Part shown: piece by piece, positions 1 through 64,000 of the stretch
Layout of the letters: each line of letters starts with the position of its first letter
Numbering within the stretch: position 1 is the stretch's first letter
Source: Squalus acanthias
Lineage: Eukaryota
NCBI GenBank assembly: GCA_030390025.1
Contig: CM059432.1
Location: 51,276,001-51,340,000 of the forward strand
Length of the DNA stretch: 64,000 nucleotides
Reading direction: 5' to 3'
Translations under genes and position numbers: made by a program
The notes under the pieces: generated by a model
Seen by the model: the letters and a program-made list of their open reading frames with translations, nothing else
Told to the model about the DNA's origin: nothing
Database searches by the model: none

Positions 1-77
1 ATTAAATCTCTCAGTTATAAGACACCAAAATATTCTCTAGCCTTGTAGGAAGCATGATTCAACCCCTAAGAAAGATT

Positions 78-1309
78 AGCCCGAATTTTAATCGGGAGGC
101 GGGTTGGGAGCGGCGAAATGGGGGGGCGGGGGGTGGGGGGTGGTGGGTGGTGGCTAGGAAACAGTCAGGAAACCCAGGAGAATGGGTTTCCAGCGGGCCC
201 TGCCGAATTTAACGGCAGGTACTGATTTGCATTTGAAACCTCTGTTTCTCACCAGCGGCCAGCCAGGTGGAGAGGCTGGCTGGCTGCGGGCTGGTAGGCC
301 TGCGTCACTAGGCCGCAGAGAGGAGAGCGGAAGGGATCGGGTGAGGGCCAGGGGGCCATGTTCCTGTTAGTTTTTTTTGGGTGCGCAGCCACTTTTAGGG
401 GCTGCACGGCCCATTTAAAATACCGCTCATGCGCGTTTTTTCCTATTAAAAAGCCGCGAGCCACCTGCGCGGGAGGTCCATTGCCGGGGTGGGGGGGGGG
501 TGTGGTCGGGGGCCGGACTCAAGCATCAGGGGGGCGGGTAGGGAGAGAACATTGAGGGCCAGAGAAGGATCTGTGGGGAGGAAGAGAACATCGGGGGCTG
601 GAGGAGGATTGGGGGAGAGGAGAGAACATCGGGGCTGGCCTGAAGATCATCGGTGAGGGGAGATGGAGGCCGGGAAGGCGATCAAAGGTCTCGTGGCGGG
701 TGCAGGGAGGCCGGGAAGATGAACGGAAGCCTCGGTGGGGGGATGGGAGGCCAGGGGGTGGAATCGGAGGCCTTGGATGGGGTAATCAGAGGCGTCGCGG
801 GGGGGGGGAATCAGAGGTCTATGGGGAATTGGAGGCCTTGTGGGGGGTATTGGAGGCCTTGTGGGGGGGACCAGAGGCCTCATGGGGGGTATCGGAGGCC
901 TTGTGGAGGGGATCGGAAGCCTCGTGAGGGGTCTCCGATCGCGGGGGGTGGTGGGTTAGGTAGTGATGCTGGGTCCAGGAGGTAAGTGTAAAGGCATTAA
1001 CTTCTGGATCCAGCAGTCCTCGCCTTCCATTAGCTGTCGGGTTTCCTGAGGCCTGCAAACCCGACCAGCCACTGTTAAATTTAAAATGGTGGTTAAATCT
1101 GAGTCACACAAGCCTCATTATAATATTTAAATAGATGACCCGCCTCCTGGGAGCACGTTGGCTTCTCCCTCGCCCCTCCCCACCCCAACTTCCGTTAAAA
1201 CTGGAAGTGGGTGGGTTGGAGGCGGGTTTTGGTCAGGATTCAGTTTTTTAACACTTTAACTTCCTACCTGACTTCACCCCACCCATTTTTTGGGGTTAAA
1301 ATTCCCCCC
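78..1309. mobile_element. Non-autonomous PIF/Harbinger-type element (MITE), GC-rich
   Basis: Imperfect TIRs AGCCCGAATTTTAA (78) and TTAAAATTCCCCCC (ends 1309), with ATT on both flanks (75-77, 1310-1312). No convincing ORF. Confidence 0.7.
760..925 (+). repeat. Degenerate ~21-bp tandem repeat (ATCGGAGGCCTTGTGGGGGG-like) inside the MITE
   Basis: Recurrent GGAGGCCTTGTGGGGGG units. These explain the repetitive ORFs at 647-1058. Confidence 0.75.
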
Positions 1310-3534
1310 ATTGTATCAGCTTTCCACTAAGTAGCTGCAATTGCTTCTGATGTGTCATTGAGAACAAGATATTCCTCACATTCCTCTTTGCAAAGTCTGT
1401 GTTATGGTCCTGCATTACAGATTCATTGACCCCTAGAACTAAGATTATACGATATAGACAACAGACAACAACCTGGTCCCAATGTGAATGCTATCTGATG
1501 CAATAATATCAATCATTGATGAAAGTAGGCCTGTAAGGGAAGACAGAATAAATTTGCTATGAATTCTAATGTACAATTTTAAAATCTGAATCTATACAAC
1601 GTACAGAGTGATATAAACAGACTAAAGGTAACTGCAGCATTTGAGTGAATAGTTCTGCAATAATCCACAGGACTCATTTCTCTACAGCACCACAAAGCTG
1701 TGTGGAAATCTGCTACAGCATGACTTGGACACCTCCTTGATTTCTCTAGCTTTGGGCCTGTGATTATATTCCAATCATTTTCTAGTATGAGAACAAGTAT
1801 GTGGAATCAGGACATATCTGAGGTTATGGATGTGTAAATAGGACTGGGGCTTTGATAAGTGGAATAATCATTTTTACCCTCCCACTTCTCTATTATCTGT
1901 GCCATATAATTGCAGCCTCCATCTCTACTGGATGAGCCTTATATCAATCCTACATTACACTTTAGCAAATTCAATTTAGCAGGCCAGGCCAAAACCAATC
2001 TATCCCAGGAGATATACCGTTCCAATTTGTTAATAATCTCTGCGCATCCAGGAATGACAGAATTAAATTCCCCAACTTCTCAGAGGGTGATTTTCGTCTG
2101 TTTCCACCTAAAAATGGGGCAGGACCAAACTCATGTGGGACACAGAACCGCTGACGTACGGTTGGTTATCCGCCTGTTCCGATATTCAGGCAGAACTTGA
2201 TTTAGGCGGCCAGAGCTCCGGCCAAAAACAGCCAGAGACGTTCATATAGCTTGTTTTTAAAACAGGAATTATTCAGCGCAGTGTTAATTACTTTTTATGG
2301 AGTCTATTTCAAATTGATCATTGTTAGGTTTATAATGAGGTCCTTTGGGTGTCCAAGCTCTTTCATTCTTTCTGCAGTGTGAATTGGTGACTGAATTGCA
2401 AATGAATAGGCTATAGCCTGTGGGGATTCCCTGACTATGTCTTCATCAACCATACATACTTAAAACCTAGATAATGTGTGTCTACATCCAATGTAGTGAA
2501 CTCCTCATTACCTCTCCCGCAGACCCAGCAAAAATCCCAGCCTGCCATATAATCAAGTCATTCAGTCACACATTCTGAAGCAATTACTGCTCCGTTTTTT
2601 ATGAATCACTAATTTCCTAGTAAAGTACTTCTCTTACAGATGGACAAAACAGTACAGGGGCGTAAAATGATTAAAGGATTTTCTTTCTACTCCTGAATGA
2701 TGTATTTGAATCCAGCCCAGATTGATAGAGTAAAGCGTAGATTCAACTATCCTATGCTTCCTGCAGAGCGCTGCGCTCGAAGGGCAGAATGGTCGGAGAT
2801 AGGACAACACTGAAGTCCCAATTCTCTGAACTGCATTCCCCTTCAAGCATAGCTCTCTGCCAGGAATGGTGGAAATCTGTGAATTTACCCATGGGAGTCT
2901 TCTCTCTTGGGCAGCTGTAAGTGAAATTAGTTCAGGCAGTCTCTGCACAGTTCCTAGTGAACACAAGTCCACAGCACAAAACTACACATAATTCAACATT
3001 ATCAAATTCCCTTTAGAGTGCTTCAGTCAGTACTGTGCGAGGTCCCAGAAGTCAATCATTTTAAGTGTGAAGAAATTAATACTTTAGTTTGTGGTTTTAT
3101 TAGCTTATAATCATGTTTCCTGAGCGGCTTTACATGAAATGCCTCTCCATATTATTGCGGACTCCTTTCATTATTTAAAAAATGGACAATGTCCCGCGGG
3201 TGATTTTAGCCCTACATGCCTAGCAGGTAGGCAGTTAAAATGTCCTGAGTTACTTACCCACCTGGAGCTGCCAGGAGCCCACAATTTTAACCTGCTCTCC
3301 TGAGGAAGAGGAAAAGACATTTGCCCAAAGCTGGAGGGGTCCTTCTTTACATATGCATGTCGGGTTCCGTCAGGCCAACACAGAACAGAAGGTTCAGGTT
3401 CAATGCCATCCAGACATTGTCATAACCAGACCCTGCATTCCTTATGATCAGAGAGTACCTTTAACATCCAATATCAGGTTATACAAAAGCATGATCTGGG
3501 TGTCATAGCAATAAGACCCCTCGTTCTGTAAACA

Positions 3535-4450
3535 GCATAGAAGGAGGCAATTTGGCTCATCGAGTGTGTACTGATATTTTACTAGATCGATTCAAAATGA
3601 ATCCCACTGATCACTTTTGATCATCCTATATATTCCTTTGCTTCAAATATTTATCCAATTTTCTCTTAAAAGATGAAATTGCCTCTGCCCCACTCACTAA
3701 CTTTAGCAAAGCATCCATGTTCCAAATATTTATGTAAAATAAGATCTCCTAACATCACTCCTCATTTTCTTAGTGATAATTTTAAATTGATAACTTCTCA
3801 TTACTGACTGCATAACCAGAAGAAATAGTGTCTCCTTATTCACTCTATAAAAACACTTCATAATTTTAAAAACATCTGCTAAATTTCCTCTTGGCCTTCT
3901 CTGCTCGAATGGAAATAGTCACAGTATCTCAAGCATCTTCTTATAACTATAGTATCCTATGTCTGGTGTCATCCTATAATCTATTTTCTCTATGATTTTA
4001 ATGTCCTTTCTATAATGGGGTGCCCAAAACTGCACACAGTACTCGAACTGTGAACTAATTAATGTTTCATACAAATTCATCATTACTTCTTTACCCTTGC
4101 ACTCTATGCGCCTATTTGTAAAATCCAAAATGCTGTTGAACATTTTTATGGCGTTATCTATCTGCATTCGAACTTTCATGGTAATATGTATTTAATCCCC
4201 AGGTCTCTCTGCTGATTCATACTCATTGGGTATCGACTCCCATTCATTATTTTTTGTCCTAAAATGTATTACCTCCCACTTATCCACATTGTATTTTTCA
4301 ACTGATTACCTGTCTGCGTCATCAGTAGATTTTGTGATTGCGTTTTCTATAACCAAATTGAAATCAGCTATACATATCAGAGAACAAAAGTGCACTGACC
4401 CCGAGGGTACATCAATTCTAACCTTCTCCAATCTAAGCAGCACTCATTTA
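3535..4450 (-). mobile_element. Old CR1 LINE 3' fragment
   Basis: ORF 3919-4179 carries the CR1 ORF2 C-terminal motif LYETLISSQFEYCVQFWAPHYRKDI. CR1-like 3' UTR at about 3535. Confidence 0.75.
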
Positions 4451-4692
4451 TCCTAACTCTTTGGCCCGGAATTTGTGGTCAGTGGCAAAGCGATGGCAAT
4501 CACCTCTAACCTCGAAGAAAGGGGTCCACAAAGATCTTGCAATCTCTGTGGCGAAAACTTGAGCTTTCTCAACATTACATATCTTGTAGCGCTGTCAAAA
4601 GGGGCTCCCCAGCCTACAGCAGCAGTGATGTCATCAAGCTGTCTAAGCAGACAATCACATTGAAGAATTCTCACAGACAGCAAACAAGGAAA

Positions 4693-5757
4693 TAAAAAGG
4701 CAAAATACTGCGGATGCTGGAAATCTGAAATAAAAACAGAAAATACTGGAAATACTCAGCAGGTCAGGCAGCATCTGTGGAGAGAGAAACAGAGTTAATG
4801 TTTCAGGTCGATGACCTTTCATCAGAAATGGAAAAAGTTAGAGATGTAACAGATTTTAAGCAAGTGCAGGGGCAGGGAAAGGTGGGGGGAGGAAAGAACA
4901 AAAGGGAAGGTCTGGATTGGATGGAAGGCAGGAGAGATTAAAAGACAAAAGGGGTGATGGTGCAAGGCAAAAGGAGATGGTAACGGGACAAGTAAAGAAA
5001 CAAAAGATGACTCTAGAAGAGGTGTAAATGGGAACAGCAGAATTATCAACAGCTGCCATGTGAAAAAATAGGGGCAGAGGTTATGGTCTGAAATTGTTGA
5101 ACTCAATGTTGAGTCCAGAAGGCTGCAAAGTGCCTAATCAAAAGATGAGGTGCTGTTCCTCGAGCTTACGTTGGGCTTCGTTGGAACAGTGTAAGAGGCC
5201 GAGGATGGAGAGGTCAGAGAGGGAGTGGAGCGGAGAATTAAAGTGACAGGCGACCGGAAGCTCGGGGTCACGCTTACGGACTGAATGGAGGTGTTCCGCA
5301 AAACGGTCACTCAATCTGTGTTTGGTCTCCCCAATGTAGAGGAGACTGCATCGTGAGCAGTAAGTACAGTATACTAAATTGCAAGAAGTACAAGTAAATC
5401 GCTGTTTAACCTGGAAGGAGTGTTTGGGGCCTTGGACAGTGGGAAGGGAGGAGGTGAAAGGGCAGGTGTTGCATCTCCTGTGCTTGCATGGGAAGGTGCT
5501 GTGAGAAGGGGAGGGGGTGTTGGGGGTTATTGAGGAGTGGACCAGGGTGTTGCGGAGGGAGCGGTCCCTTCGGAATGCTGAAAGTGGAGGGGAGGGGAAG
5601 ATGTGTTTGGTGGTGGGATCACGCTGGAGGTGGCGGAAATGGCGGAGAATGATACGTTGAATGTGAAGGCTGGTGGGGTGAAAGGTGAGGACAAGGGGAA
5701 CCCGATCGTGGTTCTGGGAGGGAGGGGAAGGGGTGAGAGGAGAAGTGTGGGAAATAA
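4693..5757 (-). mobile_element. Penelope-like retroelement 3' portion (GIY-YIG endonuclease end plus 3' repeat)
   Basis: The minus strand at 5311-5380 translates NLVYCTYCSRCSLLYIGETKHRL (GIY-YIG type). Same family as 49932-50690. Confidence 0.8.
4793..4829 (-). ncRNA. Minimal type I hammerhead ribozyme motif in the Penelope 3' repeat
   Basis: Minus strand reads attt-CTGATGA-a-AGGTC-atc-GACCT-GAAA-catt-aact: core boxes plus stem II. Confidence 0.65.
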
Positions 5758-5774
5758 AGCAGAAACGTAGTATC

Positions 5775-7673
5775 CTTCACAACAGGGGAGAGAGCGTGCG
5801 CAAAGGTTCTCAAGGAGGTCAACACGAGGGGAGAGGTCCTGTTTCCACAGGGGGCCAGGAGGCCCTCCAGGCAAATGTGTAAAATCCAATGGAAGCTGAT
5901 AGCCGCTGTGGTGAATGCCAGCAGTATAGCCCTGAGGACCTGGATACAGTACAGGAAGAAGTTTAATGACCTCACACGAGTGGGCAAGTTCAGTGAATTC
6001 ATCTTCAAATTCCATATCCCACCATCTGTACCACTAGCGTCATACACTGCTCAATGCACCACACCCCCATCACTCACTGACCAACAATCTCTAGCAATCA
6101 CCACTCATACCTCACAATCGTAGCTTCATTTCACCCTCACACACTTAACACTGCTGCAACACACACACCCACATCTCACAGCTTGCACCATGGCAGGCAC
6201 ATCACCCAAACACATTGCACCACACTCACTGATACACTTCCCTTTCTCTTGCAGGAAAAGGTGGTGCATGAGACTGTCCCCCACCAGCAGAACCTAACCA
6301 GCGGGGAACAGGCTCACCTGTATCACCTCACCCATGGAGGAGATGGTGCTGGCCATTATTGGGAGGGGCATCGCTGAGCCTGTGGCAGGGCTGTAAGAAT
6401 ACAAGATGCCGGGTATCCTCATACGTAATTCTACTTCTCACATCCCAATTTCCCCTCATCCCACAATCTCTTCTGATTTACAAGCTGCACATGGTGTAAG
6501 CATGCACCTCTTGCTTTCCCCCTCTCCCTTCACCACAATCTTACCCTTGTGTCTTTCTCCTTTCAGATAGCCAAGAACTGACACCTGGCCAGGCACGGAT
6601 AGAAGAGCACGAAATAGAAGAACACCAAGGCAATTATGATGAAGGCACAGCACCCTCACTCGATTTCACACTCGCAGCCACCAGCTCAGATACTGACACT
6701 CCGTGTAGTTTACAGGATAGGTTAGAGGTGAGTCTGCATGTGGTGAGACACCGGTCATGAGTGGCCTGCAGGCAGGGCAGGTGGAAAGAGTAATGCATGT
6801 ACCAGCTCCCTGGAGGGCACGGTCGCAGACAAATTCTGCTGCAGAGGACTCAGGTGAGGACTTCAATGGGGCAGCCTACAGAAGAACGCTGATGGGTATG
6901 CACACAGAAATGCTTGGTGCATTGGCAGGCCTGCCAGAAAGCCTGAGTGCAATGTCAAGGAGCATGGAGGAGTCCGGCACCAACCTTGCACAGGGCTTTG
7001 CGCAGAGCTTGGAGCCCATGATTTCCAGGATGGAAGTGAGGGGCAACTGCATTAACGCACTTGTGAAACCAACCATGATGCAGCGACTGATGGCCAATGT
7101 CTCAGCTTCCATTGTAGTACAAGCAGAAACCAACCAATGTCTGAGTGCTGCAGTGGAAGCTCAAACTTCTGTGATGCAAACTCAGACTGCTCTCATGCAG
7201 GCTCAGCTTGCTGCGTTTACCAGTGTGGAAATGGGTTTGCAGGGTGTCACAGCAGTCCAGCAATCTGTCCTCCAACAGATGGCTAGGAAAGCAGAGGCGC
7301 CACCCCAGGGGAGTGGCAGTGGCTTCGTGGAGCAAGAACCTGCTGTCCTCTCTCAAGATGACAGTATTCGTCGTCCCACCACTGCCACTCCAGCAGTGCC
7401 CTTGCTGTTGCCTGTCAGCCAGTCAGCCCAGACTGTTGCCGCCCATACCAAAGGTGGTGCAATCCACAGCCAGGGATTCTAGGCCTAGAATTGCTTGAGG
7501 TCGTCCTGCAAGGCCATCTGCAGTCTCCCTCACTGAAAGTCAGCAGCCTTCCACCAGCCATTCTGCCTTCAACCAGCCATTCTGCAGCCACTGGGGTAGT
7601 ATTGCTTAGGAGCACTAGGGCAGTCAAAGACACACTGAAGACAGGCACTGAGGGAATGCACAAGTGTGATTAG
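5775..7673 (+). pseudogene. Harbinger Myb/SANT-like DNA-binding gene remnant (three exons)
   Basis: WKLIAAVVNASSIALRTWIQYRKKFNDLTRV motif. Acceptors ttgcag (6254) and tttcag (6566). Exon 3 ORF 6757-7482 is homologous to copies 2-4. Frameshifts present. Confidence 0.75.
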
Positions 7674-7842
7674 TTGACTTTGTTATGTAATATTGAATGG
7701 ATTGATGGATAAAGTTGGATTGGAATGTTTCTTTTGTGGTGGCTTTTATTGTAGCATTGTGGCCAAGAGGACGCTGTGATGGTCAGTAACAGAGGGAAGG
7801 GAAGGTGTGGGACTATTGTTGAATGGGGAATTGAGGTTGCAT

Positions 7843-9039
7843 TCATTGGTACCGCAGTCAGATGAGTTGATCACAGACACCCCGGGCAGAAAGGGCTGTC
7901 TATGTTGCCTCCTCCATTCAACTTCCTCCTTCTCTGCATTCTCCTCCTCCTCTTCCTCCTCCACCTCCTCTTCCGCTGCCTCTTCCTTCTCTTCCTCTTC
8001 CTACTCCTCTTCTTCCTTCTCAGCTGGACACCCTACGCCTGGTGGCTGTGCACTCATGATGGCGAGATTGTAGAGCAGACCATGACGACTCTTGAGATAC
8101 GCTCTGGTGAGTACTGCAGGGCTCCTCCAGAGCGGTCCAGGCAGCGGAAGCATTATTTAAGCATGCCAATGGTCTGCTCTATCAGATTCCATGTGGCGGC
8201 ATGGCTTTTGTTATATGTATGCTGCCCATGTGTGTGTGGGTTGTGCAGCGGAATCATGAGTCAGCTGGTCAGCGGATAGCTCTGGTCGCCCAGTAGCCAC
8301 CCTTTGGTTTATTGTGGAGGCTTAAAGACTAAGGGAACAGCGGACTGGCGCAGAATAAAAGCATAATGACTGCTGCCAGGATACCGCGTATTCACCATCA
8401 TGATATGCTGAGCATGATCGCACACCAACTGCACATTCAGCGAGTGGTAACCTTTGCGGTTGTGGTACATCTCAGCATTTAGATGCGGCGCCCACAAAGC
8501 GCCGTGTGTGCAGTCAATGACACCCTGCACCATGGGGAAGCCCACTATCCTGGCAAAGCCATGTGCACGCTCCGCCTACTTCTCGCTGGTCAGAGAGAAG
8601 ACAATGAACTCCCCTCTCCTGGCATAAAGAGCGTCTGTCACCTCATGCAGCAGTGGACTGCAAACTGGGAGGTGTTACCGATGTCGCCTGCTCCAGCCTG
8701 GAAAGATCCCGACGCAAAGAAATTCAGTGCCATGGTCACCTTCACAGCCACTGGCAGCGCTGTCTTGCCCTGGTGTGAGACTGCAGGTCTGGTTGCAAGA
8801 GGTGGCAGAGTTCTGTTAACACCTCCTTCGTAAAGCGCAGACATTTCACACTACTCCTGACTCAGGCTGAGATAAGAGAATTGCTCTTGGAAGACCCTAG
8901 GTGGGCAAGGCCTCCTACTGAGAGCACTTCTCCCCCTTCTTCTTCTTCCTCTGCGAGCAGCTTGTCCTCTTCTTCGCTGCCTCTGCTTCATCTCCCTGTC
9001 ATGCTGCAGGCCGAGGGGGATGACAACTAGAGCACCCAT
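7843..9039 (-). pseudogene. Harbinger DDE transposase (HARBI1-like family), frameshifted
   Basis: Motifs GFPMVQGVIDCTH, NRKGYHSLNVQLVCD, YPGSSH and ALNFFASGSFQ across ORFs 8309-9051. Acidic poly-E tail at about 7925-8020. Confidence 0.85.
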
Positions 9040-9899
9040 GACTGGGAGCAAGTGATCTGACCAGAACCCTTGAAGTTAGAACCAAGGTCTTCTCCACTTG
9101 CAGCACCACTCCCTGTCACTTCACCGACTTTAAACAACTCTAGAAAGCTCCAAACACTTCCACAAATTTACATAGAGCCAGTAGAAATTAATCAGCAACT
9201 AACCCTAGAGTGGTTGCTGATCTCTTTAAATATCGCTGGTGGGGGGTTCTTGCTGCTGCTGAACGTGTGTTCAGCTGTGTGAGGTTAAGACAGGGCGTTA
9301 GCTCCAGCTTTAAGGATGAAAATGGCAGCGCTGATGTCAAATCAGCATTGCACGCTGCTTGATGTCACAATCTGCCCACTCAACATACTTCCGGCACACG
9401 CTCCTAATGCTCGCCCTACTGCCCTCATCAAGATGGCGTTTGGCGTGGCACACACCAGAATTATGCGCGCACGGCTCGGACGTCATTTTCGTCACAAAAC
9501 GGCACCTGTAGCACCGAAAAGTCAGGCGCTACGGAGCCAAATTTCTAGATGCAGCTGACTGTTGAGCACCTTCAGGCAAGTTCAAATTGTGGCAATCAGC
9601 AATTAGAACCAAAATTGTCTGCTCGATCCAGACATTCAAACAAGCTAGACTTATTAGTACTTCACCCATTTAGCACCTGTTTTCACCCTTTGGCCAAAAT
9701 AACCCCGTTAGTCTTTTTAAATCTCTGCGCGGTATTAGTAATAAATGTGTTAACACCTTTGTATGAATTTATTTGTCCTGAGTATATTAATGTCTTTGTT
9801 AAATTAATGGAGAAATGACTTATATCAAAATGGAATAACATGTTTGTTACTAATATTTCACAGTGTAATTTCAACGCATTTGAATTTTATTTGTGTTCC

Positions 9900-10460
9900 T
9901 TCAAACATTCTATTTCCACTCCTTGCGATACCATCACTAACGTTATTTATAAATGTTGTGAACCAAAATGATTGCACATTGGGCTACTTCACTGGTCAGA
10001 GTTGTCCAAAGAGAGCAACTGCCATTGATCATTACCCTTTTAGTGCTGATAAATTAATTTGTTAATTTTCTACTTTTTATGCCAAGAGCTTTTACTTTAT
10101 CAAAGATTATCTTCTAGGACCTGACCATTAACTACCTTCTAACAATACAATATAGAATATTCCTCACACCACCCTCATCCACCAATTATGTTACATCCTT
10201 AAAGACTCCAATAAATTAGTAGGTGAAGCTTGCCTTTAGTAAACCCAAATTGACCGCTAATTATTGCCTTCAATCTCATTAAAAACACAAATTTCATTCT
10301 TTATAATATGTTCCATAATTTTTCCAACTAAAAATGTGAAACTAATGGGTCTATAATTCCCAGGATCATGTTTCTGACCTTTTCAAAACTGGAACCGCCT
10401 TAGCTATTTCTCAGCGTTTGGCTACCAGCCTTGCATTCAGTGAGCTGTAAAATATTTCTG
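9900..10460 (-). mobile_element. Highly decayed CR1-like LINE fragment
   Basis: Remnant of the RT-region motif (minus strand ...AATTATAGACCCATTAGTTTCACA, NYRPIS-like). Confidence 0.45.
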
Positions 10461-10469
10461 CCATAATTT

Positions 10470-12997
10470 ATTTTTTATTCATTCATGGGATGTGGGCGTC
10501 GATGACAAGGCAGGCATTTATTGCCCATCTCTAATTGCCCTTGAGAAGGTGGTGGTGAGCCGCCTACTTGAACCGCTGCAGTCCGTGCGGTACTCCCACT
10601 GTTAAGGAGGGAGTTCCAGGATTTTGACCCAGTGATGATGAAGGATCGGCAATATACTTCCAAGTCAGGATGGTGTGTGACTTGGAGGGGAACTTGGAGG
10701 TGGTGGTGTTCCCATGCGCCTGCTGCCCTTGTCTAGGAGGTAGAGGTTGCGAGATTGGGAGGTGCTGCCAAAGAAGCCTTGACGAGTTGCTGCAGTGCAT
10801 CTTGTAGATGGTATACACTGCAGCCACGGTACACCGGTGATGGAGGGAGTGAATGTTTAAGGTGGTGGATGGGGTGCCAATCAAGTAGGCTGCTTTGTCC
10901 TGGATGGTGTCGAGCTTCTTGAGTGTTGTTGGAGTTGCACTCACCCAGGCAAGTGGAAAGTATTCCATCACACTCCTTACTTGTGCCTTGCAGATGGTGG
11001 AAAGGCTTTGGGGAGTCAGGAGGTGCGACACTCGCAGCAGAATACCTAGCCTCTGACCTGCTCTTGTTACCACAGTATTTATGTGGCTGGTCCAGTTAAA
11101 TTTCTGGTCAATGGTGACCCCCAGGATGTTGATGGTGGGGGATTCGGCGATGGTAATGCCGTGGAATGTCAAGGGGAGGTGGTTAGACTCTCACTTGTTG
11201 GAGATAGTCATTGCCTGGCACTTGTGTGGCGCGAATGTTACCTGCCACTTATCAGCCCAAGCCTGAATGTTGTGCAGGTCTTGTTGCATGTGGACATGGA
11301 CTGCTTCATTATCTGAGGAGTTGTGAATGGCACTGAACACTGTGCAGTCATCAGTGAACATCCCCATTTCTGACCTTATGTTGGAGGGAAGGTCATTGAT
11401 GAAGCAGCTGAAGATGGTTGGGCCTAGGACACTGCCCTGAGGAACTCCTGCAGTGATGTCCTGGGGCTGTGAAGATTGACCTCCAACCATCTTCCTTTGT
11501 GCTAGGTATGACTCCAACCAGTAGAGAGTTTTCCCCCCGATTCCCATTGACTTCAGTTTTACTAGGGCTCTTTGATGCCACACTTGGTCAAATGCTGCCT
11601 TGATGTCAAGGGCAGTCACTCTCACCTCACCTCTGGAATTCAGCTCCTTTGTCTATGTTTGGACCAAGGCTGTAATGAGGTCTGGAGCCGAGTGGTCCTG
11701 GCAGAACCCAAACTGGGCATCAGTGAGCAGGTTATTGGTGAGTAAGTGTCACTTGATAGCACTGTTGATGACACCTTCCATCAATTTGTTGATGATTGAA
11801 AGTAGACTGATGGGGATTTGTCCTGCTTTTTGTGGACAGGACATACCCGGGCAGTTTTCCACATTGTTGGATAGATGCCAGTGTTGTAGCTGTACTGGAA
11901 CAGCTTGACTAGAGGCGCGGCTAGTGCTGGAGCACAAGTCTTCAGCATGATAGCCGGGATGTTGTCGGAGCCCTTAACCTTTGCTGTATCCAATGCGCTC
12001 AGCCATTTCTTGATATCACGTGGAGTAAATCGAATTGGCTGAAGGCTGGCTTCTGTGATGGTGGGGACCTCAGGAGGAGGCCGATGTGGATCATCCACTC
12101 GGCCCTTCTGGCTGAAGATGGTTGCAAACACTTTAGCCTTGTCTTTTGCACTCAGGTGCTGGGCTCCGCCGTTATTGAGGATGGGGATATTCATGGAGCC
12201 TCCTCCTCCCGTTAGTTGTTTAATGGTCCACCACTATTAACGACTGGATATGGCAGGACTGCAGAGCTTTGATCTGATCCGTTGATTGTGGGATTGCTTA
12301 TCCCTGTCTACAGCATGCTGCTTCCTCTTTTTTAGCATGCATGCAGTCCTGTGCTGCAGCTTCCCCAGGTTGGCGTCTCATTTTTAGGTACGCTTGGTGC
12401 TGCTCCTGGCTTGCTCTTCTACACTCCTTATTGACCAGGGTTGGTCTCCTGGCTTGATGTTAATGGTAGAGTGAGGGATATGCCGGGCCATAATGTTACA
12501 GATTGTGGTGGAATACAATTCTGATGCTGCTGATCGCCCACAGTGCCTCATGGATGCCCAGTTTTTAGCTACTAGATCTGTTCTGAATCTATCCCATTTA
12601 GTAGTGCCACACAATACGATGGAGGGTGTCCTCAGTGTGAAGATGGGACTTTGTTCCACAATGACTATGCGGTGGTCACTGCTACCAATGCTCTCATGGA
12701 CAGATGCATCTGCGACAGGTAGATTGGTGAGGACGAGGTCAAGATGGTTTTTCCCTTGTGTTGGTTCTTTCACCACCTGTTGCAGGCCCAGACTGGCAGC
12801 TATGTCCTTTAGGACTCGGCCAGCTCGGTCAGTAGTGGTGCTACCGAGCCACTCTCAGTGCTTCTTCCAAGTGGTGTTGAACATGGAGGAGTACTGATTC
12901 ATCAGCTGATGGAGGGCGGTAGGTGGTAATCAGCAGGAGGTTTCCTTGCCCATGCTTGACCTGAAGCCATGAGACTTCATGGGGTCCAGAGTCAATA
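10470..12997 (-). mobile_element. CR1-supergroup LINE (Crack/Daphne-like), 5'-truncated ORF2 pseudogene
   Basis: RT motifs ALDIKAAFDQVWH, GVPQGSVLGPTIFSCFINDL and FTDD; endonuclease-end motif LDLVLTN...SDH. 3' tail at about 10470. Confidence 0.85.
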
Positions 12998-13490
12998 TTG
13001 ATTATGGTAATATAATATAAGAGGTTGAAAAGTTAGGCTGTCACTCTCCTTAGATAGACTACAAATGCTTTTATTCTTTAACTTACCTATTTATTCTTCA
13101 TAGTTCGCTGTTCCATGAACAACAATAATTTATTTTTCCAGTTTTTAAAATCTGGTGATCAGAATACTCAATTTGACCCTTTGCTGAAGTAATATGCTGT
13201 TTCTATCCTTATATCTTAGTAAAGATATTGTGCAGAGTTGGACTGTTAAGAGCTGAGTAAAGATTTCCATTGACTTCAATGGAAAAGAAAATCGGATGAA
13301 GTATTTTGCTTTTGTATTAACTCTATCACCAGTTTTGCATTTTCGCCCAAGAAAAATATCACCCCCAAAATACCTTGACCTGTGCCAGCAAAGTAGTTGA
13401 GCAATAGTTTTTATTTTCTGCTGATGGTTTGGCATATTTTCATCCATGTTTTATGAAGAACAAATCAATAACTTGTAGCACTTAGATTTT

Positions 13491-13650
13491 AACGTTTCAG
13501 GTCGATGATCTTTCATCAGGAAATGTCATCGACCTGAAACGCTAACTCTGTTTCTCTCTCCACAGATGCTGCCTGACCTGCTGAGTACTTCCAGCATTTT
13601 CTATTTTTATTTCAGATTTCCAGCATCTGCCGTATTTTGCTTTTGTGTTG
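13491..13650 (+). mobile_element. Short Penelope 3'-end insertion with an inverted 5' segment and an 18-bp target duplication
   Basis: TTGTAGCACTTAGATTTT at both 13473-13490 and 13651-13668. The internal sequence matches the Penelope end at about 4700-4830 in both orientations. Confidence 0.8.
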
Positions 13651-13768
13651 TTGTAGCACTTAGATTTTGCCTGGCTGTTGGTTCTGCAAACTCATCACAT
13701 TAATATCTGAGCGAGTGGAACTGTTCAAACTCAAATACTGTGCTACCAAATCATGTGCCATTGTGTAT

Positions 13769-14305
13769 CAGCCGTGGCTCAGTTGGTAGCACTCTTACCT
13801 CTGACTCAGTAGGTTGTGAGTTTAAGTCCCACTCCAGAGACTTGAGCACAAAAATCTAGGCTGACACTCCAGTGCAGTACTGAGGGAGTGCTACACTGTC
13901 AGAAGTGCCATCATTCAGATGAGACGTCTGCCCTATCAGGTGGATGTAAAAGATCCCATGGCATTATTTTGAAGAAGAGCAGGGAAGTCATAAGAAAATA
14001 AGAACATAAGAAATAGGAGCAGGAGTAGGCCATACGGCCCCTTGAGCCTGCTCCGCCATTCAATAAGATCATGGCTGATCATCCCTGGTGTCCTGGCCAA
14101 TATTTATCCCTCAATCAACATCACAAAAACAGATTATCTGGTTATTATCACATTGCTGTTTGTGAGTGCTTGCTGTGTGCAAATTGACTGCCATGTTTCC
14201 TACATTACAACAGTGACTACGCTTTAAAAGTACTTAATTGACTGTAAAGCACTTTGGGACGTCCTGAGGTCATGAAAGGTGCTATATAAATGCAAGTTTT
14301 TCTTT
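13769..14305 (+). mobile_element. tRNA-derived Deu-domain SINE (SacSINE1/AmnSINE-like)
   Basis: tRNA-like head with A box GTGGCTCAGTTGG and degenerate B box; central GGATGTAAAAGATCCCATGGC...GGCCAATATTTATCCCTC; tail GGTGCTATATAAATGCAAG. Confidence 0.8.
13989..14080 (-). mobile_element. CR1 3'-terminal fragment inserted in the SINE
   Basis: (CATAAGAA)n tail followed by GGAGCAGGAGTAGGCCAT, the same 3' end as the CR1 at 22600-22674. Confidence 0.75.
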
Positions 14306-14539
14306 CACTTTCTGCGAGGACTTATTTTTAATTAAAAATCTAATACAGCAGATCCCTTTTTAACTGCAAATCGAATGGAAACTACTATTCACCTTCCTAC
14401 TGTTGCTATTTGATCCAAAACTTAGCACCTTGTGATAAGTGGCCTTTGGCCAAATACCTTGAAAGAAAAGTAACCTGAAAAATGCAATACAAGACTTGGG
14501 ATAATTTTACAAATTTTGTTCAACCTGTGTCCTATTTGA

Positions 14540-14865
14540 GCCTATTTCATTCCTATGTCCTTGCCCACATTTTCCACTCTTCTAAATCTGGCCTTCTGTG
14601 TGTTCCCTTCTCCCACCTCAACCCTACCATTGGTGGAAGAGCCTTTAGCCTTCTCATGCCCACACTTTCTTCCTGAACCTCACCACCTTGTAGCATTTCT
14701 CCCCACCTTCAAAAGATTTCTTAAAACCAACATTTGCCACAGTGTCTTTAGCCACCTCTTTTAACTGCCTTCCTACTCCAGCTTGGGTCTGATCCCCAAC
14801 TATGAAGCATTTGGCTATGAGATATTTGGCTATATTAATGGTTCGATATACATTTCAGTTGTTGT
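14540..14865 (+). mobile_element. Old L2-like LINE 3' fragment
   Basis: TIGGRAFS-like terminal ORF2 motif and FKRFLKT. Similar to 38300-38606. Confidence 0.55.
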
Positions 14866-16934
14866 GTCGGAATTGGCTGGTTTTCTACCATTCCTGTAAG
14901 ACAAATTAGATTTTTGAAATCTATGAACCTACCATTTTGATTAAAGGTGTACAATTCTACAAAAGAATACTATTTCTGACAAAAATAACTCCCAAAGTAT
15001 TTTCTTTTTCGAAAACTTACTTAGAAAAATAGAAGTTTCCTCTATTTTCTATTCGTAGTTACAATCTAAATACATTCTTTATGGTCATATTTGAGATTTT
15101 ACTATAAATAAGGAACCAAGAAAATCTCCTCGCTGGTCATAAATGATTTTGAAGAAAGATGACTCATTATTGATGTACTTACACTGTAATAATGTGAAAA
15201 TATTCCTATGACGCTGCAGGTAGAAGACCTTGTTATTGACTTTTGTCTATTGACCTACATGACCAGCAGGGTTTATTAATAAGAGAAAGCAGACAACATG
15301 ATTCGTGTGGTTTTGGATATTTTGCTATATCATATCTTGCCATTGTGTTGAAATATAGACGGGTTCATATCCTCTGCATGAATTTAAACAGCTTTGCAAA
15401 TTCTCTCGACATTTATTTATAAGATAATATGATTCTTTGCTGAAAGCAATTTCTCACCTATAGCTACACACAGAGTGAAAGGATCATATACATTATAAAT
15501 AAAAGCTTAAAGAAATTGTGAAATTGTCTAAGTTCAGTATCGAGGGCACATCATTTTAAAAAAACTTCCAAAAAAAAATCTTGAGGTGTAGATCTCAGCC
15601 AAAACAATTCCTATAATAGAGAAGGTGTACTGGATCTTAGTACTCAGTTCCAGTTCTTTTCAAACCAAATGTAATGAAAGTAAATGTGGTAGATTATAAA
15701 ATCTATACTGCCTGTAGTATCCTTCACTAAATCATTTTTTTAGTGCCTGATCAATGTTTCTTCTTCTGAATTTCATATAGCTTGTCAATTCAATTAATTT
15801 TTCCACATTGTCAGGTAACAAATATGATATGAAAGCTCCTGCAGATTATATGGCACATTTGTTAGCTATTACTATTGTTAGATTACTATTCACTGCCAAT
15901 CTTACCTACAAGGCCAATTCATGTTGCTTTATTTGTAGAGACTGCAAATGAGTGAAACTCTCAAGTGTTGTTACCTGGTCACAATCAACTGCCAACAATA
16001 ATGCATTGCTATCCTCTGGGGAGTATACCTTGAAGTACCACAGAGGGAAACCCTCTTGTACCCAACTCACACAGCAGCCATCAAAAAAGATTGGGTGCTA
16101 TACCGCTTATCACTTGCCTGCAGACTCTGTTTTGCGCCTCCACATTGGGTTTCCTTTCTTTTCATTGTTTTGCCTGACATTTCTCCCCCTCCCCTCAGCA
16201 TTAGAAAGGCTGACAAGTATTTAAAATTTATTTTGAAGCTTTATGAAGGATGGAAAAAAAAATGTTCCCATATGCAGCACTTACCTCTAAGTGCACACAT
16301 TCCTTTCAATTTGAGGTGATGCTCATGTTTTATGCACCTCCATTGGGCTAACACCTTGTACAAAGCCATTCCCTACTGGGTTAGCTGCTAGCACAAGCCC
16401 AAGCTACACAAGCATCGATGGAGAATTACTCAAATGAGTTGATCTCACTAAATTCTGTGCAGTCAGCACACTGCAGCTTGGCTAGATCTGCACCAGTAGC
16501 AAGGCTGAAATGCCTAAATGTAGCCTGGACGACAAATTGGGCCCGAGTATTCTAATCCATGTTACCACCAAGTTATAGCCTCAGCAGTTAATATAAAATA
16601 GGTCAAAGCAGACAAGTAGAAAATGAACAACTATAAGTTCTGGAAATCTGAAATAATAACAGAAAATGCTGGAACTAGGCAGTAGGCCTATCAGTATCTG
16701 AAAAAAGAAAAGTTAGACTAATATTTCCAGTGAAGATCCTTCGCCATCCTGGGCAAGGTGTTTACATGAGAGAATTTGTTATTTTATTGGCAAGGCCTGT
16801 TAAAAAGTTCACTGCTTAGTGAGTATCCCTTTTTAGTTATTTTGGCAGGAATTAATATCATTTAAACTAAACCAAGTATACAAAAAATGAGCAGAATATC
16901 ATATGTTGAATAATCATGAAATATCTATTTTGAA

Positions 16935-17612
16935 AGCTTTGCATTTATATACCCCTTATGAGATGTAAAAGCATTTCACATAAAATGCATTACTTTTAAG
17001 TGCAATGAGTGCTGTTGAATGGGCAACACAGTAACCATTTTGTGTACAGCAAACAGCAATAAAAAGAATGACCAGAGGGAAGAATGTCTCATCCAAAGGA
17101 TGGCACCTCTGACAATGCTGTACTCCATCACTGGAGAGCCAGGTTTGTTTATGAGCTCAAAACCCTGGTGAAGGCTCAAACCCACAACCTCTTGATCCAC
17201 ATGTGAGCGTGCAACCAAGCCGATAAAAGAGAAGAAAGAAAGACCTGCATTTATATAGCGCCTTTCATGACCACCGGACGTCTCAAAGCGCTTTACAGTC
17301 AATGAAGTACTTTTTTGAAGTGAAGTCATTGTTGTAATGTGGGAAACGCGGCAGCCAATTTGCGCACAGCAAGGTCCCAGAAACAGCAATGTGATAATGA
17401 CCAGATAATCTGTTTTTTTTGTTATGTTGGTTGAGGGATAAATATTGGCCAGGGCACCGGGCATAACTCCCCTACTCTTCTTCGAAATATGGGATCTTTT
17501 ACGTCCACCTGAGATAGCAGACGGGGCCTCGGTTTAACGTCTCATCCGAAAGACGGCTCCTCCAACAGTGCAGCGCTCCCTCAGCACTGCACTGGAGTGT
17601 CAGCCTAGCTTT
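16935..17612 (-). mobile_element. Deu-SINE copies (younger at 17225-17612; older decayed at 16935-17215)
   Basis: Reverse complement of the SINE at 13769 (CTGCATTTATATAGCGCCTTTC...GGGATAAATATTGGCC...GGGATCTTTTACGTCCACC). Confidence 0.75.
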
Positions 17613-17786
17613 ATGATAGTTGGTAATACTGTTGCCTCTGTGTCAGACCTTTATCTTGATCTCTAGCAATGTCATAAAAATATTTATTTTTAGTAATCAT
17701 ATAACTGCAATAATATAAAATAAATGCATTATTTTATAAGTACCTCTCATATTTTTGTTTTCTTAACATCAAATTAATATCACATA

Positions 17787-18526
17787 GGGGTGGAAATTGC
17801 GGTCGGAGGCTTCCCCCAGGCAAATGCCTCCGATCCGCAAGAAAACTGCGCACCTACCTGGTGTCTCCGTATCTTCGGACTCTTGCGGTCCTGGGCCTGC
17901 AGGCGCATGCCTGCATAAATGCCCACGTATCCCAGGAGCGCATGCGGTTCGAAAGCGTCCCTGGGATCATGTGGGCCAGCCCAACCAATCACAAAAGGGG
18001 ATTCCCATTATGCTTATGAGGATTCCATTTACATACGGAATCCCCATAAGCATAATAGGAATCACCTGAAAAATACACTTTCACCCCACTTAAATACAAA
18101 TAAATCATTACATGTTAAAAATTAAAATACAATTTAATTAAGCATTTAAAACAAAAATTGATTTTTTTGAAAAATAAATGTAAACATTTTTAAAGGGGCC
18201 AAAAATAACCTAAACTAATTTTAGAGGTCTTTTTAAGTTTAAATGATTTTTTAAAAATTATTTTCATATTTATTTAAACCCTTACGCTGGTAAAAGAAGG
18301 CCCTACGCCTGCTTTTACCAGGCATAAGAGTTTCGTGGGCATTCGCTGGGTAGCAGTTGGGGAAATAGCCCAACCCTGCGCCAGCGAATGTCCATTTCCT
18401 GCGCATGTGGATCATCTGTCAAGCTGAAACTTGGCAGATCGCAAGTTCCGGGTTTTCACACAGGCGCATCGTGTGCAGAAACCTGGAACTTGTGTTCGCG
18501 GTCATAGGCCCCGGAAAACCCGGGCC
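17787..18526. mobile_element. Non-autonomous Harbinger-type element
   Basis: Ends GGGGTGGAAATT and AAAACCCGGGCC, with ATA on both flanks. A homologous copy lies at 19969-20400. Confidence 0.7.
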
Positions 18527-18930
18527 ATAGTATCCATGATTGAATAAGAAAATATGAAAGCTGCTTGTTGAGTAACGCACAATAATTTAATGAAGTAAAC
18601 CAGCACAATTAATTAATATTCTGCACTTAAACTAAACCAATGTAATGCAATTAACTAGCTAATTGAATGCTGTACAATAGCCACAAGCTAATGTAAATTA
18701 GATCAAAGTGTAGTTCCAGTGTTGCTGCCAATAATTCCTATTGATTCTCAATACCAGTTATCAGACCCCTCAATTAAGGGACTCTTAAATGCATGGAAAG
18801 TCAAAATGACAAAATACAAATGCTGCTTCATTATTCATCTTTTTGTCTATTTTCTGAATTGTATTTTTTTTTTTAATTGCTATTTTATTGCTGGACCTCA
18901 ATGATCATAAACAAAATTATCCAAGTTAAC

Positions 18931-19117
18931 GGAGGTAATTTAAACCTAACCCGCTTGTCGGGAAACTGAAGCGACCAGATCGGCCACCCGTTTTACATGC
19001 CGCCCGATTTTCGTTCCCACAAAGTCAATGTAAAGTAAAATCAGGTGGAGTGTAAAACAACTGGGCAATCTGATCGCGTCAGTTTCCCGCTGGGTGGATT
19101 AGGTTAAAATTATTCCC
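18931..19117. mobile_element. Fully palindromic (hairpin) MITE, about 187 bp
   Basis: GGAGGTAATTTAAACCTAA...TTAGGTTAAAATTATTCCC, with internal inverted pairs GGGAAACTGA/TCAGTTTCCC and GTTTTACA/TGTAAAAC. Confidence 0.75.
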
Positions 19118-19968
19118 AATATTTTGTAGCCTGCTGCAATATGGCAGAATCAACATCTAATGATCTATCTATCTGATGTTAAATTAAGTGGGGGTGAAAT
19201 TGGATAAAGCCTAAAAACGGGCGCGGGGAGTGTGAAGCGCGATGTGCCCGCACCCTTTCGAAGTGGTGCAGGCAGCATGTAACATTTGTGCTGCCTGCTC
19301 ATTATAATGATTGCAGCGCTGATCTCAGAGCTAAATGTGCTGCTGGTTCGCTTAGCACTCAACAGGGGGGCCAATATCGGGTGCAGTCTACTGGCCAATA
19401 AAATCTGGCCTAGGCTCTCTGCGCTACTTAAAGGGGAGGTGCTTTGTTGCAGAAGCACTTCATTGTCAGTCTGGATGAAGTCATGGCCCAACAGGAAAAA
19501 GAGAGGGCGAGGAGTTTTTCTGATGCGCCACTGGAGGCCTTGGTCCTGGAGGTCCACAGACGATGTGAGGTCCTCTACCCGCAGGGGGGCAGGAGGCCAA
19601 CCAGCCAGCACGCCAGAAGGCAGTGGGGGAGATTGCTCAAGCTGTCAGTGCCATGAGTGTTGTTCCCAGGACCTGGATCCAGTGTCGCAAAAAGTATAAT
19701 GACCACACACGAGTGGTCAAGGTGAGTGAATGCATCTTCAAATGCCATATCCCACCAACTGCACCATTAGCCTCACACACTGCTCAGTGCACCACACCCC
19801 CATCACTCACCTACCAACAATCTCTATCAATCACGGCTCATACGTCCCAATCATAGCTTCACCTCACCCTCACACACTTACCACTGTTGCAAGACTTACA
19901 CCCACATCTCACACCTTGCACACAATCTCAGCTATTCAACCATGGCAGGCGCATCACTCAAACACATT

Positions 19969-20400
19969 GGCCCAAAATTTGCGATCGGAGGCTTCCCGCG
20001 GGCGGATGCCTCCGACTTGTAAAAAATCTATGAATTTACCTGGTGGTCCGGGAGGTACGGAGACTCATGCTCCTGGGCCTCTCTGGGTACCTGTGGATAG
20101 AGGCCCATGTATCCCAGGGGCACATGTGGTTCGCAAGCGCCCCTGGGGTCATGTGGGCTGGCCCAACCAATGAAAGAAGGGGAATCCCCATTCATACTTA
20201 TGAGGATTCTGTACGTACAGAACTCCCATAAGTATGAATGGGGATCACTTAAAAAATACACGAACACATGAAATAATTTTTTTTATTACATATTTAAAAT
20301 TAATTAAAATGCCATTTAATTAAATATTTTAAACAAAAATTAAATTTTTTGAATTTTTTTTAATATGTTTTAACGTGACTAAAAATAAACTTACCTTATT
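19969..20400 (+). mobile_element. Truncated MITE (family of 17787) inside Harbinger copy 2, replacing Myb exon 2 and part of exon 3
   Basis: GGCCCAAAATTTGCGATCGGAGGCTTCCC matches 17787-18200. Confidence 0.7.
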
Positions 20401-21014
20401 GGACAGGGTTTACGAGTGTGGAAAGGGGCTTGCAGGGTCTCATAGCAGGCCAGCAATCTATGCTCTAACAGATGGTTAGGGATGCTGAGGCACCGTCCCG
20501 GGGGAGTGTCAGTGGCTCTGTGGAGCAGGAACCTGCTGTCCTCTCTCAGGATGACAGCATTCGTACTCCCACCACTGCCACTCCGCCAGTGCCCTTGCAT
20601 TGCCTGTCATCCAGCCAGCCCAGACTGCTGTCATCCATGCCGAGGTGGTGCAGTCTACAGCCGGGCCTTCTAGGCCCAGAGTTTCGCGAGCTCAACCTGC
20701 AAGGTCATCTACAGTATCTCCCACTGAAAGTCAGCAGCCTTCCACCAGCCATGCCGCAGCCACTGGGGTAGCATTGTGTAGGAGCACTAGAGTAGGAAAA
20801 GGAACACGAAAGACAGACACTAAGGGAATGCACAAGGGTGATTAGTTGATGTTGTTGTGTAGTATTGGAATTGATAAATTTATAAATTACGTTTGGAATG
20901 TTTGTTTTGTGGTGGCTCTCATTTCCGCTTTGTGCCTAAGAGGACGCTGTGATGTTCTGTGACAGAGGGATGGTAAGGCGGGGAAGTCATGAGCAACGGG
21001 GATCTGGGATTACA

Positions 21015-22999
21015 TTCATTGGAACCGGAGTCTGATGAGGCGCTCATGGACAGCCCGTCCGGAATGGAGATCTGCTGTCTGCCTCCTCCCTTCCTCCCCC
21101 TCCTCCTCCTCCTCCTCCTCCTCTTCTTCTTCTTCCACCTCTTCCTCCTCCTCCTCCTGCTCCTAAGGAGATCACGGAACCCATGGTGGCAAGGGCTGTG
21201 CCCTCATGATGGCCAAGTTGTGGAGCATGTAGCAGACCACCACAAATTGGGACACCCACTCCAGTGAGTACTGGAGTGCTCCTCCTGAGTGGTCAAGGCA
21301 GCGGAACTGTTGTTTTAGCACCCCGATGGTCTGCTCAATGACATTTCTTGTGGCAGCATGGCTGTCATTATATGAGTACTGGCCACGAGTGGTGGGTTGC
21401 AGAGGGGAGTCATCAGCCAGATGTAGAGCGGATAGCCCTTGTCTCTGAGCAGCCACCCTCAGCTTTGACATGGTGGCTGGAAGATTGCTGGCACACTGGA
21501 CTGGCACAGGATGAAGGCATCATGACTGCTGCCAGGATAACAGGCATTCACCATTATGATGTGCTGGGCGTGGTCGCACACCAACTGCACATTAAGTGAG
21601 TAGTAACCTTTGCGGTTGCGGTACATCTCTGGATTGATATGCGGTGCCCATAAAGCCATGTGTGTGCAGTCGATGGTGTCCTGCACCATGGGGAAGCCCG
21701 ATATCCCGGAAAAAAACTACATGCGCACTCCTCCTGTTTCTCTCTGTTCAGAGAGAAGACAATGAAGTCCCTTCTTCTGGAGTACGGAGCCTCTGTGACC
21801 TCCTGATACAGCGATGGACAGCAAATTGGGAGATGTTAGCTATGTCTCCTGCTCCAGACTGGAAGGATCTGTTGGCGAGGTTATTCACTTTGGTAGGAAG
21901 AATAGAAAAACAGAATATTTTTTAAATGGTGAGAAACTATTAAATGTTGGTGTTCAGAGAGATTTAGGTGTCCTCGTACAGGAAACACAAAAGGTTAGCA
22001 TGCAGGTGCAGCAAGCAATTAGGAAGGCAAATGGCATGTTGGCCTTTATTGCAAGGGGGTTGGAGTACAAGAGTAAGGAAGTCTTACTACAATTGTATAG
22101 GGCCTTGGTGAGACCATACCTGGAGTACTGTGCAGTTTTGGTCTCCTTATCTGAGGAAGGACATACTTTCCTTAGAGATGGTGCAACGAAGGTTCACTAA
22201 ATTGATCCCTGGGATGAGAGGGTTGTCTTATGAGGAGAGATTGAGTAGATTGGGCCTATATTCTCTGGTGTTTAGAAGAATGAGAGGTGATCTCCTTGAA
22301 ACATATAAGATTCTGAGGGGGATTGACAGGGTAAATGATGAGAGGTTATTTCCCCTGGCTGGAGAATCTAGAACTAGCGGCATAGTCTCAGGATAAGGGG
22401 TCGGCCATTTAAGACTGAGATGAGGAGGAATTTCTTCACTCAGAGAATTGTGAATCTTTGGAATTCACTACCCCAAATGGCTGTGGATGCTGAGTCTTTG
22501 AGTATATTCAAGGCTGAGATAGATAGATTTTTGGACTCTAGGGGAATCAAGGGATATGGAGATTGGGTGGGAAAGTAGAGTTGAGGTTGAAGATCAGTCG
22601 TGATCTTATTGAATGGTGGAGCAGGCTCAAGGTACCATATGGCCTACTCCTGCTCTTATTTCTTATGTTCTTATGTAAAAAGTTGAGGGCCACACTGACC
22701 TTGAGGGCCACTGGGAGAGCCGTCGTTGCCCTGTTCTGAAGCTGCAGGTCTGGTTGCAGGAGGTGGCAGAGTTCTGTGACCACCTCCTTGGTGAAACAGA
22801 GGCTCCTAATACACTGCTCCTGGCTTAAGTGCAGGTAGGAGAAGTGCTCTCGGAAGACCCTAGTTGGGTAAGGCCTCCTGCTGAGAACCCTCCTGCCCCT
22901 CCTCCTCCCTTTGTGAGCTGCTTGTCCTCTTCTTCGCTGCCTCTACTCCATCTCCCTGTCATACTCGAGTGCAAGGGGGACTGCAAGTAGAGCCCCCAT
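21015..22999 (-). pseudogene. Harbinger transposase, disrupted by CR1 and frameshifts
   Basis: TELCHLLQPDLQ...VALNF (22680-22783), IDCTH...NRKGYYSLNVQLVCD...PGSSHD, TRNVIEQTIGVLKQQFRCLD. Confidence 0.85.
21871..22674 (+). mobile_element. CR1 LINE 3' fragment inserted in the transposase
   Basis: EVIHFGRKN...QRDLGVLV...LYRALVRPYLEYC; 3' tail TTCTTATGTTCTTATG. Confidence 0.85.
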
Positions 23000-23518
23000 G
23001 ACCGGGAGCAAGTGGGTGAGCAGAACCCTTTATATCAGAAGCAAGGCATTCTCCACTTGCAGCACCACTCCCTGTCACCTCACCAACTTTAAATAACTGT
23101 AGAATGCTCCAAACAGTTGCACAAACTTACACAGAGCCAGTAGAAATCAAAAAGCAAGTCAGCTGCAAGTGGTTGCTGATCCCTTTAAATAGCGTTGGTG
23201 GGGGGCCCTTCCTGCTGCTGTTTGTGATTTGGAGAGGGCGGTGAATGGAGTGGTCATGTCCAAAATGGTAGGTCGTGCGCCAAATCAGCGTTGCACACAC
23301 ATTGACATCACAATCTGCCTCATTATCATTTCTTCAGCGTGCGGAGGCAACGGCAGCGTGGCTGACCTGCCCAAAATGGTGGTCGTTGCGGAACCCGCCG
23401 GAAGTAGGTGGAAGTGAGGTGGCCACCATTTTTCACCGAAATCGGCCTTATCACCCGGTGCTAAGAGGCCGAATTTCATGGCCAGCACGTGTTACACATG
23501 TTTCAATGAAAACTCATT

Positions 23519-24277
23519 GGGCTGGATTTTGAATGCCCTGTGGAGTCGGGTTTGGAGGCGTGCAGGGGGTTAAAGTAGCGGGGTCGGGGGTCCCGACCCC
23601 ATCCTGACTCAACGCAATTTTGACAAAATCGGTCACAGGGTTCCCGACTCCGTCCCGCCTCCAAGAGGCGGGAGAGGCCATTAAAGCCCTTATCAAGCCC
23701 TAAATTGGCTGTGTAATGCCATTTTGAAACGTTTTAGCTAGTTTACCCCATTTCTGACATGAAGTACACCTGATGTGAAACACTCGAGTGAAACTTGGCG
23801 GGAGCACAAGTGGATAGTTGACTATCAGCTATTGCTCCACTATTACAACAGAGATGTGATGAAGGTAGTAGTAGTATTAGGTCTGAAAGTCGCCTCTGAT
23901 GCTGCTGCATTGAATGTCTTCAGAGAATGCCTGGCCTTGCTGTGAGAGGACCTGGATGGAAAAAACTCTCTCTCTCTCTCTCCTCTTCTCTCTCGCTCTC
24001 TCTCTCTCTCCAGGTCCACTCACAGCAAAAGCCAGGCAGGTCCACTCACAGCAAAGACCAGGCAATCTCTGAGACCAGGCAGCCTGCAATGATGACATCA
24101 TCAGAGGAGACTTTCAGACTGAAACCACTAATTGGTTCATGGGTTCCCACATGCTGGAACTCAATTGCCCAATTAAGTGAAAATTGCATCAATCTCCCAC
24201 ATTAATCTGGAGTCGGGGGGATAACATGAAATGCGGGTAACACGACCCCAACCCGACCCCAAGACAAAATTCAGCCC
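23519..24277. mobile_element. Non-autonomous Harbinger-type element with an internal (CT)n tract
   Basis: TIRs GGGCTGGATTTT and AAAATTCAGCCC, with ATT on both flanks. Confidence 0.75.
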
Positions 24278-24607
24278 ATTATAAGTACCTGCAGTACCTA
24301 TTAATCCTGTAAGTGACACTATGATAGATATGTTAAAGAGGTCACACTGTGTGATGCACTATAGGTGCTATTTTATAGTTAGAGTATATCACCCTGAAAT
24401 TACACAATCTGGCCACCACGTTCCCATAAACTGCTCAAAATACTTTCTGAAAAGAAATTTCAGTCAGGATTTTTTCTTCAGTAACTGAAATTTATAAAAT
24501 CCTAAATAAGGGTTTAAACAAAATGAAACAGTCAAAATTTTTTACAATAACATGATTACATTTATCCATTGAATTGTCTTTTGTGCCATTTAAAAGTTGT
24601 TACTTAG

Positions 24608-25242
24608 AGGCCTCAATCTCTCCAAAAACTTGGGCTCAAACTTGAGGGAGTAGAAATGTGTCAAGGCTTATCTTCAGGCCCAGAATCGGTGCTGTGGAGG
24701 TAGCGCGTGCCATAACCAGGAGGCCTGAGGCTGGCCTGAAATTAGGCCATGGGTGTTATTTGCTTAATTTGGGCGAGCTTCCAGGGGCCACAGGCAGCTC
24801 TTCTCTTTTGCAAAGAAGATTGCCGAGCTGCTTGAATCGCCAACAACAGCTAGAACGTAAGAGGAGGGGATGGAGTTGAGGGAGCACTCCTGCTCTTCCT
24901 GGCTCCACAGCAACAATTTTTGATTGATTTAAAAAAAACTTACCTTTCATTGGCGGCCGTAGGGGACACTGAAGGAACTAAAGTAGAGCAGGCCCAACCC
25001 CTGCTCCTCTGATCGCCAAACAGTTTCAGCCAGAGGACCTAAAACAGGCATTAGGCCCCTCATTTACATATGTAAGGGGCCTAACGCCTGTATTAGGCAG
25101 TCACCCATAACACCTGCAAAACCGCCTTTACCAATATGGCGGTGCCTGTAATGCAGACGTCCGACGTTGCGGTCCAAAACTGGCCATTTTTACACCACGT
25201 TTCCCATCCAGTAAATGGATGCAACGAGGACTAATTTCTACC
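24608..25242. mobile_element. Probable MITE related to the element at 36016
   Basis: GC-rich block sharing motifs (AGGCCCCTCATTTACATAT, CTAACGCCTG, CCAATATGGCG) with 36016-36725. Ends are degenerate. Confidence 0.45.
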
Positions 25243-26549
25243 GTGATATTTTTGCCTAGAGCTGTGACTCTGAGCTGAATTTGGATTGTGCAGTCTGAAC
25301 ATGTGTACCTAATTTCCCGCAATATACTGATGGGATTTAGCACTTTTTGCTCAGTAGCTTTTATTCAAATAACTTTGAAAAACAAGAGGACAAATTTCCA
25401 GAGTTTTACTGAGGTAAAATTTATACTGCAAATTTAAAAAAAGAGAGGCTGTGTCCTTGTGTTTGTCTATGTGTTTATATGCCTCCATTCCAGCTTCACT
25501 CAAGTCCTTTGCCTCAAGAACGTCTACATTCCTTGTCTGGGTCCCAGGATTTCTTGCACTCCTAGGTTCAGCCAAAAGAACACTTATGCTCCTGGTCTTA
25601 GTTCCAGGAGCACCTCTGCCCATGTTAGTTCCTAGATTTTGCAGCTCCCACTTGGCAGGTAACTGGGAACCAGCTCTTTTTCACCCTTGCTTCCATTCGA
25701 TACCACATCCTCACTCCAACTCCCACTTTACCAAATTGCTGTGCTTTCTATTCCAATGTTGCATTCACCACCCAACCGCACTGCTCCCCTGCCTGTGCTT
25801 CATTCCCCATTGGACTACTTTGTTCACTGGCTTGTGTCCTGGACAGTCAGCAGCACTGCAGGAGACCTATTGGTATTTTTATAATATTCAGTATCAGAAA
25901 GATGCATAAAATCATTCTGATAAACTGATTTTTAAAAAATGTGCATAATTTGGAAGCTACAAAGTATTCAGAAGGTCAACACGTACAGTGTGAAAATGTC
26001 TTACTGAGAAAATATTGAGTGAAGTGATCCATACAGAAGCAGTGCGAAGTAAGGCGATTGATATGGAACCATGCAATTACTGTTAAATAGGCACATCTGT
26101 CTTCAGCTGAAATCAGATCTCCTGTGTATTTTGTTCACAGTCATTTTCATATGACGCTCTTCATGACAGGTAAACAGCATTACAGATTTGTTTAAATAGT
26201 TTGGGCTTAATTTCAAACTTGGAGCAAGAGTTTGAATGAGAGCCACACTTTTTCACCCTTTGTTGTGAAATGTTGAAACTGCTTTTACACATTTGCATTG
26301 CATTGGATTTTCTAATCCAGACTTGCAAATGCAGTTTTCCACTTGAATATATCAGCAGGCAGGGTTTCGGTGCATATTTTTCTCCAGATGTTATTTCTAC
26401 TTATTCCCTAATGCAAATGACTGCATCGGCGTGAGATGTTCATTCAGTGAAAACATATTTAAAAGGAAAAACATGCACTAAGTCTGTTCCCAGGATACTT
26501 GGAACCCTAAACTTGGAGGATGGCGGCTGGAGGAAAAACCACGGAACCA

Positions 26550-26810
26550 AAGAGCTTTACAGCACAGAGGAAGCCGTTTGCCCCATTGTGTCTGTGCGAC
26601 TCTTTGCCAGAAAAATCACACTGTCCTGCTGTCCCCATTGGCCTCTCCTTCCTCTGAATCAAATATCTATCTACTTTTCCTTTAAACTTGTTTCCTGGTC
26701 ATTGACCAATGCTCTACCGATGCTGCTATATTTCCAGTTATACCATATGTCAAACCTTCTGTAAGACATCTTATGAAATGCAGTCTGAAAATTCATGTAC
26801 AGCATATCTA
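26550..26810 (-). mobile_element. Old CR1 remnant, continuing at 30531-30610 after the nested insertions
   Basis: TACAGCACAGAGGAAGCC CR1-type 3' end. The sequence GAAAATTCATGTACAGCATATCTA resumes as CCGCATTCCC at 30532. Confidence 0.55.
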
Positions 26811-27143
26811 ATCCGGCCAATTACCGCCCCATCAGTCTACTCTCAATCATCAGCAAAGTGATGGAAGGTGTCATCGACAGTGCTATCAAGCGGCACTTAA
26901 TCACCAATAACCTGCTCACTGATGCCCAGTTTGGGTTCCTCCAAGACCACTCAGCTCCCGACCTCATTATAGCCTTGGTCCAAACATGGACAAAGGAGCT
27001 GAATTCCAGAGGTGAGGTGAGAGTGACTGCCCTTGACATCACGGCGGCATTTGACCGAGTGTGGCATCAAGGAACTCCATAAAACTGAAGTCAATGGGAA
27101 TCGGGGCAGGGGGGGGGGAAACTCTCCACTGGCTGGAGTCATA

Positions 27144-29598
27144 CATAGATACATAGATACATAGAAGATAGGAGCAGGAGTAGGCCATCCGGCCCTTCGA
27201 GCCTGCTCCGCCATTTAATGAGATCATGGCTGATCCTCCAATTCAGTATCCCGTCCCCGCCTTCTCTCCGTAACCCTTAACCCCTTTTGCCTGTAGAAAT
27301 ATATCTAATTCCCTCTTAAATATATTTAATGAGCTGGCGTACACTGCCCTCTGTGGCAATGAGTTCCACAGGTTCACCACCCTCTGAGTGAAGAAATTCC
27401 CCCTCATTTCTGTCCTAAATGGTTTAGCCCTTATCCTTAAATTATGTCCTCCAGTTCTGTTCTCACCCGCCAAGGGAAACATTCCTTCTGCATCTAGTCT
27501 GTCTAGACCTGTCAGAATTTTATACACTTCTATGAGGTCCCCTCTCAATCTTCTAAACTCCAGTGTGTACATCCCTAAACTACATAGTCTCTCCTCATAG
27601 GTCAATCCCGCCATTCCTGGTATCAGCCTGGTGAATCGCCGCTGCACCCCCTCCATGGCAAGAACATCTTTCCTCAGATGAGGCGACCAAAACTGTACAC
27701 AGTACTCGAGGTGTGGTCTCACCAGTGCCCTGTACAGCTGCAGCAAGGTATCCCTGTTCCTGTATTCCAACCCTTTTGCTATGAAGGCCAGCATACCGTT
27801 TGCCTTCTTGACCGCCTGTTGCACCTGCATGCTCGCCTTCAGTGACTGGTGTACAAGAACACCCAGGTCTCTCTGTACTTCCCCCTCTCCCAATTTATTG
27901 CCATTTAAATAATAATTTGCCCTCCCGTTCCTGCACCCAAGGTGGATAACTTCGCACTTGTCCACATTATAGTGCATCTGCCATTTATCCGCCCAATCAC
28001 CCAGTCTGTCCAAATCGCTCTGGAGCTTCCTGGTCTCCTCCTCTGAGCCCACCCCCCCTCCTAGTTTAGTGTCGTCTGCAAATTTGGAAATGCTGCATCC
28101 GACTCCCTGATCCAGGTCATTAATGTAAATTGTGAACAGCTGGGGACCCAGGACAGATCCCTGTGGTACCCCACTTGTTACTGCCTGCCATTCAGAAAAT
28201 GAGCCGTTTATTCCAACTCTCTGTTTTCTATCTGACAGCCAGTTCTCTATCCACGTCAATACTTTCCCCTTTATCCCATGAGCTTCAATTTTCCATGCTA
28301 ATCTTTTATGTGGGACCTTGTCGAAGGCCTTTTGGAAGTCCAGGTACACCACATCTACTGGCTCTCCCCCATCTATTTTACCAGTTACTCCCTCAAAAAA
28401 TTCCAATAGATTAGTCAAGCACGATTTACCCTTTGTAAATCCATGTTGACTCTGTCCTATCCTGTCCCCATTTGCTAAGTGCTCCGCTATTTCATCCTTA
28501 ATGATGGACTCCAGCATTTTGCCCACAACTGATGTAAGGCTTACAGGTCTGTAATTACCTGCTTTTTCCCTACCCCCCTTTTTGAATAGTGGGGTAACGT
28601 TAGCTACCCTCCAATCCATGGGCACTGTTCCCGAGTCTAATGAATTCTGAAAAATCATACTTAGTGCATCCGCTATCTCTAGGGCCACCTCCTTCAGTAC
28701 CCTAAGATGCATGTTATCAGGCCCTGGGGATTTGTCCGCCTTCAATCCCTTTAGCTTCCTTAACACCATATCCTTAGAGATATTGATTTGCGTCAGTTCC
28801 TCCTTTGCCCATGTCCCTATTTTTCCCGATATCCCAGGGAGGTTTTTTGTGTCTTCCTTCGTAAAGACTGACCCAAAGTATGCATTTAGTTGGTCTGCCA
28901 TTTCCTTATTTCCCGTTATATATTCCCCCGTATCTGACTGCAATGGACCAACTTTGGTTTTCACCAGTCTTTTCCTCTTGATATACTTATAAAAGCTTTT
29001 GGAGTTAGTTTTTATATTTTCCGTCAGCTTGCTTTCGTAAGCTATTTTGCCCCTCTTGATTAAGCCCTTTGTCCTCCTTTGCTCTATCTTAAACCGTTCC
29101 CAATCTTCCGCTCTGGCGCTTTTTTTGGCTATTTTATACGCCCTATCTTTGGATTTTATGCTGTCTCTAATTTCCCGTGTTATCCACGGTTGAGTCACCT
29201 TTTTAGATTTCCTTTTATGCCAGATTGGTATAAACAATTTTTGCAATTTTGTCATTCTATCTTTAAATGCTTGCCATTGTTTATCTACCTCCAGTCCTCC
29301 CAGGAACGTTGTCCAATCAGACCTACTCAGTTCCCGTCTAATGGCATCATAATTCCCCTTGTTTAAATTCAGGACCTTAGTCTCTGAGTCAATTTCTTCG
29401 CTCTCCATTTCGAGTGAGAAATCGATCATGTTATGATCGCTCTGACCCAAGGGTCCCCGTACAACAAGATTACTAATTAGTCCCTTCTCATTGCACAGTA
29501 CCCAGTCCAATATAGCCTGTTCCCGAGTTGGTTCCTCGACATATTGATCCAGATAACCATCCCTTAAACACTCAAGGAATTTCTCCTCCTCATTATTT
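27144..29598 (-). mobile_element. Young CR1 LINE, 5'-truncated
   Basis: Uninterrupted ORF2 and a 3' (TATGTATC)n tail at about 27144-27165. Confidence 0.9.
27243..29598 (-). CDS. CR1 ORF2 (end of the APE domain plus complete RT), open but lacking its own N-terminus
   Basis: Motifs SDH, NYRPVSLTS, YLDFQKAFDKVPH, GVPQGSVLGP, FADD and LVRPHLEYC, with no stops in about 785 codons. Confidence 0.8.
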
Positions 29599-31494
29599 TT
29601 ACCTAGCACAAAGGAAGATGGTTGTGGTGGTTGGAGCTCAATCATCACAGCCCCAGGACATTGCTGCAGGAGTTCCTCAGGGTAGTGTCCTAGGACCAAC
29701 CATCTTCAACTGCTTCATCAATGACCTTCCCTCCAACATAAGGTCAGAAATGGGGATGTTCACTGAAGACTGCAGTGTCAGTGCCATTCACAACTCCTCA
29801 GATAATGAAGCAGTCCATGTCCGCATGCAACAAGACCTGGACGACGTTCGGGCTTGGGCTGATAAGTGGCAGATAACATTCATTCCACACATTCATTCCA
29901 GGCAATGACTATCTCCAACAAGCGAGAGTCTAACCACCGGCCCTTGACATTCAACGGCATTACCATCGCCAAATTCCCCACCATCAACATCCTGGGGGTC
30001 ACCATTGACCAGAAACTTAACTGGACCAGCCACATAAATACTGTGGCAACAAGAGCAGGTCAGAGGCTAGGTATCCTGCGGTGTTCTGCAGTCCGCTTGA
30101 TTGGCACTCCATCCACCACCTTAAATATTCACTCCCTCCACCACCAGCATACTGTGGCTGCAGTGTGTACCATCTACAAGATGCACTGCAGCAACTCGCC
30201 AAGGCTTCTTCGGCAGCACCTCTCAAACCCGCGACCTCTTCCACCTAGAAGGACAAGGGCAGCAGGCACATGGGAACACCACCACCTCCAAGTTCCCCTC
30301 CAAGTCATACACCATCCTGATTTGGAAGTATATCGCTGTTCCTTCATCGTTGCTTGGCCAAAATCCTGGAACTCCCTCCTTAACAGCACTGTGGGAGTGC
30401 CTTCACCACACGGACTGCAGTGGTTCAAGAAGGCGGCTTACCACCACCTTCTCAAGGGCAATTAGGGATGGGCAATAAATGCTGGCCTTGCCAGCGCCAC
30501 CCACATCCCATGAACAATAAAATAAAATCTACCGCATTCCCTTTATCCAATAGGTAATTTCTTCAAAAATTCTACTAAGTTTGTCAAACAGAACTTGCCT
30601 TTAACATAAAATTGCCTCATACAGCGCATGAGGTAAATTTTCAGCTTCAGCACTTACCAGAATGGGAAATTTGGGTGCCCATCTCCCATGATTTTCCGTC
30701 CATTAATTTATTTCCATGGCAGTGGGACCACTTTGCATGCACAGCACACTGGTAGCATGGTGACCTGATCTTGCCTCAGTTGGTGAAGTCAAGCCATTAA
30801 AATTAAATACAATCCAGATTGACGATCCAATACACATTGGCCCAGGCACTAAGGGCTGCTGAGAAAATTTAAGGGATATTGTCATTTCAAGGTAAGTAGC
30901 CACAAAGGGGAGCAAAACTTCTTCCATTCAATTAGATCACGGCTGATCTGTATTTTAACTCCATCTGCATGCCTTGGTTGGGAAAAATTCAGTTGGTTGC
31001 GCCTCCCATTAGCGCCTTAAGAGGGCGCTAATGGGGCGCAAAGCAACTAGCGCCCGGGCGCAGCGATGTTTGCACCGCTCGCGAAATTAACTAGACATTT
31101 TGCGGCGGCGCTAAACTTTACCGCCGCGATCTCCTGCACACGCAAATCTTGACGTCATACGAGGGTGCAATGCCCTTGTGGCGCCCCGGAGCGGAAATTG
31201 AGTGGCGCCCCCATCCTTTCTGCCTGGCACAACCAACGACTGGAAGATTGGAACGCTCCCCAGTCGCTGTGGGGCTGGGGGGGCGCTATTTAAAGGGGGC
31301 CTCTTCCTGTCTTTCTCTGTGGTAGACATTTTTGCACCACTCGTTCTGAGAGAGAGAGAGAGAGAGATTCGGAGAGAGAGAAAGAGAGACTTCTGCATTG
31401 AATCAACGCTGTGTGAGGTAGTTTTGGCTACTGATCATAACTTTGCAGGTACTTTGGTTTTTGACCTTCATAACTTTGATTGCCAAGAGACTAG

Positions 31495-32652
31495 GGGGGC
31501 TGCACTGATTGGGGGCGTCGTCCTGCGCCACCAGAATCGGAGGACACAGAGACGCAGAGAGTGGCAATCATGGCCAGACGGAGGAGGGCCAACAGGCCTC
31601 TGTACAGGAGACCTTACCCTCCCATGGTATATCGCCAACAATTCACATATATTAATATGTCTGAGGAGCAGTGTTTGCGAAGGCTGTGCTTCAGCAAGGA
31701 GGTGGTCACTAAGCTCTGCCACCTGCTGCAGCCAGATCTGCAGCCTCAACTGAGGTCCAGGACGTCTCTGTCGGTGGCAGTGAAGATCACAGTGGCTCTG
31801 AACTTTTATGCCACTGGCTCATTTCAATCAGCTACTGGGGACATCGCCAATATCTCCCAGTTCGCGGTGCATTGCTGCATCCGTCAGGTCACAAATGCCC
31901 TCTTTAAAAGGAGACGAGAGTGCATCTCTTTCCCTATGACCCCAGACAAGCAGCAAGAACGCGCAATAGGCTTTGCTAGGATAGCGGGCTTCCCCATGGT
32001 GTAGGGCGCCATTGACTGCACGCATGTGGCTTTGCGTGCTCCGCATGAGAATGCCGAGGATTTCCGCAACAGAAAGGGGTTCCATTCCTTAAACGTTCAG
32101 TTGGTCTGTGACCACAGACAGCTGATACTCGCTGTCAATGCCCACTATCCTGGCAGCTGCCACGATGCATTCATCCTGCGCCAGACTACTGTGGCAGAAC
32201 TTTTCCAGGCACCGCATTAACCAGTTGGTTGGCTTCTCGGGGACAAGGGATATCTACTGAGCACCTGGCTGATGACACTGCTCCGTACGCCCAACACCCC
32301 TGCTGAGCTGCGGTACAACGAGAGCCATCAAGCTACCAGGAACATCGTTGAGCACACAATCGGCGTGCTCAAGCAACGGTTCCGCTGTCTGGACCATTCT
32401 GGAGAAGCCCTGCAGTACTCGCCTGAGCGAGTTTCCCACTTCGTAGTTGTGTGCTGCATGCTGCATAACCTGGCAATCCTCAGGACCCAGCCAATGCCAC
32501 CAGGCCTTGGAGCACCACCAGAGGAGGAGGAGGAAGAGGAGGAGGAAGAAGAGGAGGAGGATGATCATCAGCAGCACCAAGGCGGGAGGGAGGCCCACAA
32601 TGTAGAAACTGGAAGGGCCGTCCGTCAACGGCTGATAACAAGCCGCTTCTAG
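31495..32652 (+). pseudogene. Harbinger DDE transposase with two in-frame stops (TAG 32002, TAA 32218)
   Basis: ORFs 31561, 32026 and 32272 share one frame. Motifs GAIDCTH, NRKGFHS, YPGSCHD, GDKGY and [19 protein letters not shown], plus a poly-E tail. The N-terminus is frameshifted. Confidence 0.9.
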
Positions 32653-32963
32653 GCCCCTGCTGAGGAAATGGCTTCTGCCATTGAGAACAACATGAATGAA
32701 ACCAACCCGCAACCCCTAAGCCGGCTAAGGCAGCAATGATTCCAAAGACCAAACATGTACATTTTGAGTACAAAAACTTATTTATTTTACAAACTCTGTG
32801 TGTGTCATTTCCTCATGACAAACTAATAGAAAGAAACACAAAAAAACAGTCATTAACATAACTGGTTCTCACAACCCGGAGATAATGTCCAAAACACTAA
32901 ACAAAAGTTTGACCACGAACCTCGGCCTTTAATAAAAAAATGACCAACATTTTGTCACACCTC

Positions 32964-34837
32964 CTACTTTTTGCCCTTCGAGGGTGATCTCCTTCCCTTG
33001 CGCACTTCCCCCCTTCCCACCGTACTGCTCCTCCGTAATGGGACCCCAGTGGCTGCAGCAAGGCTGGTGGAAGGCTGCTGATTGTCAGAATCTGAGACTG
33101 CAGATGCCCTTGAAGGACAGCCTCGACCAGCTCTGGGCCTGGAGGGCCCGGCTGCAGACTGCACCAACTCTGCATTGGCGGCAGCAGTCTGTCCTACAGG
33201 CGGTGGCAAGTGCAGTGGAGAAGTGACAGTGGTGGCAGCAGGAATGCTGTCATCTTGAGAGAGGACAGCAACTCCCTGCTCGACCGACACACTGGCACTC
33301 CCATGGGGCAGCACTTCAGCATCCGGAGCAATCTGCTCGAGCACAGATTGCTGGCCTGCTGCGGTGCGGTGAGAGCCATGGGGAAATGTGTCCGAACCAG
33401 CGAGGATGGCAGCAGTCAGTGCTCGCGTGGCCTCAATCTGAGTCTGCATGAGAGCAGTCAGAGATGGGGTCATGGCAGCCATTGACTGAATTGCAGCACT
33501 ACACATTTGCGTGGCATCCGCCTGTGCTACAGCGAAGTGCTCCACACTCCATGCCAGTGATTCAATGCATTCGGGCACCCTTCCCACTGCACCCATGAGC
33601 TCAGTGTGCATGTCCACCGCCTGGGTGTTCATTTCAGCGATGAGCCGCTCCTCCTCTGCGTCCAGTGCAGTAGGACTCGCTGGCATACTCTCCCTCCGGG
33701 GAGAAGGCCCCCGAGCTTCCCTACCCCCATGGCGTTGCTGCAGCCCGCTGGGTCCTGGAGCTTTACCCTCATCAGACCCTTCCCCCCTGCTCCCCTCCAG
33801 GGAAGGCGTGTTCCCAGTGTCGGCATGGGCTTCCTCGGGAGAGGGTGGCGCTGATGCTCCGCTTTCATCTTCCTCCTCGGCTGCAGCTTCACTCCCACTG
33901 GCAGCTTGAGGGCCTGTCTCCTCAGCTGGTGAATCACCATCTGAAAGCAGGGAGGTACAAGAGTGGCTTTAGCGTGAGGACAGGGGGGCAGTAAGGGAGG
34001 AATGAGTGCAGCGATTTAGTAAATTGGATTGAAAGTGTCAAAGGCTGGTGTTGTGAGGGACAAGTGGAAGGACAGAGGACAAAAAGGTGATGGCCTTACC
34101 ATTGCTGTCCAGAACGGGGTCGGCGTCTCCAGTGGCGACGGGACCGATCACCCGGCTTGCCACAATCCTGTGGACGCGCGCCTCAAGAGCGCTGAGGGGT
34201 TGCAGCTGAGGCCGCCCTCCACCTGTCCGTTGCTGCTGTCTCCTATTATGAGATAGCTTGGCCTGCAAGAAAAAGGACGGCGTCTGAGTAAATATACAGC
34301 CATGGTCTTGCCTGATGTGCCTCCCAAAGGTGAATACCCCTTACTGTATGCAGCCATGGTCTTGCCTGATGTGCCTCCCATAGGTGAATACCCCTTACTG
34401 TATGCAGCCATGGTCTTGCCTGATGTGCCTCCCACAGGTGAATAGCCCTTACTGTATGCAAAGTGTGGAATGTGCGTGTGTGTTTCATGAGAGGGCCATA
34501 GGTGTTGGATGAGTGTTGGGCATTGGGGTTTTAAGACCCTCTGGCCATCGAGTGAGGTTGAGATGTAGGGATGGAGAGGTATTGAAAAAAAGCCACTCAC
34601 CCTGACGACCCGAGTGAGGTCGTTGAACATTTTTCGACACTGTATATGGGTCCTGGGCACCATGCTCCTGGAGGAGACGCTCTGAGCCACCTCCCTCCAC
34701 ACACTTCTGTACTCGCGCGGCAAAGGCCTCCTGCCACTCTCAGGGAAGAGTATAGATATTCTGCGCTCCACCGCGCCAACCAGAGCATCCAAGGCCCGCT
34801 TGCTGAAGCGCTGAGCTCGTTCTCTCACCCTCTCCAT
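32964..34837 (-). CDS. Harbinger Myb/SANT-like protein; exons 34837-34601, 34262-34100 and 33940-32964; 458 aa, apparently intact
   Basis: GT-AG introns (AGG|gtgagt, ttgcag|GCC, AATG|gtaagg, tttcag|AT). Exons of 237+163+977 nt give 459 codons with no internal stop. Myb motif W...RTHIQCRKMFNDL. Confidence 0.8.
34297..34458. repeat. Three tandem 54-bp repeats in Myb intron 1
   Basis: CAGCCATGGTCTTGCCTGATGTGCCTCCCANAGGTGAATANCCCTTACTGTATG x3. Confidence 0.9.
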
Positions 34838-35198
34838 AGTCCTTGGCTGGAAGATTTAGGCACAGGTCTCTCCAGGCCGAGATTCAAGACTCCAATGAGC
34901 AGGGTGTGGCTGGAGTGCAAGATCGACCCTCCCCTTTAAGAACTGTCCGGCGCCAGTGTATCTGTGTTCCATCGCTAACTGACAGCACCTGTGCTGCGCC
35001 CGCGCTCTGAGTTAGCGCCTCGCTCCTCGGCCTTTGCGCCTTAAGACAGGTGTGAAGCGCCTGATTTAGCGCTCCAATCACCTCCAGGGGCGATAAAAGT
35101 CAAGTTTGCAGTCGGAGGCGATAATTAGCGCCAGGCGCTAATCTTTGCGCCCGGCCGATAATTGCGCCCCAAATGGGTCGATACTGAATTTCTCCCCC

Positions 35199-35700
35199 TA
35201 TATCCCTTAATATCCTTGCCTAATAAAAATCTATCAATCTCAGTTTTGAAATTTTTAATTGACCTAGCCTCAACAGCTTTTTGGGGGAGAGAGTTCCAGA
35301 TTTCCACTACCCTTTGTGTGAAGAAGTGCTGCCTGGCATCACCCCTGAACAACCTCATTCTAAGTTTAAGGTTATATCGCCTTCTCCTGGACTCCCTCAC
35401 CAGAGGAAATAATTTCTCTCTGCCCTATCAAATCCTATAATCATCTGAAACAACTCAATTATATCACCCATTAATCTTCGATACTCGAGGGAATACAAGC
35501 CTAGTCTATGCAACCTGTGCTCATAATTTAACCCTTTTAGTCCCGTTATCATTCTGGTGAATCTGTGCTGCCCCCTCTCCGAGGCCAATATATCCTTCTT
35601 GTGGTGCGGTGCCCAGAACTGAATGCAGTACTCTAAATGTGGTCTAACTAGAGCTTCATACAAATGTAGGATAACTTCCACCTTTTTTTATTCCAACCTC
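35199..35700 (-). mobile_element. CR1 3' fragment (host of Harbinger copy 3)
   Basis: LYEALVRPHLEYCIQFWAPH and FFTQRVVEIWNSLPQ motifs. Confidence 0.85.
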
Positions 35701-36015
35701 CTTGAAATGGTGGGCACAGCAACGGCAGGAACAGGGCTGTAAGTTCTTCCTCACCATTTTCAGAGTACCACCAACCGTTTCCGCCTGGCGGGAGGCCTGA
35801 AAATCTCCCCCATGCAGTTTTGAGATGCACTGTTGATACTGGGTCATTAATTATGGAGAAGAGCAGTCTCCTGTTTTAAACTAGTGGAATAAAATCACAT
35901 TTAAAATGGATGAAGTGTCATACAGAATGAAAATCAATTCTCCAGTAATTCCATTGGCCCAACCTTATTCCTGATCTCGGGACAGATTGTAAATGTTAAG
36001 AGTACAAAAGATGTA

Positions 36016-36725
36016 GGCCCAGAATTAGTTTGTGCCAGCAGGCCACTGTGTACTGGGTTCAGGGAACGATCACTGCAAACTTGGGCCTCATTTACATCAG
36101 ACCAGCAAGCTGGCGACACCTGCTGGCGTCTCCAGGTGGCTCACCGGTGAAGAACATTTGAATTTGGGGACTCTGCGCTGCCGGTAGGCCACGCAGGCCT
36201 TGGAAGAATAGGGGGTGGAGCGATTGGCAGAGGTGGGCGATTGGCATGGAGGCGACCAGCAGATGGGTCGAGGCGGCAATCAGGAGATGGATCAAGGTGG
36301 TGATCAAGAAGGGAGGCGAGTGGTGGCCATCACTCCTATACCTCCCAGCCCCACGTTCAGGTAAGTAATTTTTACAAAATTATCTTGTTAGTTGCGGTCT
36401 ACAGCAGTCCCTTTAAGAAGCATTGGTTAGGCCACATGTAGACCTGGTTTTCCTGAATGCAGCTGGCCTGGCACTGGCCGCTTGCAGGGCAAACCAATTT
36501 GGTAAAGGAGGTATTAAACAGGTGTTGGGCCTTTTATCTGCATATTCAAGTAAGAGGTCTAACGCCTATTTCAGGAATGGGCTCTGGATGCCTCTTTTGA
36601 TACCTGTACCAATATGGCGAGAGGTGCATTTCTGGCGTGGAATGCGTGCACTGCCCAGACATTGAACAGTTTGGCACCTGTTTTACGCCCTTAAAACGAT
36701 TGCAGCATCATTGAATTTCTGGATC
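36016..36725. mobile_element. Non-autonomous Harbinger-type element
   Basis: Ends GGCCCAGAATT and AATTTCTGGATC, with GTA on both flanks. Confidence 0.65.
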
Positions 36726-37879
36726 GTAATATCTTAAATTGTTACAAATTATAATGGATTAAGAGTTAAGCCTCGAAGAAGAGTAGTCTCAGACAATGAG
36801 GTGTTAAGTGCAATCTTTTACATTGTAATCTGCTAACTGTGTCTAGTAGTATAATTGGTAGTGGTGGATGGCATGTCAAGTGCCATTATCTTGGCCATGC
36901 ATCATCCATGGCCTATTAATATTGTTTCTGTAACGTAGCTTAAGGTTCCCTTTGCTGTGGAATTAATTCCATTTATGGTGCCAAAGAGAATCCTCAGTGC
37001 CACAACAATGGAAAGATATTGGGCAAAAATTGGGTTGCGCCCGCTTTGGGGTGCTACTTTTAGCGCCCCAAAATAGTTAGCACCCCCGCGCCCGAAATTC
37101 GATGGTAGCTCCCCAGGCAGGAGGCAGGGCACAACTGGAAGCGCTCCCCTCCCTCTTGGGGCAATCCAGCCCAATATCGCAATGCTACAAGCCGTGGTAC
37201 TGCAGGCCTTCCTCCCCTTATTAAAGGGGAGGGGCCTTGCGCAGCGCGAACCGGGACCCAGCCATACCCTCTATTGGCAGAGGCGGTAAAAAATGGCAGA
37301 AGAGTCAATACAGAGTTGCCCACCTGCTGGAGATGACAGGACGTGCTCAAAAACCTGTTTGACCTTCAGAAAGTACAAAGTTGAGTACTAACCATTAGTA
37401 GGGCGATTTTGAACTTTCATCGAAAACAGGCACACACAAAATGGCTGCAGCAAAAGGCCCGATCAATTTCCGCGATCGGGCTTAATTTTCATACTATCAG
37501 TGAGTTTTGCGCTTTTTGAGAAGCTCGCCAATTGGAGAGGGATGAAAATCCACCAGCTCCAGTGAGGAGCCCAGCCAATGTAGGCAGGTGAAAGTGAAGA
37601 GCTGATCCTGCCATTGTTAACATAATAAATGTCTGAAAACACTTCAAGAAAGGAGTTAACTGGATACCGAGTAGGAGAAAATTAGGGATTGAAGGTAGGT
37701 TGTGAGGAGGCTTTTGAAGATGGAGTGACAAGGTTGAGGGAGAAAGTTCCAGATGGTGGAGTGGAGAGCGGGCTAGTGTTGAAAGGGCAGATGGAGCAAC
37801 TTAGACTTAGAACTGCTGGAGGTAGGAATTTCTCCCAAGTTCGCACCTGGGCTGGTAACTCCCTGCTGAGCTTTTTCTG

Positions 37880-38606
37880 CAACTTTACTTGTGGCCATCC
37901 AGTGCCATCCTTGCCCTTTGACCACATGTTCAGGCTGAACCAGTCCGTGTGGAATCTTGACATCCCCTTTGACCCTGAGCTAATTGTCAATCCATACATC
38001 ATATCCATCACCACAACCACTTGATTCCAGCTCTAAAACATTGCCCAACTGTGCCTCTATCCCTAGACTTGATTTTTCCAATCTACCCATTGTCAACCTC
38101 CCATCCTCTTTCTTCCATAAACTATAATTTGTTCAAAGCGCAGCTACTGGTATCTTGTCCCACACTTAGTCCTACTTGCCCATAATGTTCATCCTTGCTG
38201 ATTTCTTGTCTGCCAATGCATGAATATTCATTCTAATTTTCAAACCCCTCCATGACTTCCATCCATCTTACTTCTGCAATCTCATCCAGTCTTACATTCC
38301 CTGCTGTACTCTCTAGTCATCCAACTCTGGCCTTTTGTGCACCTTCGCTCTCTTCATCCCACCAAGGGGTGGAGTCCTCATGCTCTAGAACTCTCTCCCT
38401 AAACCCCAACTCTTCTCCACTCTCTCCCAACCTTTAGAAACCTCCTCAAAACCCATTTTGTTGATCAAGCTTTCAGTCACCTCTCCTAACTCTCCCAAAT
38501 TAGCTCAGTGTTCATTCTTTTATTCCTTTTATCTATAATTTCCCCCCCCTCTGTGAAGGACATTGACCCATTTTTAGGTTAAATGTGCTATATAAATGCA
38601 AGTTGT
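37880..38606 (+). mobile_element. Old L2-like LINE 3' fragment
   Basis: RLNQSVWNLDIPFDPEL resembles the L2 VRNLGVxFDPEL motif; tail GTGCTATATAAATGCAAGTTG. Confidence 0.65.
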
Positions 38607-39116
38607 CTTCTCAAGACACTAATACCTTGGATGTGTAGTTAGTAAATAATATTGTGCCACCCATGATATCAAAAGGACTATGCTGCAGTCTTACATTGTC
38701 AAGGTAACTTTCAATTAGTCTCCAAAGTTTTAACTACAGACAGTGAGTACAACACAGGACATTGCTGTTGCAGATACAGGTTTCTCTGGGTTACTGCCAC
38801 AAAATTCCAAGAAACTCACAAGGAGACCTCACAGCTAGACACCATGGGGGAAAAATTTGTCTCCAGCGCCCCTGGAGGTGATTGGAGCGCTAAATCAAGC
38901 ACTACACACTTCTCTTAGGGCGCTAACGCCGGGGAACGGGACGCACCCTCAGAGTGCTACTGAAGCTCAGGCGATGTCAATTACCTTATACTCAGACAGA
39001 CTGGCGCCTTCCAGTTCTTAAAGGGGAGGGTCAGTCATGCTGCACAGCCTCACCCTGCTCATTGCTGCATTTGACCTGGGCCTGCAAAGAGGTGCAAATC
39101 TTCAACAACGATTATC

Positions 39117-40970
39117 ATGGCTTCTCAGAGGCCCAGGGAGAGAGCTCGCCAGTTTAGTGACCAGGCATTGGAGGCTCTGGTTGTGGCTGTGGAACGCTGA
39201 TGGGCAGTGCTGTTCCCAGACACTGGCAGGAGGCCATTGCCCCAGGAGTTCACAAGGGTGTGGAGGGAGGTTGCCCATTACATCTCGTCCAGAAGCCTGG
39301 TCCAAGGGACTCACACGCAGTGCCGCAAGAAGTTCAATGACCTCACTCGGGTGGTCAGGGTGAGTAGATGCTTGAAATACCTTTACATCCCACCATCTCA
39401 ACCTCACTGACAAATCCCCAACACTCACCCAACAACTATGCCCATCTACTAAAAGTCACATCCACATCTCACACCTTGCAGACATTAATGGCTATTCAAC
39501 TATGGTAGGCACATCTGGCCAAACACATGGCTGCACACTCACTCACACGCTGTCCTTTTTCTTGCAGGCCAAGCTTTCTCATAACTGGAGTGAGCAACAA
39601 CGCACGGGAGGAGGTCGGGCAGAGCTGCACCCCCTCACACAGCTGGAGGAGCGAGTTCACAGACTCATCGCGAGCCATGTCATGGGCGCTGTGGCAGTTG
39701 GCGAGGTCGACCCCTTTGGGGACAGCAATGGTATGTTCATCATCTCTCTCTCCTTTCTCATACGACTTCCACCTCACACCACAAGCCTTTCCCATTTTCC
39801 ATCTGACTATATTGTCTCCATTCCTTGCTCCCTTCCTGCCCCCCTGCCCTCACGTTAAAGCCACTCTTGTACCTTCCTGCTTTCAGATAGTGAGCCACCA
39901 TCTGACCAGCCTGTCCCTCAGCCTCCCAATGGCAGCGACGCGGGAGAGGAGAAGGAACACCAAGCTGGAGTCTCACTGCCTGCGTCTCCTGAGGGCGAGA
40001 CATCCAATACTGGGGCCACGTGGTCACTGGAGGGGAGCAGAGGAAATGGCTCTGATGTGGGTGAAGCTCTGGGACCCAGCGGGCTGCAGCAACACCATGG
40101 GGAAAGGGAAGCTCGGGGGCCATCTCCCCGGAGGGTGAGTTTGCACATGGGTTCTGCTGCACAGGACTCGGATGAGGACCTCGATATCGCGCTGATGAAT
40201 ACTCAGGCGATGAGCATGCACACTGAGCTCATGGGTGCAATGGCAAGGGTGCCCAAGAGCATGGATGCACTGGCTAGGAGCGTGGAGGAGTCTGCCGCCA
40301 GCACAGCTGTCATCTGTGCGCAAACCCTCGAGCCCATCCTTGCCTCGTTGCAGAGGATGGTTGACTTGCAGAGAGACCGTGGGGACCCAGACCCCATGCC
40401 GCGTGTAATGGGTGAGATGGCAGCATCTATTGCAGCACAGGCCGAGGCAACGCAATGGCTTAGTGATGGAATCGAGTCATTGGTTAGTGCCATCCAATCT
40501 CAGACTGCTCTGATGCAGTCTCAGATTGATGTCACACAAGCGCTGACTGCTGCCATCATCGCTGGGTCGCCCACAGTCCACCGGGGATCTCACGGTGCCA
40601 CACGGTTCTGCCCCGGGGGAGTGGCAGTGTGTCGGTCGAGCAGGAAGGTGCTGTCCTCTCTCAGGATGACAGCATTCCTGCAGCTACCACTGCCACTCTG
40701 CCATTGCACTTGCCACAGCCTGTAACCCAGCCAGCCCAGACTGCTGCCGCCCATGCAGAGTTGTTGCAGTCTGCAGCCGGGCCCTCCAGGCCCAAAGCTG
40801 GTCGAGGGTGTCCTTCAAGGCCATCTGCCGTCTCTGGATCTGAGATTTAGCAGCCTTCCACCAGTCTTGCTGCAGCCACTGGGGCCACATTATGGAGGAG
40901 CAGTAGGGTTGGAAGAGGGGAGAAGTGCGAAGGGGAGGGAGATCATTGAAGAAGGCCGAATAACTAAAAT
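39117..40970 (+). pseudogene. Harbinger Myb/SANT gene; exons 39117-39359, 39568-39730 and 39887 onward; nonsense codon in exon 1
   Basis: Same intron positions and the same 163-nt exon 2 as copy 3. In-frame TGA in exon 1 and a frameshift in exon 3. Confidence 0.8.
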
Positions 40971-41129
40971 TTCTCTAACATATGGGGGGAACTCTGTTTG
41001 TAACAAAGTTGGATGTGTATGTAAATATATTGTTCATTCTGTTAAGACTTATTTTGATGTGATAAGAACCAGTTTTGTTTGTTTATAAATTGTTGTGTTT
41101 GTTTGTTATTGGTTGTGCTTAATAATGGC

Positions 41130-42133
41130 TGGGTCCTCAGAATGGCGAGGTTGTGAAGCATGCAGCACACAACAATGAAAACCGATACTCACTCGGGAGA
41201 GTACTGCAGGACTCCTCCAGAGCGGTCAAGACACCAGAACCATTGCTTCAGCACGCCGATAGGCTGCTCAATCAGGTTCCTAGTGGCGCTATGGCTCTCA
41301 TTGTATGCGAGCTCAGCAGGAGTGTTGGGGTTACGGAGCGGTGTCATCAGCCAGGTACAGAGTGGATAACCCTTGTCCCCGAGGAGCCAGCCGCGAGCTT
41401 GATGCGGTGGTTTGAACAGGCCTGGGACACCAGTCTGGCGCAGAATGAAAGCATCGTGGCTGCTGCCAGGATAGCAGGCATTGACGGCGAGGATGGGCTA
41501 TCTGTGGTCGCACACCAACTGCACGTTGAGAGAGAGTGGAAGCCTTTGCGGTTGCGGAACACCTCTGCATTTTCATGAGGTGCCCGCAATGCCACATGAG
41601 TGCAGTCAATGGCGCCCTGAACCATGGGTAAGCCCGGTATCCTAACGAAGCCACATGCGCGTTCACGCTGTTTGTCTCGGGTCATGGGGAATGAGATGTA
41701 CTCCCTTCTCCTTTTGTAGAGAGCATTTGTGATGTCCTGGATGCAACAATGGACAGCGAACTGGGAGATGTTGGCAAAATCCCCTGTTGAAGCCTGGAAG
41801 GAGCCGCTGGCATAGAAATTGAGAGCCACCGTCACCTTCACTGCCACCGACAGAGACGTCCTGGTCCTGAGCTGAGGCTGGGGCTCTGGCTGCAGGAGGT
41901 GGCAGAACTCTGTGACCACCTCCTTACTGAAGTGGAGCCTTCTGAAACACTGCTCCTCGGACAGATGGATGTATGAGAATTGTACCCGGAATACCCTGGG
42001 AGGGTAAAGTCTCCTGTGCCGACCCCTGTTGGCCCTCTTCCCTCTGGCCATGTATTCCACTCTCTCTCTCTCCCTCTCCGCTACCACCGATGGTGATGCT
42101 GGAGGACGAGGCCCCGAGCTAGTACAGCCCCAT
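41130..42133 (-). pseudogene. Harbinger transposase, frameshifted and lacking the acidic tail
   Basis: ORF 41347-42087 with GAIDCTHVALRAP...NRKGFHS. Frameshift in the (CT)n at about 41530. Confidence 0.85.
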
Positions 42134-43377
42134 TAAATCTTCTAAATGTGGTCGAAATAAAGCTGACAGAAATGGGAACCTGAAAAATTTTGCTGACAAA
42201 CAAAACTCCTTCAAGTAGGACAGCGTTAAATGTCTCCAGACGTCTCTCTCCCTCTCACAACCTACGTATGCAAAATTGATTGCCAACAGGAAAAAGCAGG
42301 AAGCGCACGCCTTTAAATAGCGCTCCCCCAGCTCCCAGCCAACTGCAAACCGTCCCCCTCTACCTGTCGTTCCTAGCACCAGGCACTGAGGCAGGTGACG
42401 AGAATCAATTTCCGGTCCAGGGCGCTACTGGGGCGATGCGCGCTTGGATGATGTCACGATCTCCGGGCGCAGGAGATCGTGGTGGTAGTGTTTAGCGCCA
42501 CCGCAAACCACCAGGTCAATTTCACGGGCGGCGCTAAAATTGACGCACTCGGGCGGTAAGTTGTTAGCGCCCCGTTAGCTAACGGGAGGCGCTAACCAAC
42601 CGAATTTTTCCCCCCATGCCTACTCCTTTAAGTTGCCAAGTTCCATGCTAAGGCCTCTTTCTAAACTGATGTACAGCATGCGGCACACTACTATAATTTT
42701 GGAAACCTCCTCTGGGTCATGTTGTAAGGGCCATCGAGCAGTAAAAACATTTGAAATATTGCCTTGAGCATCCTGAATGCCTGGTCCATGATTCATCTGG
42801 TCTGTCCATATGCCTTCTTGTAACTTTGTTCTACTCGAGATAGGGGTCATATCACACTGTGACAGAATTAATATCTGTCCTATTTTAATCATTGAAAAAA
42901 ATGAACATTAGTGGGTAGATTGTATGCATTAAACTGACTGAAAATCATGGAAGTGCGCTGACCTTCGCATCCAAATTCTTCAAATGACCAACTGTGCGAA
43001 GCTCTGTGCCAATGCCTGAATCAATTCATTAAAATCTTCCCTTATGTCATTTTATATGAGGTTTTAGTGGGCCAAAATTGGCAAATGCAAATTGGCCTCT
43101 CCTATCTGCTGTTTCTGTTGCTTCTTTAGTTAGCAGACACAGCTTTGTCTGGGGTAAATCACATGTTGAATTACAGCAAGAATTCTCTCCTGGTTGTGAA
43201 AATTTTGAAGGCAGCAGTAATTTTGAGCTACAGCATTCAATTTATGAGCCACATTCTAAACTTAGGTGTGCCGTAGCTCTCAGATTCAGTGGTGTCAGTT
43301 GCTCCTTAAGTGGTCTGACTAGCACAACCCAGCAGTGTAACAATGAAACGCTCTTGTGATCTGACCTGGATCTCTAT

Positions 43378-45144
43378 GGCCAAGAGTTTCCGGGGGGTCA
43401 GCGGGCGCGATCGATGGCGGGTCAGGTGGGAAAGTGTTTTTTTCCCCAGCGGGTCGAGACCCTGCTGTGAACCCACCGCCACGCGCCTTTCCCCGATGTC
43501 AGGTCTGTCAGCACTGAGCAGACCCGACACGCAGCGGCGGGGAACCCAATTCAGGTAATTATGACCTTGTTTAGAGATCATTAAGAATACATTTGAGCTC
43601 ACCTTTTGATTTTACGTGCTCACCCACGGGTCCTCGCTGCTCGGGAATCATGTCTGTGAAGCTGAGGCGGGAGTTCAGTGGCCATTGAATCAGCTGTTGA
43701 GTTGACAGCTTCAAATGTAAAGTAAAAGCTTCCACCTTACAGAGATATCTTCCCTCAGCCACAAGCTCTTCCTCACTGCATTTCCACAACAGATTATCCA
43801 TGCTGCAAGTCTTTACACAAGTCTCCATCCAGTCTGACCTCATTACCTCTCTGTCCATTGACAGATCGCTTCTGTCATCTCTACTTCACCTGCCATCTAT
43901 TCCATCAGCATGGGTGCTCTTTATACTCTCTCACCTTGGTCCTCAGAATCCCACCACGATCAGCCCCAATACCAGCATCACCAGGCACACCAGCAACATC
44001 AACAACAACACTAACCTTCTCCGCAATCAACTGATGCTGCACAGGACACAGGGCATCAGCACCCGACCACATTGCTGCCCGGGAGGCCAGGGATGGCCTC
44101 ACCATGGCCAGATTTACTTCACTTGATGCTGTACACCCTGGCTGCCACATGATGTGCCAGGTTGGCACCACCCCACAACTACACTAAAAAGCATCCCTAC
44201 AATGCCCAAGCCATTTCTTTCACACTCATCACCATTGCGGGGGGTATCGTTATGTCTCACCATTCACTGCCACTCACTAAGCCACTTCCAAAGGTCCACA
44301 CAAATCTGTCCAAGAACGCAAAGTGTTGAAAATAAAGGTTTCAGTGTTTGACACCACATTAACAGAAACTTTACATGAACATTGCATAAAATACCCAAGT
44401 GCCTACCCTTGTGTGTTGTTAGTTGGTATGCTTGCACTAGGATGAGGGTGAGTGTGAGGGGTGGCTAGTGAGATGGGGAAGTGATAATGTAGATAGAGAG
44501 GGATGGGTGGAGGTCTAAGGTAAGTTGGTGTGAGTAAGGATGTGCAGGAGTAGGGTAAAGAAGGCAGAGTGATGTGGATGTGATGAGAGGCACAGCAGGA
44601 TGAGGTTGAGCGTGGCTTTGTACTAACCTTCGTGATCTACTGAGATCATTGAAATGTTTGCGGCACTGCACCCAGGTCCTCCTGACCACATCCCTGCTTG
44701 TGCCCTCCTCTGCAATGTACAACCAGGCTGTGTTGATCTCCTGGGGAGGTCTCTTCTGCCCATTGGAAGGGAAGAGGACCTCTCTGGGTGCTGTGACTCC
44801 CTATAAGCATATGGAGGAAGTCATGGGAGAGCCTGGGTGCAGCCCTGCACCTCTGTGCAGTGATTGTTAGTGTTTGCAGCACTTCAATGCTGTAGAACAC
44901 TGACAGCACGAATGTCAAAGTAAATTTGGACTTGGTCCCTTTAAGGAAGCCGGCTGATGACACGTCATCAAATGACGTCACCAGACCCGCTTCCTCTAAT
45001 TGGCCGGGAAGCGCGATGGGCGGGCTTAACAAGCCCAATCAAGGTAAATTCATTTCTGACAGTGGGCTGGAGCCAGCAGCGGGGTTGGGATCCGCCACCG
45101 ACGTCGCCCGCCATGGTCCTGCCGAGGTCAGCAAAATCACGGCC
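43378..45144. mobile_element. Internally deleted Harbinger of another family, with a Myb exon remnant
   Basis: Ends GGCCAAGAGTTT and AAAATCACGGCC, with TAT on both flanks. Minus strand RRTWVQCRKHFNDLSR at about 44630-44700. Confidence 0.7.
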
Positions 45145-47689
45145 TATGACTTACACTTCGATCTCTCAGAAGGCAGACCAAGGTAACACTAGGTGAGGCA
45201 ACTTCTGATGCAAAAACATTGGCTGCCTTATTCCACTGGAGCTAAAGCGTACAGAAAAACTGGTATGAAAAAGTCACTTGGTACAATTGATGCTACTCCT
45301 GTTCATGTACTGTTACAAAAGCAAAGACCATATTGAATGTTAACCCACTCCAGTGGTTCATTTTGAACAAGTGAAAAGAACAATCTCTCTGCACCCTGTC
45401 CTACCACGCAAGACACAGTTCCTTTTCCTGTGCAGCCTAATGCTGCTTGACTGCCTTTTGGTATCTGTGGTCTCATTTTTAAAAGTCTCTCTCACAGATC
45501 AATACAGATGAAAAAGGGTTCGGCAACTCTACAGTGTGAGTGTACTTCTGAATAACCAGACATTGCTAATGAATTTCCGATTACTTGGTCTCTGAGCGAA
45601 ACAACTTCCCAGCTTGAATATTAATTATCATCCATCTGCCTACAGACAAGCAAGCTTCCATACACAGCAGCCTTTAACGTATCTCATGTGCAAGTCCTTT
45701 TGGTAGGAAATGAAAAACATTGCAAAATATTTGTCTCATATGTATCAATAAGATGTCTGACAATAACAACATTTTATTTCCTTCAACCTTTCTTACTTTC
45801 CTCACTAAATAGACTACAGATTGGAGGAGTGGGGTGGGAGGGGGGCTCTGGTCGCAATCGGGGGGGCTCTGGAGACGATGTGCGGGTGGGGCCTCTGGCC
45901 ACAATCGCAGGGCAAGGTAGGCCCAAGGCTTCCTTGTGAGGTCTGGAGGAGCACTCTTGCTCCTTCTGGCCAACAAGGAAACCTAAAATAACATTTTTCA
46001 CACTTCTGGCCCACGATCCAGCTCCTGGCAGGTATGGCCTGATGAGGAAGCCATCACTACCGCCCGCATAGGCCTCTGGCTTAAATTGCAGATTGGTGCT
46101 GATGACATCATCGGACCTGATCTGCATATTTAAAGAAGGACCTCCGCTGCCTCCCTACTGGCGTCTAGTTAACCTGCACAAAAGTGCAGGTTAAGATCGG
46201 GATGCAGCGGGAAGGCAACAAAATCAGAGGGGATAAGTGACTGGCTTCATTTTAACTGTCTCCCCTCCCAGTTTCCACCAGGTGGGGGCAGTTAAAATCG
46301 GGGCCATAGTGCAACAACAGGGGAGAAGAAGATTGAGAACTAAGCTTTGACCAAAAAAATTATACAGGACATACCTCAATTTTCTAAATAGCTCAGAGGA
46401 GCAGTGTATTTGGAAGTTTGGGGTCAGTAGCAGGTATTACATTTGGGTTATTCCCGAACACTTTTGTCTTGCAGTCATAGCAGAAAAGTGGTGTGCATAA
46501 GCAGACCACAAGTCTCCTGTGAACCAAAACTTGCATCCTTATACGTGGGTTGCTTGGGGCACATGCCCAGGTTTAATAGTTAACCCCTATTTACAGACTA
46601 TTATTCACTGGAGATCACATGGAATGTTTACCATGTTCTTATGAAAGGCAGGAAATACCATGTTGACTTATTTACAGCTCAGTTAATACATAGAAGCTAA
46701 ATAATACCGCAAGATATTAATATGAGCGCAATATTTAAAACATTAAAATTACAACCAGTCCACAAGGGGGCACAAACGGTAAAGTTTCTCTCCTGGTAAA
46801 CTTTTCAGATGCAATGTCATATATGAATGATAAGAATTTCATTTCATCCATGGAGTTCAGATCTCCTGCCAGTACAAAACTGAGCACGCAGAGCTGGGAT
46901 TTATGCCATGGGATGTTGTTTATGTTACAGCCATTTCATTGATGTAAACAGACAGGATGAGATTTTAACAGATTTCACACCTTATGAGGTGAAGTGTTAA
47001 TGCTTAGATATTCATTGCTTTCTCCATACATTTCCTTCAATGGCTCAGCATGCAGTGAAATTAGAAATTAGCACAAATGGCTGTTGTATTTGCCTACATA
47101 ACAGCAGTGATTGCACTTCAAAAGTAGTTCATTGGATGTGAAGAGCTTTGAGCACATAATAAGGTGCTATATAAATGCAAGTTTTTCTTTCTACTAAGTG
47201 AAAATCTGGGTCTTGGGAAATTAAGGTTACTTGTTGAAACAATTATTTTACCCATGTAGTAAGATACCAATTTGACAATAGTGATACCTTACTAATTTTG
47301 CCTAACAGTTGAACAATTGCGCTGTCAAATTCTGATATCATGATAACAAAATACTGCAGATGCTGGAAATCCGACTCTTTAATAACAACAGTGTCCCTGT
47401 TTTTTCTCAATAAAATTTATTATTGAGAGCAATAGAAAAATAGGTGTATTCTTCTCTTGATACCATAGTGCGTTCCTTTTAATAGATGACTAGCTGACTC
47501 TGGTCTCTGACTTGGTTACACATTTGGGTTTGACTGTGTTTTTACTGTTCAATTGTGTACCAAAAAACTATTAAAAATTATTTGTGTTTTCTTTCCCCAA
47601 TGCAGGCCTCTTTTATCTAGAGGGAGGATGATCTGAGCTGTACATGGGCACACCGGGCAGCCTCTGTTTCCTCAGGGACTCAGTTTAAT

Positions 47690-48300
47690 GGTTGTTCACA
47701 CTTCAGGTGCAGAAGATCCTTCAATTATACTGACGGGGTAAATAAAGAATGCAGTGCGCATATCTCTTACTGCCTGATAAATGCTGAGCTGTTTCCCAAT
47801 GCCTTCAATTGGTGCAGACCCAGTGTAAGGAGGCAGGTGAGCCGGGAGGGGGCGTTTCCAGCCCTCCTGCCTCACTTTCCTCTGTGTGTTCCAATGGATA
47901 ACCAAATAGAAGAGTGTCTCCAAAAAAAGCTGCTGGTGGGGTCTGCAGGGGCCCAGTGAGCACCTCGAAGATCAATGCTGTTATAAGGTGAGGGAATCTT
48001 TTCTCTCCTCAGCACAATCCTCAGGCCTCGGGACTGCCTGACTGCTGCTCATTGATTTGTACTGCAGATGACCCCTGTGATAGCTGGGACGGAGCCAAAG
48101 GCAGAACAATTCAAGGTGATGGTGTCCTTGACTGTCCCTGTGGTGTCCCTGTGGTGTCCCTGTGGTCAAGGTTGTCTGTAGGTCAGACTGCAGCAGATGA
48201 CACAATTCTATCATTGCCTCCCTGGTGAAGTGGAGCCGTCAAGGGCAGTTCTTTTTGGACATTCTCATGTAACTGTGTCTCTTTAATTAATGGTGAATTT
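47690..48300 (-). pseudogene. Very old Harbinger transposase fragment
   Basis: IELCHLLQSDLQ motif in ORF 47981-48214. Confidence 0.5.
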
Positions 48301-49931
48301 AGCTTAGTCTGCATCTGGTGCAAGCGAATCTCTCTTGCAACCATCTTTTCAGCCTTTTCTTCGACCTCCAAAATATTCAAGGACCGGAGCACTCAATTCA
48401 ATGGGTAGTGAACCAAAAATACCTTCAAGGAAGTACTACTTGAAGGACCTTTTATGTTAATTACTCCAGGCAGGCAGAGCAGAATTTATGATCCCCTATG
48501 AAAAACAGGCTTTTGCGCAAGGAGTCGTTATAATGCTATTTACATAAAACTGATCATTTAAATTAAGCTCTTGCATAGAATATGTGGGAGGGAGTTGGTG
48601 GTATGGAACATTGTGTTCTGTGCTCAATCAGTGGTGAGTCAAAGAATTTTACCAATGTACTATTTTCAAACATAAAAATGGGGGAAACAGCTTAGGTCTG
48701 AAGTTGATGACGTCAGCATTAGGACGTAGAAGGATAATGAGGTACTTTTCTTCAAAATGCAATGTTACAGTTAAAGCATAATGCATTTGTTATGGATTAA
48801 AGAGAGTGGGAGAAATTCAACGTTGTTCTGCCAGCTTTGCAGTCATAAAGTGCAACAATGATTAATTTAGCAATGCAACCTGATCTGAGCATGCATTTGG
48901 GTCACTGCTAAATTGGTCAGGGCCTTTTTTTAGGTGGTCCTGGCGACTGCCTGAATCGAGTGCAGGCCTCATTTCAATATTAAAATGGAGGTCTTGCATC
49001 TGTTTCAGGACTACTTTTTCCAGATCTACAGTGGCCTAACCCCCAGTCCTTAAAGAGACTGCTGGAGGCCAGCGAAGAAACTGGCAGGTAAGTTTTTTAT
49101 ACTTTCCTAAATGTACTCATCCCCCCCAAGGATCCCTGGCTGCAGCCTCCTTTTGCTGGTTCTCTCTTCCGCCCGCCGGCCAGTCTGGAAACTGAACAAA
49201 AAAATATTAATAAAGTCCTGCGGTTAAGTTTGGCAGGACCTCCATGTCCCCTGCCTTTCCAGGTTCTTAGGCCGTTTTCGACCTCCCCCGTATCCACTCC
49301 ACCTCCCCATAAATATCGGACCGAGTCTCAGACTGATATTCAATCCGCTTTTGAAGGAAGGAGACACATATTCCATAGTGTAAGTGCTCTCCGTTGTGAT
49401 CCCCGAGTCTCGCTACCATTTACCTAAATGTTGGGAAGGTTCTGGATTGTAGGGAATGTGAGGTCTGTTTACACAAATATTCAAAAACATGACACCAGGC
49501 ATTACAGACAAGGGGAATGATCAAGTTGAGATAAATAAAATAAAGCAGTAAACTTGATGATATGTGCGTTAAAAAAAGAAAGAGAAGGTCATAGGCAAGT
49601 AGCATTAATCCATTTGTTTAATTAATTTATTTAAAATAATCTAGAAGAAATGGTCTAAAAATTACTGTTGGCAATATCAATGGATGAATACTTAATTGGG
49701 GAGATTTCAACAATACCCGCCTGGCGGAAACTAGGCAGGTGGGCAGTTAAAATTGCAAAGGTTATTTACTCGCCCTCGAGCCGACTGAATCCTACTAATT
49801 TTTAGGCGGCCAACCCACCCACCCAAAGCCAGTGGGGTCCTTGTTTATATATGCACATCGGAATCTGATGATGTCATCAGGCCTTGATTGCAGCTTTGAT
49901 GCAGACCTGAGCAGGGAACCTTTTCACTTTA

Positions 49932-50690
49932 ATAATAAATAAAAACAGACAATGCTGGAAATACTCAGCAGGTCAGGCAGCATCTGTGGAGAGAGAAGCA
50001 GAGTTAACATTTCAGGTCGATAACCTTTCGTCAGAACTGGAAAAAAGTTAGAGATGTAACAGGATTTGAGCAAGTACAGGGGCAGGGAAAGTGGGGAGGA
50101 GGGGAAAGAACAAAAGAGAAGGTCTGTGATAGGGTGGAAGGCAGGAGAGATTAAATGACAAAAAGTATGATTGTACAAAGCAAAAGGAGATGGTAATGCG
50201 ACAGGTAAAGAAACAAAAGATGAGGTGTAAATGGGAATTGCAGTATCATCAATAGCTACCATCTGAAAAAATAGGTGTAGAGGTTATGGTCTGAAATTGC
50301 TGAACTCGATGTTGAGTCCAGAAGGCTGTAAAGTGCCTAATCGAAAGATGAGGTGCTGTTCCTTGAGTTTACGTTGAGCTTCATTGGAACAGTGAAGGAG
50401 GCCAAAGACTGAGAGGTCAGCGTGGGAGTGGTGTGGAGAATTACAGTGACAGGTGACCGGAAGCTCGGGGTCATGCTTACGGACTGAATGGAGGTGTTCC
50501 GCAAAGCAGTCACCCAATCTGCGTTTGGTCTCCCCAGTGCAGAGGAGACCGCATCATGAGCAGTGAATACAGTATACTAAATTGCAAGAAGTACAAGTAA
50601 ATCGCTGTTTCACCTGGAAGGAGTGTTTGGGGCCCTGGGCAGTGGGAAGGGAGGAGGTAAAAGGGCAGGTGTTGTATCTCCTGCGTTTGC
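49932..50690 (-). mobile_element. Penelope-like element 3' portion
   Basis: ORF 50284-50517 (FAEHLHSVRKHDPELPV...EQHLIFRLGTLQPSGLN) is a Penelope GIY-YIG C-terminus. Near-identical in structure to 4693-5500. Confidence 0.85.
50002..50038 (-). ncRNA. Minimal type I hammerhead ribozyme motif
   Basis: Minus strand AGTT-CTGACGA-a-AGGTT-atc-GACCT-GAAA-TGTT-AACT, with stem I AGTT/AACT and stem II present. Confidence 0.7.
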
Positions 50691-50762
50691 AACCTTTTTA
50701 CTTTCTTTTGTGGGGCCAGGAAGAGTAGGAGTGCTCCTCTGGAAGTCACAATGAAATTTTAA

Positions 50763-51638
50763 GGCCACAATTTTATTAATGGAGGCGGGTTGAGTGCGGG
50801 ACAGCTGGTTTCCGGCTTCCAGTCCCGCTTCCAGCTGCATACGGTCCACAGACGCGATTTTGCCTTGATTGACCTTGTTAAGCCCGCCCTGCGGACTTGC
50901 CGGCCAATTAACAGGAAGCTGGTCTGATGGCGTCATTTGATGACACATCATCTGCCGGTTTCCTTAAAGGGACCACGCACAATTTTATTTTGACAGTTAA
51001 TTTCTCAGTGTTTGACAGCATTGAGGTGCTGAAAACACTGACAATCACTGCACAAAGGTGACCTCTTACACCCAGGCTCTCCAATGACTCCCTCCATAGG
51101 CTGGAATAGATGGCAGCTGCAGGTGAGGTGACAGAAGTGATTTGTCACTGGTAAGAAAGGTTCTCCCAATGAGGTGGCACTGGACATGGTTTTATAAACT
51201 TGTAAGCTAAAGAAATCTGTAAATGTATTAAAAATGCAGTACCCAACATTTTCTTTGCTCTGAAACTCACCATGTGCAACACTGGATCCTTCACACCACT
51301 TCTGCTGCTGTCATCATTCACAAACATTACAGCAGACTCACAACACGCCACATTTACCTGGCGTGGTGTCCGGACATTGGGAAACCCGAGCCAGAAGTGG
51401 CAAAATCCAAAAACAGGCTGTAAACTACTGGCAAGTACCTGTTAATAGGCAGGTAATTGCCTTTAATCCGCTTCCAGCCGCTACGAGTCGGGTCCATTTG
51501 CAAATCAGGGACCCGACACCTGGGAAAGCTGTTTGGAGGCGGGTTGACAGTGGGATCGGAACCCACCGTCAATCAAAATGAATTTAACCTCTGACCCGCC
51601 TCCAAACCTGTCCTCTGGGTGCTGGCAAAATCGCGACC
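50763..51638. mobile_element. Harbinger deletion derivative (family of 43378)
   Basis: Ends GGCCACAATTTT and AAAATCGCGACC with a canonical TAA duplication. Shares GATTGACCTTGTTAAGCCC with 54504 and, inverted, with 45020. Confidence 0.7.
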
Positions 51639-52572
51639 TAAGACTCCCCTGCCATTAACTCCCCTGCTCTCTATCCCCTGCCTTTCCCATAATTACTTAA
51701 GTACCGAGGGCGGCCATAGCCGTGTGATTTTCCGGAGGTCGGTAGCCTCTTCCTGTCCGGAATGGCCAGGAAGTGGACCGTTAAAATATTAAGGAGGCCT
51801 GGGAGTAAAAATAGCCTGGGCCTGATTTCTGCAGCAGTGGGTGAATTTCCAACTCATTTTGCTATCCAGCCACCCGGAGTGAAAATCAGGGCCAATGTGT
51901 TTGTGCAACATTCTTCTGTCCACTGTTTTAGTAAAGGCTTTAACCTATTTAAATCACGCAGATTAATGCCTGCATTATGGCAGACAGAGACATCTCACGT
52001 TAATGCAATAAGTGTTCACCTGCTGAATCGCTAACAGTCATTTTTAGTTTAGTATCTCCAAATTTGAAACTTAGTTTTTGGCATCTTTCATTTGAAGAAG
52101 TCAACACAAGATGCTTGGGATTGATTGAAATAGCAACAACAACAACATGGACTGGTTGGGCCGAATGGCCTGTTTCTGTGCCGTATATCCGATGTAACAA
52201 CAACAACTTGTATTTATATAGCATCTTTTATGTAGTAAAATGTCGCAAGGTGCTATATAGCTGGAAATATTAACTGACATACAAAAGAATAGAATAGAAT
52301 CACTAGCATTGGGAAAATGTTAGATAATTACAGGTTTCCTGTTTAGCTATAAAGGTCATCTCACAGCTTTTAGATATGTTTGAAAAGTCAATCACCAACT
52401 CTTAATCAAGTTATCATTTCACTTCTCACATCAGAAAAGGATAAATGTAGCTGTTAACAGTCTAATTACATTACCCCCACAATAATTTACTGGCAAGTTG
52501 ATTGTAGGATTATACTGTGGAATTTAGTTTGTCATTATCAAGCAGGGTTTACCAAAATAAGATACTCTACAT

Positions 52573-52791
52573 CAGGGGTGAGCAATTATTTGGGCTGGAG
52601 GACCACTTAGCAAGTTTTGGTGAGCTGCTGAGGACCGCACACCAATGTTTCCCCGAAGATGCGCGGTCGCGCGGTTGCGCACCTATCGCGAGATCCTGTG
52701 CAGGCCGCTCACCAGCTCCTGCCACTGGAAGAGATACTGCGCATGCAGTATTGTTAAGTGGCCCTCCAGCCCAAATAATTGGCCACCCCTG
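52573..52791. mobile_element. hAT-like MITE
   Basis: About 37-bp TIRs: CAGGGGTGAGCAATTATTTGGGCTGGAGG and CCTCCAGCCCAAATAATTGGCCACCCCTG. No clear 8-bp TSD. Confidence 0.7.
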
Positions 52792-54503
52792 AGTAAGAGC
52801 TTTTGAAACCAACCAACTACATGTGCACTGTCTTTGAAAACAGACAGAGATTACATGTTTGACTGTGCAGCTGGCCATTTGCCATGTTATTTCCAGTACC
52901 CCATGCAGGTATCCATTGTTCCTTATTTTGCTATCTGATTTCATGGCTACCTCTGTATGAGACTACTCTCGAAATGATTCAGTGTGGAAAACCCTTTATC
53001 AGCCCCAGCACAGGCCAAACTCAACAGAAGTTACAATTAGCATGAACATTGACCCAATGAGCAGAAATAAACCCACATCACGGTCCATGAAGAGCCCTCC
53101 ATTATGACAGAAACAATATTGACCACAAAAATGATGGCGGACTAAGCACGCTGCTCTATAAGCAATGAGGGCATGCGCAGTATCTATAATCGTGTGCCAT
53201 TACCTGGAGTCCTTGTGCTCCGGGATCCACTCCTGTGTCTATGACGGCAATGAAAACCACCCCTGCCATCGTACTTTGGGTACCGGGAGAGGAAAGACAC
53301 AGCACCGGCCTCTTCGGTAAATGAGTCATGGAGATGAGCAGCCATGACTCGACTAAAATGATTGGGCATATTCGAGTACGCAGTGCATTTTGGGTACAGG
53401 TGTCTACCAATTGAGCCCAGAAGCGTGGACCGGATCATTTTAAGATTGGGCCGGGGAGAATTGCTTTTGCGAAATGATAAATTGAATTAAGTATTACTGT
53501 GTGTTCCCTAGCTACAGCTTGAGTCCGTCTCTGACCCATGAGAAGTGAAAGTGACTAATGTGCAGCTCGAGTTCTGGCTCGTGTTCTATTTCTGTCTCGT
53601 CCAGCGGGCCGGATATGGCCCGTAGGTCGTATTTTGCCCACCACTGCTGATCATGCACCCTACGGTGGATGACTGATGCTATGTAGAGCATTTACATTTG
53701 ATGGGTTCTAAATGCAGAATTAGCTTTAGATGGAATGCAGCAAAATCATTTATTTTAGCAATCTGGATGAGTTTTGATCCTATTGCTATCTGCTATTGTT
53801 CCTTTCTCACAAAAAACAGCTAAGAGGAACAATGTGATAACAGCAGGACTAAAAGATCTCTCTGCAGCTAATTGCATGCCACATCTCACTAATGATGCAG
53901 AGGGTCAACTCTGGCATGGAGTAGGTCATGCTCATTGGGAATGAAATTGGTCTTGATGGGTATTGCAAAATGAAAAGAAATTAAAATCAGATGGCATGTT
54001 AAATGGAATGCCGATTTGCTAGTGCCCATTTTGTACTGCAGCCCAATACAAATTTCACCCCTATTAAGTCCAACGGTGTACATGTCTTTGTTTTACACTA
54101 AGTGCAGGATCAGAAAGTGTTTTCTCTATTGCCAGTCAAACATGGTTATAACATTGGTATCACCACAAAGATTTAGGCTTCATAACACACTGAAATTGCT
54201 GATAGTGACAACTAAGTCTGGATGTTCCTATAAATTCCAAGTCTTATACAGCTTTTAAACCCAATTACCTCAATTGGTTGTCCCAGTGTAGTTTAGCTGT
54301 TATTACCAAATCAAAGGGCTTAATAATTCTCACTTAAGAAAATTTGGTATTATAGCTGTGAATATTACAATGAATCTTTTTTAAATCAATTATTGAACTG
54401 GGCTTCTCAATACTTAAGAGAACAGTGTAAATTTAATGAAAGTGTGCTCTTAGTGTGGAGCGTCACTTGGCAGAGAACTAGAACTAGAACTTATAGAGTC
54501 ATT

Positions 54504-55334
54504 GGGCTGGATTTTCTCAATGGGAAGCTTTTGGAGGCAAGACTGCTGCTTGCCAGCTTTCAATCCCGCCTCCATCAGCTTCTGGCCAACCAGCGGGATT
54601 TTTCCCTGATTGACCTTGTTAAGCCCACCCAGCGGGCTCAGCAGGCCAATTAGGGGGAAGTCAGTGACAGAGCACGTCAACGTATGATGTGCCATCTGTC
54701 AAGATTTTTTGAAAGAAGAAATGTCAGCGTTTGACTACTCTGTGAAGCTGTCAAACACTGGCATTCTGTATAGTTTGATGAGACCTAGTGTTCAGGACTC
54801 ATCAAACCTTTCAACTTTGCAGAAATCACCTGGCTGTTGGTTCGGAGTCTGTGAAATTTACAATGGAGATGCCGGGACTCCGACTCCAGAGCGGCTGAAG
54901 GCTGTAGGCAGAAACAAAGGTAAGTGAACATTTTCAAACACCTTACACTCACCTTACATACTTACCACTCCACACTTGCACCCATCACTCACCTCTACAT
55001 CGCACTTTCAGACCCCTCCAACCCCCGCAGACCTCCTACTCGTCTCCTACACCCTGGCGGGGCTCCCCGAGGTCGGGAAGCCTGCACTTCGGATGGAAAA
55101 ATGGGGCTAATTCTATTTTCTGCCTGTTAACTACCTGTTAACAGGAGGTTAATAGGATTTAATCCCTTTCCTGCCTCGAGGAGATGGGACCCGGGGCAGG
55201 ACGGCTTCCCGCCTCCTGGCAAGAGGGCACGGAGGCGGGTTGGGGGCAGGCTTCCCACCCGTCCCCAAATTCTGCAACTTTACTGGTGGTCCCGCCTCCA
55301 TACTCACCTCCTCGGGGCTGACAAAATCCAGCCC
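54504..55334. mobile_element. Non-autonomous Harbinger-type element
   Basis: Perfect 12-bp TIRs GGGCTGGATTTT and AAAATCCAGCCC. Confidence 0.75.
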
Positions 55335-55336
55335 AT

Positions 55337-55570
55337 AGAGTCATAATGGCACAGAAGGAGGCCATTCAGCCCATCGAGTCTGTGCCGGCTCTCTGTAGAG
55401 CAATCCAGTCAGTCCCATTCCCCTGCTCGATCCCCGTAGCCCTGCATGTTTATTTCCCTCAAGTGCCTATCCAGTCTCCCCTTGAAAACATTGAGTGTCT
55501 CCGCTTCCACCACTTCCATCGGCAGCGAGTTCCAGATCCTCACCACATGCTGCATAAAAAAGTTTTTTTA
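55337..55570 (-). mobile_element. CR1 3' fragment adjoining the provirus
   Basis: GGCACAGAAGGAGGCCATTCAGCCCATCGAGTC and GGCAGCGAGTTCCAG (WNSLP on the minus strand). Confidence 0.7.
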
Positions 55571-55580
55571 CTTGCATTTA

Positions 55581-56509
55581 TGTTGCGGCTTTCACGACCT
55601 CATGACATCCTGTAAGATTTTCAATATTTGCAGATCCCCAAAAACATATATCGAAAGGAAAAAAATAAGGACTTTGGAAATTTAAAGGAAACGTGCCTGG
55701 TCTGGGAATTCAAAGACCAGCAAAACATTACCATTTGGACAATAGGCTCTGGGGAAAAACTGCCCCACCCAAAACACAGAGCCCATAGGAATGCTAGGAC
55801 CAGCAAGGAACCCAAAGCAGGAGAACAATGCAAGCTTCCATGGAACGACAACGCAACAGGATGTAAGCCATTTGATTTGATTTAGCATAGTTGAAAGCCC
55901 ATCAAAATTTCAACAAAGACAATGAACAGGCCTCACCTGAAACTCACTGCATTACGAAACCAGTTTTCGTGTGGAGTTTTTTTTGGGGGGGTGCGAAAAG
56001 GACTATAATTGCAACAGGACCCAAGATTTCTCTCTCTTTTCGACTCGACCGACTACGCTGGAAGCAAGGGTCTCTGGCAGCACTGCCCAGAAGCCACATG
56101 GTAAAGGAAGACGTTCGATGACCAGAATCACCATCGACTTACCTGGCTGGATTTTGGATTGTTAATACCCCTGTCTGGTGAGCATTATCCCTGATCTCCT
56201 GAAACCGAAACCTAGCTAGAAGTGGGATTTTTTGGGAGGGATAAAGGTTTTTATTTTTCTTGTATACTGTCATTTTCTTCGCCTGTAACCGTGTGCTCCC
56301 CAAACCTGTTTAAGTGTGAAGTGTGTTTAAGTTTGTTACCTTTTAACTTTAATAAAAGTTATAGTTCTTTCATTGGAACCTGTGGTCTACTGCATCTTTA
56401 TTCACAACCCCTAAATAAGTCCAAGTTTTGAACCTGGGGCGTGGGAGCGATTCGAACCGCTCACTGAGTCAGGGGAAAGGCTGACTCTTATCACAAAGAC
56501 ACCCCTACA
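55581..56509 (+). repeat. Putative 5' LTR (start uncertain: 55581 or 55611)
   Basis: TGTTGCGG...CCCCTACA imperfect inverted ends, TATAA at 56004, AATAAA at 56351, followed by the PBS. The second LTR is not visible. Confidence 0.65.
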
Positions 56510-56512
56510 AAA

Positions 56513-56530
56513 TGGCGACTGTGGCAAGGA
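56513..56530 (+). promoter_or_regulatory. Primer binding site, tRNA-Ser-like
   Basis: TGGCGACTGTGGCAAGGA, 3 nt after the LTR-terminal CA. TGGCG is complementary to a tRNA ...CGCCA-3' end, as in tRNA-Ser. Confidence 0.65.
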
Positions 56531-56583
56531 CTTGGCAAAAGGGTTGTGAAGCAGTAGACACTGATTCAGAAGAGAGAACTGTA

Positions 56584-58334
56584 ATGGAAGAGAGGATTTC
56601 AGATTATGTATTCAGCAAAGTGAATATGGAAAAGAAGTGGGTCACTAATTTATTAAAAACTGGGCACCCGGTAGATGCAGCAGCTAAATGGACAGAAGGG
56701 AAGGATCATAAAAAATCCTTAGAAAATGCAGTCTGGCTGATGTGCTTCAAGAAACAGATCCAACTTTTGGACAGACTCGTTGAAGCACAGGCAGCCGAGA
56801 TTCGGGAGTCGGCCCTGGAAGTCCAAACAAAGGCCCTAGCAGGGGAGAAGTTACTGTTAGCATTGCAGGCGCTAAACCAGGAAAGGGTGCAGTTAGTGGG
56901 GGAACACAAGACCCGACAGGATTACTTACAGTGCCAGGTCACTGAGGCCAAGAACAATGAGCTGAGGTTGCGGGAAAAGAATGCCCGCCTGGCAAAACAA
57001 GTAAGAGAGCAGGAGGAGACAGTAAAAGGCTTACAGGCAGCCTATAAGGTAATGAGCGCACAGGGGTTTGAGGATGCGGACCACAGCCCCTGCCAGAAGC
57101 AGATAGAGAGTCTCAGCCTTGCTCTAAGGAAGGCAAGAGGCGTGGTGTGCCTCATAAGCCCAAGTGCAGCCCAGGTCGACTTTACAGGGAACCTGGGGAG
57201 AACGGTTCAGACACCAAAGATAGCGCCAAGGGACGACCCGGTTGAGGAGCGGGAGGGCCCACGACCACCACCCATAGCGCCAAGCTTTAGCACAGTCTGG
57301 CAAGAAGAAGGGGTGGAGTTAGAGGCAGAAGCAGAGGTGGAAAAAACCCCGCAAGAGAGGCTGGGACCGGGGCCGATGTGCCCGGCCCGGCAGGACAGAT
57401 TTGGCCCACCCGCTGATAACGGGGATGCGGGACCCCTCCAAAGCCAGTTCGTGGCTCCCCACGGTACACAACAGCTTAGGGTTATGGTAAGCTACCTGAG
57501 TAAACTCACCCAACAAGGGGACCCCTCAGTTCACTTCATAGAAATAGAACAGGCAGCAAGCATTAACGGCTGTGACGATGCCGAGATGGCAAAAATGCTC
57601 CTGTTCTCACTGGACAGCCGGTTATATCAGTCTCTCTCTGCTGAGAGCAAGAGAGGACAGAATGGGTATGCGGCCATCACTGAGGAAGTTTTAGAGGCAA
57701 TGGGGATGAATGAGGGAAGTCCTTTCTCCTGGGTGGAGAAAACAGTGCAGCTAGCAGGAGAGACCCCACAGGCTTTTGCAGACAGGCTGTGGCCCGTGTA
57801 CAGGGGTGCTTGTGGTGGGGATCTTGACAGGGCTCACCTAAACCGGGACGAGCTGGCCCACTGGCTCCGTAGCCTAGTGGCAAACAGCTTGCCTCGGATC
57901 AAAACCCAGGCTGAGCTTTGGTTTGACCGAAAGACCCCTGGGGCACCGAAGAGGCAGTGGTCAGACAGCTGAACCTGGCCTACCGGAACGGGAGAGGGGC
58001 GGAAGAGCCCCCACAAAAAGGGAAAGTACATGAAATAAAACCCGGCCAGAGTAGGAATGAGTGGCATCAGGAGGGGAATAACCCTTCCAGCACAAAGCTT
58101 AACTGTTATGGGTGTGGGAAGGATGGTCACTGGAGGAAGGAGTGTAAGAATCCTTGGAAGGATAACAAGGGAAAGAATTCCTCAGCCCCAGCCCAAAAGA
58201 CAGAGACAGGGATCCCTCCCGCCACGGTCGAGTCATTTTTGGACGCCATGAGGTCCCTATTGACCGGCCCAGGGAAGGTAGCAGCAACCACCGGTGCCCT
58301 GATCCCATCAGCCCCAACTAACCTAAAATCCTGA
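56584..58334 (+). CDS. gag: Gag (N-terminal coiled coil, capsid-like region, CCHC knuckle), with one -1 frameshift near 57928
   Basis: ORFs 56512-57972 and 57957-58334 join as WFD(P)KDPWGTEEAVVRQL when one base is added. Knuckle CYGCGKDGHWRKEC. Confidence 0.8.
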
Positions 58335-61300
58335 CTGGAGCCAGCGCAGCCTGTTTACCTGTGTTCCCTTACCTACGACTTGTGGAAGAGACCCCTCGTG
58401 GAGATGGAGGTCGAAGATGTGAAGGGGACCTATCTGTTGGACACGGGAGCATCATGCACTGTGATCCATTCGGCTAACCCCACCACCTCAACTCTATCTA
58501 ACGGGGTCCCCCACAGTCTGTCGGGATTCACAGGTAAAGAACAGGCAGGCTCATTTTCCATCCCGCTGTCCATTCGCTTGGGAACACTCCGCTCTAAGTG
58601 GACCTGTGTCCTAATGAAGTGGGAGGTGGAGGGTGGAAAAGGGATCCTGGGAGCCGACTTTATTGTAGGCCACGGGATCCTAGTGGATTTACGGAATCAC
58701 TGCCTCTGGGGGGCAAATACAGGAAAGGAAGGCGGAGTAGTAGTCATCCCAGGGAAACAGGGGAAGGGGACCCTTTGCACCATGAAGCCTAAAGAGGGTT
58801 ACAACCTCGAGCTCATGGTCAGTAACACCCCAAAGGAGTTTCAAGCATTTGTGCGAGCCCACCTAGATACATTTGCTACACACAAGCATGACTGTGGGAG
58901 AGTCAACGGGTTTGAGGTCAGCGTAGACGGGGACCCCATGGCCCAACCACAGAAACAGTATAACTTCCCCAGGGAAGCAGAGCCAGACCTGGAAGTAGCC
59001 ATGTCCTCCTTAGTACAGCAGGGGGTCCTGAGGCCAATAGCCACCCACGTGAACTCTCCACTGTGGCCGGTTAGAAAACCGGACAACTCCTGGAGGGCCA
59101 CAGTGGACTATCGGGTGCTCAACAGTAACATCCCAGCCTGTGCACCCACGGTAGCAGCAGTTGCCGACCTGATAGGAAGTATCCCAGCATCCGCGACCAC
59201 TTTCACAGTGCTGGATATCTCCAACGGGTTTTGGTCCATTCCCCTAAGGAGAGAGGATCAGTACAAGTTTGCCTTTACCTTCAAAGGGCAACAGTACACG
59301 TGGAACTGTTTGCCTCAGGGCTTCCACAATAGCCCCAGCATTTTCCACCAATGCATGGCAAACAGTTTAAAGGGCTTCAGCCAGCCCAGGCAGCTGGTAC
59401 AATATGTGGATGACCTGCTCCTATTCACCGATTTGCGAGAGGAGCATGGCCCACTTCTAGCCGAGCTGCTGGAACTGCTCAGGCAGGAAGGTTTTAAAGT
59501 CAACCCAAAGAAAGCGCAGATCGGCCAGCAGGAGGTGAAATTCCTGGGCCTGACAATACGCGCTGGGGAAAGGGCCATGGATAAAGCTAGGAGGGAAGCA
59601 GTACAGGAGTTACCAGTCCCCAACACAGTCACGGGAGTAAGATCATTCCTGGGGCTAACCGGTTACTGCAGAGACTTCATTGAGGACTATGCAGCCACAG
59701 CAGCCCCTCTGCTCCGACACCTACACAAGGGAGTGGAGTGGGTTTGGGAAGAGGGCTGCCAGGCAGCATTTGTCAGGTTCAAGAAAGATCTGCAGACTGC
59801 ACCAGCTCTAGGGGCCATAGAGGGGGGAAAAGAGTTCTTCCTGGAGGTAGCAGCCAGCGGGGACAGCCTGAGTGCTGTGCTGCTCCAAGAGCGGCATGGC
59901 AAGTTGAGACCGGTGGTCTACTCCTCCAGGATACTCACAGATGTGGAGAGGAGCTACTCCAATTGTGAAAGGCACCTCTTGGCCACACATTGGGCTGTGA
60001 AAAGATCGTTGATCTTCACAGGCACCTCTCCCATCACCCTCCTTACCCATCACACGCCCACCCAAATGCTCTTGGATGGGAGAATCAAGGATGGGACAGT
60101 GAGCAGTGCCCGCATTGCTCGCTGGACCCTGCTTCTCTCACAGATGGACTTGAAAGTAAAAGGGCTCTGCGAGCCGCAGCTCGCAGCTAACCTGATATAT
60201 CCTGGAACAGCCCACCGGTGTTCCATAGAAGGGGTTTGGGAAGTAGACATAGGTTTACGGGCCGGGATACACCCCACAGGCCGTGAAATCTATGTGGATG
60301 GCTCCAGCACGGTATCTGCTGGCGAGCGACTTACAGGGTGTGGAGTTTATGACCCAGCAGCAGACCTTGCCCTGGCAATCAAGCTCCCCAGCACCATGAG
60401 CGCCCAGCAGGCTGAACTGTCCGCAGTAGTGTACGTGGTTACACACCCCGAGATCTTCCCCACCCTATACACGATTTGCTCGGACAGCATGTTCACATGC
60501 AATTCGTGTACGGAGTACCTGGCCATCTGGTCCCGCCGCGGATACACCTCCGCTGACGGGAGACCCCTCACAGTAAAACCCCTGCTGGAGAGAATCTTAG
60601 CTGCAGTGGGGGAGGAAGGGGAGATTTTCATCCATAAGGTGAAAGCCCATTCCTCCACAGAACCCCGTAGTGAGGGCAACCGGCAGGCAGACGTGCTGGC
60701 TAAAGAGGGTGCCCGCACAGGCACTTTCTGGGACCCATATGGAGCCAGTCCCATAGCAGCAGTCAGGGGTAGAAATGGGACACAAGGGAATGCAAGGGTA
60801 GCTTTAACCCCGGACCTTAAGACGGTTCAAACCCAAGACCCCGTCCTCAAGGCAGTCCTCAGGGCAGTGGCCGAAGGGAAAAGGATAGAGGGCCCTTATA
60901 GCACAGCAGCCCTCTCCGTAAAGGAAGGCATGCTGTTTAAGGGAGAGCAATGGGTAGTACCGCAGCAGCACCGAAGGGGAATTCCTCCAACTGGCCCATG
61001 AGGGTCCGGGAGCGGGGCATCCCGGGCCTGAGACCACCTGGCAGCGGGTGGAACAGGCAGGATGGTGGCCAGGACTAAGGGAAGATGTCCGCGAGTTCTG
61101 TGCCAGCTGTCTGGTGTGTGCTGCTAACAACCCTGACCCCCACAAAAGAAAGGTACCCATGGGACACATCAGGAGGGTAGAGGGACCATGGCAGTCGATC
61201 CAAGTCGACTACATCGGGCCCCTACCCACCACGCAGGGAGGCTATAAGTACTGCCTAGTCCTGGTGGATGTGTTTACAAAGTGGGTAGAAGCCTTCCCCT

Positions 61301-62598
61301 GCAGAACAGCCACAGCCCTTAGTACAGCCAGGGTCCTGGTCAGGGAGGTGTTCTCACGATGGGGGCTACCACAGTACGTGGAGTCCGACCAAAGGAGCCA
61401 CTTTACCGGGCAGGTCATGCGGAATACCCTCATGGTACTCGGCATAGAGGGGAAATGGCACATTACACACAATCCACAGTCCTCAGGGATTGTAGAGAGG
61501 ATGAATAGGACCTTGAAAGAAAGGCTGAGGAAAGAGACGGTGGACTCACCTAGAAAGTGGGCAGAGGTCCTACCATTGGTCCTAATGGGGATCCGAGCCA
61601 GCCAGTCAAAAAGCACGGGGTATTCCCCACACGAGCTGATGACTGGCAGAGTTATGCGGACCCCCACCCATGTACTAGCCCCGGTGCTCACAGAAGGTCA
61701 GCTCAGGGAGGTGAACCGGGACAAGTTCGCCGGGAACCTCTTCGAGAACCTTAAAAGGGTCCATGAGCAGGCGGCAGGGAACATGGGAAGGCAGCATCGG
61801 AGTAACCGATTGCTGTTAGAACCCCAGAAACGTCACGAGTGGGAAATAGGGGATCAGGTGATGGTGAGGAATTTTGCTCGGGTAGGCAGTCTAGAACCAT
61901 TATACATGGGGCCCTACAGCATTGTAGATAAGGCAAGCCCCATGGTATACGCCATAAAATTGCCTCGGCGCACCAAATGGTTCCACATAAACCAATGTAA
62001 ATTGTTTAAATCCGAGAGAAGGGGACAGCCAGTTGAGCCAAGGTCTGAGGATAGAAATCTCCAGCCTGCAGCCAGCGAGATTTCACAGAATGCACAAGCA
62101 GGGGCGGTGGCCTGTCTTAGGGGAGGGGCCACCCCACCCACTGTTTGGGACATTCCCCCAATCCTCTGGGATTTAGAGGAGGAGGAGCCCGAACCAGATA
62201 GCCCCGCCTCCGAACCAGGTGTTGAACCAGCACCAGGCTGCGAAGAGTCACCTGACCCTGAAACAGGTTTAGGAGAGGTACAGCCTGAGGATAGAAATCC
62301 CCAGCCAGTGGCAGTGGAAGATTCACAGACCACACAACAGGGGGCAGTGGCTCGTGTTAAAGACCCACCAGCCAGAAAACCCCCACCAGCCAGAGCCCCT
62401 AGAAGATCCCCACGTACGCCACAGCCAAAGAAACCGTGGTCACCGGCTCCCCAATTTAAAAGGGCCGCCCCTCAAGCCAGGGGCCGATCTGAGGACAGAG
62501 GTTCCCGGCCAGCAGCCATAGGCTGCAAGGGACCAAAGGTACAGGACAGGGCGGCCACACCAAAGGGAGTAGGGTGCTGCAGTCCTGACAGGAGTTAG
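58335..62598 (+). CDS. pol: Pol: protease, RT, degenerate RNase H (tether), RNase H, integrase; one frameshift at the GGGG at about 60976-60979
   Basis: LLDTGAS; LPQGF and YVDD; IYVDGS...AQQAEL...SDS...KVKAH...GNRQAD; H-H-C-C; DYIGP...SDQ...VERMNRTLK; GPY motif. Confidence 0.9.
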
Positions 62599-62811
62599 GC
62601 TAGCCGTCCGGAGACGGGCGGCGAATGTACATAGCTTTTGTTTATTAAATTTTGAGATTGTTAAGTTTGGGTGTTTTTAGTTACATTTTAAGTAAGGTGG
62701 TTGGTAGTTTTAAAATGTTATAATTTCAAGAGTGTTTTGTATTGAGTCGAGGTCGCAAGACCCGACTATGCTTCACCCAAGCCAGAGAATCTACTCGGGA
62801 CCTGGCTATAT

Positions 62812-62831
62812 GCTCTTGTGTCTCCTTACAG
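62812..62831 (+). promoter_or_regulatory. Putative env splice acceptor
   Basis: GCTCTTGTGTCTCCTTACAG, ending 15 nt upstream of the env ATG at 62846. Confidence 0.6.
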
Positions 62832-62845
62832 AAGGGATTGTCGAT

Positions 62846-64000
62846 ATGAAGGGGGGCATACTCCTACTCGCTCTGATAGGAATGAGCGCTGGGAGGCGAG
62901 GTGACGTGGAGGACTCCCACATCTATGGGTGCTCAGGAGTGAGAGCACCAGTCGTCACCGCAGGGGGTGGCGAGCGGGGAGTGGAGGAGCTCGCCATCTA
63001 CTTCCACGAGGGAAGGTGGCCAGGGTGGCTGGGGTCCAACTCTACTAAATACTCCAACCAGCCCGGGTTCACGTACGGGGAGGCCTCCCTCCCATGCCCC
63101 AGAATACAGGTCATTGCCACAAGGGTCAGTGTCACCGAGGGGAAGCGTGTGTGCCTTACCTGTAAGGGACGAATTCCCCTAAATAGGTGGTGGTGGCTCA
63201 GGAAGCTGAGCAGGGATGCAGGGGACCATACAGCCGACTGGGAAAGATTAGGGAACGACACCCACCGGACAATCACAGGGACCCAAGGAGGAGTCAGTGT
63301 TTGTTGGGATAAGTGGTGGGAGTCGGAACAGGGAGTCTATGTTTGTATGTGGGGATCAGAGGAAGCCTGCCCCACAGGGGTATCCATCATCTTCTCCAGC
63401 CAATGGCAGGATGCCGGGGAGGGGATAGGGTGGGATTCTAGCCTGCATGGGTGCGTGGTCCCACACATTCCGGTCCCAGTTAATGCCACTGAACTCGTGG
63501 GACACACCCGAAAGCCCCTACCCACGACCCAGGTACCGAAAACCCTGGAAGAAAAGTGCCCTACCACCACCAAGGGACCAGGGAATGGGTTAGTCCTAGT
63601 ACCAACCGAAAAGGTACTATACCAGGGGGTACACTATGCAGTAGCTTCAGTAATATTAAACCTCACCGAGGTATACTTACCTGAGTGGTGTCCTAAGGAG
63701 ACGGAGCAACTGTACCAGGCCCTGCTAAAGGAAATGTTTAGGAAATTTTACGAATTTGATTTTGCCAATATAGACAAAGTAGAGCTATACAGAATACACC
63801 TATGGGCACGGGTAGACAAAGAAGGGAAGCCTGGAATGATGTCTTCACTGCCTATAGTACAGGGTCCTCTGTAATAAATAGCCTGGATGACATGGAATTA
63901 CAGACACAGATAAATGGTTTAAAAACCCAGTTAAGAAAGATCCTGAAGGATGGGAACACAGTGGTAGGCTCAGAGCTACATGAGGACCAAGCTATGACGG
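62846..64000 (+). CDS. env: Envelope glycoprotein (partial): signal peptide, Ig-like domain, F2-like segment, furin site, fusion peptide and heptad repeat; -1 frameshift at about 63760-63800
   Basis: MKGGILLLALIGMSAG; N-glycosylation sequons NST, NDT, NAT and NLT. The shifted frame reads GRQRR/EAWNDVFTAYSTGSSVINSLDDMELQTQINGLKTQLRKILKD. Confidence 0.8.

Follow-up and report, generated by a model that had tools for sequence, protein, structure and literature searches.

The receptor-binding domain (RBD) of Friend MLV is an N-terminal, antiparallel beta-sandwich with an immunoglobulin (Ig)-like core, followed by a proline-rich linker and seated on a class Ia (gamma-type TM) subunit; to our knowledge, it does not carry the canonical sequence signature of the immunoglobulin superfamily (IgSF). 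As far as we know, retroviruses with an F-type envelope have no separate attachment protein, and the way in which they find receptors is known only for foamy viruses. Lokiretrovirus Env has been modelled with a signal peptide (sp), fusion peptide (fp), coiled coil (cc), membrane anchor (tm) and an RXKR site, and is related to Mononegavirales-type F proteins instead of ordinary retroviral Env (Wang and Han 2020, PMC7947760). The hosts given in the text of that paper belong to five classes, the class of frogs included and cartilaginous fishes not, and a match to PF00523 with E 2.2e-7 is reported there for a salmonid lokiretrovirus element (PMC7947760). Foamy virus Env is F-like as well; it has an N-terminal leader peptide with the first membrane span, and its RBD, which has a novel fold, is inserted between N-SU and C-SU (Fernandez et al. 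2024, PMC11468914). According to these authors, F is a minimal scaffold that accepts receptor-binding modules either N-terminally, as in the coronavirus spike, or as an insertion (PMC11468914). The closest case of IgSF sequence in an endogenous retrovirus (ERV) that we found in print is CrocERV31 of crocodilians, in which a whole nectin3 host mRNA, with three Ig domains and about 76% identity to the host protein, replaces env (Chong et al. 2014, PMC4299795).

Here, we describe a provirus of Squalus acanthias at one end of the window, by which we mean the whole 64,000-nucleotide stretch that was analysed (contig CM059432.1, 51,276,001 to 51,340,000). On balance, we lean towards reading its env product as an F-type, class Ib retroviral envelope with an Ig-like, V-type attachment head in the modular N-terminal position. 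In the main texts of the open literature, we found no description of an Ig-like domain in a lokiretrovirus-type or any other F-type retroviral Env, in agreement with the preliminary description of this locus, which knew of no such case in this virus group.

Layout of the provirus and its envelope gene

The provirus lies in the final 7.5 kb of the window (the assembly comprises 3.7 Gb), and the window edge falls inside env (Table 1). A Pfam scan of the gag-like frame gave no family at E <= 0.1. The first part of pol matched RVT_1 (3.1e-35), RT_RNaseH_2 (4.5e-20), RNase_H (7.2e-20) and, weakly, an aspartyl protease, and it contains two RNase H units according to Pfam, one at residues 471-603 (RT_RNaseH_2 / RT_RNaseH) and the other at residues 651-793 (RNase_H). 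Compared with solved chains, the reverse transcriptase (RT) scored 230 bits with an MLV-type RT, 207 bits with the foamy PR-RT and 142 bits with Ty3, scores that alone place no lineage, and the nearest solved chain of the integrase was that of prototype foamy virus (116 bits). When the 224 bases downstream of env in one copy (L001) were compared with the window, no match that could mark a 5' LTR was obtained. No splice joint of env was seen in the contigs of four coded runs covering this gene, the type of these runs being a guess.

Table 1. Features of the provirus and of the env head, in window positions; residue numbers refer to env
Feature	Position	Strand	Basis or remark
gag-like open frame, 495 codons, N-terminal half coiled-coil-rich	56485..57972	+	position upstream of pol
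pol part 1: protease, reverse transcriptase, Ty3-type RNase H-like tether, RNase H	58335..61001	+	Pfam
pol part 2: integrase, long C-terminal extension	60958..62598	+	Pfam Integrase_H2C2 2.2e-16, rve 1.8e-15
env, first frame, 368 codons in the window copy	62768..63874	+	open copies continue to 808-832 codons
Signal-peptide-like hydrophobic stretch, residues 27-42	62846..62893	+	direct reading; a similar stretch begins the relatives
N-terminal segment, residues 43-103; RGD 44-46, NST sequon 91-93	62894..63076	+	fold not assigned
Ig-like (V-type) domain, residues 104-210	63077..63397	+	signature, profiles, predicted model
Variable post-Ig segment and Pro/Thr-rich linker, residues 211-263; NAT sequon 239-241	63398..63556	+	
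Start of the conserved fusion-protein core, from Cys264-Pro	63557..63799	+	common to all distant relatives
env continuation in a shifted frame: RQRR site, fusion-peptide-like stretch, start of heptad repeat	63802..64000	+	leaves the window; in frame in open copies

Searching the genome in six frames for the env of the window yielded 8005 first-look candidates, 111 of which were scored. All 111 match at E 1e-208 or better; about 20 of them show at least 97% protein identity and are recent enough for study, and 11 have an open env frame of at least 800 codons with a match free of stops. The element is a young, many-copy endogenous retrovirus. The window copy itself is broken by a 10-base gap relative to the open copies at about 63799/63800, and its Ig-like part is unbroken. 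We also considered a conserved isoform consisting of the head only, as there are copies at 85-91% identity that match the shifted tail of the window copy, but these copies are decayed and the candidate was rejected. The head-only product is attributed to decay because the breaks differ between copies (the 10-base gap in the window, a 1-base gap elsewhere in L013) and because the copies carry stops.

As the reading reference for the full layout of env, we used P0004, a natural open copy of 814 residues. It consists of a signal peptide, a head of about 220 residues, the conserved segment from Cys264-Pro, the RQRR site, a fusion-peptide-like stretch, heptad repeats, a Cys-rich region and a membrane anchor. 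In the open copies, the furin-type RQRR site lies a few codons past the segment that starts the conserved core; in P0004 it is followed, by direct reading, by GAWNDVF..., a heptad-like stretch (LQTQINGLKTQL...) and a hydrophobic anchor near the C terminus. In the language-model comparison, residues 255-800 have Gypsy-env, Baculo_F and paramyxovirus F0 clusters as neighbours (scores 0.93-0.94), with 10 of 10 named clusters in one clan, which we use as a lead only. Pfam PF00523 gave no match at E <= 5 for P0004 and none at E <= 1 in nine relatives, and a PDB search (phmmer and a 15-sequence profile) returned no F or foamy Env chain. The core fits a putative F-type, class Ib assignment on the basis of the direct reading and the language-model lead. 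The placement given in the preliminary description, with the Ig-like part of a retroviral-type envelope after the signal peptide and ahead of a fusion-protein-like part, agrees with this layout, in which it lies in the outer, pre-cleavage region.

The Ig signature of the head comprises RVSVTEGKRVCLTC at residues 119-132, WWW at residues 141-143 and EQGVYVC ending at Cys193, where E187-x-G-x-Y-x-C193 is the motif of strand F and Trp141-143 corresponds to strand C. Cys132 (63161-63163) and Cys193 (63344-63346) are 61 residues apart, and in V-type IgSF domains the cysteines of strands B and F are separated by approximately 55-75 residues, with the invariant Trp of strand C some 10-15 residues past the first of them. 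Downstream of the domain, the linker PLPTTQVP...CPTTTKGP occupies residues 250-271 (63515-63580). The motifs, both cysteines, their spacing and the linker were all located where they had been described beforehand; of the earlier bounds, 63101..63395, the domain itself stood, and the limits were widened slightly, to about 63077-63397. An NDT sequon lies inside the domain at residues 163-165, further cysteines occur in or near it at positions 110, 129, 179, 201 and 229, and the run of tryptophans is unusual.

The element shares with lokiretrovirus Env the signal peptide, an RxxR-type cleavage site, the fusion peptide, the coiled coil and the membrane anchor, together with a pol that has dual RNase H, and, as with lokiretroviruses, relatives of its env were found in frogs. 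Unlike lokiretrovirus Env as modelled there, it has a probable Ig-like domain, and the text of PMC7947760 mentions neither such a domain nor cartilaginous fishes; it also differs from the salmonid element described there (E 2.2e-7) in being without a PF00523 match. By env layout and dual RNase H, the window element would match a putative lokiretrovirus-like assignment. Similarities to foamy viruses are a putative F-like core, no separate attachment protein, a module added to the scaffold, and an integrase closest to that of prototype foamy virus. In contrast to foamy Env, the module looks Ig-like and stands N-terminal to the entire core, in the manner of the coronavirus spike, and no sequence similarity to foamy Env chains appeared in the PDB search. 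With CrocERV31 (PMC4299795), it has in common IgSF domains at the env position of an ERV and purifying selection, and CrocERV31 has been proposed to bind a host IgSF partner. Whereas CrocERV31 has an obvious donor and no fusion machinery (PMC4299795), the present env has a single divergent Ig-like domain within a fusion protein, and its donor is not detectable.

Conservation and possible role of the head

The Ig-like domain is 57-70% identical in env fragments of sawshark, skate and whale shark and in P0011, a relative from a metagenome contig, and 78-89% identical between lineages within the genome. Its dN/dS was 0.09, 0.15 and 0.15 between three lineage pairs, and a fourth pair differed by 0 non-synonymous versus 7 synonymous changes. 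In all three deeper lineage comparisons, the value for the domain was below those for both flanks, which were 0.20-0.26 for the N-terminal flank and 0.36-0.60 for the post-Ig linker, the least conserved part of the head (identity 45-62%). The cysteines of the domain and the NDT sequon are kept in the sawshark, skate and whale-shark relatives, with one truncated fragment excepted for the cysteines. These codon and residue patterns indicate that the Ig-like domain is under strong purifying selection and is a working, conserved viral domain.

F cores of the paramyxovirus type do no receptor binding and need a separate attachment protein. Since such cores do not bind receptors and this retrovirus has no second glycoprotein gene, the head is most likely the attachment module; for the claim that the head with its Ig-like domain serves receptor binding, we regard the chances as about even. 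In the mechanism that we propose, the envelope would run from the signal peptide through a 60-residue segment, the Ig-like domain and the variable Pro/Thr-rich linker into the core, and the core would be composed of an F2-like segment, the furin-type RQRR site, the fusion-peptide-like stretch, the heptad repeats, the Cys-rich region and the membrane anchor. The Ig-like domain would belong to the outer part of an F-type, class Ib retroviral envelope as an integral module that has been conserved for a long time. Attachment or receptor binding would fall to the N-terminal head, whose main folded unit would be the Ig-like domain, and binding or low pH would then free the furin-primed F-type core for refolding.

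A different assignment of roles is conceivable, in which the Ig-like domain is a structural cap or a glycan-bearing shield that keeps the core in the conformation that precedes fusion, with receptor binding left to the variable flanks (residues 43-103 and 211-263) or to another factor. Such a function would suit a domain that is under tighter constraint than the rest of the head (dN/dS of 0.09-0.15, against 0.20-0.60 in the looser flanks) and that contains a conserved N-glycan sequon, but in related envelopes the entire head, whether Ig or not, is exchanged on a common core, which is typical of receptor-binding modules and not of caps, and we consider the cap or shield possible but doubtful. 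An immune-decoy role for the Ig-like domain, which had also been suggested in the preliminary description, found no support. If the attachment reading is true, an IgSF-like head that precedes the core would add a third means of arming the F scaffold. It would fit the idea of a modular class Ib as put forward in the account of foamy Env (PMC11468914), and would give searches for receptors in elasmobranchs and amphibians a defined domain that can be expressed.

A point against the attachment reading is that conservation within the head is highest in the Ig-like part, whereas surfaces that bind receptors often vary most; binding determinants may sit in the flanks.

Evidence for a probable Ig-like fold

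The only Pfam family matched by the env head was Ig_3 (E 0.008, 17.1 bits, profile positions 2-74 of 78), a match that is sub-threshold with respect to the curated cut-off of 30 bits, though significant per query, and a 56%-identical relative gave the same match (E 0.0085). A 7-sequence profile was compared with 177,635 PDB sequences, and no match with E < 0.07 was obtained from these solved structures; the first and second matches were both the IgV domain of CRTAM (E 0.074 and 0.13), the alignment extending across the full domain, A' through G. The tryptophans at 141-143 and the ExGxYxC motif align to the matching columns of Ig_3, of CRTAM IgV and of host Ig profiles. The latter were made from 30 Ig_3 exons and 20 V-set exons of the same genome and were compared with a 9-row env alignment by hhalign. 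The score was 20.6 for the Ig_3 exons (P 0.0019, probability 14%) and 19.2 for the V-set exons (P 0.006), values reached by 0 of 150 and 1 of 150 column shuffles, respectively; the local alignment covers strands A-C only, and reversed sequences scored at null level. By BLASTP, the whole domain aligns with three host Ig exons of the 50 sampled, at 23-26% identity. The language-model neighbours of the domain in ESM-Atlas (score 0.90), which again serve as a lead only, include the Ig clan in nine of the best 10 named clusters.

The AlphaFold model of the 107-residue domain (pLDDT 61, pTM 0.49) has six strands where the signature predicts them, namely A/A' at residues 115-122, B at 127-133 (with Cys132), C at 141-147 (with Trp141-143), D at 167-172, E at 175-181 and F at 187-196 (with Cys193); the G strand is absent from this model. 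For residues 43-266, which cover the entire head, a 15-row alignment gave a model with pLDDT 35.7 that was unusable. When the domain model was searched against the PDB with Foldseek, all 50 of the 50 matches listed were Ig domains, almost all of the variable type (Fab VL/VH, nanobody, shark VNAR), together with CD147; their E values were 0.011-0.047, with TM scores of 0.37-0.50, and none of the matches listed was at E <= 0.001. Small beta-sandwiches tend to match antibodies because the PDB is rich in these. VIA, which is independent of Foldseek and covered 48,161 chains, ranked a TCR V domain first (Z 6.2, rmsd 3.5 over 92 aligned residues), and its best 50 were nearly all V-type Ig domains (TCR, antibody, CD300, TREM, pIgR, CTLA-4), with a few phage tail proteins; a Z of 5-6 counts as middling on this scale, where values below 8 may mean a common arrangement only. 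Against the viral models of BFVD, Foldseek gave generic phage beta-sandwiches only (E 0.0076 or worse), an uninformative result. A further candidate, in which the head is an internal duplicate of the core's own Ig-like domain II, was rejected after hhalign of head against core (P 0.12).

Individually weak to moderate, these lines agree in fold class and register, and residues 104-210 of env most likely form an Ig-like, V-type beta-sandwich with the canonical Cys-Trp-Cys core. The Ig call of the preliminary description is accordingly most likely right, with the Ig_3 and CRTAM profiles, hhalign, the language-model neighbours, and the predicted model as judged by Foldseek and VIA all in agreement with it. 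The resemblance could also be due to chance, in that another Cys-rich, beta-rich fold would give Ig signals through its composition and through antibody-rich databases; every score is indeed sub-threshold or middling, and the five extra cysteines and the odd tryptophan run would be in keeping with such a fold. Against this, independent methods converge not only on the fold class but on the register (the Cys of strand B, the Trp of strand C and the YxC of strand F), the reversed sequences stay at null level, and shuffling rarely or never restores the scores or the motif. A regular expression for the Ig signature, which was written post hoc with the sequence already seen, matched once in the six frames of the window (at the Ig-like site), in none of 300 base-shuffled windows and in none of 20,000 residue shuffles of env 43-343. 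A chance resemblance is therefore improbable.

Relatives and possible origin of the Ig-like head

When the 814-residue env was compared by HMMER with the full set of 1.84 billion representative proteins, 49 matches (E <= 0.001) were returned. No host IgSF protein was among them, a result that rules out fairly close donors only; the nine matches that cover the env head are all env fragments or chimeric gene models with env-specific flanks. Distant full-length relatives, from bamboo shark, two frogs and one contig, are 21-28% identical and align only from env residue ~242-262 onward, i.e. in the core. When the heads of distant relatives were compared with host Ig by hhalign, P was 1.2e-5 for P0031 (probability 81%), 0.0015 for P0014, 0.0057 for P0044 and 0.012 for P0020; the automatic UniRef name of P0014 is 'Ig-like domain-containing protein'. 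P0015 and P0027, two closer relatives (Mustelus and sawshark), carry a Cys-rich head without an Ig signal (hhalign P 0.19-0.42). In a tree of the core, built from the eight rows with known N-termini (the other 41 of the 49 matches were left out as fragments or chimeras), this non-Ig-headed pair is sister to the window family with support of 100/100; the tree is unrooted, and it accommodates both a replacement of the head and independent gains. Homology among the Ig-like heads of the distant relatives was considered as well and was not demonstrable (hhalign P 0.01-0.24). From these comparisons, it is possible that there was one old origin followed by divergence and one swap, or that Ig-like heads were gained several times.

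As distant relatives from bamboo shark and two frogs also combine this core with heads bearing an Ig signature, the domain looks like a viral module of long standing, and its recent capture is unlikely. The preliminary description had proposed that the envelope carries a captured host Ig domain, and this part was not supported: no donor was detected in 1.84 billion proteins, the sampled host Ig exons are at most 26% identical, and distant relatives have heads with an Ig signature too. The idea that a host IgSF exon was recently captured and serves to imitate a host surface protein or as its decoy draws on the canonical IgSF signature being unusual in viral envelope heads, on the ability of ERVs to take up IgSF genes, as with nectin3 in the env place of the crocodilian ERV (PMC4299795), and on the nectin-like CRTAM as the best solved-structure profile match, but it is improbable given 49 matches without a host protein and nine of nine head-covering matches in env fragments, an identity of 23-26% at best among 50 sampled host Ig exons, a domain already present in sawshark, skate, whale shark and P0011 (57-70%) and in the lineages of the genome (78-89%), and Ig-signature heads at the same place in the distant frog and bamboo-shark relatives. 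An ancient capture followed by divergence is possible.

More tentatively, the F-type envelopes of sharks, skates and frogs may form one old family, whose ancestral IgSF V-like head, N-terminal to the fusion core and exchanged for others on occasion, would have made Ig-Ig contacts with IgSF adhesion molecules of the host similar to nectin, CADM and CRTAM; the window element would then be a recently active, lokiretrovirus-like lineage in cartilaginous fishes. With the present provirus, F-type, lokiretrovirus-like elements would be extended to cartilaginous fishes, a host class outside the range given in the text of the lokiretrovirus study (PMC7947760).

Frame break in the envelope gene

Compared with the open copies of the envelope gene (env), the provirus copy lacks 10 bases a short distance upstream of RQRR, the furin-type site ahead of the fusion-peptide-like stretch, and downstream of this gap the 474 remaining env codons are open in a different frame. 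Since this copy is 99% identical to the open copies, the frame break is recent. The copies with 85-91% identity (four loci elsewhere in the genome, L011-L014, and others) agree with the shifted env tail and stop at about 369 codons. A product consisting of the env head only was considered for these older copies and is disfavoured, because they carry small gaps and stops of their own; they look like decayed copies.

Coordinates of the env features and of other elements in the window
Feature	Position	Strand	Remarks
Env frame break and shifted-frame remainder	~63799/63800; locus L001: 2493-3917
RGD tripeptide	62897-62905		Env residues 44-46, immediately C-terminal to the predicted signal peptide
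820-codon open frame	27243-29705	-	Reverse transcriptase domain (RVT_1, E 4.1e-31)
Open frame with Myb/SANT-like DNA-binding domain	34148-34855	-	E 1.8e-6
334-codon frame	32964-33968	-	Adjoins the Myb/SANT-like frame

Env N-terminus and copies without pol

The RGD tripeptide is RGD or KGD in other lineages and is not conserved, as the sawshark and skate relatives read RGA or RGR at this position; a role as a putative integrin-binding motif is only a thought. Among the other env loci in the genome, L002-L008, several copies are devoid of pol and have the coiled-coil gag-like frame immediately 5' of env, and in one relative protein (P0033) a gag-like coiled-coil stretch is fused to the env N-terminus. 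These arrangements suggest a sub-family that has had its pol deleted and would have spread in trans.

Chimeric gene models and other elements in the window

Four public shark and skate gene models (P0003, P0005, P0017, and P0024) join env fragments to Niban-like, zinc-finger, and pol-derived sequence. Such models can contaminate profiles, and one PDB profile search with the env alignment was contaminated by a model of this kind. With regard to the other elements, the RVT_1 frame is most likely a non-LTR retrotransposon. A Pfam search of the 334-codon frame found no family; together with the neighbouring Myb/SANT-like frame, it may represent a two-gene DNA transposon. The short stretch at ~55300-55600, 5' of the provirus, is a very high-copy repeat, with a summed contig depth of 12,000-37,000 (four coded runs) compared with tens to hundreds elsewhere.

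Follow-up and report, generated by a model that had tools for sequence, protein, structure and literature searches.

Probable F2/F1 junction of an F-type env gene in a dead endogenous retrovirus of a cartilaginous fish

The stretch of Squalus acanthias DNA that we analysed (64,000 nt, hereafter the window) breaks off within env of a gag-pol-env provirus whose 3' LTR lies beyond the window. The explanation that we favour, with good confidence, is that this end carries the F2/F1 junction of an F-type env in a cartilaginous-fish endogenous retrovirus (ERV) with a reverse transcriptase (RT) from the SnRV side, and that the copy is dead. The assignment of Env to the F-type class I fusogens, which an earlier note made from the letters alone had preferred to a gamma-type SU/TM protein, is supported mainly by the modelled fold of a relative. 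All features are collected in Table 1.

Table 1. Features of the provirus in the window
Feature	Position	Strand	Basis
Probable 5' LTR, with AATAAA at 56351-56356	55914..56434	+	Sequence; related-copy contigs join or start near 55914; inference
Splice donor CTG/GTGAGC for env RNA, 5' of the primer-site-like motif	56175..56183	+	One contig, run X16; context
Primer-binding-site-like motif TGG...ATTCGAACC, like the reverse complement of a tRNA 3' end	56435..56458	+	Sequence
gag, broken: stop in the main frame at 57972, zinc-knuckle tail in another frame at 57927-58334	56512..58334	+	ORFs; zf-CCHC E 5e-4
pol: protease, RT, tether, RNase H, integrase; broken near 60,977 by a change of frame	58335..62598	+	Pfam; P0025 switches frame there
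Polypyrimidine tract and splice acceptor AG, just 5' of the env ATG	62812..62831	+	Sequence; spliced contig
env start (ATG 62846) with signal-peptide-like stretch MKGGILLLALIGMSAG	62846..62893	+	By eye
Probable Ig-like domain, C...W...Y-x-C spacing	63098..63346	+	Pfam Ig_3 E 0.0012, 19.8 bits, under the 30-bit cut-off
Pro/Thr-rich linker	63464..63580	+	Translation
F2-like segment: two strands, conserved Cys, long helix (GLVLVPTEK 63587-63613, YAVASVILNL 63635-63664, WCPKE 63686-63700)	63587..63790	+	Conserved in relatives; matches P0011 ~195-256
Frame break: short deletion, length not a multiple of three (MGTG follows at 63802-63813)	63790..63802	+	tblastn frame switch; 2 bridging contigs with gaps
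Furin-type cleavage motif RQRR	63814..63825	+	Sequence; motif in relatives
Fusion-peptide position, amphipathic, N-D and N-x-L-D conserved (EAWNDVF 63826-63846)	63826..63888	+	Alignment; hydropathy
Start of heptad repeat 1 (HR1) (LQTQING 63898-63918, LRKIL 63931-63945)	63898..64000	+	P0001 and P0002 share 72-76% of residues; P0011 model helical here, pLDDT <50

The env gene is split between two reading frames in this copy. In the ORF list, frame +2 runs from 62714 to a stop at 63874, while frame +1 has no stop between 63760 and the end of the window (80 aa), confirming the earlier observation that a second frame continues past the end of the ORF. Results of tblastn showed that five of six Env relatives (P0001, P0002, P0004, P0005 and P0006) match frame +2 and then frame +1, with the switch at ~63,790-63,814; the sixth, P0011, matches frame +2 only. 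P0002 spans the break as one continuous protein, with 60% identity over 309 residues on the upstream side and 72% on the downstream side; the downstream piece finds two relatives, from a sawshark (P0001, 76%) and a skate (P0002, 72%). Since the frame switch is seen against five relatives that use a single frame, the furin site, the fusion-peptide position and the helix belong to the same Env. Two contigs from related copies span the break with gaps, one of them with only 2 other differences over 441 nt; the break site was absent among the indels listed in the contig comparison, which covered 4 of the 22 listed runs.

Judged from the sequence, the frame change is a short deletion in this copy and reflects the ordinary decay of a provirus, and because gag and pol are each broken besides env, the copy is dead. 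The deletion, which falls before the furin site, would lead to the stop at 63874, so that the product would be cut short and lack both fusion subunit and anchor. The earlier note had presented the site as hidden behind a frameshift; the frameshift stood, but what lies behind it is hidden by a deletion in a defective copy and not by regulation. Programmed ribosomal -1 frameshifting would instead give a secreted N-terminal product next to a full-length fusogen, comparable to the sGP/GP editing of filoviruses, and it has in its favour that the two frames overlap by ~110 nt (63760-63874). We nonetheless hold it to be extremely improbable, given the single-frame junction of the five relatives, the gaps with which the close copies bridge the site and the breaks in gag and pol of the same copy.

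In the reconstructed protein, a basic cleavage site is followed directly by the fusion peptide and HR1, which is the arrangement of an F-type protein. The RQRR motif sits exactly where it had been read before, and R-x-K/R-R stands at the same place in 10 relatives (P0001, P0002, P0004-P0006, P0009-P0012 and P0021). When the bases of the 240-nt piece were shuffled 20,000 times, 81 shuffles were open, 2,409 contained R-x-K/R-R and 11 did both; with a motif in 2,409 of 20,000 shuffles, a furin motif by itself is weak evidence, and the case is made by homology. The strand-Cys-helix layout of F2 that the earlier note had recognised upstream of the site was borne out, as it is conserved in the relatives and P0011 aligns from residue 207 onward to F2 of hPIV3, RSV and Nipah.

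The fusion peptide had also been described as unusually polar, and the window is indeed the lowest in mean hydropathy over the 20 residues after the cleavage motif (0.10 versus 0.23-0.84 in 8 relatives, leaving aside P0011, P0016 and P0022, where the cut was misplaced, and P0001, where it was not found). However, the family peptide is itself amphipathic and more polar than that of Loki-Xtr. In the relatives it starts with G or D (R in one), continues with two apolar residues and usually has N-D, and none of them shares the E-A-W start. The polar character is therefore divided: partly a family trait, partly peculiar to this copy. Baculovirus F and errantivirus proteins likewise have an amphipathic fusion peptide after the furin site. 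Concerning the heptad pattern, the HR1 region is helical in the P0011 model (pLDDT <50), in agreement with the first reading, but the pattern is modest, with 41% hydrophobic a/d positions over 58 residues in the best register of a crude count.

We also looked at the fold through relatives. P0001 finds 23 proteins at E ≤ 0.001, itself included, and 11 of the 12 that were looked up come from sharks or a skate. P0011, a natural relative of full length (739 aa), shares 24% identity with the upstream piece of the window. Given that P0011 exists, a search with the upstream ORF that returned no relative above 677 aa among 3,375 candidates was insensitive. The model of P0011 is weak (pLDDT 53, pTM 0.40). 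Foldseek against the PDB, the comparison with RSV and hMPV F that the earlier note had proposed, nevertheless placed RSV, hMPV and paramyxovirus F at the top, from E 1.3e-4 onward, with 40 matches at E ≤ 0.001 and foamy virus Env at rank 49; TM-scores were 0.1-0.3 and rmsd >20. With VIA-align, which re-aligned only Foldseek's own matches and mainly over residues 208-450, P0011 residues 207-450 aligned to hPIV3 F 40-285 (1ztm; Z 7.5, rmsd 4.6, 134 aligned), RSV F 49-306 (Z 7.4) and foamy Env (8rm0; Z 6.8, rmsd 3.5, 122 aligned), no Z reaching 8. Within this range lie those parts of Env that the window itself encodes (F2, cleavage site and HR1). The F2/DIII core of the weak P0011 model thus superposes on F, nearly all listed Foldseek and VIA rows being F proteins and one a foamy Env.

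In agreement with these matches, 26 BFVD entries were found with the P0011 model at E ≤ 0.001, nearly all of them viral fusion or envelope glycoproteins. The best was the Env of walleye dermal sarcoma virus (WDSV; A4GTG3, E 2.8e-10); a fish filovirus glycoprotein, mumps F and lispivirus F came next, with the Env of WEHV-1 (Q9WHI8, E 1.4e-6) in sixth place. For the closer relative P0024, the ESM Atlas gave Baculo_F (0.94, 203 shared features) and Fusion_gly (0.93, 197 shared features), at a recognition value of 1641 that is below the 2300 mark. Cysteine-rich beta domains, HR2 and a membrane anchor are present in F1 of P0011 and P0024, with ~400 residues between the furin site and the anchor; the window ends before them. 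Sequence searches gave no such signal: Pfam had no Fusion_gly (PF00523), Baculo_F or TLV_coat match in any Env piece or relative, a PDB sequence search with P0001 returned nothing significant, and a profile search reached an F protein only at E 7.4. As a separate observation, the presence of the WDSV Env, the WEHV-1 Env and the glycoprotein of Wenling thamnaconus septentrionalis virus (a fish filovirus) among the top six BFVD matches suggests, on the level of models, that these proteins may have F-like folds, a description not commonly given to them.

The same material bears on a divergent gamma-type SU/TM protein, in which the CLTC at 63152-63163, a CXXC that recurs in P0002 and P0005, would be the SU motif. 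Such a protein would not be out of place, as gamma-type receptor-binding domains are Ig-like (accessible part of bioRxiv 2024.03.17.585361) and gamma-type Env occurs in cartilaginous fish according to the available sections of the anamniote Env survey. The gamma-type signature is ISD plus CX6CC (PMC9967133, in the part available), and neither element is present in any of the 26 sequences, including the 6 that extend to the membrane anchor. Moreover, the stretch of ~400 residues with beta domains from furin site to anchor in P0011 and P0024, the missing TLV_coat match and the position of the second Cys of CLTC inside the Ig_3 match all speak against it, and we judge a gamma-type Env to be very improbable.

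Returning to the F-type Env, ~240 residues precede F2, and this N-terminal module is probably Ig-like. In addition to the Pfam match of Table 1, the ESM Atlas placed Ig clusters at 0.90, behind unnamed clusters, and the UniRef name of the relative P0011 is 'Ig-like domain-containing'. The model of the upstream piece (pLDDT 34) gave VIA and Foldseek matches without an Ig or F fold, and is too poor to count either way. The Ig-like domain may serve in attachment. The start of the gene is backed by one contig of run X16 that joins 56176 to 62831 with GT..AG ends and 21 letters on the short side, the acceptor being 14 bases 5' of the env ATG and both splice contexts being good; as the labelling of runs X1 and X16 as RNA is a guess, this contig speaks for the env start and not for expression.

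In an intact member of the family, env would most likely be expressed from a spliced RNA as one type I membrane protein, in the order signal peptide, probable Ig-like attachment domain, Pro/Thr linker, F2, furin site, fusion peptide, HR1, cysteine-rich beta domains, HR2 and transmembrane anchor. Beyond this layout, the steps below are modelled on what is known of class I F proteins. After synthesis in the secretory pathway, furin would cut at R-x-R-R and free the fusion peptide at the new N-terminus, attachment would probably be made by the N-terminal module, and the fusion peptide would insert before HR1 and HR2 refold to a six-helix bundle as in paramyxovirus and pneumovirus F.

The motif behind the probable 5' LTR, which we take to be primer-binding-site-like from the usual pattern of tRNA 3' ends, had no tRNA match by ARAGORN or Rfam; it runs (56435-56463) through a whole T-arm-like hairpin that seems 1 base short of the usual tRNA spacing. 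Just 5' of the LTR, a very high contig depth at 55500-55790 points to a separate abundant repeat. The gag tail (57927-58334) ends with TGA in frame with pol, as read at the junction; the TGA is directly followed by CTG (58332-58337), a context that favours read-through. In pol, Pfam matched RVT_1 (3e-35), RT_RNaseH (4e-19), RNase_H (7e-20) and rve (2e-15), so that a tether and an RNase H make up a dual RNase H. The integrase frame (62030-62598) continues for ~190 further acidic, Pro-rich residues in which an 'EDRN-QP-A' stretch is repeated twice, with no family match.

The exact RT clade is one that we infer, and the RT sequence points to the SnRV group (class III, clade Huo), well ahead of Loki. 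Three RT motifs of the window were found exactly, and only, in SnRV rows (3/3 each) in 300 of the 318 pages of the Wang and Han alignments (PMC7947760), and the Loki row motifs PLSRWPM and CPFGY-NSPAEF are absent from the window RT. Counted by hand over 138 positions, ~71 residues are identical to SnRV (~51%) and ~43 to Loki-Str. The nearest database RT is 86% identical and the next nearest ~50-52%, the named ones among the latter being from frogs and a coelacanth. An RT tree of 48 rows (the window and 47 of 96 database matches, with no SnRV, Loki or foamy reference among them) grouped the window with retroviruses against gypsy rows at 100/100 and was unresolved inside the retrovirus clade; an IMG/VR search returned no RT locus. 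The in-frame gag-TGA-pol and an env donor 5' of the primer site match class III XtERV-S, for which the accessible part of PMC8278194 gives the same layout and donor position, together with a gamma-type Env. According to the same text, a donor in this position is typical of spumaviruses and XtERV-S and not of orthoretroviruses. SnRV-like ERVs are already known from the elephant shark, as CmiERV lineage I (PMC4422223) and clade Huo (PMC6001957) in the available sections of these papers; this clade shares with our element the RT motifs, the hand-counted RT identity and the presence in cartilaginous fish. An SnRV Env was absent among the 50 BFVD matches listed for the P0011 model, and the accessible parts of PMC4422223, PMC6001957 and PMC12193657 do not describe it as F-like.

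An F-type Env thus appears to sit on a snakehead-retrovirus-like backbone. F-type retroviral Env as such is already known, from lokiretroviruses, foamy viruses and errantiviruses. Lokiretroviruses are published retroviruses with an Env similar to F of the Mononegavirales (Wang and Han 2021, PMC7947760, in the part available), and they share with the element gag-pol-env, the dual RNase H and an Env with signal peptide, basic cleavage site, fusion peptide, coiled coil, anchor and F similarity, a similarity drawn there from sequence matches and here from the fold of a relative. If the element were an ordinary lokiretrovirus, an F-type Env would be no surprise, and the novelty would be limited to the host, a cartilaginous fish, and to the N-terminal module; that text gives both a dual RNase H and an F-like Env with an RXKR-type site for Loki. 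Dual RNase H, however, is not diagnostic of Loki, because it is common to all retroviruses. The RT motifs described above, an N-terminal extension of ~240 residues that holds a probable Ig-like domain, the polar amphipathic fusion peptide and the missing PF00523 match set our element apart, the published Loki-Xtr Env having no long N-terminal module and an apolar fusion peptide in the sections available. Relatives of our Env come from sharks and skates, which the accessible part of PMC7947760 does not report as Loki hosts, and five shark or chimaera genomes seen in its Table S2 carry no asterisk, which we read as Loki-negative. An ordinary lokiretrovirus is on this evidence unlikely.

The SnRV-side element with an F-type Env can also be set against other carriers of the fold, which the available text of Viro3D surveys across viruses (PMC12583693). 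Paramyxovirus and pneumovirus F (PF00523; 1ztm, 3rki, 7lze) have in common with our Env the F2 strand-Cys-helix, the furin site, an N-terminal fusion peptide, HR1 and the Cys-rich beta domains; sequence identity is ~10%, and the protein described here is provirus-encoded. Those viruses use a separate attachment protein, whereas here the protein's own N-terminal module would probably take that place.

Foamy viruses have a Gag without a Cys-His box, while the Gag found here has a zinc knuckle (E 5e-4) and pol follows in frame behind the gag TGA, so that the element does not fall among the foamy viruses. Foamy pol has its own start in another frame (PMC8278194, part available). Foamy Env is nevertheless a retroviral Env with an F-like core, as given in the accessible sections of Fernandez et al. 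2024 (PMC11468914), and 8rm0 is among the matches of the P0011 model (Z 6.8). The aligned range is spanned by residues 163-710 of foamy Env, which implies a large insertion, whereas the extra module of our family is N-terminal.

Walleye epsilonretrovirus Env provides the best and the sixth BFVD matches of the P0011 model, but these proteins are longer (1,159-1,317 aa versus ~740-800), the TM-scores are 0.12-0.16 and the RT belongs to another clade. In the part of PMC9967133 available, epsilon Env is distinct, untyped and without gamma-type hallmarks, and its SU could not be modelled in a 2021 preprint. Errantivirus and baculovirus F resemble our Env in that Baculo_F was the top ESM Atlas cluster for P0024 (0.94). 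An F-type Env of errantiviruses is described in the accessible text of bioRxiv 10.1101/2023.10.26.564294; errantiviruses are Ty3/gypsy elements of invertebrates, while the RT here groups with retroviruses against gypsy at 100/100.

The differences from the F-type Env elements already in print are the SnRV-like RT, the probable Ig-like domain before F2 and a walleye epsilonretrovirus Env as the best viral fold match. We found no description in the literature of an F-type Env in SnRV-clade ERVs, shark ERVs or WDSV and walleye retroviruses, some figures and supplements lying outside the search, and the accessible parts of PMC9040795, PMC12193657, PMC13709493, PMC10435555 and bioRxiv 2024.03.17.585361 hold nothing on it for these lineages. 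The anamniote Env survey, in its available part, screened gamma and beta types only, and env screens that rely on ISD/CX6CC or Pfam miss Envs of the present class altogether.

More tentatively, and as a view that we find rather doubtful for now, F-type Env may extend beyond foamy viruses and Loki to the SnRV-like family of sharks and skates, with its Ig-like domain before F2, and to the walleye epsilonretroviruses, with F ancestral and the gamma- and beta-type SU/TM proteins later. For the origin of retroviral Env, Wang and Han (PMC7947760, in the sections available) set out four scenarios and exclude none. An F Env on an SnRV backbone, together with the walleye fold match, would put the F fold in three or four deep branches of retroviruses, and the scenarios would become testable by comparing RT and Env trees. 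If true, F would be the more likely original fusogen of retroviruses, the gamma- and beta-type SU/TM proteins having taken its place later, and sharks would contribute a family whose Env is self-contained, with an Ig-like attachment domain fused before F2.

Finally, two of the relatives are irregular. The skate protein P0002 keeps the anchor but lacks, between HR1 and HR2, the greater part of its F1 core, which may be a gene-model artefact or an internally deleted env. The sawshark protein P0006, annotated as 'Niban 1-like', consists of this Env in its first ~250 residues, which probably reflects a chimeric gene model or the exonisation of part of an ERV.
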